Shown here one piece after another: positions 1 to 64,000 of a stretch of 64,000 nt of DNA (within the stretch, counting starts at the first letter, position 1; each line of letters opens with the position of its first letter). The position numbers were made by a program, and so were the translations under genes. The notes beneath the pieces are model-generated. The model ran no database searches, was not told where the DNA came from, and saw nothing but the letters and a program-made list of their open reading frames with translations. The stretch covers positions 67,661-131,660 of the forward strand of contig CAWBEA010000002.1 in NCBI GenBank assembly GCA_963787705.1, given 5' to 3'. The DNA is from Vulcanimicrobiota bacterium (GTDB taxonomy: Bacteria > Vulcanimicrobiota > Vulcanimicrobiia > Vulcanimicrobiales > Vulcanimicrobiaceae).

Positions 1-227
1 ACCACCAGACGCTCAGCCACGATGCCTACCTCAAGTTCATCGAAGACGACTTTCTCGGCGGACTACGGATCGATCCTCAAACGGATGGCCGGCCCGATCA
101 GCGGCCGACCGTGCGCGAGAACGTCTCGATCCTGGGCGATCTCCGCAAGGACTTCGATTTTCGTCAGGGACCGCGCGTGCCAGAGGTTCTTCCGGGCGGC
201 ATCATCTGGAACGGCTTGTCACCCTGA
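1..227 (+). CDS. phosphoesterase-family protein (phospholipase C / acid phosphatase type), C-terminal fragment cut by the window edge
   Basis: Frame 3 reads HQTLSHDAYLKFIEDDFLGGLRIDP...GGIIWNGLSP, then TGA at 225-227. The H.S..KFIED.F motif is typical of the C-terminus of this family. It is absent from the ORF track because the start lies outside the window. Confidence 0.5.
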   Translation, partial: HQTLSHDAYLKFIEDDFLGGLRIDPQTDGRPDQRPTVRENVSILGDLRKDFDFRQGPRVPEVLPGGIIWNGLSP

Positions 228-238
228 GCGCGGTAGCG

Positions 239-1405
239 CTAAACGGCGGCGGCGGTTTCTAGGGGCGCGTGCTCTGTCATCTCGGAGATCAGCGCGGCAA
301 TTCGGCGAGAGCTATGACGCGGGGCGACGACTTCTTGGTTGTGGCGAATCATCTCGAGCCGGTCGGGCGCGGCAATGAGCGCTTTGACGGCGCGCACGAC
401 GGCCGCTGCGCCGTTGAGGGCGATCAAACCAAGACCGTTGCGGCGCACGAAGTCGACGTTGCCGCGCTCCTGGCCCGGGACGTAGTCGTAGACGATCACC
501 GGAAGCTGCGCGGCGTTCGCCTCCGCAAGCGTTCCGGGGCCGGCCTTCGTAACGAGAAGATCGACGGCGCGAAAATACTCGGGGATTTTATCGGTGAAAC
601 CGAGGACGTGCATCTTGGTGGGCAGCGAGCGCGCGAGTTCTTTGAGCCTCGCTTCGAGCGGTTCGTTGCGGCCGCAGACGACCACGAGCTCGATGGAAAG
701 TTTGGCCTTTGCGAGCGCTAGTGCGGTTGAAAGAAGTTTGCCGCCGCCTTCGCCGCCCGCCATCAGCATCACGACCGGAGTTTTGTCGGCCGGCAAATCG
801 AGCGCCGCGCGCAAGCTCGCTTTGCTTCCGGTGACGTCGTCGAACTTCGGATGAATCGGATGCCCGAGCAGATGCAACCGCCGCGTCGGCACGGCGCGCG
901 AGAGCGCGCGTTGGTAGACTTCGCGAGCCGGAACGACGACGGCGTCGACGTTGGGGACGAGCCACGACTCGTGAACCTTGCCCAGGTCGGTGATGACGGT
1001 GACGACCGGAACGTGTTGCATGTGCGCGTCGTCGCGCGCGCGCATCGCCGCGTGATTGAGCAGCGGATGGACCGAAACGATAACGTCGGGCTGGTAACTA
1101 ATGAAGAGGTCGCGTAGGCGCTCGCGGTAGAGCGGCTCGCAGAAACGCACGAGCGCGCGGTAGCGCCGGCGTCCGTTCGTGGCATAGTACAGCGCGCCGT
1201 AGAGCGGCGGAGCGTAGCGCAGAGCCATGCTGTATCCCAGCCCGAGCTGGGTGAGCGGGAAGGCGCAATGGGCCGCAACGTCCTCGATCCGTGTCTCAAA
1301 CGGCTCGTGGGCGCCAGATTCATTGAGGGCTGCCACGATCGCGTTCGCGGCGCTGCGGTGCCCGCCGCCCGTGTCCGAGATCAAAAGTAGCGCCCGTTTG
1401 GCCAT
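239..1405 (-). CDS. MGDG-synthase / UgtP-like glycosyltransferase (GT28-type, GT-B fold)
   Basis: In ORF 239..1576, the internal ATG at 1405-1403 gives MAKRALLLISDTGGGHRSAANAI, the N-terminal glycine loop of diacylglycerol glycosyltransferases. The C-terminal half carries GGEGGG ... TKAGPGTLAEA. Confidence 0.8.
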   Translation of the reverse strand: MAKRALLLISDTGGGHRSAANAIVAALNESGAHEPFETRIEDVAAHCAFPLTQLGLGYSMALRYAPPLYGALYYATNGRRRYRALVRFCEPLYRERLRDLFISYQPDVIVSVHPLLNHAAMRARDDAHMQHVPVVTVITDLGKVHESWLVPNVDAVVVPAREVYQRALSRAVPTRRLHLLGHPIHPKFDDVTGSKASLRAALDLPADKTPVVMLMAGGEGGGKLLSTALALAKAKLSIELVVVCGRNEPLEARLKELARSLPTKMHVLGFTDKIPEYFRAVDLLVTKAGPGTLAEANAAQLPVIVYDYVPGQERGNVDFVRRNGLGLIALNGAAAVVRAVKALIAAPDRLEMIRHNQEVVAPRHSSRRIAALISEMTEHAPLETAAAV

Positions 1406-1418
1406 AGGACCCCCTCGA

Positions 1419-1946
1419 TTAGGCTCTGGCCGGAACCCTCCTCGTCGCGCGCCGGCCGGCATTCCGCGCTCGACGGCCCGTTGGTGCGAGCCAAGACAAG
1501 AGCGCGCGAGCCGGCGCATCGTAGAAGCGGAAGATGTCGCCAAACTCGACCTCGGGATTTCGGTGGTGCCCGTCATGGTCCTCGGGAAGGACGATTCCCA
1601 GGGGGCGCAAGAGGGCGCGGGCGCTGGTTGGGGTCCGCCAGCCCAGGTCGGTCGTGTGGCGCCACCAGACGTGAAGCTGGCCTAGGGCGAGGCCGGCAAC
1701 CGCGCCGGGCCAGGAGAGGCGCCAAAGCAAAGCGGCAACGACCATGTATGGAATCGCGCCCAGAAAACCATCGAGCAAGACCGCCGGATCGGTCGACAGC
1801 ACGGCGTGATCGAAGTACGGGCGCCGGCGGTCGTGGTGCGTGCGCAAGTGCAGCGTGAACCACAGATGCTGCGGCACGTGATAGAAGAACGTCGAACCAA
1901 AGTCTCCAACGACGAGCGTAACGATGAGAGCCGTGACAAAGAACAT
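1419..1946 (-). CDS. fatty acid hydroxylase / sterol desaturase superfamily membrane protein
   Basis: 175 aa with histidine boxes HLRTHH, HVWWRH and HDGHH. It lies 13 nt upstream of the glycosyltransferase on the same strand. Confidence 0.6.
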   Translation of the reverse strand: MFFVTALIVTLVVGDFGSTFFYHVPQHLWFTLHLRTHHDRRRPYFDHAVLSTDPAVLLDGFLGAIPYMVVAALLWRLSWPGAVAGLALGQLHVWWRHTTDLGWRTPTSARALLRPLGIVLPEDHDGHHRNPEVEFGDIFRFYDAPARALLSWLAPTGRRARNAGRRATRRVPARA

Positions 1947-2652
1947 GCGTTTCGTCCCCTTATGCGGCGGATTTACGATTCATGGTGTCTCGTTTGCGGC
2001 GGCTATAGTGTTGTCCGGATGCACGTTACCTACCATATACCATACCAACGCCCGAACAATCGCGCCGCCCCAACTGCGGCGGACCCTTAATATCGCGTTA
2101 AGCTGGCCGTCGCCCGCCCGCGTTGACGCACTCCGCGACGCCGTCCTGATTCGCGACGGGCCGGCGGTCAATAGCGCGGATCTCGCGATTGCCCGCGCGA
2201 TTCTCCGGACCAATCCTCGTTTACAACCGGCTTACGCACTGCTGTTTGCCGGAGCGACGGCGCGCGCGGCCCGCAGCCATTCACTCCCCGCGGAGTTCCT
2301 CGGCGCAACGCTCTTGCAAGAATCGGCGTACGATCCGCAGGCCATCTCCTCGGCCGGCGCGATCGGGATCGCTCAGTTCATGCCGGAGACGGCGGCGGAC
2401 GTCGGCCTGGATCCGTACGACCCATTTGCATCGATCGAGGCGGCGGCGGCACTCATCGGTGGATACGCCGATGCGTATCGGGGGCGTTACGCCGATCCCT
2501 ATTCGACTGCGCTGGCGGCATATAACGCCGGTCCCTATGCCGTCACGCGATACGGCGGCGTGCCGCCGTATGCTGAAACGCGCGAATACATCGCGCTGAT
2601 TTTCGATCGCTGGGCCCGCATCGTCTCGTACGAGCGTGCCGGCGGAGATTGA
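1945..2652 (+). CDS. lytic transglycosylase (SLT domain) lipoprotein
   Basis: SLT motifs LLQESAYDPQAISSAGAIGIAQFMPETA and ALAAYNAGPYAV are present. The ATG at 1945 gives the signal MRFVPL...AIVLSGC (lipobox). ATG 1924 is an alternative start. Confidence 0.75.
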   Translation: MRFVPLCGGFTIHGVSFAAAIVLSGCTLPTIYHTNARTIAPPQLRRTLNIALSWPSPARVDALRDAVLIRDGPAVNSADLAIARAILRTNPRLQPAYALLFAGATARAARSHSLPAEFLGATLLQESAYDPQAISSAGAIGIAQFMPETAADVGLDPYDPFASIEAAAALIGGYADAYRGRYADPYSTALAAYNAGPYAVTRYGGVPPYAETREYIALIFDRWARIVSYERAGGD

Positions 2653-2694
2653 GATGGGAGGTGGAAGCCTATCGGCCATCAGGAGGTAGTCGAG

Positions 2695-3177
2695 ATGCGT
2701 TTGCCCCTACGTGTCGTCCTCGTTGCATTGCTTGCCGTCGCGGTGGGCAGCTGCGGTTTGCAGGCGAGCCCGGCGGACGGGCTGCGATTCGAGGCGCCCA
2801 ATGGCTGGCGCCCGTCGCCCGGGATCCTGGGCTTCATGCAGTTCTGGCGTCCGCCGACTGAGGACCGGGAAGTGCTGATGCTCTTTAAGTCGCCTCGGCC
2901 GATGAAGACAAACGAGATCTTCTCGAACTCCAACATGCAAGACACGATGAAAGACGTGACGATCGTTACGCAGCAAACGATAAAGATTTGCGGCGCGCAA
3001 CCCGCAAAGTACGTCCAGGCGCGAGGCTCCTCTTCGCAGGGAGGTCCGATCGATATCGAAACCGTGGCCACCATTATCGGAGGCTCGAGTTACTTCGCGG
3101 TTTACGTACGGCCGATCGCCGTCCGGCCCAACCCTACAGCCCTCGCGGCGTTGCGAGAAGTCTGCCCGAAACCCTAG
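2695..3177 (+). CDS. hypothetical lipoprotein
   Basis: 160 aa with signal peptide MRLPLRVVLVALLAVAVGSC. No family recognised. Confidence 0.5.
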   Translation: MRLPLRVVLVALLAVAVGSCGLQASPADGLRFEAPNGWRPSPGILGFMQFWRPPTEDREVLMLFKSPRPMKTNEIFSNSNMQDTMKDVTIVTQQTIKICGAQPAKYVQARGSSSQGGPIDIETVATIIGGSSYFAVYVRPIAVRPNPTALAALREVCPKP

Positions 3178-3191
3178 AGGTTCCTAATCGC

Positions 3192-4607
3192 TTGGCGCTC
3201 CGCAGCGCGTTAAGGCAGCTCGTCACCCGCCAGCCCCTGGGATGGACTGCGCCGTCGACCTCGGGCCCTCCGTTGCGGCGAGTCTTGGGCTGGCCGGCCT
3301 TGACCGGCATCGGCTTGGGAACGATGCTCGGCGGAATCTTCACGACGATCGGCGCCGGCGCGCATGCCGCCGGACCGGCCGTCATCCTGGCATACGTCCT
3401 TTCGGGGCTCGTCAGCCTGTGCGTGGCGCTCTGTTATGCCGAGTTCGCTTCGATGGTCCCGGTCGCCGGCAGCGCTTACACGTACGCCTACGCGACGATG
3501 GGCGAGCTCGTCGCTTGGATAATCGGCTGGGATCTGATCCTGGAATACGGCCTCTCTTTGGCGCCCACCGCGTCGTCGCTGTCCGACTACCTTGCACACA
3601 TGCTGGCCAACGTCGGAATCGTCTTGCCCGCGTGGGCGCAGACTGCCAACATTCACGCCATTCATCCGCAGATCGATCTCGTCGCTTCCATCGTGACGCT
3701 CGCCGTCACCGTGCTCGTTGCCGTCGGCATTCGCGAATCGGCCGGCGTCAACGGAGCGCTGGTCATCGTGCAGATCGTGTCGATGCTGGTTTTTATCGGT
3801 GCGGTCGCACCCTTCGTGCACCTCGGAAATCTGCAACCGTTTGCGCCGATGGGCTATCACGGCGTGATCGCGAGCACCGCATTGGTATTCTTTGCGTACA
3901 TCGGTTTCGACACGGTGACCGTCGCTTCGGAAGAAGCGAAGCAGCCGGAGCGTAACGTCCCGATCGGCATCGTTCTGGCGCTTGCCCTGGGCGGCATTCT
4001 CTATGTGGCGTTAACGCTGTGCACGGTCGGCGTCCTGCGCTTCGATCGCCTGTCCGAAGGAGCCGCGATGCTCGACGCGCTGGGCTCGGTCAGCAAGAGC
4101 CACGCGCTGTATTGGATCGTCGCAATCGGCGGTTTGGCGGGCAACACGACGGTCATGCTGACGTCGCTGCTGGGGCAGGTGCGCATCTTCTACGTGATGG
4201 CGCGCGATCGCATGTTGCCGCCAGGCGTCGCGCGGATTCATCACGTTTTTCGCACGCCGGCGCGGATGACGCTGATCACCGGTGCGATCGTTGCGGTGTT
4301 CGCGGCGGTCTTTCCCTTGACGCAACTGCTGTTGCTCGTCAATATCGGTACGCTCGCGGCCTTCGCAATCGTGTGCGCCGGAGTCTTGGTGCTGCGCTTC
4401 GTGAACCCGTCGGCGCCGCGTCCGTTCCGGGCGCCCCTTTTGCCGCTCTTTTCGATTGCCGGGGCCGGGTCGTGCCTCTACCTCGTGAGCGGCCTCCAGG
4501 TCGCGACCTGGTGGCGCTACGGCATCTGGTTCCTGGTCGGCCTCGCGGTTTATGCACTCTACGGGTTTTGGAACTCCCGCCTGCGGATCGAGCTAATCGA
4601 GCCCTAG
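3192..4607 (+). CDS. APC-superfamily amino acid permease (cationic amino acid transporter-like)
   Basis: Motifs GIGLGTMLGGIFTTIGAGA...CYAEFASMVPVAGSAYTYAY plus about 12 hydrophobic segments. The ORF-track start 2988 overlaps the previous gene. TTG 3192, 11 nt after AGAGG, is my best start guess. Confidence 0.8.
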   Translation: MALRSALRQLVTRQPLGWTAPSTSGPPLRRVLGWPALTGIGLGTMLGGIFTTIGAGAHAAGPAVILAYVLSGLVSLCVALCYAEFASMVPVAGSAYTYAYATMGELVAWIIGWDLILEYGLSLAPTASSLSDYLAHMLANVGIVLPAWAQTANIHAIHPQIDLVASIVTLAVTVLVAVGIRESAGVNGALVIVQIVSMLVFIGAVAPFVHLGNLQPFAPMGYHGVIASTALVFFAYIGFDTVTVASEEAKQPERNVPIGIVLALALGGILYVALTLCTVGVLRFDRLSEGAAMLDALGSVSKSHALYWIVAIGGLAGNTTVMLTSLLGQVRIFYVMARDRMLPPGVARIHHVFRTPARMTLITGAIVAVFAAVFPLTQLLLLVNIGTLAAFAIVCAGVLVLRFVNPSAPRPFRAPLLPLFSIAGAGSCLYLVSGLQVATWWRYGIWFLVGLAVYALYGFWNSRLRIELIEP

Positions 4608-4672
4608 GACCATCCGCCTGCAACCCGCCGAGCGTTCCCCGTTTATAACTGGTCGTACTCGGGCATGAGGGG

Positions 4673-5677
4673 GTGCACGTGGCTATAGATACAGCGGTCT
4701 CCGACCGCTTCGAACTGATTACCGTGCCTCGTGCGAGGGGCGTGCCTTCGTTTGCCGAGGACGTCGCGGCGGGCATGAGCTCGACGCCGAAGCGTTTGCC
4801 GTCGAAATATCACTACGACGACGTCGGCTCGGCGCTCTTCGACGCGATCACGCATCTTCCCGAATACTATCTGACGCGAGCGGAAACCGAGATACTCTCG
4901 GAATGGGGCTGGCAGATCGTCCGATTGCTCGACGCGCCGGTTGACTTTCTGGAACTCGGAAGTGGGAGCGCGATAAAAACCCGGCTTTTAATCGGCGAAG
5001 CGTTGCGCGTGCAAGACCGGCTGCTCTATTGCCCGATCGATATTTCCACCGAGGCCGTCTGCGCATCGTCGATGGCCCTCGTGGAGAGCTATCCGGAATT
5101 GCGCGTGCGCGCCTACGCGGGCGACTATTTCGACGTGCTCGAGTCGCAAGCGGTACTTTCGGATCATAAAATGCTCGCGATGTTCATGGGGTCGAACATC
5201 GGCAACTACGAGCCGCAGGAATCGCGCCAGCTACTGGCCTTGCTCGGCTCCGCGCTGCGACAAGGCGATGGGTTGTTGATCGGAACCGATCTCAAGAAGG
5301 ATCGCGCGACGCTCGAGCGCGCCTACGACGATCCGATCGGCGTGACGGCCGCCTTCAACCGCAACGTGCTCGTACGGATCAATCGCGAACTCGACGCCGA
5401 CTTCGATCTCAAAAAATTCCATCACATCGCGCAGTACGACGAGCGGCGTGGTTCGGTCGATTCGTTCCTCGAAGCACAAGAGCGCATGAGCGTTCGCGTA
5501 CGCGCCGCGGATCTTCGGATCAGCCTGGAAGCGGGAGAACGAATTCACACCGAATCGTCGTACAAATTTGCCGACAATGATGTGGCGCGTCTGGCCGAAG
5601 GCGCCGGTTTTACGCCGCGATCGGTCTGGCACGATGACGCGAAAAGCTTCAGCGTTCACCTCTTGGTTCGTCGATAG
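4673..5677 (+). CDS. egtD: L-histidine N-alpha-methyltransferase (EgtD family)
   Basis: Colinear with mycobacterial EgtD as I remember it: PKRLPSKYHYDDVGSALFDAITHLPEYYLTRAE, LELGSGSAIKTRLL, FMGSNIGNY, GTDLKKD...AYDD..GVTAAFNRNVL, ESSYKF. Confidence 0.85.
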   Translation: MHVAIDTAVSDRFELITVPRARGVPSFAEDVAAGMSSTPKRLPSKYHYDDVGSALFDAITHLPEYYLTRAETEILSEWGWQIVRLLDAPVDFLELGSGSAIKTRLLIGEALRVQDRLLYCPIDISTEAVCASSMALVESYPELRVRAYAGDYFDVLESQAVLSDHKMLAMFMGSNIGNYEPQESRQLLALLGSALRQGDGLLIGTDLKKDRATLERAYDDPIGVTAAFNRNVLVRINRELDADFDLKKFHHIAQYDERRGSVDSFLEAQERMSVRVRAADLRISLEAGERIHTESSYKFADNDVARLAEGAGFTPRSVWHDDAKSFSVHLLVRR

Positions 5678-5730
5678 CAGATAGGGAAGAACCGCTCGTT
5701 CGGGAAGTAGCGGGCGAGGTATTTTCCCAT

Positions 5731-7350
5731 ATGACGCGTCGTCTTCTCATTTTTGCCATCGTCTGTGCTTTTGCCGCAGGCTGCCGCGGAGCAAGCGGCC
5801 CAACCGGTGCGATTCCACCGGGGCCGGCGATGCTTTCGCAACCGCCGGCTGGAGCGAGGCTCTCGCCGGACACCAACGTAAACGAGCTTCCCGAACCCCC
5901 GGTCGTCAAGGCGGTCAATGGCGTCGCGACGGTCTCGCTGACCGCCGGCATTAACCCGGCCACGGGCTTACCGTCGTTCGAGTACGAGGGCCTACACGGG
6001 GTCGCACCGACGATCGAAATCGAACCTGGCCAACGCTTTATTGTCGATGTCACCGACGACTTGCCGGCCAGCGCCGGGCTGGCGTCGGACATGAACCTGC
6101 ATTTTCATGGGATGGGCTCAGCGCCGCATCCGCCCGGCGACTATATCTTCGAGTATGCCACCCCCGGGCAGACGCTACACTACGAGGTGCACGTCCCCGT
6201 AAGTCAGGAGCCGGGCCTCTATTGGTATCACCCGCACATCCACGGCGAGACTAGCTACCAAGTTGGCGAAGGTGGAATGTCGGGCGCGATCGTCGTCCTA
6301 GGCATCGAGAAGCACCTGCCTCGACTCGCTAAGATGAAGCAGCGATTGATCGTCGTTCGAGCGACTGGGATCGGCGTGAATGCACGGCCTCACGACGACG
6401 TCGCCGAGGCGGAAGATTCGGATGACGGAATGCCCGGCATGGGCGCTATGCCGATGGCGACGGCGCGCCCGCTCAATAGCAATAAGACACCGTGCCTTTT
6501 CTACGATGGCCTTAACGTAGCGCTCAACGGCGCTTTCGAACCGGTGATCACGATTGCACCGGGCGAGAAGCAGTTCTTCCGAGTGGTCAATGCGACGGGC
6601 CACAAGACGCTCAAGCTCAACGTGGAAGGCGAGAATCTTCAACTGGTCGCGGTCGATGGGTTTGCCCTCGATACCTATCCGGGCACGCCTTCGACGGAGT
6701 CGATGCCTTACATCATCGTTCCTCCGGCCGCGCGCGCGGAGTTCATCGTTACCGGCCCAAAAAGCGGCCATGGCACCTTGCGGACGCTCTGCTATAACAC
6801 GGGTCCCGATGGGGATGCCGATCCGCCGTGGTTGCTCGCGAAGCTCGAGGCGCCCAAGCATAAGCCGGCGGGTGGAGACTTCTCGACGCAGCCGCTCGCC
6901 GCCGGAGCGCCCCAAGTTCAGAACGGCTATAACACCAAGCTTCCGCCGCCGGCGGCAAAGCGCGTCGTCGTCTTTAGCGAGAATTCGAAGCCGCGGTTTT
7001 TCATCAACGGCAAGATGTTTTCGATGAACGCGAAGCCGATGTACGTAGTACACGCCGGCACCGTCGAAGCGTGGCACGTTGTAAACGTCACCGAGGAAAT
7101 TCACGACTTTCACATCCATCAGCTTCACTTTTTGGTCCAAAAGATCAACGGTGTCCCGGTTGCTCATCCGTATTGGGCCGATAGCGTCGTCATTCCGCAT
7201 CGCTTCCCGGTTGGAATCAGGAGCGTCCCGGGCACGATCGACCTGTTGATGGATTTCCGCTCACCCCTCATCAAGGGCGAGTTCGTCTTTCACTGCCACA
7301 TACTCGATCACGAGGACCAAGGCATGATGGCAAAAATAGAGGTAATCTAA
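5731..7350 (+). CDS. multicopper oxidase (laccase-like) lipoprotein
   Basis: Copper-binding motifs HFHGM, WYHPHIHG, HDFHIHQ and HCHILDHEDQGMM. Lipobox signal FAAGC. Confidence 0.85.
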   Translation: MTRRLLIFAIVCAFAAGCRGASGPTGAIPPGPAMLSQPPAGARLSPDTNVNELPEPPVVKAVNGVATVSLTAGINPATGLPSFEYEGLHGVAPTIEIEPGQRFIVDVTDDLPASAGLASDMNLHFHGMGSAPHPPGDYIFEYATPGQTLHYEVHVPVSQEPGLYWYHPHIHGETSYQVGEGGMSGAIVVLGIEKHLPRLAKMKQRLIVVRATGIGVNARPHDDVAEAEDSDDGMPGMGAMPMATARPLNSNKTPCLFYDGLNVALNGAFEPVITIAPGEKQFFRVVNATGHKTLKLNVEGENLQLVAVDGFALDTYPGTPSTESMPYIIVPPAARAEFIVTGPKSGHGTLRTLCYNTGPDGDADPPWLLAKLEAPKHKPAGGDFSTQPLAAGAPQVQNGYNTKLPPPAAKRVVVFSENSKPRFFINGKMFSMNAKPMYVVHAGTVEAWHVVNVTEEIHDFHIHQLHFLVQKINGVPVAHPYWADSVVIPHRFPVGIRSVPGTIDLLMDFRSPLIKGEFVFHCHILDHEDQGMMAKIEVI

Positions 7351-7452
7351 AAAGGCCCCTATTTTGCTCATGTCGTTGTCGGCTCGGGGTTCGATTGCCA
7401 TAGCAAACTTCACCCCTCGCCTCCTAGACCTGAGCAAAATATGAGCCTTTTT
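7349..7452. repeat. AT-rich 22-bp inverted repeat enclosing about 60 nt, between convergent genes (possible bidirectional terminator or miniature element)
   Basis: Arm 7349-7370 (AAAAAGGCCCCTATTTTGCTCA) pairs with arm 7431-7452 (TGAGCAAAATATGAGCCTTTTT) at 20 of 22 positions. An inner GGGGT/ACCCC hairpin is present. Confidence 0.5.
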
Positions 7453-7462
7453 GGTTCGCGTT

Positions 7463-8077
7463 TTAGCTGGGCGTTGCGCGACGTTCTGCTAGACGGAGTG
7501 CGGCTTCGACGGCGATTGCGAGCGCGCAGGCCGCGAGGCTTCCGGCCACGATCATTTGCGGCTGATGCAGCGTCAGCCCGTTGAAGATGAGGACGCCCAA
7601 ACCGACGCCGCCGACGTAGCCGCCGAGCGTGGCGATCGAAATCATCGAAATCGCCGCGATGCGCACGCCGCCGATCAAGATGGGTAAGGCGAGCGGAAAC
7701 TCGACGCGCAGCAATATCTGCGGCGGCGACATTCCCAAGCCTCGCGCGGCGTCTACCTGCGCGCGGTCCACGCCGTTGATGCCGGCGACGACGTTGCGCG
7801 CCAGCATGAACTGCGCGTAGAGGACCAGCGCCACGAAGATCGGCGTGTACCCAAGCCCGAACCACTCAACGAGGACGGCCAGCAACGCCAGGCTCGGAAT
7901 CGTATAGATCGCGCCCAACGTGCCGAGCAGCCACGGCGCGACGTTCTGGCGTCGCGCCGCCCACAAACCGAGCGGTACGGCGACGAGGAGCGCGGCCACA
8001 AGCGCAACGCCGACTAGCTCGAGGTGCGCCGCCGCTAATGCCGCGACGCGCGCCGGGTGAGCGATGAGGTATGTCAC
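7463..8077 (-). CDS. osmoprotectant (glycine betaine/choline-type) ABC transporter permease
   Basis: GTG 8077-8075 overlaps the ATPase stop (GTGA). BPD-transporter EAA-like loop ARGLGMSPPQILLRVEFPLALP. The rest of ORF 7463..8824 is an out-of-frame shadow. Confidence 0.85.
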   Translation of the reverse strand: MTYLIAHPARVAALAAAHLELVGVALVAALLVAVPLGLWAARRQNVAPWLLGTLGAIYTIPSLALLAVLVEWFGLGYTPIFVALVLYAQFMLARNVVAGINGVDRAQVDAARGLGMSPPQILLRVEFPLALPILIGGVRIAAISMISIATLGGYVGGVGLGVLIFNGLTLHQPQMIVAGSLAACALAIAVEAALRLAERRATPS

Positions 8078-8871
8078 GCGTTCGCGGTCCGCAGCAGCTC
8101 GCGAGCGTGCACGAAGTAGCGCCGGTAGACGTCGTCGCCGGCATGAACGAGATCGCGAACGTAGGGCGTCGCGGGCCGGTCGAAGAGGTCGAGCGGCGTC
8201 GCCACTTGTTCGACGCGGCCGCCGCGCATGACGACGATCCGGTCCGCTAGCCGAAACGCTTCGTCGACGTCGTGCGTCACGAAGAGCGTCGTCGTTTCGA
8301 GTTCGCGAACGATCCGCACGAGCTCGCGCTGAAGCGCGGTGCGCGCCAAGACGTCGACCGCCCCGAACGGTTCGTCCATCAGTAGAGCGCGCGGCCGCGC
8401 GGCGATTGCGCGTGCAACCCCAACGCGCTGCGCCTCGCCGCCCGAGAGCTGGCTGGGACGGCGATTGCGATAGGCCGCCGGCTCGAGTCCGACCAGCGCC
8501 AGAAGCTCGTCCACGCGCTGGGCGATCTGCGGGGTCGTCCAGCCTTGAAGCGATGGCACGACGGCGACGTTTTGCGCGACGCTCATGTGAGCGAAGAGTC
8601 CAACGGCTTGGATCACGTAACCGATGCCGCGCCGCAGCTCGACCGGGTCGAGTTCGGTGACGTCGCGCCCGTCCACGACGACTCGTCCGCCGTCGAGCGG
8701 CACCAAGCGGTTGACGGTGCGCAGCAGCGTCGATTTCCCACAGCCCGATGGGCCAAGCAGCACGACAAGTTCGCCGCCGTGTAACTCGAACGAGACGCCG
8801 TCGACGGCGTTGCGATCCGAGCAAGGGTATCGAACGACGACGTTCTCAAAAGCAATTTGTGCTGCATTCAC
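8074..8871 (-). CDS. ABC transporter ATP-binding protein (OpuCA/ProV-like core)
   Basis: Walker A GPSGCGKST, signature LSGGEAQRV, Walker B LLMDEPFGAVD. Confidence 0.9.
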   Translation of the reverse strand: MNAAQIAFENVVVRYPCSDRNAVDGVSFELHGGELVVLLGPSGCGKSTLLRTVNRLVPLDGGRVVVDGRDVTELDPVELRRGIGYVIQAVGLFAHMSVAQNVAVVPSLQGWTTPQIAQRVDELLALVGLEPAAYRNRRPSQLSGGEAQRVGVARAIAARPRALLMDEPFGAVDVLARTALQRELVRIVRELETTTLFVTHDVDEAFRLADRIVVMRGGRVEQVATPLDLFDRPATPYVRDLVHAGDDVYRRYFVHARELLRTANA

Positions 8872-9764
8872 GACTGGGGCGTCCGTCCTGCGAGCGCTTT
8901 CAGAAAAGCGGCCGCGACGTCGGCCGGGTCCGCCGCGGAGTTTTCGACCGCAGCGTTCATCGATCGAGCGGCCGCGTCGGTGATTGCCGGCGAGACCGCG
9001 TTGAGGACGCGTGCAATTGCGGGGCGCGCTTGCAGCGCTGCCTGGCGCGCGAGCGGGGCGACGTTATATGCCGACCATAAATGACGATCGTCGCGCAAGA
9101 TCACGAGGCGATCCGATTCGATCGCGCCGTCGGTCGTAAACGCACTTGCAACGTCGGCCTTATTTTCGAGCAACGCGCGGTACTTCAGCGCGATGTCGTA
9201 GGTACGGACCTCCCGAAAGCGAAATCCGCCGTAGCGCGTTTGCAGCCCGGGCAGCCCGTCGGGGCGCGCGAGAAACTCCTGAATCGTTGCCAAGCGCAGA
9301 TGGGGCGCTGCCGCCGCGACGTCCGACAGGGTTGCGAGGCGCAGCGTTGCTGCGATTTCCCGCGTCGTCGCCAGTGCCTGCGAATCGTTCATCGGCGATG
9401 GGTGCAGCCACACGATGCCGTAGCGTTGTGCGAAGAGCCGCGCGACGACGTCGTACGCGGTTTTCGAATCCGCGATTGGCGGCAGGTGGAGAACGTCGAT
9501 CAGGGCCGTCCCGGTGTACTCGGGATAGCAATCGATGTTGCCGCGCGTCATTGCTGCCATGGCAATCTGCGTCGAGCCGAGATTGAAGAGCCGTTCGACG
9601 CGCATTCCGGCATTCTCGAGCGCTTGCGCGTAGATCTCGGCGATCAAAAACGACTCGGTGAAGTTCTTGGATCCGACGCGAACGTGCGACCGATCGAACG
9701 TGCAGCCCGCGAGCGCCGGCGCCGCGGCGATGAGCGTCAGTGCGCGGGCACGAGAAATGCTCAT
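8868..9764 (-). CDS. glycine betaine/choline-type substrate-binding lipoprotein
   Basis: Lipobox PALAGC. OpuBC-family pattern GSKNFTESFLIAEIYAQALENAG ... YPEYTGTAL. 4-nt overlaps with both neighbours. Confidence 0.85.
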   Translation of the reverse strand: MSISRARALTLIAAAPALAGCTFDRSHVRVGSKNFTESFLIAEIYAQALENAGMRVERLFNLGSTQIAMAAMTRGNIDCYPEYTGTALIDVLHLPPIADSKTAYDVVARLFAQRYGIVWLHPSPMNDSQALATTREIAATLRLATLSDVAAAAPHLRLATIQEFLARPDGLPGLQTRYGGFRFREVRTYDIALKYRALLENKADVASAFTTDGAIESDRLVILRDDRHLWSAYNVAPLARQAALQARPAIARVLNAVSPAITDAAARSMNAAVENSAADPADVAAAFLKALAGRTPQS

Positions 9765-10369
9765 TGGTTTTCTGCCATCAGCCGGGCCGCCGCACCCAGC
9801 GCCAGATCGGCGCCTAAAGCAAGCGCGGCGACCAGCGCTGCTGCGACGAACAGCAGCGTCGCGTCGTCGGTTTGGAGGCCGCGAACGATCTCGTCGCCGA
9901 GACCGCCCGCGCCGATGAACGTCGCCAGCGTCGCGCTAGCGATCGTCTCCGTCGTGGCCGTGCGCACGCCGACGAACGAGACGGGCAGCGCCAGCGGCAC
10001 GACTACGCGCGTGAAGCGCTGCAGCGAGGTCATCCCCATGCCCGTCGCGGCGTCGACCGCCGCGCGCGACACGCCTCGGATACCGAGGTCGACGCTGATG
10101 ACGATGGGTGGAATCGCGAGAAGTGCGAGCGCGATGACGGCCGGCGTCGTGCCGACGCCCAGCCAGGGCAGCAAGAGCATCAGTACCGCCAGGCTCGGCA
10201 GCGTTCGTCCGATTCCGGCCAGCGAGAGCACGATGCCTCGCAGCCAGGCCGACTGCGTGGCCGCAACCCCCAGGGGCAGGCCCGCCGCCAGCGCGATAGC
10301 GAGCGCGCAAAGTGCCAGGGCAAGATGTTGTTCGACGTGCGCCGGCAGGTCGTTTAAAGCCACCGGCAA
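9761..10369 (-). CDS. osmoprotectant ABC transporter permease (second subunit)
   Basis: Paralog of 7463-8077. Loop ATGMGMTSLQRFTRVVVPLALP. Confidence 0.85.
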   Translation of the reverse strand: MPVALNDLPAHVEQHLALALCALAIALAAGLPLGVAATQSAWLRGIVLSLAGIGRTLPSLAVLMLLLPWLGVGTTPAVIALALLAIPPIVISVDLGIRGVSRAAVDAATGMGMTSLQRFTRVVVPLALPVSFVGVRTATTETIASATLATFIGAGGLGDEIVRGLQTDDATLLFVAAALVAALALGADLALGAAARLMAENQ

Positions 10370-10381
10370 GTTTTTGGCCGT

Positions 10382-12529
10382 TTGGGAGGCGAACCCCGGC
10401 CCGAACCGCTAAGCACTAGAATAATCGTGATAACGCAGCCCCGCACCCCGCAGCCGGCGATTCCCGTCGCAAGCCTCGACGATCCGGCTTTTTATATCAG
10501 CCGCGAGTTGTCGTGGCTGGAGTTCAACGACCGGGTGTTGGAAGAGGGGCTCGACGAGCGTAACGCCCTGATGGAGCGGCTCAAATTCGTCGCGATCTAC
10601 GGAACGAATCTCGACGAGTTCTTCATGATTCGCGTCGCCGCCATCAAACAGCAGATCGAGGCCCAGGTCGTGCGCCGGTCCGAGGACGGCCGAGCGCCGA
10701 CCGAACATCTCGCCGCCATCTCGCAACGGTTGCGCGCCTCGCTGCCGCTTCAAATGCGGCTGCTCAACGAACAGCTTTTACCGGCGCTCGACCGCGAAGG
10801 CATTCGATTGATGCGAGTCGGCGAGCTCGACGAGGAGACTCAAGCCGCGCTCGAGCGCACGTTCGACGATAACGTCTTTCCGGTGCTGACCCCGCTGGCC
10901 GTCGATAGCGGTCACCCGTTTCCGTACATCTCCAATCTCTCGCTCTCGTTGGCAGTCGAGCTGGAAGAGGCGACGAGCGACGGTGTCGAGCTTCACTTCG
11001 CGCGCGTAAAGATTCCGCCCACGCTGCCGCGGTTCGTTCCCGTCGAGGGCGCGAAGGAGCGGCGCTTCGTTTTGCTCGAGGATTTGATCGCGCATCACCT
11101 CGACGGGCTTTTCCCGGGCATGCACGTTCGCGACTCCTACCTCTTCCGCGTCACGCGCGACGCCGATCTGGACTTGCAGGAAGACGAGGCCGACGATCTG
11201 TTGCGCGCCATCGAGTCCGAACTGCGGCGGCGACGCTTCGGCGAGCCGGTACGCCTCGAGGTCGAACGCGGAATGCCCGAGTACATTCGTGATTTTCTCT
11301 GCAGCTCGCTCGAGCTCGAGCCGGTCGATTGCTACGAAATCGAAGGACTGATGGCCCTAAGCGATCTTTGGCAGATCGTCAATCTTCCGGGGTACGAGCA
11401 GCTGCGGGACAAGCCGTACATGCCGGCAATTCCTAAACGGTTGATCGGCGTTACGGACATTTTCGCCCAGATTCGGGAAGGCGACATCCTGCTGCACCAT
11501 CCGTACGAATCGTTCGACCCGGTGATTCAGTTTTTGCAGCAGGCCGCCGAAGACGAAAAAGTTCTCGCCATCAAGGCGACGCTTTATCGGACCTCGGGGA
11601 AGAACTCCCCCATCGTCAGAGCGCTGCTTACCGCGGCGGAGAACGAAAAACAAGTTGCCGTCGTCATCGAACTTAAGGCGCGGTTCGACGAAGAGAACAA
11701 CATCGAATGGGCCAAGCGGCTCGAGCGCGCGGGTGCTCACGTGGTCTATGGTTTTGCCAATCAAAAGGTCCATGCTAAGACGCTCTTGGTGGTACGCCAA
11801 GACGAAGACGGCCTCCGGCGGTACATGCATTTTGGAACCGGCAACTACAATGAGAAAACGGCGCGCCTGTATACCGATCTTAGCCTCTTTACCTGTCGTC
11901 ATGACCTCGGCACGGACGATGCGGCACTCTTCAACGCGCTAACCGGCTTTTCGAAAGTCACCGATTACGAGGACCTTTGGGTTGCTCCGGTCACGTTTCA
12001 TCGCGAGCTGATCGCGCGCATCGACCGGGAGACCGAACACGCCCGCGCCGGCCGCCCCGCGGGCATCCGCGCGAAAATCAACGCGATCACCGAGGGCGAT
12101 GTCGTGCGCGCGCTCTACCGCGCCTCGCAGGCCGGCGTACCCGTTGACTTACTCGTGCGCGGAATGTGCGTGCTTCGGCCCGGCGTTCCGGGAGTGAGCG
12201 AAAACATTCGCGTCCGCAGCATCGTCGGGCGTTTTCTCGAGCATTCGCGCATCTTCGTCTTCGACAACGGCGGCGAGCTCGAGACGATCATCGCCAGCGC
12301 GGATTGGATGGGGCGCAACCTCGACCGGCGCGTCGAGTTGGCGGTTCCAGTTCTCGACCCGGTGATGGCCGAAACGCTCGCGTCGCAAATCCTAGCGGTG
12401 CTGCTCGCCGATAACGTCAAGAGCCGGGAGCTGCGCAGCGACGGCACGTACGTGCGCCTATCGCCCGGACCCGGCGAGATGCCGGTCGATGCCCAACGTG
12501 TGTTTTTGGCGCAAGCCCAAGGCCTCTAA
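10382..12529 (+). CDS. ppk: polyphosphate kinase 1
   Basis: FYISRELSWLEFNDRVLEE, the phosphohistidine region KVHAKTLLV, and two PLD-like HKD regions. The start may be GTG 10427 rather than TTG 10382. Confidence 0.9.
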   Translation: MGGEPRPEPLSTRIIVITQPRTPQPAIPVASLDDPAFYISRELSWLEFNDRVLEEGLDERNALMERLKFVAIYGTNLDEFFMIRVAAIKQQIEAQVVRRSEDGRAPTEHLAAISQRLRASLPLQMRLLNEQLLPALDREGIRLMRVGELDEETQAALERTFDDNVFPVLTPLAVDSGHPFPYISNLSLSLAVELEEATSDGVELHFARVKIPPTLPRFVPVEGAKERRFVLLEDLIAHHLDGLFPGMHVRDSYLFRVTRDADLDLQEDEADDLLRAIESELRRRRFGEPVRLEVERGMPEYIRDFLCSSLELEPVDCYEIEGLMALSDLWQIVNLPGYEQLRDKPYMPAIPKRLIGVTDIFAQIREGDILLHHPYESFDPVIQFLQQAAEDEKVLAIKATLYRTSGKNSPIVRALLTAAENEKQVAVVIELKARFDEENNIEWAKRLERAGAHVVYGFANQKVHAKTLLVVRQDEDGLRRYMHFGTGNYNEKTARLYTDLSLFTCRHDLGTDDAALFNALTGFSKVTDYEDLWVAPVTFHRELIARIDRETEHARAGRPAGIRAKINAITEGDVVRALYRASQAGVPVDLLVRGMCVLRPGVPGVSENIRVRSIVGRFLEHSRIFVFDNGGELETIIASADWMGRNLDRRVELAVPVLDPVMAETLASQILAVLLADNVKSRELRSDGTYVRLSPGPGEMPVDAQRVFLAQAQGL

Positions 12530-12879
12530 GTGATGGCTTAGCGGCGTAAGCTGCTCAGGTAATGCGGCATCCGTGAGCGTCGGGAACGATCAGCCAAGGA
12601 GCCAGAGCCGCTGAAACGACGCCCCCCCTCCCCCGGCCATGCCGCCAAGCGATCGAAGCCGGGCTATGCTGCCGGGCTGGGCTGTGCCGCTAAGCGATCC
12701 ACGCCGCTACGCTGGCGCAGCAGCAATGCCGATCCACGCTGCAACGCCCGCAATGCAGCAAAGCCCTCGTAGCCGCATAGCAAACACGGCCCGCTTTCGC
12801 GAACGCCGTGCTGAGGGGTGGAGGCGCTACGGTTTGTTTATTTTTTTTTTGCGGTCATATACTTTGAGCCACAAGCGCC

Positions 12880-13002
12880 CTAAAGACGTTTAGCCCATAC
12901 CCGCAGCAGGATGGCGATGCCGACGCACGCGGCAGCAGCGCCGTCGAGAACCCACTGCCACGGGCCCCAGTTGTTTCTCCATGCAGGTCGATTCACCGCC
13001 AT
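12880..13002 (-). CDS. possible small membrane protein (40 aa)
   Basis: My own translation is MAVNRPAWRNNWGPWQWVLDGAAAACVGIAILLRVWAKRL. It starts 33 nt after the stop of the last paralog gene. No clear SD. Below the ORF-track size cutoff. Confidence 0.2.
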   Translation of the reverse strand: MAVNRPAWRNNWGPWQWVLDGAAAACVGIAILLRVWAKRL

Positions 13003-13035
13003 GCGCTGCGCGCAGATCGTGATTTGCGAAAGGTA

Positions 13036-14089
13036 CTAGTGGTAAGCAGCAACGCTGACTGCGGCAGCTGTTGGCTCGCCGTAACCAGGCAGTTCCGTTA
13101 ACAGCGCGCCACTCGGATATCTAAATACGAAGAAATCCCCGTCGTAGCCGGGGTAAGCCCTAGGTACGACAATTCGGTTTCCCTGAATCCAGAACTGACC
13201 TAATTGCCCTCCCCTTGTAACTCCGCTAAGCACCGTGTGTCCAACGGCTACCGCGTGATCGTGATGCCTCCCACGCAGCTCGAAGCGTAGAATTCTGGGG
13301 ATATGATTGCGATAGCCTACCAACGCCAGCTTGCCGTGGTTCCACTGGACACCAGCAGACGAGTCTACGACAAAAGCGTCCCCGCGGAATTCGATTTGCG
13401 AAAAGCCTTGTCGGCGCCGACGCAACTCCTCAAGCACGGTCGCGGCGCTATAGTAGTACTTCGAGCCGACTACAAAAAGATGGCCGTGGTCGTCGTAGCC
13501 GCAATAGCCAGCTTCCGGGAAGACATTGCTGTACTCAGTTGGTGTGCCCGAGCCCCGAGGGTAGACGAAAACCACGCTGGAGTTGGATCCTTGCCCGACC
13601 ACACCGGCGTAGTATCCTTGCGCGACCACCGCTAGATCGCCAGTACTCGGGTCGATCGCACACGACCGTAAATAGGAGTAAATGCTCCCCGGGTTAGGAA
13701 TTGCCCTAATCGGCTCGGTTCCGCCATGAGCGTATTCAACGACCTCAGTCTCATCGACAATATACATGTTTCCGCTGGCGTCGACGCACTCACCGAAGGG
13801 CTGATTTCCGTTTTGGAGCTCCCCAACTAGTGACAAGCCGGGGAACGAATAAACAAATACGACCCCATTGCCGCCAGAGTCTGCAAGGTATAGCAAATCC
13901 TGACCCGAGGTGCCCGATTTCATCCACGACTTGCCACGATCGGCGTGCGCTGCGAATGCGGCGGTTTGCGGCATAGCGCCCGGCGCGGCCGATCGGCGGC
14001 TGCGATCCGCCGCACCCCGCGAGCAGCGCAGCGACGGTAACGCTCAGCGCGCGGCTGCTACAGATTAGGCGTTCCACCCCTGTGCTCAT
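13036..14089 (-). pseudogene. lipoprotein paralog A of the 13-18.6 kb family, disrupted by a +1 frameshift after the signal peptide
   Basis: The signal peptide and lipobox (MSTGVERLICSSRALSVTVAALLAGCGGSQPPIG) lie in ORF 13790..14089, whose ATG overlaps the upstream stop (ATGA at 14086-14089). The body lies in ORF 13036..13974 (MPQTAAFAAHADRGKSWM...). There is one extra nt in CGGCGCGGCCGATCGG at about 13981-13996 compared with copies B and C. Confidence 0.6.
13965..14025 (-). repeat. conserved leader cassette, copy A (carries the 1-nt insertion)
   Basis: TTTGCGGCATAGCGCCCGGCGCGGCCGATCGGCGGCTGCGATCCGCCGCACCCCGCGAGC aligns with the copies at 15012, 16037 and 17026. Confidence 0.7.
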
Positions 14090-15141
14090 TTGACGATTTG
14101 CTTTAAGCTCACGGCCACGCCATAGGGTCGGTCAAGGTTCTTGTAAATTTGGGCGATGACACTTCCGCCCGCGGGGTACTTCCAGTAGGTAACGGCAGCA
14201 TAGTCATAGGTGGTCGCTCCGACGACTTGAGTTCCTTGGCTTCCGGGGTGGTTGTTATAGATAAAAACAGGGCCAAGCCCAAACTCCACGCCGCTAAGGT
14301 ACGTCGTTCCAATCCAATGGCCCAGGTCACGTCCTATCGCGACGCGATAGATTTCATTGGAATAGCTCTCAGTGTTGAGGATCCAATACTTCCCGTCCCA
14401 CGTAATTCCCTGAACGCCGTTGAAGTAGCCGTCCCAGGAAGATCCGCCCGAGATGTTGATGGTGACGAGTTGCGTACTGCCCTTGGCAAGGTACGCGAAG
14501 CCTGAACCATAGCCGCTGGAGCTTTCACCACCGTCTGTCGTTAACAGATCACCTTTGTCGTCGTAGGCGCAGCTTTCGTAGTGACCCAAAGGACCCTGGA
14601 AGATGACGGGTTTGCCTTTGGCGTGGCGATAAATCGCGAGGCTACCCTCACCGGTCCCATCACCTTGCCACCAGTTCGCGACGGCGAGATTACCGGTCTT
14701 TGTATCGACAGCACATCCGTAGGGCCAATATGGAGCGACATTGATAACTCTGATGGGACTCTTACTGCCGTGTGAGTACTCAACGACGTCGTTTGCTTCA
14801 AAATCCACAATATAGACGTCGCCAGCTCTGTCAACGCATTCACCCCTTGGCGAGATGAAGCCGGTTAAGACCCCGACGAGCTTTCGGTGCCAATACCGGT
14901 AAGTACGCACGTTGCCGCCGACCTCCTCACTCACGTACAGCAAATCGTCGCTCTTCGCTTCCGGCAGCATCCACGATCCATCGCGCGCCGCCTGCGTGGC
15001 GATCGCCGAGCTTTGCGGCATCGCGCCCGGCGCCCCGATCGGCGGCTGCGATCCCCCGCACCCTGCAAGCATTGCCGCAGCCAGAATGCCCAACGCGTAA
15101 CGCGTAGGCAGTAGTGCGTTCATTGTTCTTGCCTTTGTCAT
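14086..15141 (-). CDS. lipoprotein paralog B (beta-propeller-like, uncharacterised family)
   Basis: MTKARTMNALLPTRYALGILAAAMLAGC-GGSQPPIGAPGAMPQ. Blocks DDLLYV, GDVYIVD, VVEYSHGSKSPI, CAVDTKTGNLAV, WDGKYW, WKYPAGG, GVAVSL. ATGA overlaps at both ends. Confidence 0.75.
   Translation of the reverse strand: MTKARTMNALLPTRYALGILAAAMLAGCGGSQPPIGAPGAMPQSSAIATQAARDGSWMLPEAKSDDLLYVSEEVGGNVRTYRYWHRKLVGVLTGFISPRGECVDRAGDVYIVDFEANDVVEYSHGSKSPIRVINVAPYWPYGCAVDTKTGNLAVANWWQGDGTGEGSLAIYRHAKGKPVIFQGPLGHYESCAYDDKGDLLTTDGGESSSGYGSGFAYLAKGSTQLVTINISGGSSWDGYFNGVQGITWDGKYWILNTESYSNEIYRVAIGRDLGHWIGTTYLSGVEFGLGPVFIYNNHPGSQGTQVVGATTYDYAAVTYWKYPAGGSVIAQIYKNLDRPYGVAVSLKQIVK
15012..15070 (-). repeat. conserved leader cassette, copy B
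   Basis: TTTGCGGCATCGCGCCCGGCGCCCCGATCGGCGGCTGCGATCCCCCGCACCCTGCAAGC. Confidence 0.7.
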
Positions 15142-16148
15142 CGATGGATGCGCGTACCGGATGGGGCGAGGGAAACGGTGACTGCGCCAATTGTGGCGTG
15201 CGGTAACAAATCCCTAGACGGAATCCTCTTGGTCACCCTTCCACCCGTCGGATAAGGCCAAATGCCAATCGTTCTTTGGTGGCGATTGTTGCTAACGACA
15301 AGCAGGTCCCCCGCGAGCCAAGGCTGGGCCCCTCGTTCGACCGTTCCTTCGAGTTGTACGATGCCGACAATTGTTGCGGTTGAGCCGCTTACTTCGATTT
15401 GGGAAAGCGTATTTCGGCCTGAACCGAGAAAAGCGTCGAGAATGAGGTACTGACCGTCCCATTGCAGGGAGCCTGCAGGATAGTCTTCACGGGGCAGTGA
15501 GAGATTCTCAAGGTTACCGGAACCTTCAGGTAACTCGGCCAGCTGAATCGAGCCCGAAGAGTTCTCGCCATCCACATAGAGATTGCCCGCGCTGTCGTAG
15601 ACGCAAGCTTTTATGGTTTGAATCTGAGGGTCTTGTAGCTTTTCAGGATTGTGTGAGCCTTCTGTAAAAATCGCAACGTAATCGTAAAAATTATCGAATA
15701 GCACAGTAGCAGCAAGATCATCCGTTATTGGGTCTACGGAGCAGGAAATAGCAAAGCCATCATTGTCATCTAACGAGAACGTTTTAATGGGTGTCTTTCG
15801 GCCATGTGCAAACTCCAGGATGTCCGCCCCGCTAACTATGTATACGTTGCCGTCGGGGTCCGAACACGACGCGCTCGGATAGACAACAATGTTTAGCATG
15901 CCGACCGGCTTTCCGCCCGGAAAGCTAAACACGCGAACGGTGTGCCCTCCGTCATTCACATACAGCAAGTCTTCACTCTTCGCTTCCGGCAGCATCCACG
16001 AGCGGCCGCGCTCGGCGTGCGTTGAGGTCGCAGAGGTTTGCGGCATCGCGCCCGGCGCGCCGATCGGCGGCTGCGATCCGCCGCAGGCCGCTAGTAACGC
16101 TGTCGCCACGCAACTTGTTAGCGCGTTGCGTTTACTGCGCGTGGTCAT
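15138..16148 (-). CDS. lipoprotein paralog C (beta-propeller-like, uncharacterised family)
   Basis: The ATG at 16148-16146 overlaps the upstream stop (ATGA). MTTRSKRNALTSCVATALLAAC-GGSQPPIGAPGAMPQ. Blocks EDLLYV, GNVYIV, ILEFAHGRKTPI, CSVDPITDDLA, WDGQYL, WPYPTGG, AVTVSLAP. Confidence 0.75.
   Translation of the reverse strand: MTTRSKRNALTSCVATALLAACGGSQPPIGAPGAMPQTSATSTHAERGRSWMLPEAKSEDLLYVNDGGHTVRVFSFPGGKPVGMLNIVVYPSASCSDPDGNVYIVSGADILEFAHGRKTPIKTFSLDDNDGFAISCSVDPITDDLAATVLFDNFYDYVAIFTEGSHNPEKLQDPQIQTIKACVYDSAGNLYVDGENSSGSIQLAELPEGSGNLENLSLPREDYPAGSLQWDGQYLILDAFLGSGRNTLSQIEVSGSTATIVGIVQLEGTVERGAQPWLAGDLLVVSNNRHQRTIGIWPYPTGGRVTKRIPSRDLLPHATIGAVTVSLAPSGTRIHR
16037..16095 (-). repeat. conserved leader cassette, copy C
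   Basis: TTTGCGGCATCGCGCCCGGCGCGCCGATCGGCGGCTGCGATCCGCCGCAGGCCGCTAGT. It has 2 mismatches to copy B over the 50-nt core. Confidence 0.7.
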
Positions 16149-17200
16149 TGCCAGCCAAAAACCACAAGGCCGTCCCCTGCGGCGTTCTTCCATCCAGGCC
16201 ACGTACGAAACGTAAATGCGCCTGGCTCGACATATGACGATCCGCCCCCTCCACCGCCGCCGGGGGACCCGTTTATGCCTCCTTCACCCCCACCGCCGCC
16301 GCCACCACCGTAGTAACCGCCGCCTCCGCCGCCGCCCGCGCCGCCGTCGCCGCCGCTCGTCTCTCCAAATCCGGCCTCGCCGCCGTTTCCTCCGACGCCG
16401 CGTCCTCCGGATTTACCGCGCTGGCCGCGGTCGCAATCGTAACAGCTTTTTGGTGCACGCTCGCCGCCCGAGCCGCCCCGACTCTGCGTGCCGCCCCCAC
16501 CACCACCACCCGCACCGCCGCCGTAGCCGCCCGCGCTCCCAGAGCCGCCTACAGAACCTCCGCCTCGACCACCAGCGCCACCACCGTTTTCATAACCACC
16601 TTGTCCTCCTCCGCCGCCTGCAACCAGGACGCGATTGCTCAGCCTGGCAGAGTCTTGCCGTACGTCGGACGCACCGCCGCCGCCAAAGCCACCCGCACAA
16701 CATTGTGCGGGATCACCTCCGCCGTTGAAGCCGCCATATCGGGCCCCGCTGTATTCGATCCCGGCCCCCCCTACGTAGACGTACAGCCTTTCACCGGGAG
16801 TGACTGGAATTTCAGCGTAAACGCGGGCACCGTGGCCGCTGCGAGTGTCGTAATACGTCGGTTCACCACCACCAGCGCCGCGCGCGACGATAGTGAGCTT
16901 CGTAACGCCCGCCGGCACTTTGAATGTTTGCTTCGATCCCGTGAACTTAAACGTCTCATGAAACGGCAGTCCGGAGCCGTCGGGCCTATCAGACGTGTGA
17001 CCGAGATGCGCCGCGACAGCACGGCTTTGCGGCATCGTGCCTGGTGACCCGATCGGCGGCTGCAATCCGCCGCACCCTGCGAGCAATATCACAGCCATGC
17101 ATCTTGCAAGTGTGTAGCGTCCAATAACTAAGCTCTTAATCTGCTTGGCTCCTCGAAAACGGCTCACAGTGAATCGAACCTGGGTCACTCTAATCAACAC
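16145..17200 (-). CDS. glycine-rich-domain lipoprotein (bacterial homolog of the ALK/LTK-type Gly-rich domain)
   Basis: Same leader (ILLAGC-GGLQPPIGSPGTMPQ), then FKFTGSKQTFKVPAGVTKLTIVARGAGGG...GERLYVYVGGAG and long Gly tracts (GGGGGGG, YYGGGGGGGGEGG), ending SSYVEPGAFTF. The start is ambiguous (GTG 17200, TTG 17197, GTG 17188 or GTG 17167). Confidence 0.75.
   Translation of the reverse strand: MLIRVTQVRFTVSRFRGAKQIKSLVIGRYTLARCMAVILLAGCGGLQPPIGSPGTMPQSRAVAAHLGHTSDRPDGSGLPFHETFKFTGSKQTFKVPAGVTKLTIVARGAGGGEPTYYDTRSGHGARVYAEIPVTPGERLYVYVGGAGIEYSGARYGGFNGGGDPAQCCAGGFGGGGASDVRQDSARLSNRVLVAGGGGGQGGYENGGGAGGRGGGSVGGSGSAGGYGGGAGGGGGGGTQSRGGSGGERAPKSCYDCDRGQRGKSGGRGVGGNGGEAGFGETSGGDGGAGGGGGGGYYGGGGGGGGEGGINGSPGGGGGGGSSYVEPGAFTFRTWPGWKNAAGDGLVVFGWQ
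17026..17085 (-). repeat. conserved leader cassette, copy D
   Basis: TTTGCGGCATCGTGCCTGGTGACCCGATCGGCGGCTGCAATCCGCCGCACCCTGCGAGC. Confidence 0.7.
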
Positions 17201-17654
17201 TCTTCGACAGTTCTAAAACGATCTTCCATTCGTGCGGCATCACCGGCTGCACGGAGAGCCGTTGCCCGCGCCGCAGCAACGCCATGCCAACCAGCCGTGG
17301 TTCGGCGCGCATGCGCGCAAGCGATACCGGATTCTCAAACGCTTCGACGTATGCAACGTCGACCATGAACCAAATTGGTTTGTCGGGCCTCGCGCGTCCG
17401 TCGAAGTACTCCCCCCCGCGCTCGAACTGAGTGAAATCGGGATAGGCCGCCTTGACGACCTTGCAAACGCCGACGGCCGCCGGCTCTGTAATGCTGGAGT
17501 GGTAGAAGAGCCCGAGGTCGCCGAGCCGCATCTCCATCATGTTGTTTCGCGCCTGGAAGTTGCGCACGCCGGTCCACGGGGTCGTGCCCTCTTCGCCTAG
17601 CCGCTCGAATGAATAGGCGCTTGGCTCGGTCTTCATGAGCCAGTAGCGAGGCAC
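17190..17654 (-). CDS. EVE (PUA-like) domain protein
   Basis: MPRYWLMKTEPSAYSFERL...WTGVRNFQARNNMMEMRLGDLGLFYHS...YPD is a canonical stand-alone EVE domain. The GTG start shares nt 17654 with the upstream TAG. Confidence 0.85.
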   Translation of the reverse strand: MPRYWLMKTEPSAYSFERLGEEGTTPWTGVRNFQARNNMMEMRLGDLGLFYHSSITEPAAVGVCKVVKAAYPDFTQFERGGEYFDGRARPDKPIWFMVDVAYVEAFENPVSLARMRAEPRLVGMALLRRGQRLSVQPVMPHEWKIVLELSKSVD

Positions 17655-18625
17655 TACGGAGCCAGGCTAACGGTCACCGCCTGGCTCGGATCCGGGGGAT
17701 GCAAAACCTTGAAGGCTTCCCCGCCGGCGGGATACTTCCAAAAACTAAGCGAGTTGCCGCGGGTTGCCACGAGCGTGTTGCCCTCGATCCACGACTGCCC
17801 CGCATTCTTCTGGCGCCAGTCGACGAAACGGCTGACGCCGGCGATCGTTCCGGTTGAGCCGGAAACTTGCACGCGGAAGTAGTGCACGTTAACGTTTTCG
17901 CCATCGTGCTTCGTCGCCGCGTAGGACTGCAGGGCAAAGTACTTGCCGTCCCACTGAGCGTGGGCGACGTTCCCGATCGTCTCGTTTAGCTTGATCTTTT
18001 CAAGCTCTTGTTTGCCTTTCGGAAGCAGCGCGGCCACATTTCCGCCGCTGATAACGAAAAGGTTGCCGCTCGCATCGTAGGCCGGTTGTGGGTCGGCTCC
18101 CAGTTCTTCGCTGTGATACAGCTTTGCCTCGCCGCTGCCGCCGGTGTAAATTTCGACTAACGGAGCGAAGTTATGAACGTCGTAGCTGGTAACCGCAAGG
18201 TTTCCCGTCGTGGGATCGCTCGAGCAGTTTACCGGAATCTCATGGGCAGGAACGTCGAGGGTGCTGATGGGCGATTTCGTTCCATGGGCGTATTCGTAGA
18301 CATATCCGGTGAGCGCGCCCGACTTAGCTTGAACGACTGCCGTGACGAAGACGTCGCCTTTGGCATCCGAGCACATCGCCTGAATCAAGAACGGCGTCCT
18401 GAACGTACCTTCAAAGGCGCCGCCCGGATAGGTAAAAACGATGGCCCTGTGTTTGGCGCCGGCGTAGATCAGGTCGGTCTGCGATCCTGCGCGGCGCGCG
18501 AGAAGGGCTTTGTCTAGCGGTGCAACCGGGCTCGTGCTGGGCGCAAGCCCCGCGCAACCGGCAAGCGTGACCGTAAGCACGCACAGGCACGCTGCGTAGC
18601 GCAACGCGTGGATCGGCCTAAACAT
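17654..18625 (-). CDS. lipoprotein paralog E (same body family, different leader)
   Basis: The ATG at 18625-18623 gives MFRPIHALRYAACLCVLTVTLAGC. Blocks TDLIYAG, GDVFVT, YEYAHGTKSPI, CSSDPTTGNLAV, WDGKYF, WKYPAGG, AVTVSLAP. The upstream part of ORF 17654..18913 is antisense to the cupin gene. Confidence 0.7.
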   Translation of the reverse strand: MFRPIHALRYAACLCVLTVTLAGCAGLAPSTSPVAPLDKALLARRAGSQTDLIYAGAKHRAIVFTYPGGAFEGTFRTPFLIQAMCSDAKGDVFVTAVVQAKSGALTGYVYEYAHGTKSPISTLDVPAHEIPVNCSSDPTTGNLAVTSYDVHNFAPLVEIYTGGSGEAKLYHSEELGADPQPAYDASGNLFVISGGNVAALLPKGKQELEKIKLNETIGNVAHAQWDGKYFALQSYAATKHDGENVNVHYFRVQVSGSTGTIAGVSRFVDWRQKNAGQSWIEGNTLVATRGNSLSFWKYPAGGEAFKVLHPPDPSQAVTVSLAP

Positions 18626-18697
18626 CTTTGCGCTGTTCGCGGGGAGCGCCCTATGCCCTGGCTGGGGGAGCGCTCGATGTGCTATCGTAAGGCAGCC

Positions 18698-19183
18698 ATG
18701 CAGCAACGAATCATGCGTGCCTCGGAGCACGGTTGGGAAGGCGTCGAACCCGCGGGCTACGACCCGAACGCGGCCGGCACCGGCGTCGTGCGCCACACCG
18801 TCGTGGGAAACCGGAAAAACGACCCAAGCGAGCCGGGGCCAAAGATGGAACTCCGCTATTTCGAGGTCCAGCCCGGCGCCGCATCGCGATTGGAGAAGCA
18901 CGAACACGAGCACTATGTTGTCGTGCGTACGGGCCTCGGTTATGCCGTGATCGGCGACGACGTGAGCGAGCTAGGACCCAACGACGTCGTGTACGTCGGC
19001 CCGCTGGTCTTGCACCAGTTCGTTAATCGCGGCGATACGCCGTTCGGTTTCTACTGCTTCGTCGACAGCTGTCGCGATTTTCCACAAATGCCGACGCCCG
19101 AGGACCTCGCGCGCCTGCAAGCCTCGCCCGCCGGGACGATCGCTAAACCGTTCGCGGTTCCGCCGCCGGTCAAGCGCCCTTAG
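18698..19183 (+). CDS. cupin domain protein
   Basis: The cupin core is LRYFEVQPGAASRLEKHEHEHYVVV..G......GD......NDVVYV.P...HQF.N. ATG 18698 is preceded by AAGG. Longer starts would overlap the divergent gene. Confidence 0.7.
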   Translation: MQQRIMRASEHGWEGVEPAGYDPNAAGTGVVRHTVVGNRKNDPSEPGPKMELRYFEVQPGAASRLEKHEHEHYVVVRTGLGYAVIGDDVSELGPNDVVYVGPLVLHQFVNRGDTPFGFYCFVDSCRDFPQMPTPEDLARLQASPAGTIAKPFAVPPPVKRP

Positions 19184-20012
19184 CGACCGGTCGCGCGGGG
19201 TCGGAGACCCATTCGCTCCACGATCCGTTGTAGATTCGCGAGCCCTCGAGGCCGGCGTGCGCCATGGCGAGATGATTGACGGCAGATGACACGCCCGAAC
19301 CGCACTGATGCACCGTCCGTTTTGGATCGAGCCCGCTTTCCGCGAACTCTTCGCGCAGACGTTGCGGTGATTTCAGTCGACCGTCGGCTTCGAAGTTCTC
19401 TTTGAACCAGCGTTGCTTCGCGCCGGGAATGTGGCCGCCGACCGGATCGATTGGTTCGGTTTCACCCGAAAATCGCTCCATGGCGCGCGCGTCAAGCAGA
19501 TGCATCGCTGCGCTGTTGAGATTCCGATGGACGAAGTCTGCGCCGACAATCAGCTCCGGTCGCAATGCGATGGTGAGGCCGCCTTCGCGTGCGGGCTGCG
19601 GCGGCGTGGCCGTTACGGGATATCCGAGCGCATTCCAGCCGGCGAAGCCGCCGTCGAGGACGGCGGTCGCGTCGTGGCCGATCCACCGGCAGAGAAACCA
19701 CAACCGCGCCGCAAACATATCGGCCCCGGCATCGTAGGCGATGATCTGCGTCGCGTCGTCCACGCCGCAAGCGCGCAAGAAACGCGCAAAGATTTGCGGA
19801 TCCGGCAACGGATGGCGCCCATTTTTCCCGGTCTTGAACCCGGCCAAATCTTCCTCGACTCCGGCGAAGAAGGCGCCGGGTATGTGCGACTCCTCGTAAA
19901 GCGCGCGTCCCAGCGAAAAATCGGCTAACGAGTGACGGCAATCGAGGATGACGAGAGCGGAGCTACCGAGCCGGTCGTGCAGCGCCTCGGGCGAGATAAT
20001 GGTGTTAAACAA
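19170..20012 (-). CDS. sseA: two-domain rhodanese sulfurtransferase (3-mercaptopyruvate/thiosulfate type)
   Basis: Two rhodanese repeats. Active-site loop HQCGSGVSSAV. C-terminal YNGSWSEW. Confidence 0.8.
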   Translation of the reverse strand: MFNTIISPEALHDRLGSSALVILDCRHSLADFSLGRALYEESHIPGAFFAGVEEDLAGFKTGKNGRHPLPDPQIFARFLRACGVDDATQIIAYDAGADMFAARLWFLCRWIGHDATAVLDGGFAGWNALGYPVTATPPQPAREGGLTIALRPELIVGADFVHRNLNSAAMHLLDARAMERFSGETEPIDPVGGHIPGAKQRWFKENFEADGRLKSPQRLREEFAESGLDPKRTVHQCGSGVSSAVNHLAMAHAGLEGSRIYNGSWSEWVSDPARPVAKGA

Positions 20013-20021
20013 CGCGCTCGC

Positions 20022-20381
20022 TTAACGCAGGTTGATCGTGGCTTTTGGCGCGGGAGGCGCCCCGCCGAAGGCTTCCTCGAGCGTTGTCTTCAACTCGCCA
20101 CTCGCCACCATCGGTCCGAGAATGTCGGTATCGCCGTAAAACGTTCCGTTGATGAAGACCTTCGGCAGCGTCGGCCAGTCGGTCATTTCCGAGAGCGCTT
20201 CGCGCTTTGGCACATTCTCTAAGACGTCGATCACTTCGAACGGGTAGCCGAGGCCGTTGAAGAACTCGACGGTCTCGAGCGTGAAGCCGCAGCGCGGCGC
20301 CATCTTCGTCCCCTTACCGTAGACGACGATTCGCGTGCTCGCGATTTCGCGGGCGATCTCTTCCTTCAAATCTTCCGGCAT
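20022..20381 (-). CDS. grxD: monothiol glutaredoxin (Grx4 family)
   Basis: VVYGKGTKMAPRCGFT...WPTLPKVFINGTFYGDTDI is a CGFS-type motif (here CGFT). Confidence 0.85.
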   Translation of the reverse strand: MPEDLKEEIAREIASTRIVVYGKGTKMAPRCGFTLETVEFFNGLGYPFEVIDVLENVPKREALSEMTDWPTLPKVFINGTFYGDTDILGPMVASGELKTTLEEAFGGAPPAPKATINLR

Positions 20382-20390
20382 GATGCTTCC

Positions 20391-20627
20391 TTAACTTTCC
20401 GCGATAACGGTTGTGAGTTCAACTGCGTGAACGCGCCCGTCGGCAAGCGCGCCTTTGAGCGCGCGGTAGACGAGCTGATGCTGCTGGATCAATGTTTTAC
20501 CCTTGAATACCTGCGAGCGAACGGTCACGTTGAAATGGTCCATCGTGCCGGTGCGGTCGTGAATACTTACCTGGGCGTCGGGCAGACCTTCGACGATGAG
20601 GCCGGTCAACGCGTCGTCGTCGATCAC
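20391..20627 (-). CDS. bolA: BolA family protein
   Basis: VSIHDRTGTMDHFNVTVRSQVFKGKTLIQQHQLVYRAL. I chose GTG 20627-20625 because it overlaps the stop of an upstream small ORF (GTGA). The rest of ORF 20391..21008 is Arg-rich non-coding-like sequence. Confidence 0.75.
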   Translation of the reverse strand: MIDDDALTGLIVEGLPDAQVSIHDRTGTMDHFNVTVRSQVFKGKTLIQQHQLVYRALKGALADGRVHAVELTTVIAES

Positions 20628-20794
20628 GACTTCAAGCGCGGCGAGCCGGCATTGAGCGCGTCGGCCAAGTTGCGCGCTTCGCCGAGAGTTTCGGGAAGAC
20701 GACTCGCTCCCTTGGCGAGTGCGGCCGTAACCCCGCTGGCCAAAATGATTCCGGTAACGCCGAGCAGCACCGCAGGAATGCCGCTGGCGCGCAC
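20624..20794 (-). CDS. possible small membrane protein (56 aa)
   Basis: My own translation from GTG 20794 is MRASGIPAVLLGVTGIILASGVTAALAKGASRLPETLGEARNLADALNAGSPRLKS. It has one TM helix, then an amphipathic tail. The stop TGA overlaps the bolA GTG. Confidence 0.3.
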   Translation of the reverse strand: MRASGIPAVLLGVTGIILASGVTAALAKGASRLPETLGEARNLADALNAGSPRLKS

Positions 20795-21007
20795 GGGCCC
20801 GAGCTCGAATTGTGAACGTCCGTTGCACGCGCGCGATACCGCGAAGAATTGCGCGCAGCACCCGCGCTCGTTTATTCATCACGTCGTTTGTACGTCGTAT
20901 CGCGCCGGAAGGCCTGGCGCCGCGAGGGTCCGCCCGGCCGCTACGACTTGGCTGCCCTGCCGACTTTCGCGAGGCGGAAGGGGCAAAGGGCCCGAATCCG
21001 CGCACCA

Positions 21008-21874
21008 ATGCCCGTCGTTTCTCGCTCGCTGATCGCGTTGGTGATCGCTGCTGCCGCCGCCGCGGCCGTCGTGGCGCACGGTACGATTGACATCATCGCC
21101 GACTATCTTGTCGCGCACGCGAGCTACGACGACGTTTCCAGTCACGACTCGCGCGGGCTGGTCGTCGCGGTCGCCGCGCTGGTCGCCGGTGCGGTCGCTC
21201 TGCACGGCTTGCGGCTCTGCTGTGACGTGGCGGCCCATCGAACGCTTGCGTCCACACCCGCACCGAGTTGGCGGAGCGCCCCGCTCTTTGCCGCCGCAAC
21301 GATGCTGCTCGCGTCGATCATCGTTCCGGCGATGGAACTGCTCGACTCGCGACTGGCCGGCACCACGCTCGCGGGCCTCGACGACGCGTTTGGCGGGTCG
21401 GTGCTCCTCGGGTTGGGCACGACGCTCGCATGCGGTGCCGCCGTCGCGATCGCGATTTTTGCCTTGGCGCGCTGGATTCTTTCGCATCGCGATCGTATCA
21501 TCGCCGCGATCGTCGGGATCACCCGTCTCCGCTCGCAAGCGTATTGCGGTCCGCGGCACTCGCGAAGCTTTACCGGCGCTCCGATCTGCCCGCGCAGACT
21601 CTCCGCGTTGCGGCGCGGCAAGCGTGCTCCTCCCTCCGATGCCCTTCGCCATCCCAAAACGCCACACTCACACTGCGAGGGCATCCATGCTTCCCATTCT
21701 CGTCGCGGCGTGCTGCCTTGTCGGCGGCAACGTCCATACCCCCGCCGGCGCTCCAATCGCCCAGGCGCAACTGTCCTTTCGTGGTCCGACATCGGCATCG
21801 GCGTCGACCGACGCGAAAGGTGCCTTCTCGGTCGTGGTTCCGGCCGGGCGATACGATCTCACCGTCGTTGCTAA
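21008..21874 (+). CDS. hypothetical polytopic membrane protein (3' end uncertain)
   Basis: MPVVSRSLIALVIAAAAAAAVVAHG... has about 4 hydrophobic helices in the first 190 aa. The last roughly 100 codons are Arg-rich and overlap the receptor gene. Confidence 0.4.
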   Translation: MPVVSRSLIALVIAAAAAAAVVAHGTIDIIADYLVAHASYDDVSSHDSRGLVVAVAALVAGAVALHGLRLCCDVAAHRTLASTPAPSWRSAPLFAAATMLLASIIVPAMELLDSRLAGTTLAGLDDAFGGSVLLGLGTTLACGAAVAIAIFALARWILSHRDRIIAAIVGITRLRSQAYCGPRHSRSFTGAPICPRRLSALRRGKRAPPSDALRHPKTPHSHCEGIHASHSRRGVLPCRRQRPYPRRRSNRPGATVLSWSDIGIGVDRRERCLLGRGSGRAIRSHRRC

Positions 21875-24116
21875 AGGCTATGCCACCATCACCGTCAACA
21901 CCGGCGAACTAAACGATGGGGCCCGTATCTCGGTGATTCTGGAACCCAGCGACACACCCAAGCTGCGCACGATCGGCGAGGTGACCGTCAACGGCGGCTT
22001 TACGCTCGACCGCAACGTCATTCCGGAGATGGACGTCTCGCGGGCTCAGATGGACGCGCTCGGGTACTCACAAGTCCTGCAGGCGCTGCAAGCAGTTCCG
22101 TCGGTCGTCATTCAGCATCCCGACTCCGGCGCTCCGACGGCGCCGTCGGTCGTCTCGTTGCGCGGGCCCGATCCGTCCGAAGCGATGGTGACGCTGGACG
22201 GACAACAGCTCAACGACGGCAACACCGGCGACATCGACCTTTCGCAGTTCGCCGTTCCCGCTTTTAATAGCGTGAACGTCACCGAAGGTCTCGGGCCGAC
22301 CGACGCGGAGGGGAGCAATACGTTCGGCGGCGCGGTCAACTTCGTTTCGCTCCGGCCCACACAAGATCAGCACGCCAACTTCTCCAGTTCGGTCGGATCG
22401 TACGGTACGACGCAGAACTGGCTTAACGCGACCGGAACCGTCGGCAAGCTCGGTTACGCGCTGGCCGGTGACGACTATCAACAGGCCGGGCAAGTCAATC
22501 AGTACGATTTTGTCGTTCCCGCCAATAATCTGCCGCCCTATTGCGGGCCTGCGACGAAAAGGAAGACTCCAAACTGTCCGTTCTACACGCACCTGGGGTC
22601 GACGATCGCGGCAGAGTTGGGGCTTGTCAATCTCGATTACAATTTCTCGCAGCACGCCGATCTCGGGTTCCGCCTGTTCACGCTGGGGAACAATCGCGAC
22701 GAGTCGAGCGCGCTCAACGGAATCGCCGGCAATCCAACCTGCGTCTTTAGCGGCCCCGGCGCGGCCTGCGGTTTTGCGCCTTCTCCGGGCTCGCCCAACG
22801 AGGTGTCGAATCCGGTCTTCGACGATCACGTCGGGCAAGGCAGCGCGAACTTCGCGCAGAGCATTCGCGCCTACGACACGTATTCGCGCTCGCCGCTGGG
22901 TTCGGGAACGCTTTCGGCCGATTTCTACGCCGACGACAACAACGTGGATTTTCAAGGCGGCGTCGTTTCGCCGTATGACGTCTCGCACGTGGACACGCGC
23001 TATAACGAGGCGCTATCGTGGGGACGAAACTTCGACGATAGCGAGTTTGCAATCGGCGGTTATGCGCGCCAAGAGGCGCTCTCCGGGGCGTTTATCGGCG
23101 AGACGCTCTCGCAGAGCATCGACTCGTACTTCGTGCGCGGATCGCAGCAGATCGGCAGCGCGGTGCACCTTTCGGGCGGTCTCTACGACGCCGACTATTC
23201 CACGTTCGGCAACACGCTGAACTGGCGCTTGGGCATAAGCGGAGACCTCTCGGCCCAAAGCGTGCTGCGGTTTTCGGTTGGCACGGGATTTCGGCCGCCG
23301 TTGCTCTTCGAGCGCTACTTCTTCCCGCCGGTTGTCGTCAACGGTAAAGTCGAACCCAACCCGGGTCTGGGTCCGGTGGATTCGAACTGCGTCGTACCCA
23401 ACGGAAACCCTGACGAGCGCCCCGAGCATGCGACCGAGTACGAGATGGGCTTCTCGCATCTCTTTTCGGGCACGTCGAACCTCGACGTGTCGATCTATCG
23501 CTCCAACCTGCGCGACACGATCGAGAACTACTACCCCGGCGGCGGCGCGGTGAGCTTTTGTGGCACGCAGCTCGGCTTTGCCTACGAGATTCCGATCAAC
23601 ATCGGCAATGCGGTCTATGAAGGCGCCGAGGCCCGCTACAAGCAGCTCTTTCCGCGTTTGAATCTAACGGCTACGCTATCGTACGGCCTCAACGTCGCAT
23701 ACCCGTACGCGCTCGGGCCGTTCGTCTCAAATCCGACCTCCGGCGGCACGCTCGTCGACGACGAGCAGTTTCTCGGCGTGCCGCAACAGCAAGGATCCGC
23801 CGTGCTCATCTGGGCGCATCTCGGCTGGCACGCATCAACGGCCTTTACGTTCGCTGGGCGAAACAACACGCTCAATCAATCGCCCTACACGCTGGTCGAT
23901 GCCGCCTTCGGAAAAACCTTCGGGCACATCGACCTCACGATTGCCGGGACCAACGTGTTCAACGCCGTCTCGGGTCCGTTCACGCTCTACGATGCGGGCG
24001 TTCCCTATCGCGGTCTCTACTCATCGGGCAACGGCCCGTATCAGGCGAACTTACCGACCGATGCGCTCTTCATCCAGCCTGCTTCGATAAAGTTCATCGC
24101 GACGCTGCACGTATGA
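21687..24116 (+). CDS. TonB-dependent receptor with N-terminal carboxypeptidase-regulatory-like domain
   Basis: ATG 21687 gives MLPILVAACCL. CarboxypepD_reg-like GAFSVVVPAGRYDLTVVAKGY. Plug motifs SQVLQALQAVPSVV, VSLRG and VTLDGQQLND. A long beta-barrel follows with alternating aromatic/Gly pattern. Confidence 0.8.
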   Translation: MLPILVAACCLVGGNVHTPAGAPIAQAQLSFRGPTSASASTDAKGAFSVVVPAGRYDLTVVAKGYATITVNTGELNDGARISVILEPSDTPKLRTIGEVTVNGGFTLDRNVIPEMDVSRAQMDALGYSQVLQALQAVPSVVIQHPDSGAPTAPSVVSLRGPDPSEAMVTLDGQQLNDGNTGDIDLSQFAVPAFNSVNVTEGLGPTDAEGSNTFGGAVNFVSLRPTQDQHANFSSSVGSYGTTQNWLNATGTVGKLGYALAGDDYQQAGQVNQYDFVVPANNLPPYCGPATKRKTPNCPFYTHLGSTIAAELGLVNLDYNFSQHADLGFRLFTLGNNRDESSALNGIAGNPTCVFSGPGAACGFAPSPGSPNEVSNPVFDDHVGQGSANFAQSIRAYDTYSRSPLGSGTLSADFYADDNNVDFQGGVVSPYDVSHVDTRYNEALSWGRNFDDSEFAIGGYARQEALSGAFIGETLSQSIDSYFVRGSQQIGSAVHLSGGLYDADYSTFGNTLNWRLGISGDLSAQSVLRFSVGTGFRPPLLFERYFFPPVVVNGKVEPNPGLGPVDSNCVVPNGNPDERPEHATEYEMGFSHLFSGTSNLDVSIYRSNLRDTIENYYPGGGAVSFCGTQLGFAYEIPINIGNAVYEGAEARYKQLFPRLNLTATLSYGLNVAYPYALGPFVSNPTSGGTLVDDEQFLGVPQQQGSAVLIWAHLGWHASTAFTFAGRNNTLNQSPYTLVDAAFGKTFGHIDLTIAGTNVFNAVSGPFTLYDAGVPYRGLYSSGNGPYQANLPTDALFIQPASIKFIATLHV

Positions 24117-25123
24117 CGGCGGAAATGAATGCGGTTCGGCTGCACGAAACGGCCGGACCGCAGAGCCTTCGCATCGACCGAACTCCGATTCCGGAGCCCG
24201 GCGACGGCGAAGTTTTGGTGCGGCTGCGCGCGGCGGCGCTCAATCATCGCGACGTCTTCATCACGCAGGGTCTCTACCCGAATATCCGGACGCCGGTTAC
24301 GCTCGGGTCGGACGGCGCCGGAGAGGTCGCCGCCGTCAACGGCGATTCGCTTGGATTGCGCGCCGGCGAGGAAGTCGTCATCGATCCGATGCTGGGATGG
24401 GGCGACGACCCGCGCGTTTGGGACTCGAAGTCGAGCCTCCTCGGCATGCCGCGTGACGGTACTTTTGCTCAGTACGTCGCGGTGCCGGCGGAGAATGCCT
24501 ATCGCAAGCCCGAGCAGCTCTCGATGGAGGAGGCCGCCGCGATTCCGCTGGCTGGCCTCACGGCATACCGCGCTACCTTTACGCGCGGAGCCTTAGCTCG
24601 CGAGGAGACGGTTCTCATCACCGGTGTGGGTGGTGGCGTCCAGACGTTCGTGTTGCTCTTTGCCAAGCACGCCGGCGCGCGTGCGATTGTAACCTCGAGT
24701 AGCGACGAAAAACTCGAGCATGCGAAAGCGCTTGGCGCCGATCTCGCACTCAACTATAAAAGCGTGCCCGATTGGGAGAAGCGGTTGCGTTCGGAGGGGC
24801 CGATCGATCTGGTCGTGGACTCTTCAGGCGGTGAGACGCTGCGCAAAGCGCTCGACGTTGTGCGCCCCGGTGGCCGCATCGTCGTATACGGCGGCACGAA
24901 CGGCGACGCGACGATCAAGATGTTCCCGCTCTTTTGGAAGCACGTTTCGATACTCGGCACGTCGATGGGAAGCCCGCAGGATTTTGCGGCGATGCTGGAG
25001 CTCTTTCGGAGTGGCTTGCGACCCGTCGTCGATCGCATCTTCCCGCTGCAAGATGCCGCTGCGGCGATGCAGCACCTTGCGAACGCCGATCAGTTCGGCA
25101 AAGTCGTCCTAAGCATAGATTGA
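24113..25123 (+). CDS. zinc-type alcohol dehydrogenase / quinone oxidoreductase (MDR superfamily)
   Basis: GEVLVRLRAAALNHRD..., Rossmann motif ITGVGGGVQ, C-terminal FGKVVL. ATGA overlap with the receptor stop. Confidence 0.85.
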   Translation: MTAEMNAVRLHETAGPQSLRIDRTPIPEPGDGEVLVRLRAAALNHRDVFITQGLYPNIRTPVTLGSDGAGEVAAVNGDSLGLRAGEEVVIDPMLGWGDDPRVWDSKSSLLGMPRDGTFAQYVAVPAENAYRKPEQLSMEEAAAIPLAGLTAYRATFTRGALAREETVLITGVGGGVQTFVLLFAKHAGARAIVTSSSDEKLEHAKALGADLALNYKSVPDWEKRLRSEGPIDLVVDSSGGETLRKALDVVRPGGRIVVYGGTNGDATIKMFPLFWKHVSILGTSMGSPQDFAAMLELFRSGLRPVVDRIFPLQDAAAAMQHLANADQFGKVVLSID

Positions 25124-25133
25124 ATCAAGAAGC

Positions 25134-25745
25134 TTAGAGTGTTTTACCGTCGCAGGTGCCGTCGGGCGGGGGAGCATTTTGATAAATCGGCCCCGGATAT
25201 GCCACCGGCATGCCGTCCTTCGGATAGAGAATAACATCGACCTTACCGTTGGGCGTCAGTTGGCGTTCGCACTTGATCACCTCGTGCGCCTTGGACTTTC
25301 CATTTCCGCCGATCCATAAATCGAACCACAGCCCCTTGCAGCCGTTACTGCCGCTACCTTTATGAGGGCCTGAAGCGGCGCAGAGGTCTTCGCGAATGAA
25401 GTACTGTTGGATGAACGGGACGTAGATTTTGATGCCGTAGGGGATCGTCGAGTCGTTCTTCTTTTCGGTTGCAAAGGTCGTCGGATTGCAGTAGGTTCCA
25501 TCGCCGCCGGCGTGCTTGTGAATGATCCCGTGCGCGATCTTGTCTCCCGGCGGCGAGTTATCGGGCCAGCCGTAAAACGTGATCGTTGCCTGCACGGTCG
25601 TGGGATCTTGTTTGACGACGTAACACGATGCGTTGTGCGCTGCGTTGACCAGCGGCGGAAGCGTGGGGCCGCCCGATCGTCCGCACGACGCAACGGCGAG
25701 CGCTGTGGCGAGCATAAGGAATCGACGCGCAAACCGGTTCAGCAT
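25134..25745 (-). CDS. hypothetical lipoprotein, possibly double-psi beta-barrel (RlpA/barwin-like)
   Basis: Lipobox LAVASC. Cys-rich. FYGWPDNSPPGDKIAH...IPYGIKIYVP...WFDLWIGG resembles DPBB proteins. This is a weak call. Confidence 0.45.
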   Translation of the reverse strand: MLNRFARRFLMLATALAVASCGRSGGPTLPPLVNAAHNASCYVVKQDPTTVQATITFYGWPDNSPPGDKIAHGIIHKHAGGDGTYCNPTTFATEKKNDSTIPYGIKIYVPFIQQYFIREDLCAASGPHKGSGSNGCKGLWFDLWIGGNGKSKAHEVIKCERQLTPNGKVDVILYPKDGMPVAYPGPIYQNAPPPDGTCDGKTL

Positions 25746-26653
25746 ACCAGCGTGTATTCGTCGAGGCTTTCTAAACGCATCTCGGCGCCGATTTCTGCAG
25801 CCAGCGCCGCAGCCTCATCGCGGCCGACGATCGCTTCGAGGTCTGGGTTGAGCATCGCGTACTCTTCGGCGCTCAAACCCTGCGCGCGGGGCCGCGCGGC
25901 GACACGCCCCTCTGCCTGAAGCGCCAAGAGATGGGCGAGGATCTGGCGCGCCATCGCCGCCCAAAGCGCGTGCGGCTGCGACGAATAAATCGTGCGCACG
26001 AGGTCCGGGATCGTCCGGGCTCCGTTGCGCAATGCGGTAACGACCTGCTCTTCGCGCATGGCGCGATGGGCGATGTAATCGGCAATCTTGGTTTGCGGGT
26101 CGTCGACCGCCGGGCCATGTCCGCCGTAGATCGTTCGCGCATCGGCAAACTCGTTGGCGAGCCGCCGCAACGTTTGCTGATACGGGCGCATCGCGCCGCC
26201 CGGCGGGGCGATCACCGTCGTCCCTTCGCCCAGAATGGTGTCGCCGGTAAAGAGCGCGCGTTCGGGCGGCAGGTAGAAGATCACGTGGTCGAAGGTGTGG
26301 CCCGGCGCGTCGATGACGCGCAACCCAGGCAGTCCGGCGGCAAACTCGGCTTCCAGCGGAAGATCCGCGTCGCGAGCGACTTTGCTACGAGGGTGCGCGT
26401 AGATGGCCGCGCCGGTCGCGGCCGCAAGCAGCGGCGCGGCCAATGCATGATCGGGATGGCCGTGCGTTAACGCGATGCGGACGATCTTAAGCTGTTGCGC
26501 TGCTGCGGTCTCGATCAACGCGCGAACGTGTCGCTCGATTGCCGGACCGGGATCGATCACGAGCGCCGTTCCGTCGCCGCAGTCGAGCACATACGAGTTG
26601 GTGCCCGTCAGCGTCATCGGCGAGGGATTGGGGGCGCGGACGAGCGTTACCAT
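25739..26653 (-). CDS. MBL-fold metallo-hydrolase
   Basis: ATG 26653 gives MVTLVRAPNPSPMTLTGTNSYVL. Metal motif LTHGHPDHA. Overlaps the NUDIX stop (ATGGTAA). Confidence 0.8.
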   Translation of the reverse strand: MVTLVRAPNPSPMTLTGTNSYVLDCGDGTALVIDPGPAIERHVRALIETAAAQQLKIVRIALTHGHPDHALAAPLLAAATGAAIYAHPRSKVARDADLPLEAEFAAGLPGLRVIDAPGHTFDHVIFYLPPERALFTGDTILGEGTTVIAPPGGAMRPYQQTLRRLANEFADARTIYGGHGPAVDDPQTKIADYIAHRAMREEQVVTALRNGARTIPDLVRTIYSSQPHALWAAMARQILAHLLALQAEGRVAARPRAQGLSAEEYAMLNPDLEAIVGRDEAAALAAEIGAEMRLESLDEYTLVC

Positions 26654-27486
26654 GCGTTTTCGAGCGCGGCCGGAATTGCGAAGTCGCCGGCACCGGCCGA
26701 CGGCATGATCGTCAGAACGGATTTCGTGCGAGCGTAGCGGAGCGCGTCGTCGACCGAAGCGAAAGAAGCGAGCCGTTCGAGATGTTTGATCGTCGGGTAG
26801 ACGAGATGCAACGCTCCTTCCCGGTACAGTTCGAGGGCCTGGGACGGAGCGATCCATATCCCATCGTGTGTCTCGTGTGCGTCGGCACGGGCCGATTGAT
26901 TTGGTGGAGCGGCGGCGAAGAAGAAGTGCGTGTTATAGCGGCGCGGCTCGCTGGGCGGCGTAATCCAATGCGAAAAGAGCGTCAACGCGCGCGCGTCGGC
27001 GTACCAATCGTGACCGGTCAAAAAGTCCGCGAACGTCAGCTCGCCTTTGCGTACGGCGACGCGTTCCGCCGCCAACTGCTCGCAATCTGCGGCTATCGGC
27101 CGATGCGATCGGTCGCACGCGAGCAGGACGCCGGCCTCCTCGAAGAGTTCGCGAAGCGCCGCCAGCAACAGCTTGCGCCCAGCGTCTTGCCCGACGGCCG
27201 GCTCGCTGCTGGCCAAAGCGGGTGAGATCGATGCCCGAAACTCTTTCGCGAGCCGGTCGGGCTCGAGGCCGATCGTTCGCGCCTGCGATTCCGGCGTGGC
27301 ATCTTGCGCCTCGACGGTCCCGCCCGGAAAGACAAAGGCATCGGGCGCGAAGGCGCTCCGGGCGCTGCGGCGCGTCAGATAGACCTCCAGCGGCGAACGA
27401 GCCAGAATGACCGTCGCTGCCAACCGCACATCGCTCACGAGGCAGTAGCGTCCTGTCACGCCGTGGCGAAAACCTCCCCGATGCAA
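26647..27486 (-). CDS. NUDIX hydrolase
   Basis: Nudix box-like FPGGTVE...AALRELFEEAGVLL. Confidence 0.7.
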   Translation of the reverse strand: MHRGGFRHGVTGRYCLVSDVRLAATVILARSPLEVYLTRRSARSAFAPDAFVFPGGTVEAQDATPESQARTIGLEPDRLAKEFRASISPALASSEPAVGQDAGRKLLLAALRELFEEAGVLLACDRSHRPIAADCEQLAAERVAVRKGELTFADFLTGHDWYADARALTLFSHWITPPSEPRRYNTHFFFAAAPPNQSARADAHETHDGIWIAPSQALELYREGALHLVYPTIKHLERLASFASVDDALRYARTKSVLTIMPSAGAGDFAIPAALENAW

Positions 27487-27915
27487 ATAGCGCTAGGCAG
27501 CGATACGGCGGGGGAGTTTCCCGATGCGGTCGACCGGTGGCTGCGGCAGCACGGCCACTCAGTGCGGCGCTTCGGCGCCCTGGCGCCCGACGCGGACGAC
27601 GCATGGCCGTCGGTTGGGCGAAGCGTCGGCGAGGCCGTCGCGCAAGGAAAGGCGGACTTCGGGGTTCTCTGCTGTTGGACGGGTACGGGCGTGAGCATCG
27701 CGGCCAATAAGGTGCCTGGCATCCGCGCGGCCCTCTGCGGCGATGCCGCGACCGCTCGGGGCGCTCGCGAGTGGAACGATGCCAACGTGCTCTGCCTGAG
27801 CATTCGCGCAACCTCGGCGGCCGTGGCAGACGAAATGCTCGAAGCCTGGTTCACCGCCACGATTACGCAAGATCCAACCTATCGCGCAATGATCTCCGAG
27901 GTTAGCAAGCTCTAA
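27481..27915 (+). CDS. rpiB: RpiB/LacA/LacB family sugar-phosphate isomerase
   Basis: ATG 27481 gives MQIALGSDTAG...GVLCCWTGTGVSIAANKVPGIRAA...AREWNDANVLCL. Confidence 0.8.
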   Translation: MQIALGSDTAGEFPDAVDRWLRQHGHSVRRFGALAPDADDAWPSVGRSVGEAVAQGKADFGVLCCWTGTGVSIAANKVPGIRAALCGDAATARGAREWNDANVLCLSIRATSAAVADEMLEAWFTATITQDPTYRAMISEVSKL

Positions 27916-27927
27916 CGGCAAAGCAGA

Positions 27928-27951
27928 GGGGTTGCGCACTCGCGCAACCCC
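27928..27951. terminator. perfect 10-bp GC-rich hairpin between convergent genes
   Basis: GGGGTTGCGC-ACTC-GCGCAACCCC. No T-run follows, so it is either a factor-independent terminator variant or just a stable hairpin. Confidence 0.4.
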
Positions 27952-28065
27952 CATAGACTGCCGTTCGCCGGGGCACAGAACTGAAGCTGCGCAACCGGTA
28001 CTCGCTCTCGGGCGGTTTCGGCGACAGTTCACGCCGTCCTGACCAGAGAGGCCGATTCTATCAAA

Positions 28066-28470
28066 TCAAATGCCGCGACTCAATATGTCGGGCACGAATA
28101 ACTCGCAACAAAGGAGCAGGAGCGCCCAGTTCACCGCGTGCGAGGTCCAACAATACGTGCATGCCAGCCGTGTAACGAAAAGCAACGAGTAGGCCAGCAC
28201 GACCGAGGTGGCCGCAGCAAAAAAGACTGCGACGAGCAGGACGGCCACTGCGAGCGGCGAGTGAACGAGCCAGACGGAAAGCGCCACGGCGGGGTAGTAA
28301 AGCAAGCCAAGTAAGGAGTTAGGCACGCCGAAGAGCTGCGCCCGGGGTGATTTAACGACGCTGGGCCCCGGAATCTCTCCTTGTGCCGCGCGGATGCTCT
28401 TGCGAAGCATGAAAAGCGAGGCGTAGAGCCCAACTCCGCATAGCACCGTGATCACCGTGCGTACGACCAT
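28066..28470 (-). CDS. vitamin K epoxide reductase (VKOR) family membrane protein
   Basis: 4 TM segments with a CTYC (CxxC) motif in the last helix. AAGGAGG lies 11 nt upstream of the ATG. Confidence 0.7.
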   Translation of the reverse strand: MVVRTVITVLCGVGLYASLFMLRKSIRAAQGEIPGPSVVKSPRAQLFGVPNSLLGLLYYPAVALSVWLVHSPLAVAVLLVAVFFAAATSVVLAYSLLFVTRLACTYCWTSHAVNWALLLLCCELFVPDILSRGI

Positions 28471-28473
28471 CGC

Positions 28474-29130
28474 TTGAATCGCCTCCTTCGGCGAGCTGCG
28501 GCTCTTGCTTTACTGGCCGGTTCCTTTGTGCTGGCGTTCTTGGTCATTCGTCATCAGCCGCGCGTCGAGCACGAGATCCGGATCATCGGCCCGCTGGCCT
28601 ATCCGCTGGCAGTCGCAATCTTCGCGGTCGTCGCATCGGCACCGTTTTCCGTGACCGACGCGCTGGCAATCATGAACGGGGCCATCTTCGGACCGATCGT
28701 AGGTACGATCGTCGATACGGTGGGATTGGTCCTGGCCGCGCTGCTGGGTTATTGGATCAACCTCCACGCGTCGAAGCTCTTCAACCTGCAGGAATCGCTG
28801 CACCGCCTTCCAGCATGGGTGAAGCGCTTCCCCGTGGGCTCGCCGGCCTTCTTGCTGGCCGTCCGCGTCATTCCGGGCTTCGGCGGAACGGTTGCGACCG
28901 CGACCGCCGCCACCTTTCGCGTACCGATTTGGGTACACGTTTGGACGATGTGCGCGATCGCCGTTCCGATTTGCGCGCTGCTGACGGTCTTTGGGGATCG
29001 GGTTACCGTTGCCGTGCACGGATATGAGTGGCGGGCTCGGCGCTACGCACATCACTATTGCTTGACCCACCGCTGTCCGCACTTTCACTTCCGTCAGCGA
29101 GCTGCGGCCTCGCCGTTGCCATCGCCGTGA
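28474..29130 (+). CDS. TVP38/TMEM64 (DedA-related, VTT domain) membrane protein
   Basis: APFSVTDALAIMNGAIFGP..G...D..G...AA..GYW. TTG 28474 lies 3 nt from the divergent VKOR start. GTG 28528 is an alternative start. Confidence 0.65.
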   Translation: MNRLLRRAAALALLAGSFVLAFLVIRHQPRVEHEIRIIGPLAYPLAVAIFAVVASAPFSVTDALAIMNGAIFGPIVGTIVDTVGLVLAALLGYWINLHASKLFNLQESLHRLPAWVKRFPVGSPAFLLAVRVIPGFGGTVATATAATFRVPIWVHVWTMCAIAVPICALLTVFGDRVTVAVHGYEWRARRYAHHYCLTHRCPHFHFRQRAAASPLPSP

Positions 29131-30314
29131 TACCGTCAATCGTTGCCGATCGAGCCGGTCTCGACGAGCTCTGCGCTCGAGTTCGCGATGCCGGCCGCGT
29201 CGCGCTGGACACCGAGTTTCACGCCGAGCGCACCTACTCGGCGAGGCTGATGGTCGTGCAACTTGCCTTCGACGACGGTGCCGTCATCGTCGACGCGCTC
29301 GCGCTCACCGACTTGCGGCCGCTCGTCTTGGCACTGACCCAAACAACCGTCGTCGGTCACGCGCTCTCGGCTGACTTGAAGATCTTCGCCGATCGTTATT
29401 CCCTGGTGCCGTCGCGCGTTTTCGACACGCAAATCGCGGCGTCGTTCCTCGGCTACGGCATGCAGATCTCGCTAGCCGACCTCGTGCGCAGCGTCTGCGG
29501 CGTGCGCTTGTCCAAATCGCAAACCGTCAGCGATTGGTCGGCTCGCCCATTCTCCGAACGTCAAATCGAATATCTCGTCGACGACGTCGTGCATCTGCTG
29601 CCGGTCTACGACGCGCTGCTTCCACGCCTGGAAAAAAAAGGGCGCTACGAGTGGGTCTTTGAGGAGTGCGCGGAGCTGGGCGACATCGAGCGATATCGCA
29701 TGGACGAGCGCCGCGCCTATTTACGAATCCCGGGTGCGATGCGGATGAGCCGGCGCGAGCTCGCAATTCTCAACGAACTCGTGAAGCTGCGCGATGCGGT
29801 CGCACGCGAGCGCGACCTTCCGGTGCGCTACGTCCTTCCCGACGACGTGGTTGCGGGGCTTGCCGCGACAAAACCGACGAAGGCCGATGATTTTGCCCAG
29901 CTTCGCCGATTTGACGGCGGGATGAAGCGGCAACTCGGGCCTGCGATTCTGGCGGCCGTGGCTCGCGGTCAAGCGCTCCCCGAAGACGAGCTCCCGCAAC
30001 GCCCGGCCCGGCCGGCGGCGCCGGCGCGCGACGCCCTGGTTTCGCTGCTTGGCGCGGCGATCGCGGAGATCGCCCGCGAGGCCGAACTGCCCTCAAGTTT
30101 GCTCGTGCCGCGCGCCGCGCTCGAGCGGTTGGCGCGCGAGATTCCGCCGGATTTCGAGAGTTTCGAACGCGTCTTGGCACTGCAGCCGTGGCGGCTGGGA
30201 CTCATCGCCGAACCGCTCTGGCGAATGCTCCGCGGCGAAGCGGTGCTGAGGATCGAAGGCTACGCCAACGGAGATCCGAAAGTACGATTGCTCGATGAGC
30301 CCACATCCCAATAG
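29127..30314 (+). CDS. rnd: ribonuclease D
   Basis: GTG 29127 overlaps the upstream stop (GTGA). DEDD motifs [20 protein letters not shown]. An HRDC-like C-terminal region is present. Confidence 0.85.
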
Positions 30315-33051
30315 CTTTAGCGCGCTCGATTCGCTGCGTGCGGGCAATCGTTCGTACGCCTATTTCCGCCTCGACGCGCTGGAGCGCGCCGGCATAGGGA
30401 AACTTTCGCGGCTTCCCTTTTCGCTCAAGATCTTGCTCGAGAACTTGCTGCGCTGCGAGGACGGGCGCGCCGTCAGGCGCGCGGATATCGAGGCGCTCGC
30501 GCGTTACGACGGCCATCGCGGTCAGGAGCGTGAGATCGCCTTTACTCCAGCTCGCGTCTTGCTTCAGGATTTCACCGGCGTTCCGTGCGTCGTCGATCTG
30601 GCGGCGATGCGCGACGCAATGGCCGAGATGGGCGGCGACGCCGGCGTCATCAATCCGCTGCAGCCGGTCGAACTGGTGATCGATCATTCGGTGCAAGTCG
30701 ACTATTTTGCCAACGCCGGCGCGCTGGCGAAGAACACCGCGCTGGAGTTCGAGCGCAATCGCGAGCGATACGCATTTTTGAAATGGGGCCAGTCCGCGTT
30801 GCAAGATTTTCGCGTCGTTCCGCCGGGAACGGGGATCGTTCATCAAGTCAACATCGAGTATCTCGCGCGCGTGGTCTTCGGCGCGGCCGGCGCTTCGGAG
30901 GAAGGCGTGCTGGCCTATCCCGACACCGCCGTCGGCACCGACTCGCACACGACGATGGTCAACGGTTTGGGCGTGCTCGCGTGGGGCGTCGGCGGCATCG
31001 AAGCCGAAGCGGCGATGCTCGGCCAGCCGGTGACGATGTTGATTCCCGAGGTGATCGGTTTCCGGTTGGACGGCGCGTTGCGCGAAGGCGTCACCGCGAC
31101 CGATTTGGTGCTCACCGTCGCGGAGATGCTGCGCCGCAAAGGCGTCGTCGGGAAGTTCGTCGAGTTTTACGGCAAGGGACTCTCCGCGTTGCCGGTCGTC
31201 GATCGGACGACGATCAGCAACATGTCGCCCGAGTTCGGGTCGACGGTCGCGATCTTCCCGATCGACGACCGCACGCTCGACTATCTTCGTCTCACCGGCC
31301 GCCCGCAAGAGCAGATCGCTTTGGTCGAAGCCTACGCCAAAGCCCAAGGGCTCTTTCGCACCGATGCATCGCCCGATCCGGAGTTTGCCGACACACTCGC
31401 GCTCGATCTCGCCAGCGTGGAGCCCAGCCTTGCAGGCCCGAGCCGCCCGCAAGACCGCGTCGCGTTGCACGACGTCAAGCGTTCGTTTCAACATGCGATG
31501 GAGGGATGGACGACTGCGCGCGACCGTGCGAACGGTGCGGTGGCGCGCTTCGAGGACGAGGGCGGCGGCGGAACGGCGACGATCGCGCAGACCGCTGAGG
31601 CGGATCTGTACGACGGCGCCGTCGTCATCGCTGCGATCACCAGCTGCACGAATACCTCGAATCCGTCGGTGCTGGTCGGCGCGGGGCTGCTCGCGCGTAA
31701 TGCCGTCGAGCGCGGTCTTCGCACGCAGCCGTGGGTCAAGACCTCGCTCGCGCCCGGCTCCAAGGTCGTCACCGATTATTTGAACAAGGCCGGGCTGCGT
31801 GAATATCTGGACCAGCTCGGCTTCAATCTGGTGGGCTATGGGTGCACGACCTGCATCGGCAACTCGGGTCCGCTCTCGCCGGAGGTCGCCGAAGCGGTGG
31901 CCGACCGCGACCTGATCGTTGCGGCCGTACTCTCGGGAAACCGAAACTTCGAGGGACGCATCCACGCGCAAGTGCGCGCGAACTATTTGGCCTCGCCGCC
32001 GCTGGTCGTTGCGTATGCGTTGACGGGGCGGATGGACGTCGACTTAACCAGCGAGCCGTTGGGAGTTGGCAGCGACGGCCGGCCGGTCTACTTGTCGGAG
32101 ATTTGGCCGAGCAACGACGAAATCGCGGCCACGATGGCCACCTGCATCGGCGAGGAGATGTTCGAGCGCGAGTATGCGCACGTCTTCGACGGCGACGAGA
32201 ACTGGCGCAACCTCGGCGTTGCCACCAGCGAACGGTACGCCTGGGATCCGAAATCGGAGTACGTCAAAAAGCCGCCGTATTTCGATCGCATGCCGGAGCG
32301 CCCGGCGCCGGTGCAAGACGTGCATGGAGCCCGCGCGATCGCCGTGCTCGGCGACTCGGTGACCACCGACCATATCTCGCCGGCGGGCAGCATCTCGAAG
32401 ATCAGCCCGGCGGCGAAGTATCTGATGGAGCGCGGAATCGAGCCCGGTGATTTCAACTCCTACGGCGCGCGGCGCGGCAATCACGAAGTGATGATACGTG
32501 GTACCTTCGCGAACATTCGCCTGCGCAATGCGTTGGCCCCGGGAACCGAGGGCGGCGTTACGCGCTACCTGCCGACCGGCGAAACGATGTCGATCTTCGA
32601 CGCGGCGATGAAATACAAGGACGACGCGACGCCGCTGATCGTGCTCGCCGGCAAAGAGTACGGCTCGGGATCGTCGCGCGACTGGGCGGCAAAGGGGCCG
32701 CATCTGCTCGGGATAAAGGCCGTGATCGCCGAGTCGTTCGAACGCATTCATCGCAGCAACCTGATCGGGATGGGCGTGCTGCCCCTCGAGTATGTCGATG
32801 GCGCCGATCACTCCACCTACGGTTTAACCGGGGAAGAACTCTTCGACATTACCGGCGTCGCAGCCAGTTTGGAGCCGCGGATGCGCGCGCGCGTCAAGGC
32901 CACCGACGCAAAGAGCGGCCGATCGATCGAGTTTAACGTGCGAGTTCGCATCGACACGCCCAACGAAGCCGAGTACTATCGCAATGGCGGGATTCTGCAG
33001 TACGTCTTGCGCCAGCTGCGATCGGGTTCCCGAAAGGTCGATTCGGCCTAA
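30295..33051 (+). CDS. acnA: aconitate hydratase A
   Basis: 918 aa. [62 protein letters not shown]. Confidence 0.92.
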
Positions 33052-33070
33052 CCTTTCGCGGAGGCGGCGC

Positions 33071-33640
33071 TTATTGCGCCGGCAGGCTCACGGTGACGGC
33101 GATGGGTTCGAGCGCGGCGAACAGCGTCTTCGACGGCTTGCCGCCTTTGGGATACGGATAGACGCTAACGCCCGAGGAGCTGTTCGTCCAGAACGGCGTG
33201 TACAGGCTCCGAACGCCGCCGACGGTTTGAATCCAAAAACCGCCGGGGTAGCTTCCCTCGTCCAGTTTTACCGAACCGACCTTCGTTGCTTTGCCGCCGC
33301 TGACAATAAACCGATAGATAAGGCCGGAATCTTGGCTTCCAACGGCGAGGTATTTCCCGTCCCAGAAGAGCCCCGAGATATTCTGACCGCCCAAGCTCTG
33401 ACGCAGCGCGACGTCGGCAAATTTATGCGCTCCATTCGGCAGTTCCGCAACCTGGGGCTCGTAGGTCGTCCCGTTGATGCCGTCGACAAATAGGTCGCCG
33501 TCGTAGGTGCAGAACCCTAACTGATGGATGTTGGTAACGGCGTACTGTTTCGGCGTACCTTTGGCGTGCTTAATGAGGGCGTAGTTAATGCGAGATTACC
33601 GCTGCCCAAGCGAGTCCGGCCAGCCCCACAACAAAAATCC
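33071..33640 (-). pseudogene. 5'-truncated, frameshifted remnant of the 13-18.6 kb lipoprotein family (copy F)
   Basis: The ORF 33071..33394 ends WDGKYLAV...YPYPKGGKPSKT...IAVTVSLPAQ. My translation upstream continues in frame as INYALIKHAKGTPKQYAVTNIHQLGFCTYDGDLFVDGINGTTYEPQVAELPNGAHKF. It is blocked by TAA at 33596-33598. SGNLA lies in another frame. There is no signal peptide. Confidence 0.55.
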
Positions 33641-33658
33641 ATCTCGTATGATTCATTG

Positions 33659-34753
33659 CTAGAGTTTTATGCGGCCGAGTTGGTCGGCGTTGGATTCGAC
33701 AAACCACATGTTGCCGTCGGGCGCGGCGGTGATGGCGGTTGGCTGCGAGCCGGGCCTCAAGCCCCGCGAGTATTCGGTGATCTTGCCGCTGGTCGTGATC
33801 CGGCCAACCTTCGAGTCGCGTATCCCGGACGTCTTATAGGTTTCGTATTCGGTGAACCAGAGCGCGCCGTCGGGACCGGCTGCGATGCCGGCCGGCTGTT
33901 CGGCCGGCTTGATCCCACGCGAATACTCCGTTACCATGCCCGCTAAAGTAATTCGGCCGATGCGACCGCCGGCCATCTCCGTGAACCAGAGCGCGCCGTC
34001 TGGTCCGCTCGAAATCGAATTCGGCTGCGATCCCGACGATATCCCTTTCGAATACTCGGTGACCTTGCCGCCCATCGTTATGCGCCCGACGCGATCGAGG
34101 TTTGGCTCGGTGAACCAAAGCGCCCCGTCGGGTCCTACGGTAATGCCGTTGACGGCGGCATTCTGTGAGAGGCCCTTCGTGTAGAGCGTGAGGTGCCCGC
34201 TCGTCGTCATCCGCCCGATAGCCGTCAGCTCAAAGCCGTTTTCGGTAAACCAGAGCGCGCGGTCGGGGCCGGCGACGATTTCCTGAGGCTCGGCGCCATC
34301 GAGAGTAAACGTGCTAAACGATCCTTGTGTGGTCACCCGCACGATCTGCGCATCGCCCCAATCCGTCAGCCAGAGCGCGCCGTCCGAGCCTGCGGCGATG
34401 CCTTTGAACGCCGGGCTCGCGGAATTGTGGTAGTAATAGGTGTTCGTGCGTTTTCCGGCGGTGGTGACGCGCGCTATCGCGCTGGCGCCGAGATCCTGAT
34501 CTATGTCGTCGGCAATCCAGAGCGCTTTGTCCGGCCCAACCGTAAGAGCGGCTGGAAAGTAGCCACCGTCGTATTGGGGCAGATCGGCGAACTCCTTGAT
34601 CTTGATGCCCTTGACGGCTGGACGGACCGAAGGCGCAGAATCTCCCCTTGCGATAAGGGCGCCGGGAAGTGGCCCGGCTGACGTTGAGCAGGCGGCCGTC
34701 CCCGCAGCAAGAGCTGCGAGTACGAGGTTGCTGACGGGGCGGGTGGCTTTCAT
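33659..34753 (-). CDS. virginiamycin B lyase-like (COG4257-type) 7-bladed beta-propeller lipoprotein
   Basis: Lipobox GTAACS. Seven repeats of the GPDGALWFTE / ITEYS pattern. Confidence 0.7.
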   Translation of the reverse strand: MKATRPVSNLVLAALAAGTAACSTSAGPLPGALIARGDSAPSVRPAVKGIKIKEFADLPQYDGGYFPAALTVGPDKALWIADDIDQDLGASAIARVTTAGKRTNTYYYHNSASPAFKGIAAGSDGALWLTDWGDAQIVRVTTQGSFSTFTLDGAEPQEIVAGPDRALWFTENGFELTAIGRMTTSGHLTLYTKGLSQNAAVNGITVGPDGALWFTEPNLDRVGRITMGGKVTEYSKGISSGSQPNSISSGPDGALWFTEMAGGRIGRITLAGMVTEYSRGIKPAEQPAGIAAGPDGALWFTEYETYKTSGIRDSKVGRITTSGKITEYSRGLRPGSQPTAITAAPDGNMWFVESNADQLGRIKL

Positions 34754-34865
34754 CTCTCGGTTCCTTCCAAGGATGCGACCCTGGTCAACTTATTGTGCCA
34801 CAGAAATCTAAAAAAAGTATCACGGTCAACAATTTTTTAAGATTCAAGGTCAGGTGGACTTATAG

Positions 34866-34895
34866 TTGACACAATCTGTCATATTGGCGTAGTTT
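34866..34895 (+). promoter_or_regulatory. sigma-70-like promoter of the WYL regulator with overlapping palindrome
   Basis: TTGACA at 34866-34871, an 18-nt spacer, then TAGTTT at 34890-34895. GTG 34905 lies only 9 nt downstream. The palindrome TGACA-N5-TGTCA at 34867-34881 overlaps the -35. Confidence 0.4.
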
Positions 34896-34904
34896 GATTG
34901 AACC

Positions 34905-35855
34905 GTGAAGGCCGACCGGCTTGTGGCGCTCCTGTTGCTGCTTCAATCGCGGCGCCAGTGCAGCGCGCGCGTGCTGGCCGAGCACCTCGAGGTCTCCGAG
35001 CGCACGATCTACCGCGACGTCGATGCGCTGAGTGCCGCCGGCGTACCGGTCTACGCGGAGCGCGGCGCGACCGGCGGGATCGCGCTTTCCGACGGCTACC
35101 GGCGCGCCCTGACGTTCTTCAGCGAAGACGAGGTCCGCGCGCTTTTCGCCTCCGGCGCGAGCCCGCTCGCGGATCTCGGGCTCGAGCGCGGCCTGACGCG
35201 AGCGCTCGAGAAGCTTCGCGGAGGCCTCGCCGACGTGCATCAACGCGCCGCCGATAAGTCGCGTTCGCGTATTCATCTGGATCAGCGGCGATGGAATCAA
35301 CCCGAACCGCCGCTAGACTTGCTCACGACGCTGCGCCGGGCCGTCTGGGACGATCGTTGCCTTCGCATCAGGTACGAAGATCGAAACCGTAAGTCGTCGA
35401 TGCGAAGTGTAGAGCCTTTGGGTTTGGTTTGTAAGGCGGGCGTTTGGTATCTCATCGCTCGCTCGGACAGTGAGTTGCGCAGCTTCCGCGTGGATCGGGT
35501 GCGCAGCGCCCAAGAAGTCGCCGAACATTTCGAGCGACCCGAGGATTTCGATCTGGAGCGTTATTGGGCCGAGTCGTCGGCGCGATTTGCCGACGCGTCG
35601 CGCACCGCCGATTGCATCGTGACGTTTTGCATGCCGAACGATGCACTCGAACGCGTCACGTACTATTGGCCTTCCGAGATGCTCTCACAAGACGCAAGCG
35701 AGACACGCGTCCGCGTGACGTTTCCAGGCCGCGAGGTCGCGCTCTTCCAAGCGCTTGCGTGGTCTGACGTGGCGACGCTCGTGGAACCCACCGCGCTGCG
35801 CGACGAGATCGTCGCGCGAGCGCGGCACGCGTTGACGCGCTACGCCTTGCGCTGA
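34905..35855 (+). CDS. YafY-family transcriptional regulator (HTH + WYL domain)
   Basis: MKADRLVALLLLLQSRRQCSARVLAEHLEVSERTIYRDVDALSAAGVPVYAERGATGGI. A WYL-like core VWYLIARS is present. Confidence 0.8.
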   Translation: MKADRLVALLLLLQSRRQCSARVLAEHLEVSERTIYRDVDALSAAGVPVYAERGATGGIALSDGYRRALTFFSEDEVRALFASGASPLADLGLERGLTRALEKLRGGLADVHQRAADKSRSRIHLDQRRWNQPEPPLDLLTTLRRAVWDDRCLRIRYEDRNRKSSMRSVEPLGLVCKAGVWYLIARSDSELRSFRVDRVRSAQEVAEHFERPEDFDLERYWAESSARFADASRTADCIVTFCMPNDALERVTYYWPSEMLSQDASETRVRVTFPGREVALFQALAWSDVATLVEPTALRDEIVARARHALTRYALR

Positions 35856-36184
35856 TGGATGATGAGGCCGTTCCCTTCGGGATCCGCCCCGAACGACATA
35901 AAGCAGACCGGCGACTCGATCACGTCAGACAGCTTGAGCCCGCGCGCGCGATAGTGTTCGACCGCTGCCTTCGCGTCGTCGACCGCGAACATGATTGCGC
36001 CGCCGGTCTCGCCGCCCTCGGGTTTCCAGACGCCGAACGTCGAGCCGTCGGCCAGCGTGAACTCGGCACCGCGCCCTTGATCGTCGGTTTCGGTTGGTTT
36101 CATACCGAGCACGTCGCGATAGAAGGCGATCTGCGCCTGCGGATCGCGCACCAGGTAGGCCGCGATGTCGATTCCCTTGATCAT
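35840..36184 (-). CDS. VOC / glyoxalase-family protein
   Basis: 114 aa. MIKGIDIAAYLVRDPQAQIAFYRDVLGM... Preceded by AAAGGAG. Confidence 0.75.
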   Translation of the reverse strand: MIKGIDIAAYLVRDPQAQIAFYRDVLGMKPTETDDQGRGAEFTLADGSTFGVWKPEGGETGGAIMFAVDDAKAAVEHYRARGLKLSDVIESPVCFMSFGADPEGNGLIIHQRKA

Positions 36185-36270
36185 TCTGGTCGTCTCCTTT
36201 GGTTTTGTCTAAGCGTTTCCACGAGCATACCAGTTATACCTGACACTTACTGTCCACATTCGATTCGAGT

Positions 36271-37854
36271 TTAGAGCATGACGCGGCGGAAGTCGGCGAG
36301 CAGCTCGGCCACATAGACGAGGAATCGCGCCGCGCCGGCGCCATCGACCACGCGATGGTCGTAGCTCACGCTGATCGGCAGCATCAGGCGAGGAACGAAC
36401 TGCTTGCCGTCCCACACGGGCTTGGTTGCCGTACGCGTCGCGCCGAGAATCGCAACTTCGGGTGCGTTGACGATTTGGGTGAAGGCCGTCCCGCCGATGC
36501 CGCCGATCGACGAGATCGTGAAGCTGCCGCCCTGCATCTGCGCGAGCGTCAGTTTGCCTTCGCGCGCTTTGCCGGCAAGTTCTACGGCCTCGCGTGCGAT
36601 CTCGATCAAGCCTTTCTTATCGGCGTTCTTGATTACGGGCACGACCAGCCCGCCCGGGGTGTCGGCCGCGAAGCCGACGTTGTAGTACTGCTTGAGGATC
36701 AGTTCGTCGCCGTCCAGTGAAGCGTTGAACTCCGGAAAGCGCTGCAATGCCGCGACGCTGGCGCGAATCAGGAACGCGAGCATCGTGAGCTTGGGGCCGC
36801 CGGACTTTGTTTGTTCGGCGTTGACCTCGCTGCGAAGTGCTTCGATCGAGGTGACGTCGGCTTCGTCGTAGTTGGTGATGTGCGGAATGAGCACCCAGTT
36901 GCGATGCAGGTTTGGACCGGAAAGCTTCTTGATGCGCGAAAGCGGCTTCCGCTCCGTCGCGCCGTATTGCGAGAAATCCAGTTTCGGCCACGGCGGCAGC
37001 CCGGCGAACGGCGTCGCGGCGCCGCCGGCGGCAACGCCGCTCCGCAGCGCGCTCTTGACGAAGCCTTGCACGTCTTCGCGAGTCACGCGGCCGTTCGGCC
37101 CGGTGCCACGCAGCTTTTGCAGATCCACGCCGAGCTCGCGCGCAAAGCGCCGGATCGACGGCCCGGCATGAACGATACCGTTTCCCGACGAGCCTCCCGG
37201 CGCGGATTGCGCTTGCGGTGCGGATTGCGCTTGCGGTGCCGGTTGCGCTTGCGCTTGCGGGGCCGGCGCAGCCGCTTTTGGCGGTGCAGCGCTTTCCGAC
37301 GCGGCGAGCACGACGATCGGAATGCCCTTCGAGACTCGGTCGCCGACCTTCACCTTGACGTCTTGTACGACGCCTTCCGCCTCGGACGGCACCTCCATCG
37401 ACGCTTTCTCGCTCTCGAGGGTAATGAGCGAATCGTTCTTCTTCACGCGGTCGCCGGGCTTGACCAAGACTTCGATGACCGGTACGTCTTTGAAGTCGCC
37501 GATATCCGGAACGCGCACTTCGATCGTTTGCGCGGTTTGTGAGGAAGCGGCGGGTGCAGCCGGAGCAGGGGACGCAGCTGGCTCAGCAGGCGCAGGCGGT
37601 GCCGCTGCAGGGGCGTCGGAACTCAACACGAGAATCGTCGCGCCCTGCGACACCTTGTCGCCGACTTTCACCTTCACGTCTTGCACGACACCATCGGCCT
37701 CGGCCGGCACTTCCATCGACGCTTTCTCGCTCTCGAGGGTAATGAGCGAATCGTTCTTCTTTACGCGATCGCCAGGCTTAACCAAGACTTCGATGACCGG
37801 CACTTCCTTGAAGTCGCCGATATCGGGAACGCGCACCTCGATCGTACTGCTCAT
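36271..37854 (-). CDS. aceF: dihydrolipoamide acetyltransferase, PDH E2 with two lipoyl domains
   Basis: Two copies of LITLESEKASMEVP. Subunit-binding domain PSIRRFARELGVDL. Catalytic motif SYDHRVVDGA. Confidence 0.92.
   Translation of the reverse strand: MSSTIEVRVPDIGDFKEVPVIEVLVKPGDRVKKNDSLITLESEKASMEVPAEADGVVQDVKVKVGDKVSQGATILVLSSDAPAAAPPAPAEPAASPAPAAPAASSQTAQTIEVRVPDIGDFKDVPVIEVLVKPGDRVKKNDSLITLESEKASMEVPSEAEGVVQDVKVKVGDRVSKGIPIVVLAASESAAPPKAAAPAPQAQAQPAPQAQSAPQAQSAPGGSSGNGIVHAGPSIRRFARELGVDLQKLRGTGPNGRVTREDVQGFVKSALRSGVAAGGAATPFAGLPPWPKLDFSQYGATERKPLSRIKKLSGPNLHRNWVLIPHITNYDEADVTSIEALRSEVNAEQTKSGGPKLTMLAFLIRASVAALQRFPEFNASLDGDELILKQYYNVGFAADTPGGLVVPVIKNADKKGLIEIAREAVELAGKAREGKLTLAQMQGGSFTISSIGGIGGTAFTQIVNAPEVAILGATRTATKPVWDGKQFVPRLMLPISVSYDHRVVDGAGAARFLVYVAELLADFRRVML
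37306..37848 (-). repeat. tandem duplication encoding the two lipoyl domains (period 315 nt)
   Basis: The unit at about 37621-37848 is repeated at about 37306-37533, with an identical 48-nt core CATCGACGCTTTCTCGCTCTCGAGGGTAATGAGCGAATCGTTCTTCTT. Confidence 0.7.
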
Positions 37855-37865
37855 TCGCCGCTCTT

Positions 37866-40559
37866 CTACACCGTGATAGGATTGGGCTTGTCGGGGTTGA
37901 TTCCGTACTTCTCGATCGCTTTTTTGACCGTTGCAGGCGCGACGGCGCCGTCAGCGGCCAGCGCCTGTAGCGCTGCCACCGCGACGAAGTGCCGGTCGAC
38001 TTCGAAAAACCTGCGGAGCTTGCGGCGAAAATCGCTGCGCCCGTAACCGTCGGTACCCAGTGCGACGTAACGCCGGTCCATGAAGGGATGGATCTGTTCG
38101 GCGAAGGTGCGGATGTAGTCCGTGGCGGCGACGCCGGGACCGAGCCGTCCGCGCAGGCACTGCTCCACGTACGACAGGCGAGGTGCCTCCTCGGGATGGA
38201 GCATATTCCAGCGGCGCGCGGCGACACCGTCGCGCTGCAGCTGGTTGAAGCTGGGAACGCTCCAGACGTCGCTTCGAACGTTCCAGTCGTTGGCGAGCAG
38301 CTCCGCGCCGGCCTCGACTTCCCGCAAGATCGCGCCGGAACCGAAGAGCTGCACGCACGGCGCTTTCTTCTCTTTCTTGCCGGCAGCGGCGCTGGAGTCA
38401 TGGAGAAGATACATCCCTCGCAAAATGCCCTCGCGCGCGTCGGGCGGCATCGCCGGGTGCCGGTAGTTCTCGTTGAGCAGCGTGATGTAGTAGTACACGT
38501 CTTCTTGATCGCTCAGCATGCGGCGCAGACCGTCCTGAATGATTACGGCGACTTCGTACGCGTACGTCGGGTCGTAGCTGCAGCAGTTCGGAATGAACGA
38601 TGCCGCGACTTGACTGCTGCCGTCTTCGTGCTGCAGACCCTCGCCGTTGAGCGTCGTGCGACCCGACGTTGCGCCCAAGAGAAACCCGCGGGTGCGGCTG
38701 TCGCCGGCGGCCCATGCCAAATCGCCGACCCGCTGGAAGCCGAACATCGAATAAAAGATGTAGAACGGGATCATCGGCAGGTCGTGGTTGGAATACGACG
38801 TTCCCGCAGCGATCCACGACGAGATCGCACCGGCCTCGTTGATGCCTTCCTGCAGAATCTGACCGAGCTTGTCCTCGCGATACCACATCAACTGTTCGGC
38901 ATCTTGCGGATGATAGAGCTGACCGACCGACGAGTAGATCCCCAGTTGTCTGAACATGCCCTCCATGCCGAAGGTTCGCGATTCGTCGGCGACGATCGGC
39001 ACGACGCGCGCGCCGATCTCAGGATCGCGGGCCACGGCGTTGAGCACTCGCACGAAGGCCATCGTCGTGGAGATGCTGCGGTCGCCCGTGCTCTGGAGTT
39101 GCGCGTCGAAGGTCGACAGCTCGGGTACGGTCAGCGAGGAGGAACGGCGCCGCCGCTGCGGGACGCTGCCGAGAGCCGCGGTACGCTCGCGCAGGTACTG
39201 CATCTCCGGCGAACTCTCCGCTGGTTTGAAAAACGGGATTTTATCGCCTGCCATCTGCTCGTCGCTAATCGGCAGCGCGAAGCGATCCCGGAAGGTGCGC
39301 ATCGCCTCCATTTCCATCTTCTTGGCTTGATGCGCGATGTTCTGAGCCTCGCCGGCTTCGCCCATTCCGTAGCCTTTGATCGTCTTTGCTAAGATGACGG
39401 TCGGCTCGCCGCGATGCTTGCGCGCCGCTTCGTACGCCGCGAAGACCTTAGTCGGGTCGTGGCCGCCGCGCTGCAGAGCCCAGATTTGATCGTCACTCCA
39501 ATCGGCGACCAACGCCGCCGTTTCTGGATAGCGGCCGAAAAACTCGTCGCGAACGTACTTGCCGTTGCGCGACTTAAACGTTTGATAGTCGCCATCGACG
39601 CACTCACTCATCAGTTGCACGAGCCGTCCGCCGGAGTCGGCGGCCAGCAGCGGATCCCAGCTGCGTCCCCAGATGACCTTGATGACGTTCCAGCCGTTCC
39701 CCTTAAAAATACCCTCGAGCTCTTGAATGATCTTGCCGTTGCCGCGCACCGGACCGTCGAGGCGCTGCAAGTTAGCATTGACGACCCAGATCAAGTTGTC
39801 GAGCTTCTCCCGTCCGGCCAGTGAAATCGCGCCAAGCGACTCGGGCTCGTCCATCTCTCCGTCGCCCACGAAGGCCCAAACCTTACGATCGGACGCATCC
39901 GAGAGCGCGCGGTCGTGCAGGTAGCGCATGAATCGCGCCTGATAGATCGACATGATCGGGCCCAAGCCCATCGAGACGGTCGGAAACTGCCAAAAGTCGG
40001 GCATCAGCCAGGGATGCGGGTACGACGAAAGGCCATGTCCGTCGACCTCTTGCCGGAAATGCTCGAGCTGCTCTTCGGTGATGCGGCCTTCCAGGAAGGC
40101 GCGCGCGTAGACGCCCGGCGAGGAATGCCCCTGGAAGAAGACGAGATCGCCGCCGAACGCTTCGCTGGGCGCGCGAAAGAAGTGATTGAAGCCGACGTCG
40201 TAGAGCGTCGCGGCCGAGGCAAAGCTCGCGACGTGCCCGCCAAGTTCGGAGCTAACCCTGTTTGCACGGACGACGGTGGCCAGCGCGTTCCACCGGACGT
40301 AGTGGCGCAACCGCGCTTCAACCTCGCGATCGCCGGGCATCGGTGCCTGTTTTTCGAGCGGAATCGTGTTGACGTACGGGGTCGTCAATCCGAGCGATAC
40401 GTGCGTGCCGGCACGCCGCGCCTCGTCGACGACCGCGGCGATCAGTTCGCGCGCGCGGCCCGGCCCTTCGATGGCGAGCACGCCTCGCAGGGCCTCCAGC
40501 CACTCGCGAGTTTCCTGAGGATCGGGGTCGGGAGCGAAGCTGGTCATCGCTGGCGTCAT
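37866..40559 (-). CDS. aceE: pyruvate dehydrogenase E1 component, homodimeric type
   Basis: 897 aa. DPQETREWLEAL, GGHVASFASAA, FQGHSSPG, and the TPP-binding region GDGEMDEPES. Confidence 0.92.
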   Translation of the reverse strand: MTPAMTSFAPDPDPQETREWLEALRGVLAIEGPGRARELIAAVVDEARRAGTHVSLGLTTPYVNTIPLEKQAPMPGDREVEARLRHYVRWNALATVVRANRVSSELGGHVASFASAATLYDVGFNHFFRAPSEAFGGDLVFFQGHSSPGVYARAFLEGRITEEQLEHFRQEVDGHGLSSYPHPWLMPDFWQFPTVSMGLGPIMSIYQARFMRYLHDRALSDASDRKVWAFVGDGEMDEPESLGAISLAGREKLDNLIWVVNANLQRLDGPVRGNGKIIQELEGIFKGNGWNVIKVIWGRSWDPLLAADSGGRLVQLMSECVDGDYQTFKSRNGKYVRDEFFGRYPETAALVADWSDDQIWALQRGGHDPTKVFAAYEAARKHRGEPTVILAKTIKGYGMGEAGEAQNIAHQAKKMEMEAMRTFRDRFALPISDEQMAGDKIPFFKPAESSPEMQYLRERTAALGSVPQRRRRSSSLTVPELSTFDAQLQSTGDRSISTTMAFVRVLNAVARDPEIGARVVPIVADESRTFGMEGMFRQLGIYSSVGQLYHPQDAEQLMWYREDKLGQILQEGINEAGAISSWIAAGTSYSNHDLPMIPFYIFYSMFGFQRVGDLAWAAGDSRTRGFLLGATSGRTTLNGEGLQHEDGSSQVAASFIPNCCSYDPTYAYEVAVIIQDGLRRMLSDQEDVYYYITLLNENYRHPAMPPDAREGILRGMYLLHDSSAAAGKKEKKAPCVQLFGSGAILREVEAGAELLANDWNVRSDVWSVPSFNQLQRDGVAARRWNMLHPEEAPRLSYVEQCLRGRLGPGVAATDYIRTFAEQIHPFMDRRYVALGTDGYGRSDFRRKLRRFFEVDRHFVAVAALQALAADGAVAPATVKKAIEKYGINPDKPNPITV

Positions 40560-40632
40560 TTCCGTCCGGCGCGCCCATCTCTTCCAAAAGCGCCCGGCTG
40601 CCTGGGAAGAACCGCGTTTCAGGCGTATAGAG

Positions 40633-40722
40633 TCCGTGCGCGGGAGCTAAATTAGGCTGAGAGGGCGGCCCCGAGCCGCCGACCGCACGTAACCTGATCC
40701 GGATAATGCCGGCGTAGGGAGG
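40633..40722 (+). ncRNA. TPP (THI-box) riboswitch
   Basis: CGGGAGC ... CTGAGA at 40657-40662 ... AACCTGATCCGGATAATGCCGGCGTAGGGA at 40691-40720, directly upstream of thiC. The 3' GGGAGG doubles as the SD, 8 nt before the ATG. Confidence 0.85.
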
Positions 40723-40726
40723 ATAA

Positions 40727-42391
<1,665 letters not shown>

Positions 42392-42493
42392 CGAAGCACG
42401 AGCGGGCATGCCGCCCGAGCGATTAATCTGAGAACGAGCGAGGGCGGCATACCCCGAGTCGGTGCAGTCCTCTTCGATCGCGACGAGACGATC

Positions 42494-42946
42494 GTGGTCG
42501 ACGTCCCGTTCAACGGCGATCCCGAGCGTGTCGAGCCGGCGCCGAACGCGCGCGCGCTGCTCGATCGGCTACGCGAGGCCGGACTGCCGCTGGCGGTCGT
42601 GAGCAATCAGAGCGGCATCGGTCGAGGATTCATCACCCGTGAAGCCGTCGATGCCGTGAACCGGCGCGTGGAAGAGCTGCTCGGACCCTTCGCGGGATTC
42701 TTCGTTTGCCCGCACGCCCCAGACGACGAATGCGACTGCCGTAAGCCCAAACCAAAGCTGATTCTCGATGCTGCGCGAGCGCTTGGGGTCGATCCGGCCC
42801 GCTGCGTGGTCGTCGGCGATCGCGAGAGCGACGTCGAGGCGGCGCGCAATGCCGGCGCGATCCCGCTACGCGTCGAGGGACCTGCGGGCTTGGCCGACGC
42901 GGTCGAGACTATTCTTTACTGGGTCGGGGGGCCTTCGAGCCAATAG
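42494..42946 (+). CDS. HAD-IIIA phosphatase (GmhB / histidinol-phosphatase-like); true 5' end unresolved
   Basis: SNQSGIGRG, the Zn-site-like CPHAPDDECDCRKP, and VVGDRESDVEAA. The catalytic FDRDET motif lies upstream of the first canonical start (see findings). Confidence 0.6.
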   Translation: MVDVPFNGDPERVEPAPNARALLDRLREAGLPLAVVSNQSGIGRGFITREAVDAVNRRVEELLGPFAGFFVCPHAPDDECDCRKPKPKLILDAARALGVDPARCVVVGDRESDVEAARNAGAIPLRVEGPAGLADAVETILYWVGGPSSQ

Positions 42947-43557
42947 TCCAGGTCGGCCCCGCCGCCCGGTGGCACGACGGCGTAGGCGTTGGCGGGCAGG
43001 CGAACGGTTTTCGAAAGCTGCTCCCACGCCGCGAGCACGCGCACGACATAGTTTTGCGTTTCGTCAAACGGCGGAATGCCGCCATATTCACTTACCGCCT
43101 TCGGACCGGCGTTGTAGGCGGCGAAGACGAGATCGTAGTGTTTGGTTCCAAAGCGGCCGACTAAGCCGCGAAGATAGCGCGCAGCGCCGGAGATGTTCTG
43201 CTCCGGGTCGTGCGGGTTGACGCCGAGCAGCGCGGCCGTTCCCGGCATCAGCTGCCCGAGTCCAATTGCGCCGGCGCGCGAAAGAGCGTGGGTGTGCCAG
43301 CGAGATTCGACCGTAACGATGGCCACGAGCATGTTGGCATCGAGGCGCCAGCGTACCGCGTTGAGGAGCACGCGGCGCGCCAGATCCCGGCTCTGCCAGC
43401 GCGGCATCTCTGGGTTGATGTGGCTCAAAACCCTGGCGTACACGGCGACGGCGACCGGCGTGGCGGGTACCGCTCGATTGGCCGCCTGCGCTGGAAGCAG
43501 CAGCGGTCCAATAGAAAAGCCGACCGCAGCCAGGAGGCTCAGGATGGTCCTTCGCAT
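42916..43557 (-). CDS. lytic transglycosylase (SLT domain), secreted
   Basis: ATG 43557 gives MRRTILSLLAAVGFSIGPLLLPAQA. TVESRWHTHALSRAGAIGLGQLMP, AAYNAGPKAV. Confidence 0.75.
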   Translation of the reverse strand: MRRTILSLLAAVGFSIGPLLLPAQAANRAVPATPVAVAVYARVLSHINPEMPRWQSRDLARRVLLNAVRWRLDANMLVAIVTVESRWHTHALSRAGAIGLGQLMPGTAALLGVNPHDPEQNISGAARYLRGLVGRFGTKHYDLVFAAYNAGPKAVSEYGGIPPFDETQNYVVRVLAAWEQLSKTVRLPANAYAVVPPGGGADLDYWLEGPPTQ

Positions 43558-43739
43558 ATGGGGCCGGTGGGTTCGCGTCGAGCTCTCGCCGTCCTTCTGT
43601 TTCTGTTCATTGTGATGTGTGGCCTGATCGCATGGTCTCAGTGGTACGCAATTCACGTGAACGTTCCGAGGTATCAAGCGCAGCATCGGGCCGCACCCGC
43701 GCATTGATTGGGCGTGCTTCGATCTAGACGAGAGAGGGT

Positions 43740-46700
43740 TTGGAGTTGATCGTTTCCCTGCTGTTTGCGGCGTCGCTTTACGCGGCAAATCCGGTAGCGT
43801 CGCCGTTGCCGCCGTCGCCGCTGCCTCCGAGGCCGGCGGCATCGGCGTCGCCTTCGCCGTCACCCTCGCCGACGGCGTCGCCCGGGCCCCCGTTTGCAAA
43901 CATGACCTGGCGTGAAATCGGGCCGGCGGCCGGCGGAGGGCGCACGGCGGCGGTAGCCGGTTCGGCGACGGATCCCAAACTCTATTATATCGGCACCGCG
44001 GGTGGCGGGGTTTGGAAATCGGCTAACAGCGGTCAAACGTGGGATCCGGTCTTCGACGATCAGGGCATCGGGGCAATCGGGGCGGTCACGATCGATCCAA
44101 CCGACAATCGAACGGTCTGGGCCGGAACGGGCGAAGGCAATCCCCGCAACGACGTGAGTTACGGCGACGGCGTTTACAAGACGACCGACGGCGGCGACCA
44201 TTGGACGAACACCGGGTTGAAAGAGACGCGATACATCACTCGGATCGCGGTGGATCCGCGTAATCACAACCACGTCGTCGTTGCGGCGTTGGGCGACGTC
44301 TTTAGCGACAGTCCGCACCGCGGGATCTACGTTACCGACGATGGCGGCAAAACGTGGAAGCAGACGTTGTACGTCGGGCCGCAGAGCGGTGCATCCGACC
44401 TTGCGGTGAACCCGCAGAATCCCAGCGTGCTCTACGCCGGCATCTGGAAGTTCCAGCGCCGGCCGTGGACGTTCGTCAGCGGCGGAGAAGAAGACGGCAT
44501 CTACAAGTCGACCGACGGCGGCGCCACGTGGACGGAGCTCGAGGGACACGGCCTGCCGAGTCCGATGGGACGCATCGGCTTGGCGGTCGCGCCGAGCGAC
44601 GGCAACCGCGTTTACGCGGTAATCGAATCGAAGGCGGGCGTACTGTGGCGTTCCGACGACGGGGGCGCGAACTGGACGATGGTCAGCGACAGCTCGGCGG
44701 TTGACGCGCGTCCGTTCTACTTCACGCACGTCGCGGTCGATCCAAAGAACGCCGACCGCGTTTACGCGGTCTCCTTTCAGCTGATGCTGAGCACGAATGC
44801 CGGCAAAACGTTCAAACCGATCGCGCAGGCCGTGCACGTGGACTATCACTCAATTTGGATCGCACCCAACGACCCGGATCGCATCATGACCGGCGAGGAC
44901 GGCGGCTATGCGCTGACGCTCGACGGCGGCGCGAACTGGTTCTTCTCGGCCAACTTGCCGATCGGTCAGGTTTACCGCGTCGGGCTCGGCAACGATAATC
45001 CGTATACGGTCTGCGCCGGTCTGCAAGACAACAGCGCTTGGTGCGGTCCTTCGAACTCGCTCGACCCTTCCGGCATTCAAAATAAGGCCTGGATCGCTTC
45101 GGCAGGCGGCGACGGCGAGTGGAGCATTCCCGAACCCGACGATGCGAACTGGTTGTGGTCGGACTCCGAGAACGGCTCTCTGACCGTCTACAACCGCGTG
45201 ACCCAAGATCAATGGTCGGCGCAGCCATACCTTCAGACCAGTAAGGAGTCCTGGGAACTCTCGACCAGCAAGTACCGGTTCAACTGGGAGTCGCCGATCG
45301 GATTCGATCCGTGGCGTAAGAATGTCGGCTGGTACGGCGGCGACGTCATCTTCGAGACGACCGATCGCGGAAGATCCTGGCGCGCGATTAGTCCCGATCT
45401 CACGCGCAATATCAAGGCGCATCAGCAGCCGGCCGGTGGTCCGATTACCAACGACGTTTCCGGCGCAGAGTACAGCGACACGATTCTCGACATCGAAGGC
45501 TCGACGAAAACCCGCGGCGAGATTTGGGTTGGCACCGACGACGGGCTCGTTCAGCTCACCCGCGACGGTGGAAAGCATTGGACGAACGTGACGCCGCCGG
45601 GCGCCCCGGAGTTTGCGCGCTTTGCGACCGTCGCACCCTCGACGCTCGTCGCGGGAACGACCTACGCCATCGCCGACGGGCATTATACAGGCGACAACGC
45701 GCCATACGCTTACGTTACTCACGACTACGGCAGTCACTGGACGAAGATCGTCGCCGGGTTGCCGGCCGACCAGTGGGTTCGCGCGATCCGGCCCGACATC
45801 CGCAATCGCAACATCGTCTATCTCGGCACCGAAGAGGGGATCTGGATTTCGTTCGACGGCGCAGCGAGCTGGCAATCTTTCAAGAACGGCCTGCCGTCCG
45901 TCTCGGTGCACGACATTCGGTTGCAGCCGCAATACGACGACCTCGTGATCGCGACGCACGGGCGCGATGTCTATATCATGGACGATATGACTCCCGTGCA
46001 GCAGCTCATGGACGCGGTGACACAAAAAAGCCGGCTCTTCGCGCCGCCGGTCGCCTACGAATGGACGCTGCATCCCAACGACGACGGCGTCTATACGAAC
46101 TACGCGGCGGACAACCCGCCGTACGGCGTGATGATCACCTTCTATCAGGCGCAGCCTCAGAAAGACGCTCCGAGAATCGACATCCTCGACAGCTTTGGCC
46201 GCGTGATCCGGACGATATCCGGAACCCACAAAGTCGGGGGCAAGGAGCGGCCTTACGTTCCGAACAAGGCCGGCTTGAATCGCTATACCTGGGATTTCAC
46301 CGTCAACGGCCCGGTGAAATGGAATGGCGCGACGAGCGACTTTTCCAACCCCGAGACCGGGCCCGGGGTTGTGCCGGGGTTCTATTCCGTGCGCATGACG
46401 CTTTCGGGCCGGACGTACCTGCAGCGCGTCAAAGTCGAACCCGATCTGCGTTCGAAGTTCACCCAGACCGAGTATCAGCGAAGTTTCGACGAGTCGATGC
46501 GCCAGTTGTCCCACGTATCGCAGATCGACACCGTGCTCAATACGCTCGACGACCTCAAGAAGTCGATCGACACCGCGCTCGCCGCCGCAAAGAAGGCCAA
46601 TAACGCCGCATTGACGGCCAAGCTCGAGGACGCGTCCAAGGCGCGACAAACGCTCTTCGATTCGCTCGCGACGAACATTCGAGGCGAAGGCACCGAGGAC

Positions 46701-46925
46701 GAGACGGCGTTACACGAGGACGTTGTCGGCGCGTTCCAGACCGCGCAAGGTCTCGTTACGCCGATGGTTGTGAACCTGATAACGCGCGTCGACGCCGAGT
46801 ACCGTCAGGGCGTAGCGCGTTACGACGCGTTCGTAACCGGCGTGTTGCCGGGCGTAAACGATGCGTTGAAGCAAGCCGGCATGAAACCGTTGTCGGCCGC
46901 CAAAGAAGTGGAGGCACTCCAGTGA
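43740..46925 (+). CDS. VPS10/sortilin-type BNR (Asp-box) repeat beta-propeller protein
   Basis: More than 10 Asp-box-like motifs (SANSGQTW, TTDGGDHW, TDDGGKTW, STDGGATW, SDDGGANW, TRDGGKHW and others). Pro/Ser-rich N-terminal linker. About 250 aa helical C-terminus. Confidence 0.75.
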   Translation: MELIVSLLFAASLYAANPVASPLPPSPLPPRPAASASPSPSPSPTASPGPPFANMTWREIGPAAGGGRTAAVAGSATDPKLYYIGTAGGGVWKSANSGQTWDPVFDDQGIGAIGAVTIDPTDNRTVWAGTGEGNPRNDVSYGDGVYKTTDGGDHWTNTGLKETRYITRIAVDPRNHNHVVVAALGDVFSDSPHRGIYVTDDGGKTWKQTLYVGPQSGASDLAVNPQNPSVLYAGIWKFQRRPWTFVSGGEEDGIYKSTDGGATWTELEGHGLPSPMGRIGLAVAPSDGNRVYAVIESKAGVLWRSDDGGANWTMVSDSSAVDARPFYFTHVAVDPKNADRVYAVSFQLMLSTNAGKTFKPIAQAVHVDYHSIWIAPNDPDRIMTGEDGGYALTLDGGANWFFSANLPIGQVYRVGLGNDNPYTVCAGLQDNSAWCGPSNSLDPSGIQNKAWIASAGGDGEWSIPEPDDANWLWSDSENGSLTVYNRVTQDQWSAQPYLQTSKESWELSTSKYRFNWESPIGFDPWRKNVGWYGGDVIFETTDRGRSWRAISPDLTRNIKAHQQPAGGPITNDVSGAEYSDTILDIEGSTKTRGEIWVGTDDGLVQLTRDGGKHWTNVTPPGAPEFARFATVAPSTLVAGTTYAIADGHYTGDNAPYAYVTHDYGSHWTKIVAGLPADQWVRAIRPDIRNRNIVYLGTEEGIWISFDGAASWQSFKNGLPSVSVHDIRLQPQYDDLVIATHGRDVYIMDDMTPVQQLMDAVTQKSRLFAPPVAYEWTLHPNDDGVYTNYAADNPPYGVMITFYQAQPQKDAPRIDILDSFGRVIRTISGTHKVGGKERPYVPNKAGLNRYTWDFTVNGPVKWNGATSDFSNPETGPGVVPGFYSVRMTLSGRTYLQRVKVEPDLRSKFTQTEYQRSFDESMRQLSHVSQIDTVLNTLDDLKKSIDTALAAAKKANNAALTAKLEDASKARQTLFDSLATNIRGEGTEDETALHEDVVGAFQTAQGLVTPMVVNLITRVDAEYRQGVARYDAFVTGVLPGVNDALKQAGMKPLSAAKEVEALQ

Positions 46926-49900
46926 TCGTCTCTTCAATCATCTTCGCGGCAGCCGCGTATGCGAATTTGTCGTGGCGTTCGATCGGACCGACGATCGCGG
47001 GCGGGCGCGTTGCCGCGGTGGCCGGAACGCCGCAGGACGACCAGCTCTACTATCTCGGAACGGCCGGCGGCGGCGTGTGGCGTTCGACCAATGGCGGGGC
47101 GACGTGGCAGCCGGTCTTTGAAAAGCAGGCGGTTTCGGCGATCGGCGCGGTCGCCATCGATCCGACCAACGAGCGCATCGTGTGGGCTGGGACGGGCGAG
47201 GCAAATCCGCGCAACGACGTCAGCTACGGCGACGGACTCTACAAATCGAGCGATGGCGGAAAGACGTGGCGGCGCGCCGGCTTGGCCGGCGTTTGGAGCA
47301 TCTCGCGAATCGCCATCGATCCGCGCAACCCGCGCCACATCGTCGTCGGCGCGTTCGGCGACCCGTTCAAAGATTCGACGAACCGTGGCGTCTACGTCAC
47401 GTTCGACGGCGGAGAAAACTGGACCAAATCGCTCTATCTCAGTCCGGCGAGCGGTGCGAGCGACGTTGCCATCAATCCGGTCGATCCAAAGATCGTCTAC
47501 GCCGGTATGTGGCACTTTCGCCGCATTCCGTGGACTTTCACCAGCGGCGGCCCCGACGACGGCCTCTACAAATCAATCGATGGCGGCCGAACGTGGCGAA
47601 GGCTTAGCGGCCATGGTTTGCCGCAGGGGTTCACCGGGCGAATCGGGTTGGCCATCGCGCCCAGCCGTCCGAGCCGAGTCTTTGCGCTCATCGAAGCGGC
47701 GGGCGGAATTTTGTGGCGCTCCGACGATAGCGGCGCGCGCTGGAGAATGACGAGCGACGACACGCTCGTCGATCAGCGGCCCTTTTACTTCACGCACATT
47801 GCCGTCGATCCGAAAAATCCCGACCACGTCTATGCCGTTTCGGAGATGCTTTCGGAGAGTAAGGACGGCGGCCGCAAGTTCAAGGAGATTGCCAAGGACG
47901 TTCACGTCGACTATCACGCGATCTGGATTGCTCCCAACGATCCCAAGCGGATCATTACCGGCGAGGACGGCGGGTTCGCGCTCACCACCGACTTGGAACA
48001 CTGGGCGTTTTCCCGGAATCTTACGATCGGGCAGATCTATCACGTCGGCCTCTCCAATGAAAACCCGTACTTGGTCTGCGCGGCCTTCCAAGATAACAAC
48101 GGCTTCTGCGGTCCGTCGAACTCGCTCGACGACCAAGGCATTCTCAATCGCCATTGGATCAACGTCGTCGGGGGCGACGGAATGTGGACGGTGCCCGACC
48201 CGATCGATCCCAACTATATTTGGGCGGATTTGGAAGACGGTGCGGTCACGCTTTACAACCGGAAGACCGGCGTCAGCCGTTTCATTCGGCCGTACGACTC
48301 ATTTCCCGGAAGTTTCCTTGGACCGTTTGACTTGAGTAAGGCGGCGTACCGCTTCAACTGGGATTCGCCAATCGCATTCGCCCCTTGGGACGGACACGTA
48401 GCGTGGTTCGGCGGAAACGTCGTGTTCGCGTCGACCGACCGCGGCGAAACGTGGCGGACGATCAGTCCCGATCTCACGCGCAACATTACGGCGCACCAGC
48501 TGCCCTCCGGCGGACCGCTGGCGAAAGACGTCTCGGGCGCCGAGTACTCCGACACGATCCTCTATATCGAAGGCTCCTCGATAAACCAGGGCGAGATCTG
48601 GGTCGGGACCGACGACGGCTACGTGCAGCTGACGCGTGACGGCGGGGCGCACTGGCAAAACGTCACGCCGCCCGGAGCGCCGCAGTTCGCACGCTTCGAA
48701 ACGGTTGCGCCGTCGCCACTTTCCGCCGGCACGGCCTATGCCGTTGCGGATAACCACCGCATGGGAGATTACGCCCCCTACGTCTACGTCACGCGCGACT
48801 ACGGCGCGCACTGGACGAAGATCGTCAACGGCCTGCCGAACGATCAGTACGCGCGCACCATCCGTCCGGATACACGCAATCCCTATATGCTCTATGCGGG
48901 AACCGAAAACGGCCTCTGGATCTCCCTCGACAACGGCGCGCGCTGGCAGGATTTCCGAATCAATTTGCCTGCGGTCTCCGTACGTGACATCCGCATCCAA
49001 CCCGAGTTCAACGACTTGGTGATCGCGACGCACGGGCGCGACGCTTGGATTCTCGACGACATCGACTCCATCCAGCAGCTCGGCAATGCGCAGCGCGCCG
49101 GAGCGATGCTCTACGCGCCACGGGTCGCCTACGAGTATCACTACCACTCCAACGATCCGGGGATCTACACGCAGTTCGCCGGCGATAATCCGCCAAAGGG
49201 AGCGATCGTCGATTTCTATCAGACCGCGGCGCAGAAGAGGCCGCCGTCGCTGGAGGTTCTCGACGCTAGCGGCCGCGTGATTCGCATCGTGAGCGGCACG
49301 CATAAAGTAAAGGGAAAAGAAGAGCCCTACGTTCCGAATAAGGCCGGCATCAACCGGTACGTTTGGGATTTTACCGAGGACGCGCCCACGAAGTGGCATG
49401 GCGCCGCGCGCGAGGAGTACCAAGGGCCAAAGACCGGTCCGACCGTCGTTCCCGGAACGTACACGATTCACTTGGCGCTGGGCGGCCAAACGCTGACCCA
49501 AACGGTAACCGTGAAGCACGACCCGCGTGACGACTGGACGCAAGACCAGTACCAAGCCGGCTATGCCTTCGCGCGTAGGTATTCGACGGTGTACGGAAAG
49601 ATCGACGAGGTTCTTAACAATCTCGATGCGATCAAGAAGTCGCTCGCGCGCGTCGCCGCGTCGGCGAAGAACGACGCCTCGATTATAAGTCAGGTTGCGT
49701 CCGCGCAGCAAAGCTGGAGCGCGGTCTTTGCGGCGTTTACCGCCAACTATAAGAACGACGAGGACTCGATCCAGCGTTCGGGTTCGCTGCGCGAATCGAT
49801 TCCGCGCACCGGCTTTGGCTCAGTACAGCTCCCGCCAACGGCGCAGCAGCTCGACTATGCGAAGCGCTTCGATGCCGCTTACACCGCTGCCGTCGCGCAG

Positions 49901-49996
49901 TATAACGACTACGTCGGGCTGCTCTCGCCGCTCCAAACCGCTTTGAAGAATGCCGGCATCAAGCCGGTCGAAGGTGCAACGCCCGTGTCACCGTAG
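46922..49996 (+). CDS. VPS10/sortilin-type BNR repeat protein, tandem paralog
   Basis: GTG 46922 overlaps the upstream stop (GTGA). Colinear with 43740-46925 along the whole length. Confidence 0.75.
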   Translation: MIVSSIIFAAAAYANLSWRSIGPTIAGGRVAAVAGTPQDDQLYYLGTAGGGVWRSTNGGATWQPVFEKQAVSAIGAVAIDPTNERIVWAGTGEANPRNDVSYGDGLYKSSDGGKTWRRAGLAGVWSISRIAIDPRNPRHIVVGAFGDPFKDSTNRGVYVTFDGGENWTKSLYLSPASGASDVAINPVDPKIVYAGMWHFRRIPWTFTSGGPDDGLYKSIDGGRTWRRLSGHGLPQGFTGRIGLAIAPSRPSRVFALIEAAGGILWRSDDSGARWRMTSDDTLVDQRPFYFTHIAVDPKNPDHVYAVSEMLSESKDGGRKFKEIAKDVHVDYHAIWIAPNDPKRIITGEDGGFALTTDLEHWAFSRNLTIGQIYHVGLSNENPYLVCAAFQDNNGFCGPSNSLDDQGILNRHWINVVGGDGMWTVPDPIDPNYIWADLEDGAVTLYNRKTGVSRFIRPYDSFPGSFLGPFDLSKAAYRFNWDSPIAFAPWDGHVAWFGGNVVFASTDRGETWRTISPDLTRNITAHQLPSGGPLAKDVSGAEYSDTILYIEGSSINQGEIWVGTDDGYVQLTRDGGAHWQNVTPPGAPQFARFETVAPSPLSAGTAYAVADNHRMGDYAPYVYVTRDYGAHWTKIVNGLPNDQYARTIRPDTRNPYMLYAGTENGLWISLDNGARWQDFRINLPAVSVRDIRIQPEFNDLVIATHGRDAWILDDIDSIQQLGNAQRAGAMLYAPRVAYEYHYHSNDPGIYTQFAGDNPPKGAIVDFYQTAAQKRPPSLEVLDASGRVIRIVSGTHKVKGKEEPYVPNKAGINRYVWDFTEDAPTKWHGAAREEYQGPKTGPTVVPGTYTIHLALGGQTLTQTVTVKHDPRDDWTQDQYQAGYAFARRYSTVYGKIDEVLNNLDAIKKSLARVAASAKNDASIISQVASAQQSWSAVFAAFTANYKNDEDSIQRSGSLRESIPRTGFGSVQLPPTAQQLDYAKRFDAAYTAAVAQYNDYVGLLSPLQTALKNAGIKPVEGATPVSP

Positions 49997-50827
49997 CGCG
50001 AGGCGCCGCAAAAACGTTTCGTGGCGGAACGAGGCGCTCGCGCCGAAATGCACGATCGTCAAATCGAGCGACGGCACCACATAGAGCGCTTGGCCAGCCG
50101 AGCCGCTCGCGTAGACGAGATCCTCGGGGGTGTTGCGCGCGCCCAGCCACCAGCCCAGCCCGTAGCGCGCGTTAGCGGACGAGCCCGTGAAGCACGGCGC
50201 GAGGCGCTGGCGCTCGTCCGCGACGTAGCGTCCATATGCGAGCCAGTCCGTCGCGCGCAGCGATGCGCCGGTTGGCAGCGGATGCGTTTCGTCCTTGAGG
50301 TTGCGCCAGCTCGCCACCCGAACGCCGGCGGGGTCCAGAACGCGTTCGCGAAGGTAGTCGTGCGGCGTCAGCTTGCGATCGGAAAGCTTGCGTGCGAGCA
50401 CCGCGCCGAAGACTTGAAACGGAATACCACCGTAGGTAAAACGTGTGCCCGGCTCGTCTTTCAACGGCAGAGCTAGGGCGCGCTCGTACTCCGGGACCGC
50501 GGCCCCTAACCCACCAAAGCCGAAGCCTGCCGTGAGCGAGAGCAACATCCGCAAGGTGACGCGTCGCTTCCACGGGTCGTTACCCCAGGTTGGGAACGTT
50601 GCGGCGACCGGCTCGTCGAGTTCGAGCAGTCCGTCGTCGCGCGCGCAGAGCGCCGCCGGCCCCCAAAAACTCTTCGTGCCGCTGTAAAGCAGGTGCGGTT
50701 TTTCCGCGTCGAAGCCGTCGCCGTACTCTTGCGCGACGATCTCGTTGCCGAGCGCGATCACCAGCGCGTGCAAAGCGTGCGCACGCGCGTACGCGATCGC
50801 AGCGGGTATCTCGATCTGGAGCGCCAT
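49988..50827 (-). CDS. serine hydrolase (beta-lactamase-related family)
   Basis: S-x-x-K motif in LLYSGTKSF. 279 aa. Confidence 0.65.
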   Translation of the reverse strand: MALQIEIPAAIAYARAHALHALVIALGNEIVAQEYGDGFDAEKPHLLYSGTKSFWGPAALCARDDGLLELDEPVAATFPTWGNDPWKRRVTLRMLLSLTAGFGFGGLGAAVPEYERALALPLKDEPGTRFTYGGIPFQVFGAVLARKLSDRKLTPHDYLRERVLDPAGVRVASWRNLKDETHPLPTGASLRATDWLAYGRYVADERQRLAPCFTGSSANARYGLGWWLGARNTPEDLVYASGSAGQALYVVPSLDLTIVHFGASASFRHETFLRRLALR

Positions 50828-50865
50828 TGGAGGAGCGTTCGGACGCTGCTCGCAAAAGCGCCTGC

Positions 50866-52191
50866 ATGAGGGCCTACGTTTTGCTCGTCGCGTCGATTGC
50901 GGCCCTAGGTGGATTGCTCTTCGGGTACGACACCGGCGTGATCTCCGGTGCGATTCTCTTCATTAGCAAGCAGTTCGCGCTCGACGACCGGCTGCAGGCT
51001 TTCACGATTAGCGTCGTCTTGATTGGCTGCATCGCAGCTTCGGCCGTCGCCGGATCGGTTGCCGACCGCATCGGCCGGCGCCCGACGCTCTTCGCGGCGG
51101 GCTGCGTCTTCTTGCTCGGAGCGGTGCTCTCGGCATTTGCGGCCGGCGAAGCGGCGCTGCTCTGCGGCCGTTTCGTCGTCGGCATCGGCATCGGTTTGAG
51201 CTCCGTGGTCGCTCCGCTGTATATTTCCGAAGTCTCACCCGCCCCGACGCGCGGCGCGCTGGTCTCACTCTATCAGTTTGCGATCACGCTCGGCATTCTC
51301 GCGGCGTATATCGTGGATTACGTGCTCGCGGGAGGCGGCCAGTGGCGCTGGATGTTGGGCCTCGCCGTCGTTCCGTCGCTGGTCTTGATGGGCGGAATGG
51401 TTCGCATGCCGGAGAGTCCGCGTTATCTTTTCAAAATCGGCCTGCGCGACCGGGCTCGCGAGGAGTTGGAGCGCATCTATGAGGACCCGGCCGCAAGCAA
51501 ACTCGAAGAAGACTCGATCGCCGCAAGTCTGAACGTCAAGGTCGGCGGCCTGCGCGCATTATTGAGTCCGGCGATTCGGCCCGCGCTGGTGGTCGGCATT
51601 TCGCTGGCGGTCTTGCAACAAGTCACCGGCATCAACTCCGTCATCTACTATGGGCCGAGGATCTTTGAGATGGCGGGCGTCGGGTCTGCGGCGGCCTCGA
51701 TTTTAGCGCAATCGCTGGTGGGTGCCGTGAACTGCGGGATGACGCTGGTTGCGATCTTTTTCGTCGACCGCGTCGGTCGCAAGCCGCTGCTCTATGCCGG
51801 GCTCTCGGGTATGTTCGTAGCGCTGACGGTCATGGCGTACGCGTTCTCCCAACCGCACCTCTCGGGTTCGCTGGGCACGATCGCACTCGTCAGCATGATG
51901 GCCTATGTGGGTTGCTTTGCGTTTAGCTTCGGACCCATCCTCTGGCTGCTGATCTCCGAGATCTTTCCGCTTCCGGTTCGCGGTGCGGGAATGTCGGTTT
52001 CAACGCTGGCCAACTGGGTGGGAAACTTTGCGGTCTCGCAGTCTTTTCTGGGAATGGTCGAGCGCCTGGGAAGCCCTGCGACGTTTGGAGCCTATGCGGT
52101 GCTCTGCATCGTCACGATCGTCTTCGTGCGCATGATGGTCCCCGAAACGAAGCAGGAACTGCTAGAACAAGTTCGCGTTGGCGCAGCTTAG
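50866..52191 (+). CDS. MFS sugar porter family transporter
   Basis: ATG 50866 gives MRAYVLLVASIAALGGLLFGYDTGVISGA. GRRPTL, PESPRYL, PETK. Confidence 0.85.
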   Translation: MRAYVLLVASIAALGGLLFGYDTGVISGAILFISKQFALDDRLQAFTISVVLIGCIAASAVAGSVADRIGRRPTLFAAGCVFLLGAVLSAFAAGEAALLCGRFVVGIGIGLSSVVAPLYISEVSPAPTRGALVSLYQFAITLGILAAYIVDYVLAGGGQWRWMLGLAVVPSLVLMGGMVRMPESPRYLFKIGLRDRAREELERIYEDPAASKLEEDSIAASLNVKVGGLRALLSPAIRPALVVGISLAVLQQVTGINSVIYYGPRIFEMAGVGSAAASILAQSLVGAVNCGMTLVAIFFVDRVGRKPLLYAGLSGMFVALTVMAYAFSQPHLSGSLGTIALVSMMAYVGCFAFSFGPILWLLISEIFPLPVRGAGMSVSTLANWVGNFAVSQSFLGMVERLGSPATFGAYAVLCIVTIVFVRMMVPETKQELLEQVRVGAA

Positions 52192-53719
52192 CGTCGTTAT
52201 TCCGGTCTACGACAACTGGTGGCTCACCGCGCGGTGCTTGAGCCGTCTCGACCAGCTGCAACGATCCGGCTCCGTGCTTTTCGAAACGATCGTGATCGAC
52301 AACGCGTCAACCGACGAAACGCCGGAAGCGATTGCAGCTTTCCCGTGGGTGCGCTATCACCGCCACGAGACGAATCGAAACTTCGCCGGAGCCTGCAACG
52401 CGGGCGCGCAAATGGCGCAAGGGCCGCTGGTGCTCTTTCTCAACAACGATGCCTATCCGCTCGGCGACGCCCTGACGCCGCTGGTTGCGGCGTTCGACCG
52501 GCCGGAGGTCGCCGTCGCCGGCGGAGCGCTCTTCTTCGAGGACGGCGTGACCCAGGCCGCGGGGCTGGTCCTGCTGCGCAACGCTCACTGGCACTATTCG
52601 TGTCGCAATCTGGCTTCATCGCTCGATGGCGTTACCGCTTCGCGCGATGCGCTGGCCGTCTCCGGCGCCGCGATGGCGGTGCGAGCGCAATGGTTTCTCG
52701 ATGGCGGCGGGTTCGACGAGTCGTTCGTCAACGGGTTCGAGGACGTCGATCTTTGCCTGCGAGCGCGCGAGCGAGGCGACGCGATCGCCTATGTTGCCGA
52801 GGCTCGTTTCGCGCACTACGAAGGAGCTTCGGCGGGGCGATTCGACCGGGAACGAGAGAACGAGGAGCGCTTTTATACGCGTTGGACATCGCGTCTCGCG
52901 TCGTTGCCGCGAACGCAGCGCGGCGAGGTCGGAGCGATAACGATGAGGGAAGACGTTCATGAAGGGCCGCTGGTTGCGGCGGCGCGTGAGGATCTCGTTG
53001 CGGCGCTGCGCTCCTTCGGCCATCCGGTCGTGCGCGGTCCCTTGCATCGCCGGCGGTGGTTCGACCGGCGTTTTCGACAGGCCGCTTCGATCGAGTGGTT
53101 TTCGCGAGAAGTTTCGCAGCCGGGAATCACGATCGATCGTCGTGCGGACGTCTTCCCTTCGATTCGAACGCGCGGCGCAATCGGCGTCGAGGTCCCGTGG
53201 CTCCCATGCGCGGCGTTGGAACGCGTCGCGACCTGCGGCGTTCGCCGATCGAGCGACCCCACGTGCATTACCGTCGGACTCGCCGGCGCGCCAGAGGCCG
53301 TTCGCGACGTCGACCCGGGCTATCCGGCCGTGCGGATAACCCCGGAGATGTTGCTCGGCGGCGGAGAGCGCGTGCCCGTTGCTTGCGTCGTCCATTGCGG
53401 GCTCACCGACGACGCCGCGTTCGGCAACGTGCTGCTAGCGCAGGCCGGGATTCCGTCCATCGTGCTTCCTCATGACGCGCTCCAGGCGATCTTCGCGCCC
53501 GACGTTGCGATTTTCGCGCGGCGATCGGAGCTGCTCAAAGCAACTGCGCGCTTCGTCAACGGCGCGACCCTGCGCGAATGGTACGGGCATCTCGTAGCGG
53601 CCGATTCGCGACGGCGTTTCTCGCCCCGCCGCAGCGCAATCCGCGTCGTGGATCTACTTTGTGCGGCTCGCTTCGGTTTAGAGCGGCCCTCCACCGCTCG
53701 CAGCAACACGCCGCTCTAA
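52178..53719 (+). CDS. family 2 glycosyltransferase with C-terminal GT1/GT4-like extension
   Basis: LSVVIPVYDN, VIDNASTDET, FLNNDAYP, and ED-type FEDVDLCLR. The C-terminal half carries DDAAFGNVLLAQAGIPSIVL, which resembles the GT4 E..FG..LLEAMA.G.P motif. Confidence 0.7.
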   Translation: MAQLSVVIPVYDNWWLTARCLSRLDQLQRSGSVLFETIVIDNASTDETPEAIAAFPWVRYHRHETNRNFAGACNAGAQMAQGPLVLFLNNDAYPLGDALTPLVAAFDRPEVAVAGGALFFEDGVTQAAGLVLLRNAHWHYSCRNLASSLDGVTASRDALAVSGAAMAVRAQWFLDGGGFDESFVNGFEDVDLCLRARERGDAIAYVAEARFAHYEGASAGRFDRERENEERFYTRWTSRLASLPRTQRGEVGAITMREDVHEGPLVAAAREDLVAALRSFGHPVVRGPLHRRRWFDRRFRQAASIEWFSREVSQPGITIDRRADVFPSIRTRGAIGVEVPWLPCAALERVATCGVRRSSDPTCITVGLAGAPEAVRDVDPGYPAVRITPEMLLGGGERVPVACVVHCGLTDDAAFGNVLLAQAGIPSIVLPHDALQAIFAPDVAIFARRSELLKATARFVNGATLREWYGHLVAADSRRRFSPRRSAIRVVDLLCAARFGLERPSTARSNTPL

Positions 53720-55291
53720 GGCGGCGCACCATAGCCACCACCGCCCGGAGTTTGAATCGTCAGAATGTCTCCGGGTTGGAGCGGCAGGCTCGCCTTTGCA
53801 GCAATGCGCGTTTGCTCTCCATTGCGCTGCAGGGAATGCCGCCCGCAAGCGCCCGGCTTCCCGCCGTGCGCACCCGGCGGCGGTAGCGTATGGCGATCCG
53901 CGAGGAGCGTCGCTTGCGCGGTGCCTTCAGTTAGTTCGATCGATCGGATCAAGCCGTGGCCGCCGCGGTGCCGCCCCCGGCCGCCGGTGCGTTCCGCAAT
54001 TTCGTAGCGCGCGATGCGCAGCGGGTATTCGCGTTCGACGGCTTCGATCGGCGTGTTGAGCGTATTGGTCATATGGCAGTGGATGGCGTCGATGCCGTCG
54101 CCGTTTGGGCGACCCCCCGAACCGCACCCGTTCGTCTCGTAGAACGCCCAAGTTCGTCCGTCGGGCCGCGTTCCGCCGAGCATGACGTTGCTCATCGTCC
54201 CGCCGCTGCAGGCCGGGACGCGTTCGGGAGCGGCGCATGCCAACGCTTGTAAGACGACCTCGGCGTTTCGCATGCTGGTCTCAACGTTTCCGCCCGAGAC
54301 GGGTGCCGGGCGGCGCGGGTTGAGCAGGGTGCCTTCGGGCACGCGCACTTCAACCGGCTGAAAGCAACCTTCGTTCATCGGAATGACGGAATCGGTTACC
54401 GCGCGCAGCGCATAGTGGACGCCGGAAAGCGTCACGCCGAAGACGGCATTGAGCGGGAGTCGTGAGTTGCGCGGACGTTCCAGCGTAATCGAGGAGTGCG
54501 TTGCCGTCACGCAGCTCCAGGCGCAGAGCAATGACGATGTTCGGTTCGCCGCCGCGATCTTCCAGATAATCGGTTGCGTTGAAGACGCCGTCGCCGATCC
54601 TGCGAAGCGCCGCGCGCATCGCGCGTTCGCTGCCCTCGAGTGCGCGCGCGGTCGCCTCGTCGAACGCCCGCGCGCCGTAGCGGCTCAAAAGCTCGAACAG
54701 GCGCCGTTCGCCGGTGTAGTTGGCAGCGATCTGCGCCCGAAGGTCCCCGCTGCAGGCATCGGGCGTTCGCGAGTTTGCGCGGAAGAGCGCGACCGTTTCG
54801 GAAACGACGCGATCCTCGCGCATCAAGCGCATCGGCGGAACGACGAGGCCTTCGGCAAAAAGGTCCGGCGCATCGGCCGGCATCGAGCCCGGCACGGCGC
54901 CGCCGACGTCTGCGTGATGCGCCTTATTGGCGGCAAATCCGGCCAACTGCCCGCGATCGAAGATCGGGCGCAGCAGCGTGACGTCGTTGAGATGCGTGCC
55001 CGTAATGTAGGGATCGTTGGCAACCCACATCTCACCCTCGTGGACGCTGCCGTGCTCGCGCGCGACGATCTCGAGCATCTTTTTGAGTCCCCACGGCAGC
55101 GAGCCTAGGTGAACGGGAATGTGCTCGGCTTGCGCGATCAAACGGCCGTCGCGGTCGAACAGCGCGCACGAATGGTCGAGGCGTTCTTTGATGTTTGGCG
55201 AGTAAGCGCTATTGCGCAAGGCAAGGCCCATCTCTTCGCTGGCATACACGAGCGCGGCGTTGACGATCTCGGCAGTGATCGGATCGATCAT
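53716..55291 (-). pseudogene. hyuB: hydantoinase B / oxoprolinase subunit, split by a single frameshift
   Basis: The N-terminal part is ORF 54350..55342 (ATG 55291, MIDPITAEIVNAAL...LDYAGTSAQLTT). The C-terminal part is ORF 53716..54531 (...LPLNAVFGVTLSGVHYALRAV...NVETS...). The junction lies at the GGG run 54465-54467. Confidence 0.7.
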
Positions 55292-57354
55292 TCCGCCGTC
55301 TTCTCCAAAAGAAGCACGCCATGGTCCGCGCGCAGCGACCACTGCGGTGCGAGGTACGTCGTGCAGTCGTACTCTTCGACGATCGCCGGCCCCTCGATGC
55401 GCCTAGCGCCCTCGAGAGCATCGCGCTGGAAGACGGGGACATTGCTGAACGATCCGTCGAGCCAGAGACGTCGCTTGCCCTCGAGCCGCTCTGCGCGGTC
55501 GAAGGGCGGCAACGGGATGGCGTCACGCGCCGGCAAGCAGCCAACGCCGGTCGAGCGCGCGTTGACCAGTTCGACGACCTCGCCCGGGACGTCGTAGCCG
55601 TAGCGCGAGCGGTGCGCGTCGTGAAACCGTTGCGCGATCGATTCCGCGCAATCGCCGTGATCGACCGTCAGCTCGAAACTCTGTCCGCGATACCGAGCGT
55701 CGTATTGGCGTCGAAAGGCAATCGTCTCCGGCTGCACGCCTTGTTCAAAAAGAGAGGCGCGAGCGCGTTGCTCGCTCTCTTCGAACCAACGCTGCAACGC
55801 TGCGTAATCGATATCTCCGGTCGTCTGCAGCACGGCGAGAATGTCGTCCGTGTGAAGGTCGGCGTCGAGCAAGCCAAGCGCGCAAAAGAGGCCGGGATGC
55901 TGCGGGACCACGATGCGCGTTATTCCCAATTCGTCGGCGACCGCGCAGGCGTGCAGCGGCCCGGCGCCTCCGAAAGCGACCATCGCGAACTCACGCGGAT
56001 CCAGCCCGCGCTCGACGGTTACGATCCGCAGCACTCTTGCCATAGCGTGATCGATCAGCCTAATGATGCCGGCGGCCGTCGTTTCGAGGTTTAGTCCCAA
56101 AACGAGCGCGAGGCGCTCGACGGCGGCACGGGCGGCCGGCGCGTCAATCGGGAATGCTCCGCCGAGCAATCCTTTCTGATTCAAACGGCCGAGCACGACG
56201 TTTGCGTCCGTCACCGTGGGTTGGGCGGAGCGTCCGTAACAGGCCGGCCCCGGATCGGCGCCAGCCGAAAGCGGTCCGACACGCAGCGAACCGGCCTCGT
56301 CGAGCCACGCGATCGTGCCGCCTCCCGCGCTCACCTCCGCCAAATCGAGGAAGGGAAAGCGAACGGGATACCCGCTGCCTTTGATCGCGCGGCCACTGTG
56401 CGTTGCGCCGGCAGCTTCGAACTCTCCCACCACTTGCGCGACCCCGTCCACGATGGCGCCGGCTTTGGCGGTCGTCCCGCCCATGTCGAACGAGAGCAGT
56501 CGTGTAATTCCGATTCGGCGGCCGAGCGCGGCCGCCGCCATTGCCCCGCTTGCGGGCCCGCTTTCGATCAGTGCGGCCGGTCGCGTGAGGACGCCTTTCG
56601 AGGCGAGGCCGCCGTCGCTGCGCATCACGTAGAGCGGCGCATCGATTCCGGCAGCGGCAAGCGCGGCGGTGAGCCGTTCGAGGTAGTCTTCCACGATCGG
56701 GGCGAGCACTGCATTAACGACGGTTGTCGAGCATCGCTCGTACTCCCGGTACTGCGGGTCGACTTGCGACGAAGTGGTCACGCGAACTCCCGGAAGCGCT
56801 TGAGCGAGGGCTTTGGCGAGGTGCCGCTCGTGAGCATCGTTGGCGTACGAATGCAGCAGGCAGATCGCGACGGCCGCCGGATTGCGTTCGCGCAACTCCT
56901 CGCAGAGGCGTTCGACGTCCTTCTCCTCAAGCGCTTCAAGCACGTTTCCCTGAAAGTCGACGCGTTCGCGCACGGTCAGCCGATCGGCGCGCGCAACGAG
57001 TGGCCGCGGCCGCTGAACGAACAGATTATAGAGTTCGCTTCGGTTTTGACGGCCGATTTCGATAACGTCCCGAAAGCCGTCCGTCGTCACGAGAACGACG
57101 CGCGGAAGCTCGAGGTTCAGTTGCCCGAGCAGCGCGTTTGTTGCAATCGTCGTCGAATGCGCGAGCAGCTCGACCGGCGGAGTCTCTTCATAATCCGCCA
57201 AGATTGCGGTTATAGCGTCGACGACCGCGCGATGCGGCTCGCGCGGCGTGCTGGCGACTTTGCGCGTGACGGTTCGCCCGCTCCAGGATTCGGCGGCGGC
57301 TAGATCGGTGAACGTTCCGCCGACGTCGATCCCAATGCGGAGTGTACCTAGCAT
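55288..57354 (-). CDS. hyuA: hydantoinase A / oxoprolinase subunit
   Basis: MLGTLRIGIDVGGTFTDL, DMGGTTAK, 688 aa. The stop overlaps the hyuB start (ATGA). Confidence 0.88.
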   Translation of the reverse strand: MLGTLRIGIDVGGTFTDLAAAESWSGRTVTRKVASTPREPHRAVVDAITAILADYEETPPVELLAHSTTIATNALLGQLNLELPRVVLVTTDGFRDVIEIGRQNRSELYNLFVQRPRPLVARADRLTVRERVDFQGNVLEALEEKDVERLCEELRERNPAAVAICLLHSYANDAHERHLAKALAQALPGVRVTTSSQVDPQYREYERCSTTVVNAVLAPIVEDYLERLTAALAAAGIDAPLYVMRSDGGLASKGVLTRPAALIESGPASGAMAAAALGRRIGITRLLSFDMGGTTAKAGAIVDGVAQVVGEFEAAGATHSGRAIKGSGYPVRFPFLDLAEVSAGGGTIAWLDEAGSLRVGPLSAGADPGPACYGRSAQPTVTDANVVLGRLNQKGLLGGAFPIDAPAARAAVERLALVLGLNLETTAAGIIRLIDHAMARVLRIVTVERGLDPREFAMVAFGGAGPLHACAVADELGITRIVVPQHPGLFCALGLLDADLHTDDILAVLQTTGDIDYAALQRWFEESEQRARASLFEQGVQPETIAFRRQYDARYRGQSFELTVDHGDCAESIAQRFHDAHRSRYGYDVPGEVVELVNARSTGVGCLPARDAIPLPPFDRAERLEGKRRLWLDGSFSNVPVFQRDALEGARRIEGPAIVEEYDCTTYLAPQWSLRADHGVLLLEKTAE

Positions 57355-57405
57355 CGATCACTAGGTACGTCGCCGGGCCGGAGATTACCGTTTACTACAG
57401 CGGCG

Positions 57406-57825
57406 TTAGAAGGTCACGCTGTACGTGTTGTTACCTGGATTGCAGTCTTCGTTTCCGGGCGGTGACGGCGAGGTCATCCGCAGGCTAAAGTGCATCGTCG
57501 TCGTGCCGGTGCCCGCGTCGCTTGCGCGCTGCCAATCGTAGGAGAAGGTATACGATTGTCCCGGTGCCAGCGGTGGCACGCCGCGATCTTCCAAGCGGGT
57601 TCCGTTTTGATAGATGTCGACGAACTGCAAGACGTTCGATGCCTGCTTCGCAGATCCGAGATTTGTGACCTTGCCGGCCAGCGTATAGTGGTTGACGGAA
57701 GCGTTGGCGGCGACGTTTTGCACTTTTACCGACACGATTGCCGGGTCGGCGCCGGCGCAGCTTGCCGCGACGGCATTGGCGGAAACCTGGGCGAGAAGGA
57801 TGGCGGTTAGCATGACTGTGCGCAT
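57406..57825 (-). CDS. secreted protein, CARDB-like beta-sandwich
   Basis: Signal MRTVMLTAILLAQVSANAVA, followed by a ...KVTNLGSAKQASNV...LAPGQSYTFSYDW pattern. Confidence 0.45.
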   Translation of the reverse strand: MRTVMLTAILLAQVSANAVAASCAGADPAIVSVKVQNVAANASVNHYTLAGKVTNLGSAKQASNVLQFVDIYQNGTRLEDRGVPPLAPGQSYTFSYDWQRASDAGTGTTTMHFSLRMTSPSPPGNEDCNPGNNTYSVTF

Positions 57826-57935
57826 ACTATGAAGCCTACCCGCCGGCGCGCGGGCGAAACAATCCCCCGCGGATGCACTTCTGGTTTGTCGACGCCGTTA
57901 TAGGGCATGTCAATTTTGGGTACGAAGGAACCGCG

Positions 57936-58202
57936 ATGAGGGTCGGGATCATCGGCGCTGGAAATATTGGGGGGACGCTCACCCGCAGGCCCGTTGCCGG
58001 CGAGGACGCCGCGACCAAAGCGGTGGTGATGCGGCTAGTCGACGAACTTGGCTTCGATCCCGTCGACGCGGGCCGTCTCGACGAATCGTGGCGCCAGCAA
58101 CCGGGGACGCCCGTCTACGGGGCGGATTTTGACGCGCCGGGTGTGCGGAAAGCGCTCTCCGAGGCGAGCAAGGAACGCACGCCGGAATGGAGCGCGTCGT
58201 AG
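57936..58202 (+). pseudogene. COG2085-type NAD(P)-binding oxidoreductase with large in-frame internal deletion
   Basis: The N-terminal Rossmann start MRVGIIGAGNIGGTLTRR is fused directly to the family's C-terminal tail PVAGEDAATKAVVMRLVDELGFDPVDAGRLDESWRQQPGTPVYG. It totals 88 aa, against about 200 aa expected. Confidence 0.55.
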
Positions 58203-59017
58203 CACCTTCGACTTCCGCCTACGAACGTTTTCGTGCACTGCACGAACGCCAAACGGCGTTCGTCATGCCTAATGCATGGGATGGCGCGTCGGCGGTACTG
58301 CTGGCGCGTGTGGGATTCGAGGCGCTTGGCAGCACCTCGCTCGGCCTTGCGTTTTCCCTCGGCCGTCAAGACGGATGCCGCGCGGTCACGCGCGATGAAG
58401 CCGTTGCGCATGCGGCGCTATTGACGCACGTGAGTGGTCTACCGGTCAATGGCGATCTCGAAGATGGATTCGGCGCGGATCCGGAGGATTGCGCCGCGAC
58501 GGTTCGCGCCGCCATTGAGTCGGGTCTCGCCGGGGTTGGCATTGAAGACACGACGGCCGACGACGCGCGTCCGATTCACGATTTCGACCTTGCAGTCGCG
58601 CGCGTTCGCGCTGCCGCGCGAGCTGCGAACGGCCGCATCGTCTTGACCGGCCGAACGGACAACTATCTTCATGGACGGACCGATTTAGACGATACCATTG
58701 CGCGCCTGGCCGCCTTCGCTGAAGTGGGTGCCGACGTGCTGTACGCGCCCTGCTTGCCGGACATGGATGCCATTCGCGCCGTCGTCGCGGCGGTGGCGCC
58801 CAAGCCTGTCAACGTGCTCATCGGCCCGAGCAAACCGGTACCGCTGGCCGAGTTGAGCGCCGCCGGGGTGCGCCGCGTTAGCGTCGGCGGTGCGCTCTAC
58901 CGAAGCGCGATGACCTCCGTCGTCGAAACGGCTCGCGCGCTGCGCGACGGAGACCTTTGCCTCTTTAGCGGTGCGATCTCGGGCAGCGAGATTGCGGGAC
59001 TGCTGCCCGAGGCGTAA
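58187..59017 (+). CDS. isocitrate lyase / PEP mutase family enzyme
   Basis: FVMPNAWDGASA...GSTS...LPVNGDLEDGFG ... GVGIEDT. Confidence 0.8.
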   Translation: MERVVAPSTSAYERFRALHERQTAFVMPNAWDGASAVLLARVGFEALGSTSLGLAFSLGRQDGCRAVTRDEAVAHAALLTHVSGLPVNGDLEDGFGADPEDCAATVRAAIESGLAGVGIEDTTADDARPIHDFDLAVARVRAAARAANGRIVLTGRTDNYLHGRTDLDDTIARLAAFAEVGADVLYAPCLPDMDAIRAVVAAVAPKPVNVLIGPSKPVPLAELSAAGVRRVSVGGALYRSAMTSVVETARALRDGDLCLFSGAISGSEIAGLLPEA

Positions 59018-59064
59018 ACGCTGTTCGGTTCGGAAGCCCCGCAAACGGGGTATGAGCCGGTCCA

Positions 59065-60330
59065 ATGCTCAGCAAAATCCGTACGTTCTTCTCAATTCTC
59101 GGGCCCGGCCTCATTACTGGTGCCGCGGACGACGATCCGTCGGGAATCTCGACCTATTCCGTAGCCGGTGCGACGACGGGATATTCCATGCTTTGGCTCA
59201 CGCTGGTCTCGACGCCGATGATGGCCGTCATTCAAGGGATGTGCGCTCGCATTTCGATGGTGAGAGGTGAGGGAATCGCCGCGCTGATGCGCAAGCAGCT
59301 GCCGCTTGGGCTCGCGTATCCGTTGGCGTGTCTGGTGATCGTCGCCAACACGTTCAACTTGGGCGCGGATATCGGCGGCATGGCGGCGGCCACGCGGCTC
59401 GTCGTTCCGGTCCCCGTCGACGCGCTCGTCTTTTTCTTCGGTATCGCGATGCTCGTGGGCCAGGCCTGGCTGCCCTATGCCACGATCGCGCGAGTCTTCA
59501 AATGGTTGACGCTCTCGCTCTTTGCTTACGTGGTGACGGCCTTCATCGTGCACCCGCCGTGGCTGCGCGTGCTGGAACAATTCTCGGTCCCAAGACTGCA
59601 TTTCAACGGGCTCTGGCTTTCCACGATGGTGGGCGTGCTCGGAACGACGATCACTCCGTACTTGTTCTACTGGCAGTCGTCACAGATGGTCGAAGTGGAC
59701 AAGGACGCCGGCAAGAGCAGTGTCGCCGCGCGCCGGGGAACCGATGACGGTTCGGTGCGGAACATGCACGCCGATGTCAACGCCGGTATGATTTTTTCCA
59801 ACATCGTCGCGTTCTTCATCATCGTCACGACGGCCTCGACGCTTGGCGCTGCGGGACGGCACGATATCGCTACCGCCCAACAGGCCGCGGAGGCGCTGCG
59901 CCCTTTGGCGGGTCGATTTGCCGAGCTGCTGTTTGCACTGGGAATGGTGGGAACGGGATTCCTGGCGGTGCCGGTGCTCGCAACGTCGTCGGCCTACGTC
60001 GCAGCGCAGACCTTTCGCTTCCGGGAGGGTTTGAGCGAGCCGGTGCACCGCGCACCGCGCTTCTACATGATTATTGCGGCGGGAATGTTGATCGGCATTG
60101 CAATGAATCTGTTGCGAGTCGACGCAATCAAGGCCTTGTTTTGGTCGGCCATTCTTAACGGCGTCGCCGCCGTGCCGCTCATTGCCGTCATCGTTTGGCT
60201 CGCTTCGGATCGAAAAGTCATGGGCGATTGGGTGAGCTCGGGGCTTGCCCGGGCTTGGGGATGGGCGACGTTTGCGCTGATGGGCGGCGCGACGGCCGGC
60301 ATGTTTTACTTCATGGCCCGCGGTTCCTGA
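59065..60330 (+). CDS. mntH: NRAMP family divalent metal transporter
   Basis: LGPGLITGAADDDPSGISTYS, about 11 TM segments, 421 aa. Confidence 0.8.
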   Translation: MLSKIRTFFSILGPGLITGAADDDPSGISTYSVAGATTGYSMLWLTLVSTPMMAVIQGMCARISMVRGEGIAALMRKQLPLGLAYPLACLVIVANTFNLGADIGGMAAATRLVVPVPVDALVFFFGIAMLVGQAWLPYATIARVFKWLTLSLFAYVVTAFIVHPPWLRVLEQFSVPRLHFNGLWLSTMVGVLGTTITPYLFYWQSSQMVEVDKDAGKSSVAARRGTDDGSVRNMHADVNAGMIFSNIVAFFIIVTTASTLGAAGRHDIATAQQAAEALRPLAGRFAELLFALGMVGTGFLAVPVLATSSAYVAAQTFRFREGLSEPVHRAPRFYMIIAAGMLIGIAMNLLRVDAIKALFWSAILNGVAAVPLIAVIVWLASDRKVMGDWVSSGLARAWGWATFALMGGATAGMFYFMARGS

Positions 60331-60368
60331 AAGGAAAGCCGGTTCGCGCCGTCTGACTCATCCGGGTC

Positions 60369-61847
60369 GTGCACCCACTCTTTACCGGAACCTCGTCGCT
60401 GCGAGAGCCGTCCGAGCGGCTCGCCTTCTGGCTAACCGCGTTCTGCGCGTTTCCCGCGGCGCTATTGATCGGCTACGTGCTTCACGAGTCGATCGGCGCC
60501 TCGCAAGTCGCACTTTTCATCGTCATTGCGATGGTCTACGTGACCCTCGCGCGCGGACGCCTTCTCGGTACGAGCGTTCGTATCCATCAGACGCAATATC
60601 CGCGCGTCTTTTCGATCGCTCAAAACGCTGCTGCGGCACTCGAGATTCCGACGCCGCTGATCTTCGTACGCGAGGACAACTTCGTTCCCGCCGTTGCTCT
60701 TGGGCTGGGCCAGCCCTATGCGCTCGTGCTTTCGAGCCACTGGGTCGAGCTGTTCTCTGACGACGAGCTGGCATTCGTGATCGGTCGAGAGCTCGGGCAT
60801 ATTGCGGCCGGTCACACGCGATTCCACTCGCTGTTGAGCGTGAACGGCAACGAAAACCCGCTGATTTCGCTGATCTTCGGCGCTTGGCTGCGCCGCTGTG
60901 CACTCACGTGCGACAAAGTCGGACTGCTCTGTTGCGGCTCGCTCGACGCAGCCGTTCGGGCACTGGGAGTGACGACGTTTCACGCGTTCGGCCGTCAGGT
61001 CGACTATGAGGCATTTGCCGAACAGCACGCGGAAATCGCAAGCGACTCCGTGCTGCGCTGGGGGGAGTGGTTGAGCAGCGAGCCGTATGCGACGCGGCGA
61101 ATCGCTTCGATGCGCCGGTTCATCACTTCGGCGTCGTTTCTGGACGCGCAGGCCTGGTTCGTTCGCGAGCGCGGCGAAGCCCCGCCGGCGCTCGTCCTCC
61201 CGGGCGAAGCGACGGTCGCTCCGCGAGACTGCGCCGGTTGGTGGCGACGCTTCGCTGCCGCCGGCATCGATGCGGTCGTGGTTACCGCGATTATCACGTC
61301 GTTCGGGGGCAGCGTCGCTCCGGGCCCCCGCCAATCCGAAACAAATATATCCGTCACACCGGGCGACGTGAGTGCCTCGGTTCCGGGGCTGGGCGCCGTT
61401 ACGATCCGTGGCAAAACGCACGGGGTCACGGCGGCGTCTCCATCTCCTGCGCCGAGCCGGAATTGGCGTTGGGAAAATCCGGCAGAAACTGCTCTGGGCG
61501 GAGGCAACTTCAACCGGGCCATCGACGGGATCGTTACCATTGTGGCGGAGGCAATTCGCCATCTTGGGTTCTTTTTCTGGTTCCCCGTCTATCTAACGCT
61601 GCTCGTAGTCTTAGCGGGCCAGACCTTTGGGATGATGATTGCCGGCCTACGCGTCGTTACGACCGACTTTCGGACGCCCAGCGTCGGGCGCACGATTTGG
61701 CGCTACGTCATCGTCTTCTTGGTTTGGTGGCTCATCGTCGCGCTGAGCTTCTTCTGGCGCCGGATTCTGCTGCACGATCGGCTGACGAAGACGCGCGTCG
61801 TGAAGGTCGAGCGCGTCATCGCCCGGGCCACTACGGTTCCGACGTAA
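60369..61847 (+). CDS. M48-like peptidase domain (degenerate zinc motif) fused to an RDD-family membrane domain
   Basis: The M48 layout is present, with FVIGRELGHIAAGH in place of HExxH. The C-terminal part has WWRRFAAAGIDAVVV ... GQTFGMMIAGLRVV, typical of RDD domains. Confidence 0.6.
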   Translation: MHPLFTGTSSLREPSERLAFWLTAFCAFPAALLIGYVLHESIGASQVALFIVIAMVYVTLARGRLLGTSVRIHQTQYPRVFSIAQNAAAALEIPTPLIFVREDNFVPAVALGLGQPYALVLSSHWVELFSDDELAFVIGRELGHIAAGHTRFHSLLSVNGNENPLISLIFGAWLRRCALTCDKVGLLCCGSLDAAVRALGVTTFHAFGRQVDYEAFAEQHAEIASDSVLRWGEWLSSEPYATRRIASMRRFITSASFLDAQAWFVRERGEAPPALVLPGEATVAPRDCAGWWRRFAAAGIDAVVVTAIITSFGGSVAPGPRQSETNISVTPGDVSASVPGLGAVTIRGKTHGVTAASPSPAPSRNWRWENPAETALGGGNFNRAIDGIVTIVAEAIRHLGFFFWFPVYLTLLVVLAGQTFGMMIAGLRVVTTDFRTPSVGRTIWRYVIVFLVWWLIVALSFFWRRILLHDRLTKTRVVKVERVIARATTVPT

Positions 61848-62781
61848 CGGTCAGGCGCACCGCCGCCTTGCCGGAAACGACGTGTCCGACCGATGCACTC
61901 GCACTTACCGAGTCGATCTGCAGCCGGCCGACGTTTTCGTTAACGTGCAGTACCGCGTGCGTCGTCGGATCGACGAGCGACTTCACCTTGACGATATCGA
62001 ACGTCTGACCCACTTGGACGCCGGCGCCGGAGCCGATGTTGATAATGACGTTGGTTCCGTCGATGGCGGCGATCTGCCCAGTAAGGGCTGGTGCGACGGG
62101 GCCCGAGTTAAATCGGCTGGGATCGATGGCGGTGGCGATCTTCGCGGCCTCATCGTCAATGAGATGGCCCATGTCGCTGTTGACGAACTGCTCGTTGCTA
62201 TACGAACCCGCCGCGTAACCCGAGAATCCGCCCGCGTTCCACGACGTTCCCGAGCGCGTCTCTTCATCGGCGAAGCTCTGGACGATCTGACCGGTCTTCG
62301 CGTCGATCACTCGCACCGCGACTTTGATCGTCACGCGATGGGTCGAAACGCCGCCGGCAGCCGCGCCAAAAACGCCGGGCAGTAGGCTCCCCGCATTCGC
62401 GCCGCTTTGGCCGGTTTGATCGAGCTGGAGGATATTGCCCGTTATCAGATACCGCGCGCCGACGAGGTGCCCGGCCTTGATTGCCGTCTGCGGATCGACT
62501 TCGCCGCTTGCGGCGAGCTGGTGCTCGTCCAGAGCCGAGCTGAGATGCGAGCGCTCGAGCACGTTGAAGCGTCCGTCGTTGACCATTCGGTCGGTGAGGA
62601 GGTCGCTCAGCGCCACGCCCGGCTCGAAGGAGCCGTACCAATCCGATGTGAGGCCGTGCGTCGAGAAATCCAGGACGGCGATCGAGGGCCGCGTCCCCCC
62701 GGCGGCAGCCTGCGCAGATCCACAGACGGGAGCGCATGCCAAGGCGGCGGCAATAAAAAGGGATAGCAAATATTTGCTCAC
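61831..62781 (-). CDS. CsgG/HfaB-family lipoprotein with extra C-terminal beta domain
   Basis: IAVLDFSTHG..., GRFNVLERSHLSSALDEHQLAASG, GARYLITGNI. The GTG 62781 start gives MSKYLLSLFIAAALAC. ATG 62799 is an alternative start. Confidence 0.6.
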   Translation of the reverse strand: MSKYLLSLFIAAALACAPVCGSAQAAAGGTRPSIAVLDFSTHGLTSDWYGSFEPGVALSDLLTDRMVNDGRFNVLERSHLSSALDEHQLAASGEVDPQTAIKAGHLVGARYLITGNILQLDQTGQSGANAGSLLPGVFGAAAGGVSTHRVTIKVAVRVIDAKTGQIVQSFADEETRSGTSWNAGGFSGYAAGSYSNEQFVNSDMGHLIDDEAAKIATAIDPSRFNSGPVAPALTGQIAAIDGTNVIINIGSGAGVQVGQTFDIVKVKSLVDPTTHAVLHVNENVGRLQIDSVSASASVGHVVSGKAAVRLTVTSEP

Positions 62782-62786
62782 CAGCC

Positions 62787-62792
62787 TATTAT
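62787..62792 (+). promoter_or_regulatory. -10 box TATTAT placed for a leaderless yedK transcript; CATAAT on the opposite strand serves the CsgG-like gene
   Basis: TATTAT ends 7 nt before ATG 62800. The reverse strand reads CATAAT, 6 nt before GTG 62781. Confidence 0.4.
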
Positions 62793-62799
62793 GCCACAT

Positions 62800-63411
62800 A
62801 TGTGCGGCAGATTCACGCTCACCAAACCTCAGGCGCTTCCCGCCGCGTTTCCGCAGTTCCGCTATCCAGAGTTCAGCGAGACGCGGCTTCCACGGTTTAA
62901 CATCGCGCCGACGCAGGCCGTCCTCGGGGTCCGCAACGACGGGCGCGACACGGTCGAGGAGATGCACTGGGGGGTGCGCGGTCGCATCAACATTCGCGCC
63001 GAATCGATTGCAGCCCGGCGCGGCGGGCTTACGCGACGCTGCATCGAGTTTGCCGACGGCTTCTACGAGTGGCGCGACGGGCGCCCCTTTTACTATACGC
63101 TGCACTCCGGAGAGCCGTTCGCCTTCGCCGGTCTTTGGGAGCCCGGCAACGGTCTGGCGGGGTGCGACGTGGTGACCTGTCGTCCCAACTCGCTCGTCGC
63201 CCCGGTGCACGATCGCATGCCCGTCATTCTTTCGGGGGATGGCCTTGCGCTCTGGCTCGACCCCGAGCCGCTACCCCCAGGTGCGGCCGGCGCGCTGCTG
63301 CGCCCGTTCGACGCCGCGCTGATGGCGGTGCGCGAAGTGTCGAGGCGGGTCAATAACGCGAGCTACGATGCCGCCGACGTGCTCGTGGCTCCCGACCCGC
63401 GTTTGTTTTGA
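62800..63411 (+). CDS. yedK: SRAP (SOS response-associated peptidase, abasic-site processing) protein
   Basis: MCGRFTL follows ATG 62800. The catalytic Cys2 must immediately follow the initiator Met, so ATG 62791 is rejected. FAFAGLWE and PVHDRMPVIL are present. Confidence 0.85.
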   Translation: MCGRFTLTKPQALPAAFPQFRYPEFSETRLPRFNIAPTQAVLGVRNDGRDTVEEMHWGVRGRINIRAESIAARRGGLTRRCIEFADGFYEWRDGRPFYYTLHSGEPFAFAGLWEPGNGLAGCDVVTCRPNSLVAPVHDRMPVILSGDGLALWLDPEPLPPGAAGALLRPFDAALMAVREVSRRVNNASYDAADVLVAPDPRLF

Positions 63412-63998
63412 ATGAGCACGATGCCGGTCGCAATCAGCCAGGCCGCGGCGGGGAGTGCTCCGACGATGCCGGGCCCGGCGCCGCCGGGCGCCATGTCGCC
63501 CGACGAAAAAAAGATCGAGAAGGTCGCCAGCGTCGCTCCGAACGACGCGAAATATCCAAGCATAGCGAGCCACTGCGGCGCGGATTCGTGACGTCGCATG
63601 CTGTGCGCCGCGGCAAAGAGGAAGATCGCAACCGGAGCGTAGCCGAGACCACCTTGTACAAAGACGAAGGCATCGAAAATTCCGGACAGGCCGTTCGCCG
63701 CAAACGTGTCCGGCGGAAAATAGGCTGCCGCAGTCTGCAAGCACGCCGCCCACAATGAGCTGGCCGCCATCACGACGCCGGCAAGCAGCGCAAAGGTAGG
63801 AAGCCCCTCTTGACGCCCCGGCGCAGCCGTCAAATAACTGCGCAATCCGACCAAAAACCAGAGGAGGAAGGCGACGGCCGGAAAGGTGAGCCACGCACCC
63901 CACAGCAATGCGAACCGGTGCTGATCCAACGCCAGCGCCGCATCGGAAGGCTTCGCGTCCATCCCCGGCATGCCGCCGTTGAGGAATGTCGCAATCAC
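63363..63998 (-). CDS. hypothetical polytopic membrane protein (5' end may lie beyond the window)
   Basis: About 6 hydrophobic segments. The ORF is open to within 2 nt of the window end. Confidence 0.45.
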   Translation of the reverse strand: MIATFLNGGMPGMDAKPSDAALALDQHRFALLWGAWLTFPAVAFLLWFLVGLRSYLTAAPGRQEGLPTFALLAGVVMAASSLWAACLQTAAAYFPPDTFAANGLSGIFDAFVFVQGGLGYAPVAIFLFAAAHSMRRHESAPQWLAMLGYFASFGATLATFSIFFSSGDMAPGGAGPGIVGALPAAAWLIATGIVLIQNKRGSGATSTSAAS

Positions 63999-64000
63999 GA

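Follow-up and report, generated by a model that had tools for sequence, protein, structure and literature searches.

A conserved lipoprotein-EVE gene pair and a strain-variable insert of lipoprotein cassette genes in a Vulcanimicrobiota bacterium

Six tightly packed minus-strand genes of a Vulcanimicrobiota bacterium are described here as a composite, made of a conserved pair (E and EVE) and a variable insert with the four cassettes D, C, B, and A; the preliminary description of the block was confirmed in part, and its interpretation is partly supported. They lie in a 64,000-nucleotide stretch of contig CAWBEA010000002.1 (assembly GCA_963787705.1), hereafter the window. To the full reading, in which E-EVE is chromosomal backbone and the insert belongs to a variable repertoire of tethered binding scaffolds, we assign a probability of about 0.6. 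The cassette genes are predicted to encode membrane-tethered binding scaffolds, and the block does not represent a new type of machine. The preliminary description had taken it for a dedicated module and a candidate undescribed system; conservation of gene order in relatives, set as a test beforehand, fails for A to D, since EVE, ppk, and the other flanking genes are missing from all 76 loci with family members and E-EVE is the only part of the order kept in 80 EVE loci.

Gene organization

The open reading frame (ORF) list contains six consecutive minus-strand genes at 13036-18625, as first described (Table 1), with ATGA stop/start overlaps at 14086-14089, 15138-15141, and 16145-16148 and with nucleotide 17654 common to a TAG and a GTG. 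Judged by their spacing, the cassette genes may be cotranscribed with EVE and translationally coupled. Lipoboxes read LAGC in B (Cys codon 15060), D (17074), and E (18556) and LAAC in C (16085), and these products look like exported lipoproteins, as proposed. The lipobox claimed for a fifth product, A, does not stand: a single additional C within the conserved leader puts the leader (ORF 13790-14089) and the body (ORF 13036-13974) out of frame with each other, so that the present sequence gives an in-frame lipobox to four products, not five. The same base makes the leader core of A 49 nucleotides (nt) long, and its removal yields an intact 350-amino-acid lipoprotein of the family; A is either a pseudogene or the site of an assembly indel.

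Genes A, B, C, and E are paralogs (26-35% identity; tblastn E values of 1e-12 to 1e-43), and the motif blocks listed for them earlier are conserved columns in a 52-sequence family alignment. An additional, degraded copy of the family (the sixth counted) lies at 33071-33742. Downstream of A, a GC-rich hairpin with a GAAA loop (12785-12810) and TTTGCT directly after it look like a terminator; this element of about 50 nt is also found 3' of cassette genes in loci L080/L081, L083, and L004.

Table 1. Positions of the genes and elements described, numbered from the first nucleotide of the window
Feature	Position	Strand	Description
Gene E	17654..18625	-	Predicted NHL-type six-bladed beta-propeller lipoprotein, 323 aa; ORF and paralogy
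EVE-domain protein	17190..17654	-	154 aa, GTG start; PF01878 match
Gene D	16145..17167	-	Predicted lipoprotein with ALK/LTK-type TNF-like/glycine-rich (TG) domain; start uncertain
Gene C	15138..16148	-	Predicted NHL propeller lipoprotein, 336 aa, lipobox LAAC
Gene B	14086..15141	-	Predicted NHL propeller lipoprotein, 351 aa, lipobox LAGC; alternative start ATG 15123
Gene A	13036..14089	-	Predicted NHL propeller lipoprotein gene, interrupted by +1 C at 13987/13988
Strain-variable insert	12531..17189	-	Between EVE stop and ppk end; D, C, B, A, and 507-nt 3' spacer
Leader core of D	17027..17074	-	48 nt, Cys codon to CAA; encodes CGGLQPPIGSPGTMPQ
Leader core of C	16038..16085	-	Encodes CGGSQPPIGAPGAMPQ
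Leader core of B	15013..15060	-	48 nt
Leader core of A	13966..14014	-	49 nt
Terminator-like element	12781..12828	-	About 50 nt, conserved, downstream of A; terminator scan and fold

Gene neighborhoods in relatives

The backbone found in 80 related EVE loci is grx > rhodanese > cupin(<) > E > EVE >< ppk, and D-C-B-A occupies a slot between EVE and ppk whose content varies from strain to strain. Relatives are colinear with the window (84-92% at the nucleotide level) as far as 17189-17209, at the EVE stop, and again from 12530, at ppk. The GC3 of A to D (0.58-0.64) is below that of the flanking genes (0.73-0.77), which E resembles (0.725), as does EVE (0.774). EVE abuts ppk directly in about 19 relatives, and the slot of other loci holds a GloVer lipoprotein, a double propeller, a phosphoesterase-like leader-bearing protein, a TonB-dependent-receptor-like protein, or one to seven propeller genes. 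Among named taxa, Candidatus Cybelea and Baltobacteraceae are the closest to this genome.

E-EVE, by comparison, is a conserved, tightly coupled pair of chromosomal backbone genes. The sixth protein had been called an EVE protein, and it matches PF01878 over the full length of the model (175.7 bits; E value, 7e-52; positions 1-145 of 145). It is 72-93% identical across 80 metagenomic loci and has the N-terminus M-x-YWLMKTEP typical of stand-alone EVE/PUA-like proteins, beside which it is ordinary, its sole peculiarity being the one-base overlap of its start with E. That overlap is kept in close relatives, where orthologs of E directly upstream of EVE are 74-85% identical (47-53% in farther ones). 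E has a leader of its own without the canonical core and is the propeller gene of the cluster that keeps its position.

Folds of the encoded proteins

The bodies of A, B, C, and E are divergent six-bladed NHL-type beta-propellers. A propeller had been suggested for them beforehand, but together with the view that they belong to no characterized family, which we can now correct. Against PDB sequences, B matched the PknD sensor domain (E value, 7e-12) and the PknD-derived Pizza designs (3e-25), and the family profile matched PknD (8.6e-20) followed by TRIM-NHL and Brat, with no enzyme in the list of matches. The Pfam NHL model reached 16.5 bits, below its cut-off of 20. The AlphaFold2 (AF2) model of B (pLDDT, 86.9; pTM, 0.82) has about 24 strands in six four-stranded blades, blade 1 being closed by the C-terminal VTVSLAP-type strand, and Foldseek matched it to generic six-bladed propellers and to the PknD/Pizza NHL propellers. 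The check by AlphaFold and Foldseek proposed with the first description, run on B and D, placed both bodies among known folds.

PknD of Mycobacterium tuberculosis (PDB 1RWI/1RWL), the best natural PDB sequence match, shares with the family the six-bladed NHL propeller, the blade motif F..P.G-x-x-V-D..G-x-(V/L)-Y-V, an extracytoplasmic and membrane-held location (predicted for the window proteins), and presumed ligand binding without known enzymatic activity. In contrast to PknD, which is the ectodomain of a transmembrane kinase, the window propellers are stand-alone lipoproteins on a Pro/Gly-rich tether, with invariant C102, C143, EYAHGG, WDGKY, and YP.GG and thousands of family members in tandem arrays; their blades are also far more divergent than those of NHL propellers (PF01436; TRIM-NHL, Brat). 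Conservation is 2.4-3.0 bits per column in the strands and the A-B and C-D loops, as against 1.26 in the B-C and 1.65 in the D-A loops, where most within-propeller insertions sit. If the faces are assigned from general propeller topology, the top-face loops (B-C, D-A) would be variable and indel-rich, and the core and bottom loops conserved. The invariant polar residues E121, H124, D113, Y69, Y193, and Y322 and the cysteines C102/C143 could form a conserved site.

The glycine-rich body noted for D was confirmed: it passes the Pfam threshold of PF12810 (27.8 bits; cut-off, 24.5), and its AF2 model (pLDDT, 81.4) matched the glycine-rich/TG domain structures of ALK/LTK in Foldseek (probability, 1.0; E value, 4e-7), with low TM-scores of 0.33-0.44 (PDB 7LRZ, 7NX1, and 7MZY). 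The likeness is one of architecture, a beta-sandwich interleaved with long poly-glycine stretches; unlike ALK/LTK, D is a bacterial lipoprotein without kinase or EGF modules, and cytokine binding as by ALK cannot be assumed for it. To our knowledge, no function is known for bacterial PF12810 proteins.

Leader and family distribution

The leader CGGSQPPIGAPGAMPQ is a lineage-wide lipoprotein signal and tether, carried also by GloVer-repeat proteins, phosphoesterases, subtilases, and Vgb-like propellers; that D has it in common with the propellers, as stated before, is correct, but its occurrence on unrelated proteins means that it does not characterize the block. Its 48-nt core keeps synonymous sites across genes and genomes, and the leader of C is 97.8% identical over 46 nt to one in locus L086.

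At 90% identity, the propeller family comprises at least 2131 clusters and the D family at least 2997; at 50% identity, 3361 clusters were counted (E value of 1e-30 or lower). Within the limits of the scan patterns, the propellers are found almost only in Eremiobacterota (Vulcanimicrobiota): all but six of 73 genome loci are so labeled, the six being Acidoferrum (3) and Acidiferrales (2 named plus 1), besides two contigs labeled "uncultured bacterium." Arrays are the usual arrangement: a locus of about 20 kb holds on average 4.06 genes with the family body or the leader, and in 70 of 171 runs 2-6 genes follow one another on one strand. Lipoproteins of the PF12810, GloVer, phosphoesterase, and subtilase types occur in mixed arrays as well.

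Proposed function and alternatives

A cassette protein would consist of a Sec/LspA-type lipoprotein signal with its lipobox, a conserved Pro/Gly/Ala-rich tether (GGSQPPIGAPGAMPQ), and one rigid scaffold, either an NHL propeller (A, B, and C, like E) or an ALK/LTK-type domain (D). Once exported and lipidated, this scaffold is predicted to be suspended from a membrane of a diderm envelope, an envelope type reported for the one cultured member of the phylum (PMC9758169). Lipidation, cellular location, and binding function are all inferred; with a conserved core and variable top-face loops, a tethered repertoire for ligand binding or recognition, of differing specificities, is most likely, its members being most likely neither enzymes nor subunits of one machine. 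The repertoire would evolve by birth and death, through tandem duplication, insertion or replacement at hot spots, and decay, of which the frameshifted A, the remnant at 33 kb, and the many leader-only ORFs would be signs.

That the five lipoproteins and EVE instead work together as a dedicated, coevolved six-gene envelope or surface system is very improbable. The tight or overlapping one-strand junctions, the leaders common to the genes, and the absence of any internal promoter-like site beyond chance expectation agree with such a system, but EVE, ppk, cupin, rhodanese, and grx had 0 matches in 76 loci with family members, and close relatives, with EVE 88-93% and ppk up to 96% identical, have either nothing or other genes in place of D-C-B-A. 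Together with the frameshift in A, the difference in GC3 between A-D and E/EVE, and the closest homolog of B (83% identical), whose neighbors are an integrase, a resolvase, and an RHS toxin, this largely refutes the idea for A to D. That toxin gene, of the RHS/Ntox33 type and adjoining one array, as well as the high turnover of the family and its link to mobile elements (8 loci have integrase-like genes), might point to lipoproteins serving as immunity proteins or decoys against polymorphic toxins or envelope-targeting effectors, in the manner of orphan immunity islands. We consider this the least probable explanation of all, because a small gene (DUF4279) downstream of the RHS gene already stands where its immunity gene would be expected, no toxin gene was found beside the cluster of the window or beside the loci examined for gene content, and PADLOC, whose library does not cover toxin immunity, gave no match.

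Because the same leader occurs on real enzyme families (PF04185 phosphoesterases and PF00082 subtilases), and also on Vgb_lyase-like propellers, the propellers of the window might themselves be exported enzymes of the lactonase, lyase, or esterase types (SGL/Vgb-lyase/strictosidine-synthase clan), with varied specificities for detoxification or nutrient release. The invariant E121, H124, D113, and Tyr residues, faint precomputed SGL/Vgb matches on some relatives, and a Vgb_lyase-family lipoprotein (33659-34753) adjoining the family remnant would fit such a role. We nevertheless judge it unlikely: neither B nor the family profile significantly matches an enzyme propeller, the best natural matches being the nonenzymatic PknD sensor and TRIM-NHL/Brat; the invariant residues fall in NHL structural motifs (F..P.G, D..G turns) and loops assigned to the bottom; and the usual active-site face of propellers is the least conserved part. 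Somewhat less probable still is that the leader core is functional as DNA or RNA, either as a recombination joint or as a regulatory target common to the genes, through which various exported domains would be swapped into expression slots such as the one after EVE; the variable lipoprotein families of Mycoplasma, whose 5' ends are conserved, would be an analogy. Such exchange could account for DNA similarity to the cassettes of relatives that does not extend beyond the leader (33-148 nt, up to 98%) and the 3' hairpin element, for a core third-position identity of 0.81-0.82 (0.49 expected), for Gly2 being GGA in 26/26 copies (background, 15%, which invariant body Gly codons follow), and for bodies only 34% identical downstream of the core; at least 144 leader-only ORFs, and the slot after EVE in locus L077, where a similar ribosome-binding site and leader precede a GloVer body and not D, also agree with it. 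However, the apparent synonymous conservation is inflated by the choice of copies on amino-acid similarity, diverged leaders lose the codon pattern, the core has no significant RNA structure (z about 0), and the leader similarity of D and L077 (about 80%) is barely above the generic level between leaders. Core identity is no higher within than between loci, which gives no sign of ongoing gene conversion, and the window has no tRNA, no long simple repeats, and no tblastn homolog of the integrase, resolvase, and transposase of other loci.

The Mycoplasma Vsp/Vlp/Vsa and Borrelia paralogous lipoproteins are likewise encoded in tandem arrays with a conserved signal-peptide or 5' segment, divergent bodies, strain-varying content, and frequent pseudogenes. 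With these families the window shares the multigene tandem array and the conserved leader; unlike them, it lacks recombinase homologs by tblastn, an inverted expression-site architecture, and simple-sequence repeats, and its bodies are predicted globular scaffolds rather than repetitive low-complexity regions.

Start codons of D and B

The start of D is uncertain, with GTG candidates at 17200, 17188, and 17167; the family-conserved start (MKSL...), an ATG in locus L077, is here an ATT at 17140, preceded by a GAGGAG ribosome-binding motif (17154-17149). B may start at ATG 15123, the equivalent of the start of its 83%-identical homolog, in which case a 14-nt gap would replace the overlap with C.

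Gene layout and order in related loci

The block at 13036-18625 contains six minus-strand genes in the order E-EVE-D-C-B-A, followed by ppk (A, B, C, and E, paralogous propeller lipoproteins; D, a glycine-rich lipoprotein; EVE, an EVE-domain gene). Conservation of E-EVE in relatives, a variable slot between EVE and ppk, breaks in DNA homology, and lower GC3 together identify it as a conserved gene pair plus a 4.66-kb variable insert (D-C-B-A). The layout proposed in the preliminary description was reproduced, namely, six consecutive genes, ATGA overlaps at the D/C, C/B, and B/A junctions, and a single nucleotide in which the E stop codon (TAG) and the EVE start codon (GTG) overlap (see the table), as was the paralogy of A, B, C, and E (26 to 35% identity). 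Features bearing on an operon were the overlaps, a terminator-like hairpin after A only, and ambiguous starts for D and B. The family-usual N terminus of D (MKSL...) falls on an ATT codon (17140) preceded by GAGGAG (17154-17149), with in-frame GTGs upstream at 17167, 17188, and 17200; the related locus L077 has ATG at the position of this ATT. D may use a rare start codon or one of the GTGs upstream, and for B, ATG 15123 is a candidate start, being the one that its closest homolog uses.

Lipoproteins were called on a positive n-region, a hydrophobic h-region, and the lipobox [LVI][ASTVI][GAS]C. Five lipobox signal peptides had been claimed; those of B, C, D, and E stood, but in A the leader (LAGC) and the body lie in different frames. 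The lipoboxes (LAGC in B, D, and E; LAAC in C) lie at residues 24 to 32, after K/R-containing basic and hydrophobic N termini, and these four proteins are predicted to be Lgt/LspA-substrate lipoproteins.

The EVE protein is 72 to 93% identical across 80 metagenomic loci, in which the backbone of the locus is conserved (grx > rhodanese > cupin [divergent] > [E] > EVE >< ppk). Orthologs of E lie directly upstream of EVE in ~17 loci (74 to 85% identity in close relatives, 47 to 53% in farther ones), EVE and ppk abut directly in ~19 loci (gap of 0 to 150 nt), and D-C-B-A is absent from 80/80. Other loci carry different cargo in this slot (see the table). The DNA of the window is colinear with that of its closest relatives (84 to 92%) from 19300 to 17189-17209, ending exactly at the EVE stop, and homology restarts at 12530, the end of ppk. 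GC3 is 0.58 to 0.64 in A to D versus 0.725 in E, 0.774 in EVE, 0.763 in ppk, and 0.726 in the rhodanese gene. The block had been put forward as a dedicated, undescribed six-gene system; gene-order conservation held for E-EVE in relatives but not for A to D, which corrects the impression of a new six-gene machine.

Homologs of EVE, ppk, cupin, rhodanese, and glutaredoxin were absent (0) from the 76 family-bearing loci (1.29 Mb), none of which reproduced the subfamily order of the window. Same-strand tandem arrays are the rule in these loci (mean, 4.06 family or leader genes per locus; runs of 2 to 6 members, 70/171). One homolog of B (83% identity) adjoins a phage-type integrase, a resolvase, and an RHS toxin, and a homolog of D lies beside a transposase within a run of seven leader-bearing genes. 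When ORFs from 77 sequences were clustered, no non-family cluster near the arrays occurred in more than 18 loci; the commonest recognizable non-family neighbors were ribosomal-protein genes, beside one subfamily. Genes rplA, rplJ, and rplL were seen within ~20 kb of family genes in L011, L054, L073, and about 10 other loci, which hints at a positionally conserved family member elsewhere in the genome. Another three-gene propeller array (a B-like gene of ~45% identity, a divergent one of ~30%, and a B-like one of ~40%) recurs in many genomes, so some subfamily arrangements are conserved, though that of the window is not. Scans for tRNAs and Rfam families found nothing near the cluster.

Features of the window and of related loci (L numbers, related loci that were fetched)
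Sequence	Position	Strand	Feature
Window	17654	-	Nucleotide common to TAG of E and GTG of EVE gene
Window	16145-16148	-	ATGA overlap, D/C
Window	15138-15141	-	ATGA overlap, C/B
Window	14086-14089	-	ATGA overlap, B/A
Window	17132-17154	-	RBS motif and ATT start region of D
Window	12531-17189	-	Variable insert D-C-B-A
Window	13966-14014, 15013-15060, 16038-16085, 17027-17074		Leader cores (also at 13-14 other loci)
Window	13790-14089	-	Leader ORF of A
Window	13036-13974	-	Body ORF of A
Window	13987/13988 (region 13982-13994)	-	Extra C in A
Window	12841-12850 (approximate)		A10 run just upstream of hairpin element
Window	12781-12828	-	~50-nt element downstream of A: GC-rich GAAA-loop hairpin (12785-12810) and weak T tract
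Window	33071-33742	-	Degraded NHL-family copy, N-terminally truncated: 107-aa ORF and out-of-frame similarity
Window	33659-34753	-	364-aa lipoprotein with another leader; Vgb_lyase propeller (PF24684, E 1e-79), repeated GPDGALWFTE
Window	40630-40737	+	TPP riboswitch (RF00059, 58.4 bits), unrelated to cluster
L077, L078			Slot cargo: GloVer-repeat lipoprotein
L078	10581-12632		Slot cargo: 683-aa double propeller
L082			Slot cargo: putative phosphoesterase-like leader-bearing protein
L088			Slot cargo: PF12810 protein
L080/81, L083, L084, L086			Slot cargo: one to seven propeller genes, both orientations
L092			Slot cargo: 943-aa putative TonB-dependent receptor (likeness by eye)
L080/L081 (two copies each), L083, L004 (two copies)			Hairpin element after cassette genes
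L157/L158	4001-4180		Leader-only ORF site
L010, L011, L013, L014, L025, L027, L029, L030, L033, L038, L045, L047, L050, L072			Recurrent three-gene propeller array

Protein folds

The bodies of A, B, C, and E are divergent NHL-type propellers. This bears out the earlier guess of a beta-propeller and replaces the view that the body could not be placed in any family: for B, PDB sequence matches, the family profile, the AF2 model, and Foldseek all agree. Against PDB sequences, B matched the sensor domain of Mycobacterium tuberculosis PknD (E 7e-12) and the PknD-derived Pizza designs (3e-25), and the propeller-family profile matched PknD (8.6e-20) and then the TRIM-NHL proteins TRIM2/3 and Brat (~3e-4), with no enzyme propeller in its PDB match list. 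The Pfam single-repeat NHL model (PF01436) stayed below threshold (16.5 versus 20 bits). The AF2 model of B (52 family members; pLDDT, 86.9; pTM, 0.82) is all-beta, with 24 to 25 strands forming six four-stranded blades and a C-terminal strand completing blade 1; the C-terminal VTVSLAP block noticed previously is the inner strand of that blade and closes the ring. Six-bladed propellers headed the Foldseek results with this model (Pizza, nidogen/LDLR YWTD, and Brat).

The glycine-rich body and the EVE assignment proposed for the other two proteins were both borne out. D scored above the gathering threshold of PF12810 (ALK_LTK_GRD; 27.8 versus 24.5 bits), and its AF2 model (40 homologs; pLDDT, 81.4) retrieved ALK/LTK GRD/TG structures in Foldseek (probability, 1.0; E 4e-7 to 1e-4; modest TM-scores). 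EVE matched PF01878 across its full length (175.7 bits; E 7e-52; profile positions 1 to 145 of 145). Beyond the conserved adjacency to E, we see no functional tie between EVE and its neighbors. NCBIfam and PADLOC (anti-phage defense models) scans of the six proteins returned no matches.

Likely function

Conservation was compared by structural class, using the blade assignment from the B model. Strands and A-B/C-D loops carry 2.4 to 3.0 bits per column, B-C loops 1.26, and D-A loops 1.65, and most within-propeller insertions sit in B-C and D-A loops. Going by propeller topology in general, these two loop classes would form the top face, which is the ligand side, and specificity probably resides there. 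Most invariant residues belong to the usual NHL structural motif (F..P.G and D..G turns); two invariant cysteines occupy equivalent inner-strand positions in blades 2 and 3 and may form a disulfide. The variable loops, the mostly structural invariant residues, and the closeness to PknD favor membrane-tethered binding scaffolds over enzymes, and the modeled propellers would then form a repertoire of such scaffolds with differing specificities. The poly-glycine lattice domain of D is, from its model, best read as a binding scaffold likewise. That the propellers are instead exported enzymes seems less likely, although the use of the leader by real hydrolases speaks for it. As to propeller enzymes of the SGL/lactonase/Vgb-lyase type, A, B, C, and E gave no significant Pfam, NCBIfam, or PDB match. 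An immunity-protein reading was rejected, as in the window and the other loci whose genes were inspected, no toxins adjoin the genes save at one locus, whose RHS toxin has its own gene in the immunity position.

Shared leader and its core

The leader common to D and the propellers had been described as a feature of the block; it is in fact lineage-wide and present on unrelated proteins too. A leader HMM found 229 ORFs in 77 sequences, 57 of them without a propeller body, including PF12810 proteins, PF04185 phosphoesterases, PF00082 subtilases, Vgb_lyase-type propellers, and GloVer-repeat proteins (TIGR03803, E 1e-65 to 1e-80). Because it stands on such diverse bodies, the leader is read as the usual exported-lipoprotein signal of the clade plus a Pro/Gly/Ala tether, which makes it a simple sequence tag by which to delimit the set of exported lipoproteins in this phylum.

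The leader core spans 48 nt from the lipobox Cys codon (TGC GGC GGA TCG CAG CCG CCG ATC GGC GCG CCG GGC GCG ATG CCG CAA). Copies with the canonical peptide CGGSQPPIGAPGAMPQ are nearly fixed in their DNA as well, with GGA for Gly2 in 26/26 (background, 15%), TCG for Ser in 96%, ATC for Ile in 100%, and CAA for the last Gln in 25/27. Invariant glycines of the propeller bodies use codons at background frequencies, and in leaders with diverged peptides, the codon pattern is lost. Third-position identity at identical residues is 0.81 to 0.82 both within and between loci (expected, 0.49). The core is ~85 to 98% identical among genes whose next 100 residues share ~34% identity, some of the attached bodies being unrelated folds. 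This synonymous-site conservation is a concrete, testable oddity.

GATC sites (the fixed GGA and ATC codons create two) were not enriched in 190 leaders (0.48 versus 0.43 per 54 nt). RNA structure in the core was likewise rejected (z-scores, 0.0 to 0.6), and within-genome gene conversion or concerted evolution was not supported (core identity of 0.853 within loci versus 0.865 between). The alternatives are a nucleotide-level constraint on the core and an ancestry of the core more recent than that of the bodies, the latter of which would imply mosaic evolution by recombination. DNA similarity between the cassettes (leader-bearing exported-protein genes) of the window and those of relatives is confined to the leader (33 to 148 nt, at most 98%) and the ~50-nt hairpin element. 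It is a long shot that the core acts as a functional nucleotide element (a recombination joint or a regulator/sRNA target) in a phylum-specific plug-in system that swaps exported domains (NHL propellers, ALK-like glycine-rich domains, GloVer repeats, and hydrolases) between slots such as EVE|ppk; such a system, if true, would provide Eremiobacteria with an envelope or surface repertoire open to rapid reassortment.

Mycoplasma and Borrelia, too, have paralogous families of lipoproteins whose leaders are conserved, and the likeness lies in a conserved 5' leader (in the window, the 48-nt core) on divergent members. Unlike the Mycoplasma type, no switching machinery was found here, and the cassettes of the window are all in direct orientation. 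The window cluster holds no inverted sites or slippage repeats, its leaders lack long homopolymers, and tblastn of the window with integrase, resolvase, and transposase proteins from other loci gave no homolog.

Gene turnover

Gene A is split over two frames by an extra C within the conserved leader core, in a stretch otherwise almost identical to the matching stretch of B and C, and deleting this C restores an intact 350-aa family member. As the body is otherwise intact, either the mutation is very recent, making A a recent pseudogene, or the extra C is an assembly indel. The hairpin element downstream of A, which recurs after cassette genes elsewhere, is a possible cassette terminator or boundary.

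The degraded family copy elsewhere in the window overlaps the 3' end of its neighbor gene, and the Vgb_lyase-family lipoprotein adjoining this remnant is another exported propeller. Fragmented copies occur in other loci, and a 46-aa leader query, whose search returned short proteins only, found at least 144 distinct leader-only ORFs of 32 to 79 aa that end at varied points past the leader (P0241-P0360 of a large protein collection). One such ORF has the same sequence on six contigs, with an out-of-frame remnant after it, and is therefore not attributable to random sequencing noise. Frameshifted A, the remnant, the fragments, and the leader-only ORFs point to frequent gain and loss of family genes. 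At L157, an IS21-type element replaces the genes upstream of the leader-only ORF site.

Family size and range

The propeller family falls into at least 2131 clusters when grouped at 90% identity and into 3361 when grouped at 50% (E <= 1e-30), and the D family comprises at least 2997 clusters. Source names, where given, are mostly Candidatus Cybelea, Baltobacteraceae, or Eremiobacteraeota. Vulcanimicrobium alpinum, a cultured relative, may have related families as well. In a one-genome-per-species scan, most of 73 loci were in Eremiobacterota/Vulcanimicrobiota MAGs (others, Acidoferrum or Acidiferrales, n = 6; "uncultured bacterium," n = 2); the scan patterns target the B-like subfamily specifically, and part of the apparent confinement to one phylum therefore stems from the query. 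L014, L015, L067, L069, and L071 are in MAGs labeled Candidatus Acidoferrum or Acidiferrales (Acidobacteriota), and such loci could reflect misbinning, mislabeling, or horizontal transfer.

Peat, acidic soils, and polar deserts are rich in Eremiobacterota, a phylum with, to our knowledge, a single cultured member. A typical diderm envelope has been described for this member (PMC9758169). Genomes of the phylum hold thousands of genes in two families of predicted tethered binding scaffolds, in variable islands and with a common leader, and no description of a lipoprotein or NHL-family expansion in Eremiobacterota was found in a full-text literature search. The proteins add new representatives to the NHL-propeller and PF12810 superfamilies, and their arrangement is a lineage-specific multigene family in variable islands. 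The families are large, apparently phylum-restricted, and uncharacterized, but their folds are familiar ones and the analysis demonstrates no new mechanism; the practical impact would stay modest until ligands or a mechanism of cassette exchange are shown. Double propellers of 550 to 680 aa with two family domains each (P0361-P0368 and others) are either true tandem-gene fusions or read-through gene calls.

Follow-up and report, generated by a model that had tools for sequence, protein, structure and literature searches.

SPase II signal peptides are composed of a charged n-region, an h-region and an L-A-G-C lipobox, followed by a Gly/Ser-rich mature start, and the tethers of ordinary lipoproteins are not conserved. 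Post-lipobox signals carry information right after the lipidated Cys, in front of different bodies. The Bacteroidota LES contains acidic residues within positions +2 to +5, as K-(D/E)2 or Q-A-(D/E)2, the Lol-avoidance signal is an Asp at +2, and the tether of spirochaete (Borrelia) surface lipoproteins is a disordered N-terminal stretch with a sequence-independent function. Variable-lipoprotein families, such as the Mycoplasma vsa vrs box, vsp/vlp, and the Borrelia hermsii upstream homology sequence, join nucleotide-identical leader-proximal coding DNA to different bodies at a junction where the constant part ends. Switching of the Mycoplasma vsa type relies on one expression site with a promoter, silent genes that have none, and recombination sites in inverted orientation, together with a linked site-specific recombinase. 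In choice-of-anchor families, for example GloVer (TIGR03803), one passenger type has alternative anchoring signals.

The window analysed here was a whole stretch of 64,000 nucleotides, in which four neighbouring minus-strand genes contained a 48-nt segment. This cassette spanned the Cys codon to Gln+15 and coded for the lipobox Cys and GGSQPPIGAPGAMPQ. The leader shared the parts of ordinary SPase II signal peptides, whereas the 15 residues after the Cys were near-invariant across unrelated proteins and their codons were fixed. Compared with the post-lipobox signals, the conserved stretch was far longer, sequence-specific, and conserved at the DNA level. In contrast to the Mycoplasma and Borrelia families, no single expression site, promoterless silent genes, or recombinase was seen; the copies were direct repeats in operons, the bodies were globular and enzyme-like or propellers, and one consensus was present in 50 species. 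Whereas choice-of-anchor families vary the anchor, here the anchor was constant and the passengers varied. GloVer proteins were among those bearing the leader, and this anchor has no curated model.

Cassette copies and genes in the window

The cassettes and genes of the locus were as follows.

Cassette A, 13966..14014, minus strand: 49 nt, with the Cys codon at 14012-14014; an extra C shifts the frame in this assembly
Cassette B, 15013..15060, minus strand: codes for CGGSQPPIGAPGAMPQ
Cassette C, 16038..16085, minus strand: codes for CGGSQPPIGAPGAMPQ
Cassette D, 17027..17074, minus strand: codes for CGGLQPPIGSPGTMPQ
Gene A, 13036..14089, minus strand: lipoprotein with a propeller-like body; frameshift inside the cassette; the start ATG overlaps the stop of gene B (ATGA)
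Gene B, 14086..15141, minus strand: 351-aa lipoprotein; predicted all-beta body with a weak NHL repeat match
Gene C, 15138..16148, minus strand: lipoprotein paralogue; the likely start ATG, 16146-16148 (MTTRSKRNAL...), overlaps the stop of gene D
Gene D, 16145..17200, minus strand: glycine-rich lipoprotein, ALK_LTK_GRD-like; start uncertain, the usual ATG of the family being ATT here
Gene E, 17654..18625, minus strand: paralogue with a lipobox and a diverged tether (CAGLAPSTSPV)

The original prediction that four genes share a nearly identical DNA segment was borne out. The 23-mer GGCGGATCGCAGCCGCCGATCGG was located at 13989-14011 and 16060-16082 without mismatches, and at 15035-15057 and 17049-17071 with one mismatch each. 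No fifth site was found in the window at up to three mismatches, and 100 shuffles gave no matches. The near-identity claimed for cassettes B and C was also found, with 2 of 48 positions differing. Copy A contained one added C within the cassette (GGC-C-GCG), which split gene A into the ORFs 13790-14089 and 13036-13974. At the same locus in a sister assembly, the extra C was absent and gene A was intact (350 aa).

Genes D, C, B, and A were joined by ATGA overlaps at 16145-16148, 15138-15141, and 14086-14089, and therefore formed one translationally coupled operon. All four copies were direct repeats in this operon, and every gene came with a start and a signal peptide of its own. The bodies were as different as had been claimed. 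Full-length identity was 33% for A/B, 31% for A/C, and 35% for B/C, and gene D was alignable to B and C solely across the leader (~40–48 residues), its body matching Pfam ALK_LTK_GRD (E=3e-6). Single-sequence structure prediction of B gave a pLDDT of 33. Gene E was 26–33% identical to the paralogues A, B, and C. The tether was absent from E and from six other predicted lipoproteins checked in the window, in agreement with the original prediction.

The leader module and its passengers

In B, C, D, and the family consensus MKSLDFGRYALSSCVAAAMLAGC, the lipobox LAGC or LAAC was located 15–30 residues past the start, with K/R upstream. As read from its residues, the leader matches the SPase II lipoprotein signal pattern (basic n-region, hydrophobic h-region, and [LVI][ASTVI][GAS]C), and the passengers would be lipidated at the Cys and anchored. 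Residues +2 to +5 after the Cys were G-G-S-Q in 96–100% of copies, and Gly occupied +2 in 99%. The G-G-S-Q stretch, with no acidic residues, ruled out the Bacteroidota LES, and the Gly at +2, with no Asp, ruled out the Lol-avoidance signal. The Pro/Gly-rich composition would suit a tether of the spirochaete kind, but the sequence here was invariant, unlike in Borrelia. The Bacteroidota and spirochaete precedents cited earlier thus had no sequence match, while a post-lipobox sorting or tether role as such would be plausible.

A wider search for the motif had been proposed with the original prediction, and its refuting condition, confinement to the four adjacent genes, did not hold: the motif was widespread beyond them. 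A scan that was degenerate at every synonymous codon site located the cassette, among the matches listed, at no fewer than 117 loci from at least 49 MAGs. All comparison genomes were MAGs; those listed all belonged to Eremiobacterota, with the exception of one labelled Acidoferrum, and were mostly labelled Cybelea or Baltobacteraceae. The listed loci and the window together contained at least 228 cassette copies. The leader profile matched 1854 protein clusters at E≤1e-3 and 560 at E≤1e-10, the clusters being formed at 50% identity. The passengers included NHL/SGL, lactonase, ScyD/E-like, and Sortilin-like propellers, GloVer repeats (TIGR03803), glycine-rich domains, the phosphoesterase PF04185, and one glycosyl hydrolase, and several bodies had no family match. 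The module is joined to at least 10 unrelated passenger folds. No Pfam or NCBIfam model matched the 65-aa consensus leader or residues 1–45 of B, C, and D. In the literature, GGSQPPIG was in no paper found, and nothing relevant tied Eremiobacterota to lipoproteins.

Of 219 copies, 54 had the sequence GAAC-N16-18-CGTY at 95–135 nt upstream of their Cys codon, and 4 had it in a control window. It would represent a promoter consensus of the ECF-sigma type, located a constant distance upstream of about a quarter of the copies.

The segment is the unchanging end of an N-terminal module that is portable and consists of a type II signal peptide, the Cys of the lipobox, and a nearly invariant, Pro/Gly-rich tether of 15 residues. 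The module is used in one Eremiobacterota lineage (named genomes Cybelea and Baltobacteraceae) by a lipoprotein superfamily that is very large and evolves fast, and would export and lipid-anchor the passenger, held by a short stiff spacer. The module and its spread are shown by these comparisons; lipidation, anchoring, and the promoter are inferred. This portable export and anchor module is very probable. C-GGSQPPIG is a simple sequence handle with which to find these proteins. If the tether were a recognised tag, it would mark the entire anchored exoproteome of an uncultured phylum that is widespread in soil and peat, and would point to a sorting, processing, or glycosylation step not yet known.

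Constraint on the cassette DNA

The conservation had been predicted to be stronger than a signal peptide needs, and a comparison of synonymous sites between cassette and bodies had been suggested; in support of that prediction, the synonymous sites of the cassette were far more conserved than those of its flanks. Fourfold third-position identity between copies was 0.87–0.89 in codons 0–7 and 0.70 in codons 8–12, compared with 0.40–0.46 in the h-region and 0.30–0.33 in the bodies. The Gly+2 codon was GGA in 94% of copies, whereas GGA accounted for 16% in other window genes and genome-wide. The Gln+15 codon was CAA in 81% (43% in other window genes), and CCG (96% vs 60%) and GCG (83–88% vs 45%) were likewise enriched over other window genes. 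In at least 50 species the cassette DNA is the same almost to the letter, and the peptide alone does not explain this identity; third codon positions, that of the rare GGA codon among them, would not be frozen by a signal residing in the peptide alone. These comparisons show a real constraint on the synonymous sites.

Third-position differences in the core were 0.16–0.21 regardless of flank identity, including flanks more than 80% identical. This decoupling from the flanks, together with the lack of genome-specific variants, looks like a mutation-selection equilibrium in which each site is drawn to a fixed sequence. Variability in the core was ~2.3 times higher at third positions than at first and second ones, which indicates that protein-level selection acts too and that a shorter coalescence by exchange is possible. 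The consensus used the preferred codon of the genome at 13 of 15 positions, so local codon optimisation could supply part of the signal. The core also contained two GATC sites, 12 nt apart; a GATC/Dam reading was uninformative because GATC was 2.4 times over-represented genome-wide.

The 24–45 nt of tether DNA are also kept to one nucleotide consensus at synonymous sites in every copy and species. Such uniformity would give the DNA a second role, inferred to act at the nucleic-acid level or via specific codons. The stretch may be a common cis-site, on the DNA or the mRNA, at which a conserved trans-acting factor governs the whole family, and a small-RNA partner, if any, would be complementary to GGAUCGCAGCCGCCGAUCGG. 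No trans-antisense partner was found in the window or in ~1.6 Mb of other loci with G-U pairs allowed. Selection, rather than exchange, is somewhat favoured as the source of the nucleotide constraint, and the portable module and selection on its nucleotide sequence, taken jointly, have about an even chance of being correct. A regulator site as the specific second role is a tentative assignment. A still more doubtful proposal is that the 24–45 nt have a dual use, as a sorting or anchor peptide tag and as a cis-site (for a regulator, an sRNA, or joining) that brings unrelated lipoprotein genes, several hundred in each lineage, into a single control or assembly system, with casposons spreading the module-bearing genes between species. 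If the tether DNA or RNA carried a signal too, it would be a clear natural example of a short dual-coding element, common to hundreds of genes.

Alternative origins of the uniformity and the casposon link

The cassette may instead be a homology block or recombination joint, kept uniform by short-tract conversion and horizontal exchange (for example by casposons), with bodies swapped at its 3′ edge. On this view no other stretch would be similar enough for diverged paralogues to recombine. Paralogues with unrelated bodies lost similarity at its 3′ edge. Furthermore, ~32 of 207 copies were orphan modules with putative promoter, leader, and tether but no body within 1.3 kb, and their similarity ended at nt 24–54 past the Cys codon in 28 of 32. 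However, similarity also ended there in about half of the full-length genes, which makes the breakpoints of the orphans undistinctive and weakens them as evidence for a site-specific joint. The decoupling of core variation from flank divergence, the presence of family genes as cargo in at least eight mobile casposons, and a codon-position ratio resembling that of ordinary, merely younger coding sequence also fit exchange. However, copies differed by 4.29 per 39 nt within genomes and 4.36 between genomes (permutation p=0.4), and all 16 well-sampled genomes had essentially one consensus, whereas under neutral concerted evolution the consensus should drift per species. Genome-specific concerted evolution was thereby rejected, and the gene conversion raised in the original prediction was not supported in its simple form; one consensus everywhere and a flank-independent core both argue against genome-specific conversion. 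Clustering of the genes next to the arrays brought out no dedicated recombinase, peptidase, or transferase that recurred. Since the window copies were direct repeats with their own starts and signal peptides and no recombinase was among the recurrent neighbours, switching of the Mycoplasma vsa type was rejected, and these same features count against the joint, which is left with perhaps one chance in several. If the 5′ end of one gene had recently been duplicated in tandem within this operon only, four adjacent paralogues in one orientation would be expected. Such a duplication is extremely improbable, being refuted by the spread of the cassette on many bodies in at least 49 other genomes, by the codon bias, and by the saturated synonymous sites of the signal-peptide codons just upstream.

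Peptide-only function, in recognition or as a spacer, combined with local codon selection would attribute the uniformity to the codons that a Pro/Gly-rich stretch needs for smooth or paced translation. The near-invariant peptide and the 13 of 15 preferred codons are consistent with it, as are the non-preferred codons of the neighbouring h-region. Non-preferred codons have been reported for signal peptides. On the other hand, GGA and CAA were fixed at single positions while the other Gly and Gln codons were GGC and CAG, and the bodies of the same genes had no codon bias beyond background (0.30–0.33), which leaves this explanation rather unlikely. A structured mRNA element with the hairpin CGGCGG-AUCGCAG-CCGCCG is very unlikely. 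A GC stem of 6 bp could form, and G-U pairs would survive the most frequent third-position changes (C to T), but the stem complementarity is automatic because of the Gly-Gly...Pro-Pro coding, and the loop bases were conserved as strongly as the stem. The fold of the consensus leader was no better than that of shuffles (z=+0.84), and neither inverted repeat of the cassette had an excess of compensatory changes, the candidate hairpin being without covariation. An Rfam 15 search at gathering score gave no match at the cassette or the conserved 5′ UTR, with tRNA and a TPP riboswitch elsewhere only. The cassette as a mobile-element end, either a casposon terminal inverted repeat or a casposase site, would account for 160-nt and 372-nt inverted repeats of outward-facing leader modules that flank Cas1/PolB sets and end at the cassette, and for 11 modules 150–190 nt downstream of Cas1 3′ ends. 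It was dropped as highly improbable after the true ends and the cargo position had been located. The true terminal inverted repeats of ~35 nt, starting with GGGATAGGAG, were farther out than the lipoprotein genes, which lay inside; the integration flank was the 3′ end of a SEC-C-motif gene; close Cas1 relatives had no leader module after Cas1; and the window contained neither casposon element genes nor casposon repeats.

The module under nucleotide-level selection remains the preferred reading. In the casposons that bear it, the cassette is cargo with no part in transposition. Neither the apparent per-site nucleotide selection nor the casposon cargo is anticipated by the conversion or the sorting branch of the original prediction. 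Through the casposon link there is a concrete route for a secretion module to move, with its passengers, from genome to genome. No literature was found connecting casposons with SecA. Family genes were often cargo of one casposon family encoding Cas1 and a PolB-like protein, the latter identified by motif reading with no profile or PDB match. The carrier elements shared with known casposons Cas1 (PF01867), the PolB-like protein, terminal inverted repeats, and site-specific tandem insertion, with 14–15 nt between adjacent ends.

The leader module in the window operon

The neighbouring genes A, B, C, and D encode predicted lipoproteins that share a cassette, a 48-nt segment from the lipobox Cys codon (codon 0) to Gln+15. 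The 15 residues after the Cys form the tether, and the signal peptide, Cys, and tether together form the leader module.

Features of the window (coordinates, strand, description)
17654–18625, minus, paralogue E, upstream of A–D
16145–17200, minus, gene D (ORF listing and raw sequence)
15138–16148, minus, gene C, from the likely ATG (ORF listing and raw sequence)
14086–15141, minus, gene B (ORF listing and raw sequence)
13036–14089, minus, gene A (ORF listing and raw sequence)
16145–16148, 15138–15141, and 14086–14089, ATGA stop/start overlaps between successive genes D, C, B, and A
40630–40737, plus, TPP riboswitch (Rfam gathering score, 58.4 bits)

Each neighbouring pair overlapped by ATGA, which makes D-C-B-A a single translationally coupled operon. 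The conserved segment described in the original prediction was real: the 23-mer GGCGGATCGCAGCCGCCGATCGG occurred four times in the window, with at most one mismatch each, and not once in 100 shuffles. In the aligned window copies, the conserved block was sharply bounded by the Cys codon and Gln+15, and the n- and h-regions 5' of it were diverged. The mature parts were as distant as had been claimed, with 31–35% identity among the bodies of A, B, and C and an unrelated, glycine-rich body in D, which shared the leader alone. Paralogue E (26–33% identical to A, B, and C) lacked the tether, as did six other predicted lipoproteins of the window, in agreement with the prediction. In the start region of gene D (window 17075–17200), ATT stood where the family normally has ATG (CAGATTAAGAGC), so the true start would be either this ATT or an in-frame GTG farther upstream.

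Copy A (13966–14014) contained one additional C within the cassette, by which gene A was frameshifted. Of two public assemblies of this locus (L198:3040–3200 and L199:3040–3200), one shared the additional C with the window. The other, otherwise identical, lacked it and encoded an intact 350-aa protein. Either the consensus of the long reads is wrong here or the base is genuinely polymorphic. A shift of the same kind was seen at this place in the metagenomic ORF P0098.

Distribution, passengers, and bodiless copies

The phenomenon was far larger than four genes. The proposed motif search of related genomes was run on DNA, with a single genome for each species and a pattern that allowed every synonymous codon. 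It gave at least 117 loci from at least 49 MAGs, with many passenger domains; the motif was thus not confined to four adjacent genes, and its third positions were constrained. The labels of the loci listed were Eremiobacterota/Vulcanimicrobiota (Cybelea, Baltobacteraceae), except for one motif-bearing contig labelled Candidatus Acidoferrum (L111; DATMKR010000029.1). This contig and a protein labelled Candidatus Binatus (P0047) represent either mis-binned contigs or rare transfers beyond Eremiobacterota. The listed loci and the window contained at least 228 copies of the peptide motif and at least 295 copies of the DNA core with up to four mismatches. Against 1.84 billion representatives, a 43-position leader profile matched 1854 clusters with E ≤ 1e-3, or 560 under the stricter cut-off of E ≤ 1e-10. 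Every protein returned by a 47-aa leader search carried LAGCGGSQPPIGAPGAM, and those with names were from Candidatus Cybelea; all were short ORFs, probably owing to the way the word index picks candidates.

The passengers included propellers (NHL/SGL, lactonase, ScyD/E-like, and Sortilin-like), GloVer repeats, two kinds of glycine-rich domain, a phosphoesterase, and a glycosyl hydrolase, and several bodies had no domain match. The leader was covered by no curated model, and no mention of it was found in a literature search. The module had the sequence features of a lipobox and lacked those of the known post-lipobox sorting signals. It was filed as a putative new lineage-specific variant of the lipoprotein N-terminal signal, with the unusual property that the tether-encoding DNA is held constant across species.

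Many copies had a common 5' UTR. In 54 of the 219 copies listed (e.g. L017, L052, L093), versus 4 in a control window, the consensus of ECF-sigma promoters, GAAC-N16-18-CGTY, stood at a fixed distance 5' of the Cys codon (95–135 nt) and was followed by a GGAG-type ribosome site. This predicted promoter suggests that part of the family may form an envelope-stress-type regulon. The internal window genes lacked the motif, as expected for genes inside an operon.

Among the copies listed, 207 had a complete downstream frame, and in about 61 of them it was under 150 aa. Frameshifted genes accounted for roughly half of these short copies, and long-read errors may explain some of the shifts. About 32 listed copies lacked any body within 1.3 kb and are termed orphan modules. 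Of these, 28 ceased to resemble any full-length member within nt 24–54 past the Cys codon. In about half of the full-length genes resemblance ended there as well; this shared breakpoint shows where the constant module stops and does not prove a joining mechanism. Orphans in L002, L036, L040, L044, L062, L078, L092, L096, and other loci comprised predicted promoter, leader, and tether, with reading frames that closed a few codons past MPQ. The orphan stop of L062 and L096 abutted the start codon (taaATG) of a following ORF that is conserved in two genomes, and L063 and L078 had a downstream gene in common. Solo cassettes with no upstream signal peptide were located at L008:6216–6263, L047:3018–3065, and L104 near 5200–5240; L047 and L104, from two genomes, had in common only the cassette and about 10 nt 5' of it (TTCCAGTC).

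A casposon family with leader-bearing cargo

When neighbouring genes were clustered, 41 of the 117 loci listed proved to encode a homologue of Cas1 (PF01867, E = 2e-36; TIGR00287) together with a large protein. The large protein, read by eye, had all family-B polymerase motifs and gave no match in profile or PDB searches. Outward-facing leader modules around the Cas1/PolB-like gene sets formed inverted repeats ending at the cassette, and 11 modules lay 150–190 nt 3' of Cas1 ends (loci listed); the cassette was therefore suspected to be a transposon end. This was rejected, because close Cas1 relatives had no leader module after Cas1, distant elements carried clean ~35-nt repeats that began GGGATAGGAG and were ~15 kb apart, and the repeat tips lay outside lipoprotein genes in more than 30 Eremiobacterota loci. 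The tips were often back to back, 14–15 nt apart (tandem copies), and adjoined the 3' end of a SEC-C-motif gene. Since the true repeats lie outside the lipoprotein genes, the leader-bearing genes located between these ends and the core genes are cargo. Such cargo, full-length and orphan, was found in eight elements or more (L017, L036, L044, L067, L078, L092, L120, L122). The window contained neither element genes nor repeat tips.

The casposon family encodes Cas1 (PF01867) and a PolB-like protein, which is divergent, along with small ORFs that are conserved. It was observed in L016 with L072 (contig CAWHZL010000017.1), L093 with L113, L122, L184, L139, L183, and some 40 further loci; metagenome contigs contained 441 Cas1 relatives. 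No casposon–SecA link was found in a literature search. IS110-, IS3-, and IS21-like transposase genes were interspersed among lipoprotein arrays (L069, L021, and L016 with L072 at 10.7–12.8 kb and 17.9–20.3 kb).

Uniformity of the cassette at the nucleotide level

Codon counts were unbiased because the scan pattern left synonymous sites free. Among the copies listed, fourfold third-position identity was 0.87–0.89 at codons 0–7 and 0.70 at codons 8–12, versus 0.40–0.46 in the h-region and 0.30–0.33 in the body, which bears out the excess conservation originally proposed for the cassette. Synonymous-codon entropy was 0.2–0.8 bits at codons 0–7 and 0.7–1.05 at codons 8–15; in the neighbouring h-region, most codons for Ala, Leu, and Gly had values of 1.2–1.8. 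Codon bias does not explain this conservation, since the enrichment was limited to single positions: GGA was used at Gly+2 in 94% of the copies listed, whereas its share of Gly codons in the other genes of the window was 16%, and the adjacent Gly codon was GGC; CAA was used at Gln+15 in 81% versus 43% genome-wide, with CAG at Gln+4 in 97%.

Recent duplication was excluded, as the copies listed differed by 4.29 per 39 nt within and 4.36 between genomes (permutation p = 0.4), and core third-position differences were 0.16–0.21 regardless of identity in the flanking 42 nt, even in pairs with flanks >80% identical. In 16 genomes with at least five copies each, variant frequencies were alike, with one marginal exception at Gly+1 (uncorrected p = 0.03), and the consensus was essentially identical in all 16. 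Neutral concerted evolution inside genomes should let the species consensus drift, and these results argue against it. The data fit an equilibrium at individual sites, with a weak pull on every copy towards one nucleotide sequence. The most economical reading is that the tether sequence itself would have a second function, as nucleic acid or via specific codons. The chief competing explanation is a homology block whose uniformity is maintained by conversion and horizontal exchange; the core third positions, ~2.3 times as variable as first and second positions, are in its favour, as are the casposons with leader-bearing cargo, which are vehicles for horizontal spread, whereas the single consensus and the equal divergence within and between genomes speak against conversion. 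Thus, of the original alternatives, gene conversion or a sorting signal, conversion lost ground in its neutral within-genome form and exchange is retained as the main rival to a second function.

Folding and compensatory-change tests gave no support for RNA structure at the cassette, Rfam had no matching family, and no antisense partner was found in the window and the family loci examined. Over the whole window, CTAG was strongly depleted (0.18× expectation), and GATC and CGATCG were over-represented 2.4× and 5.6×, respectively.
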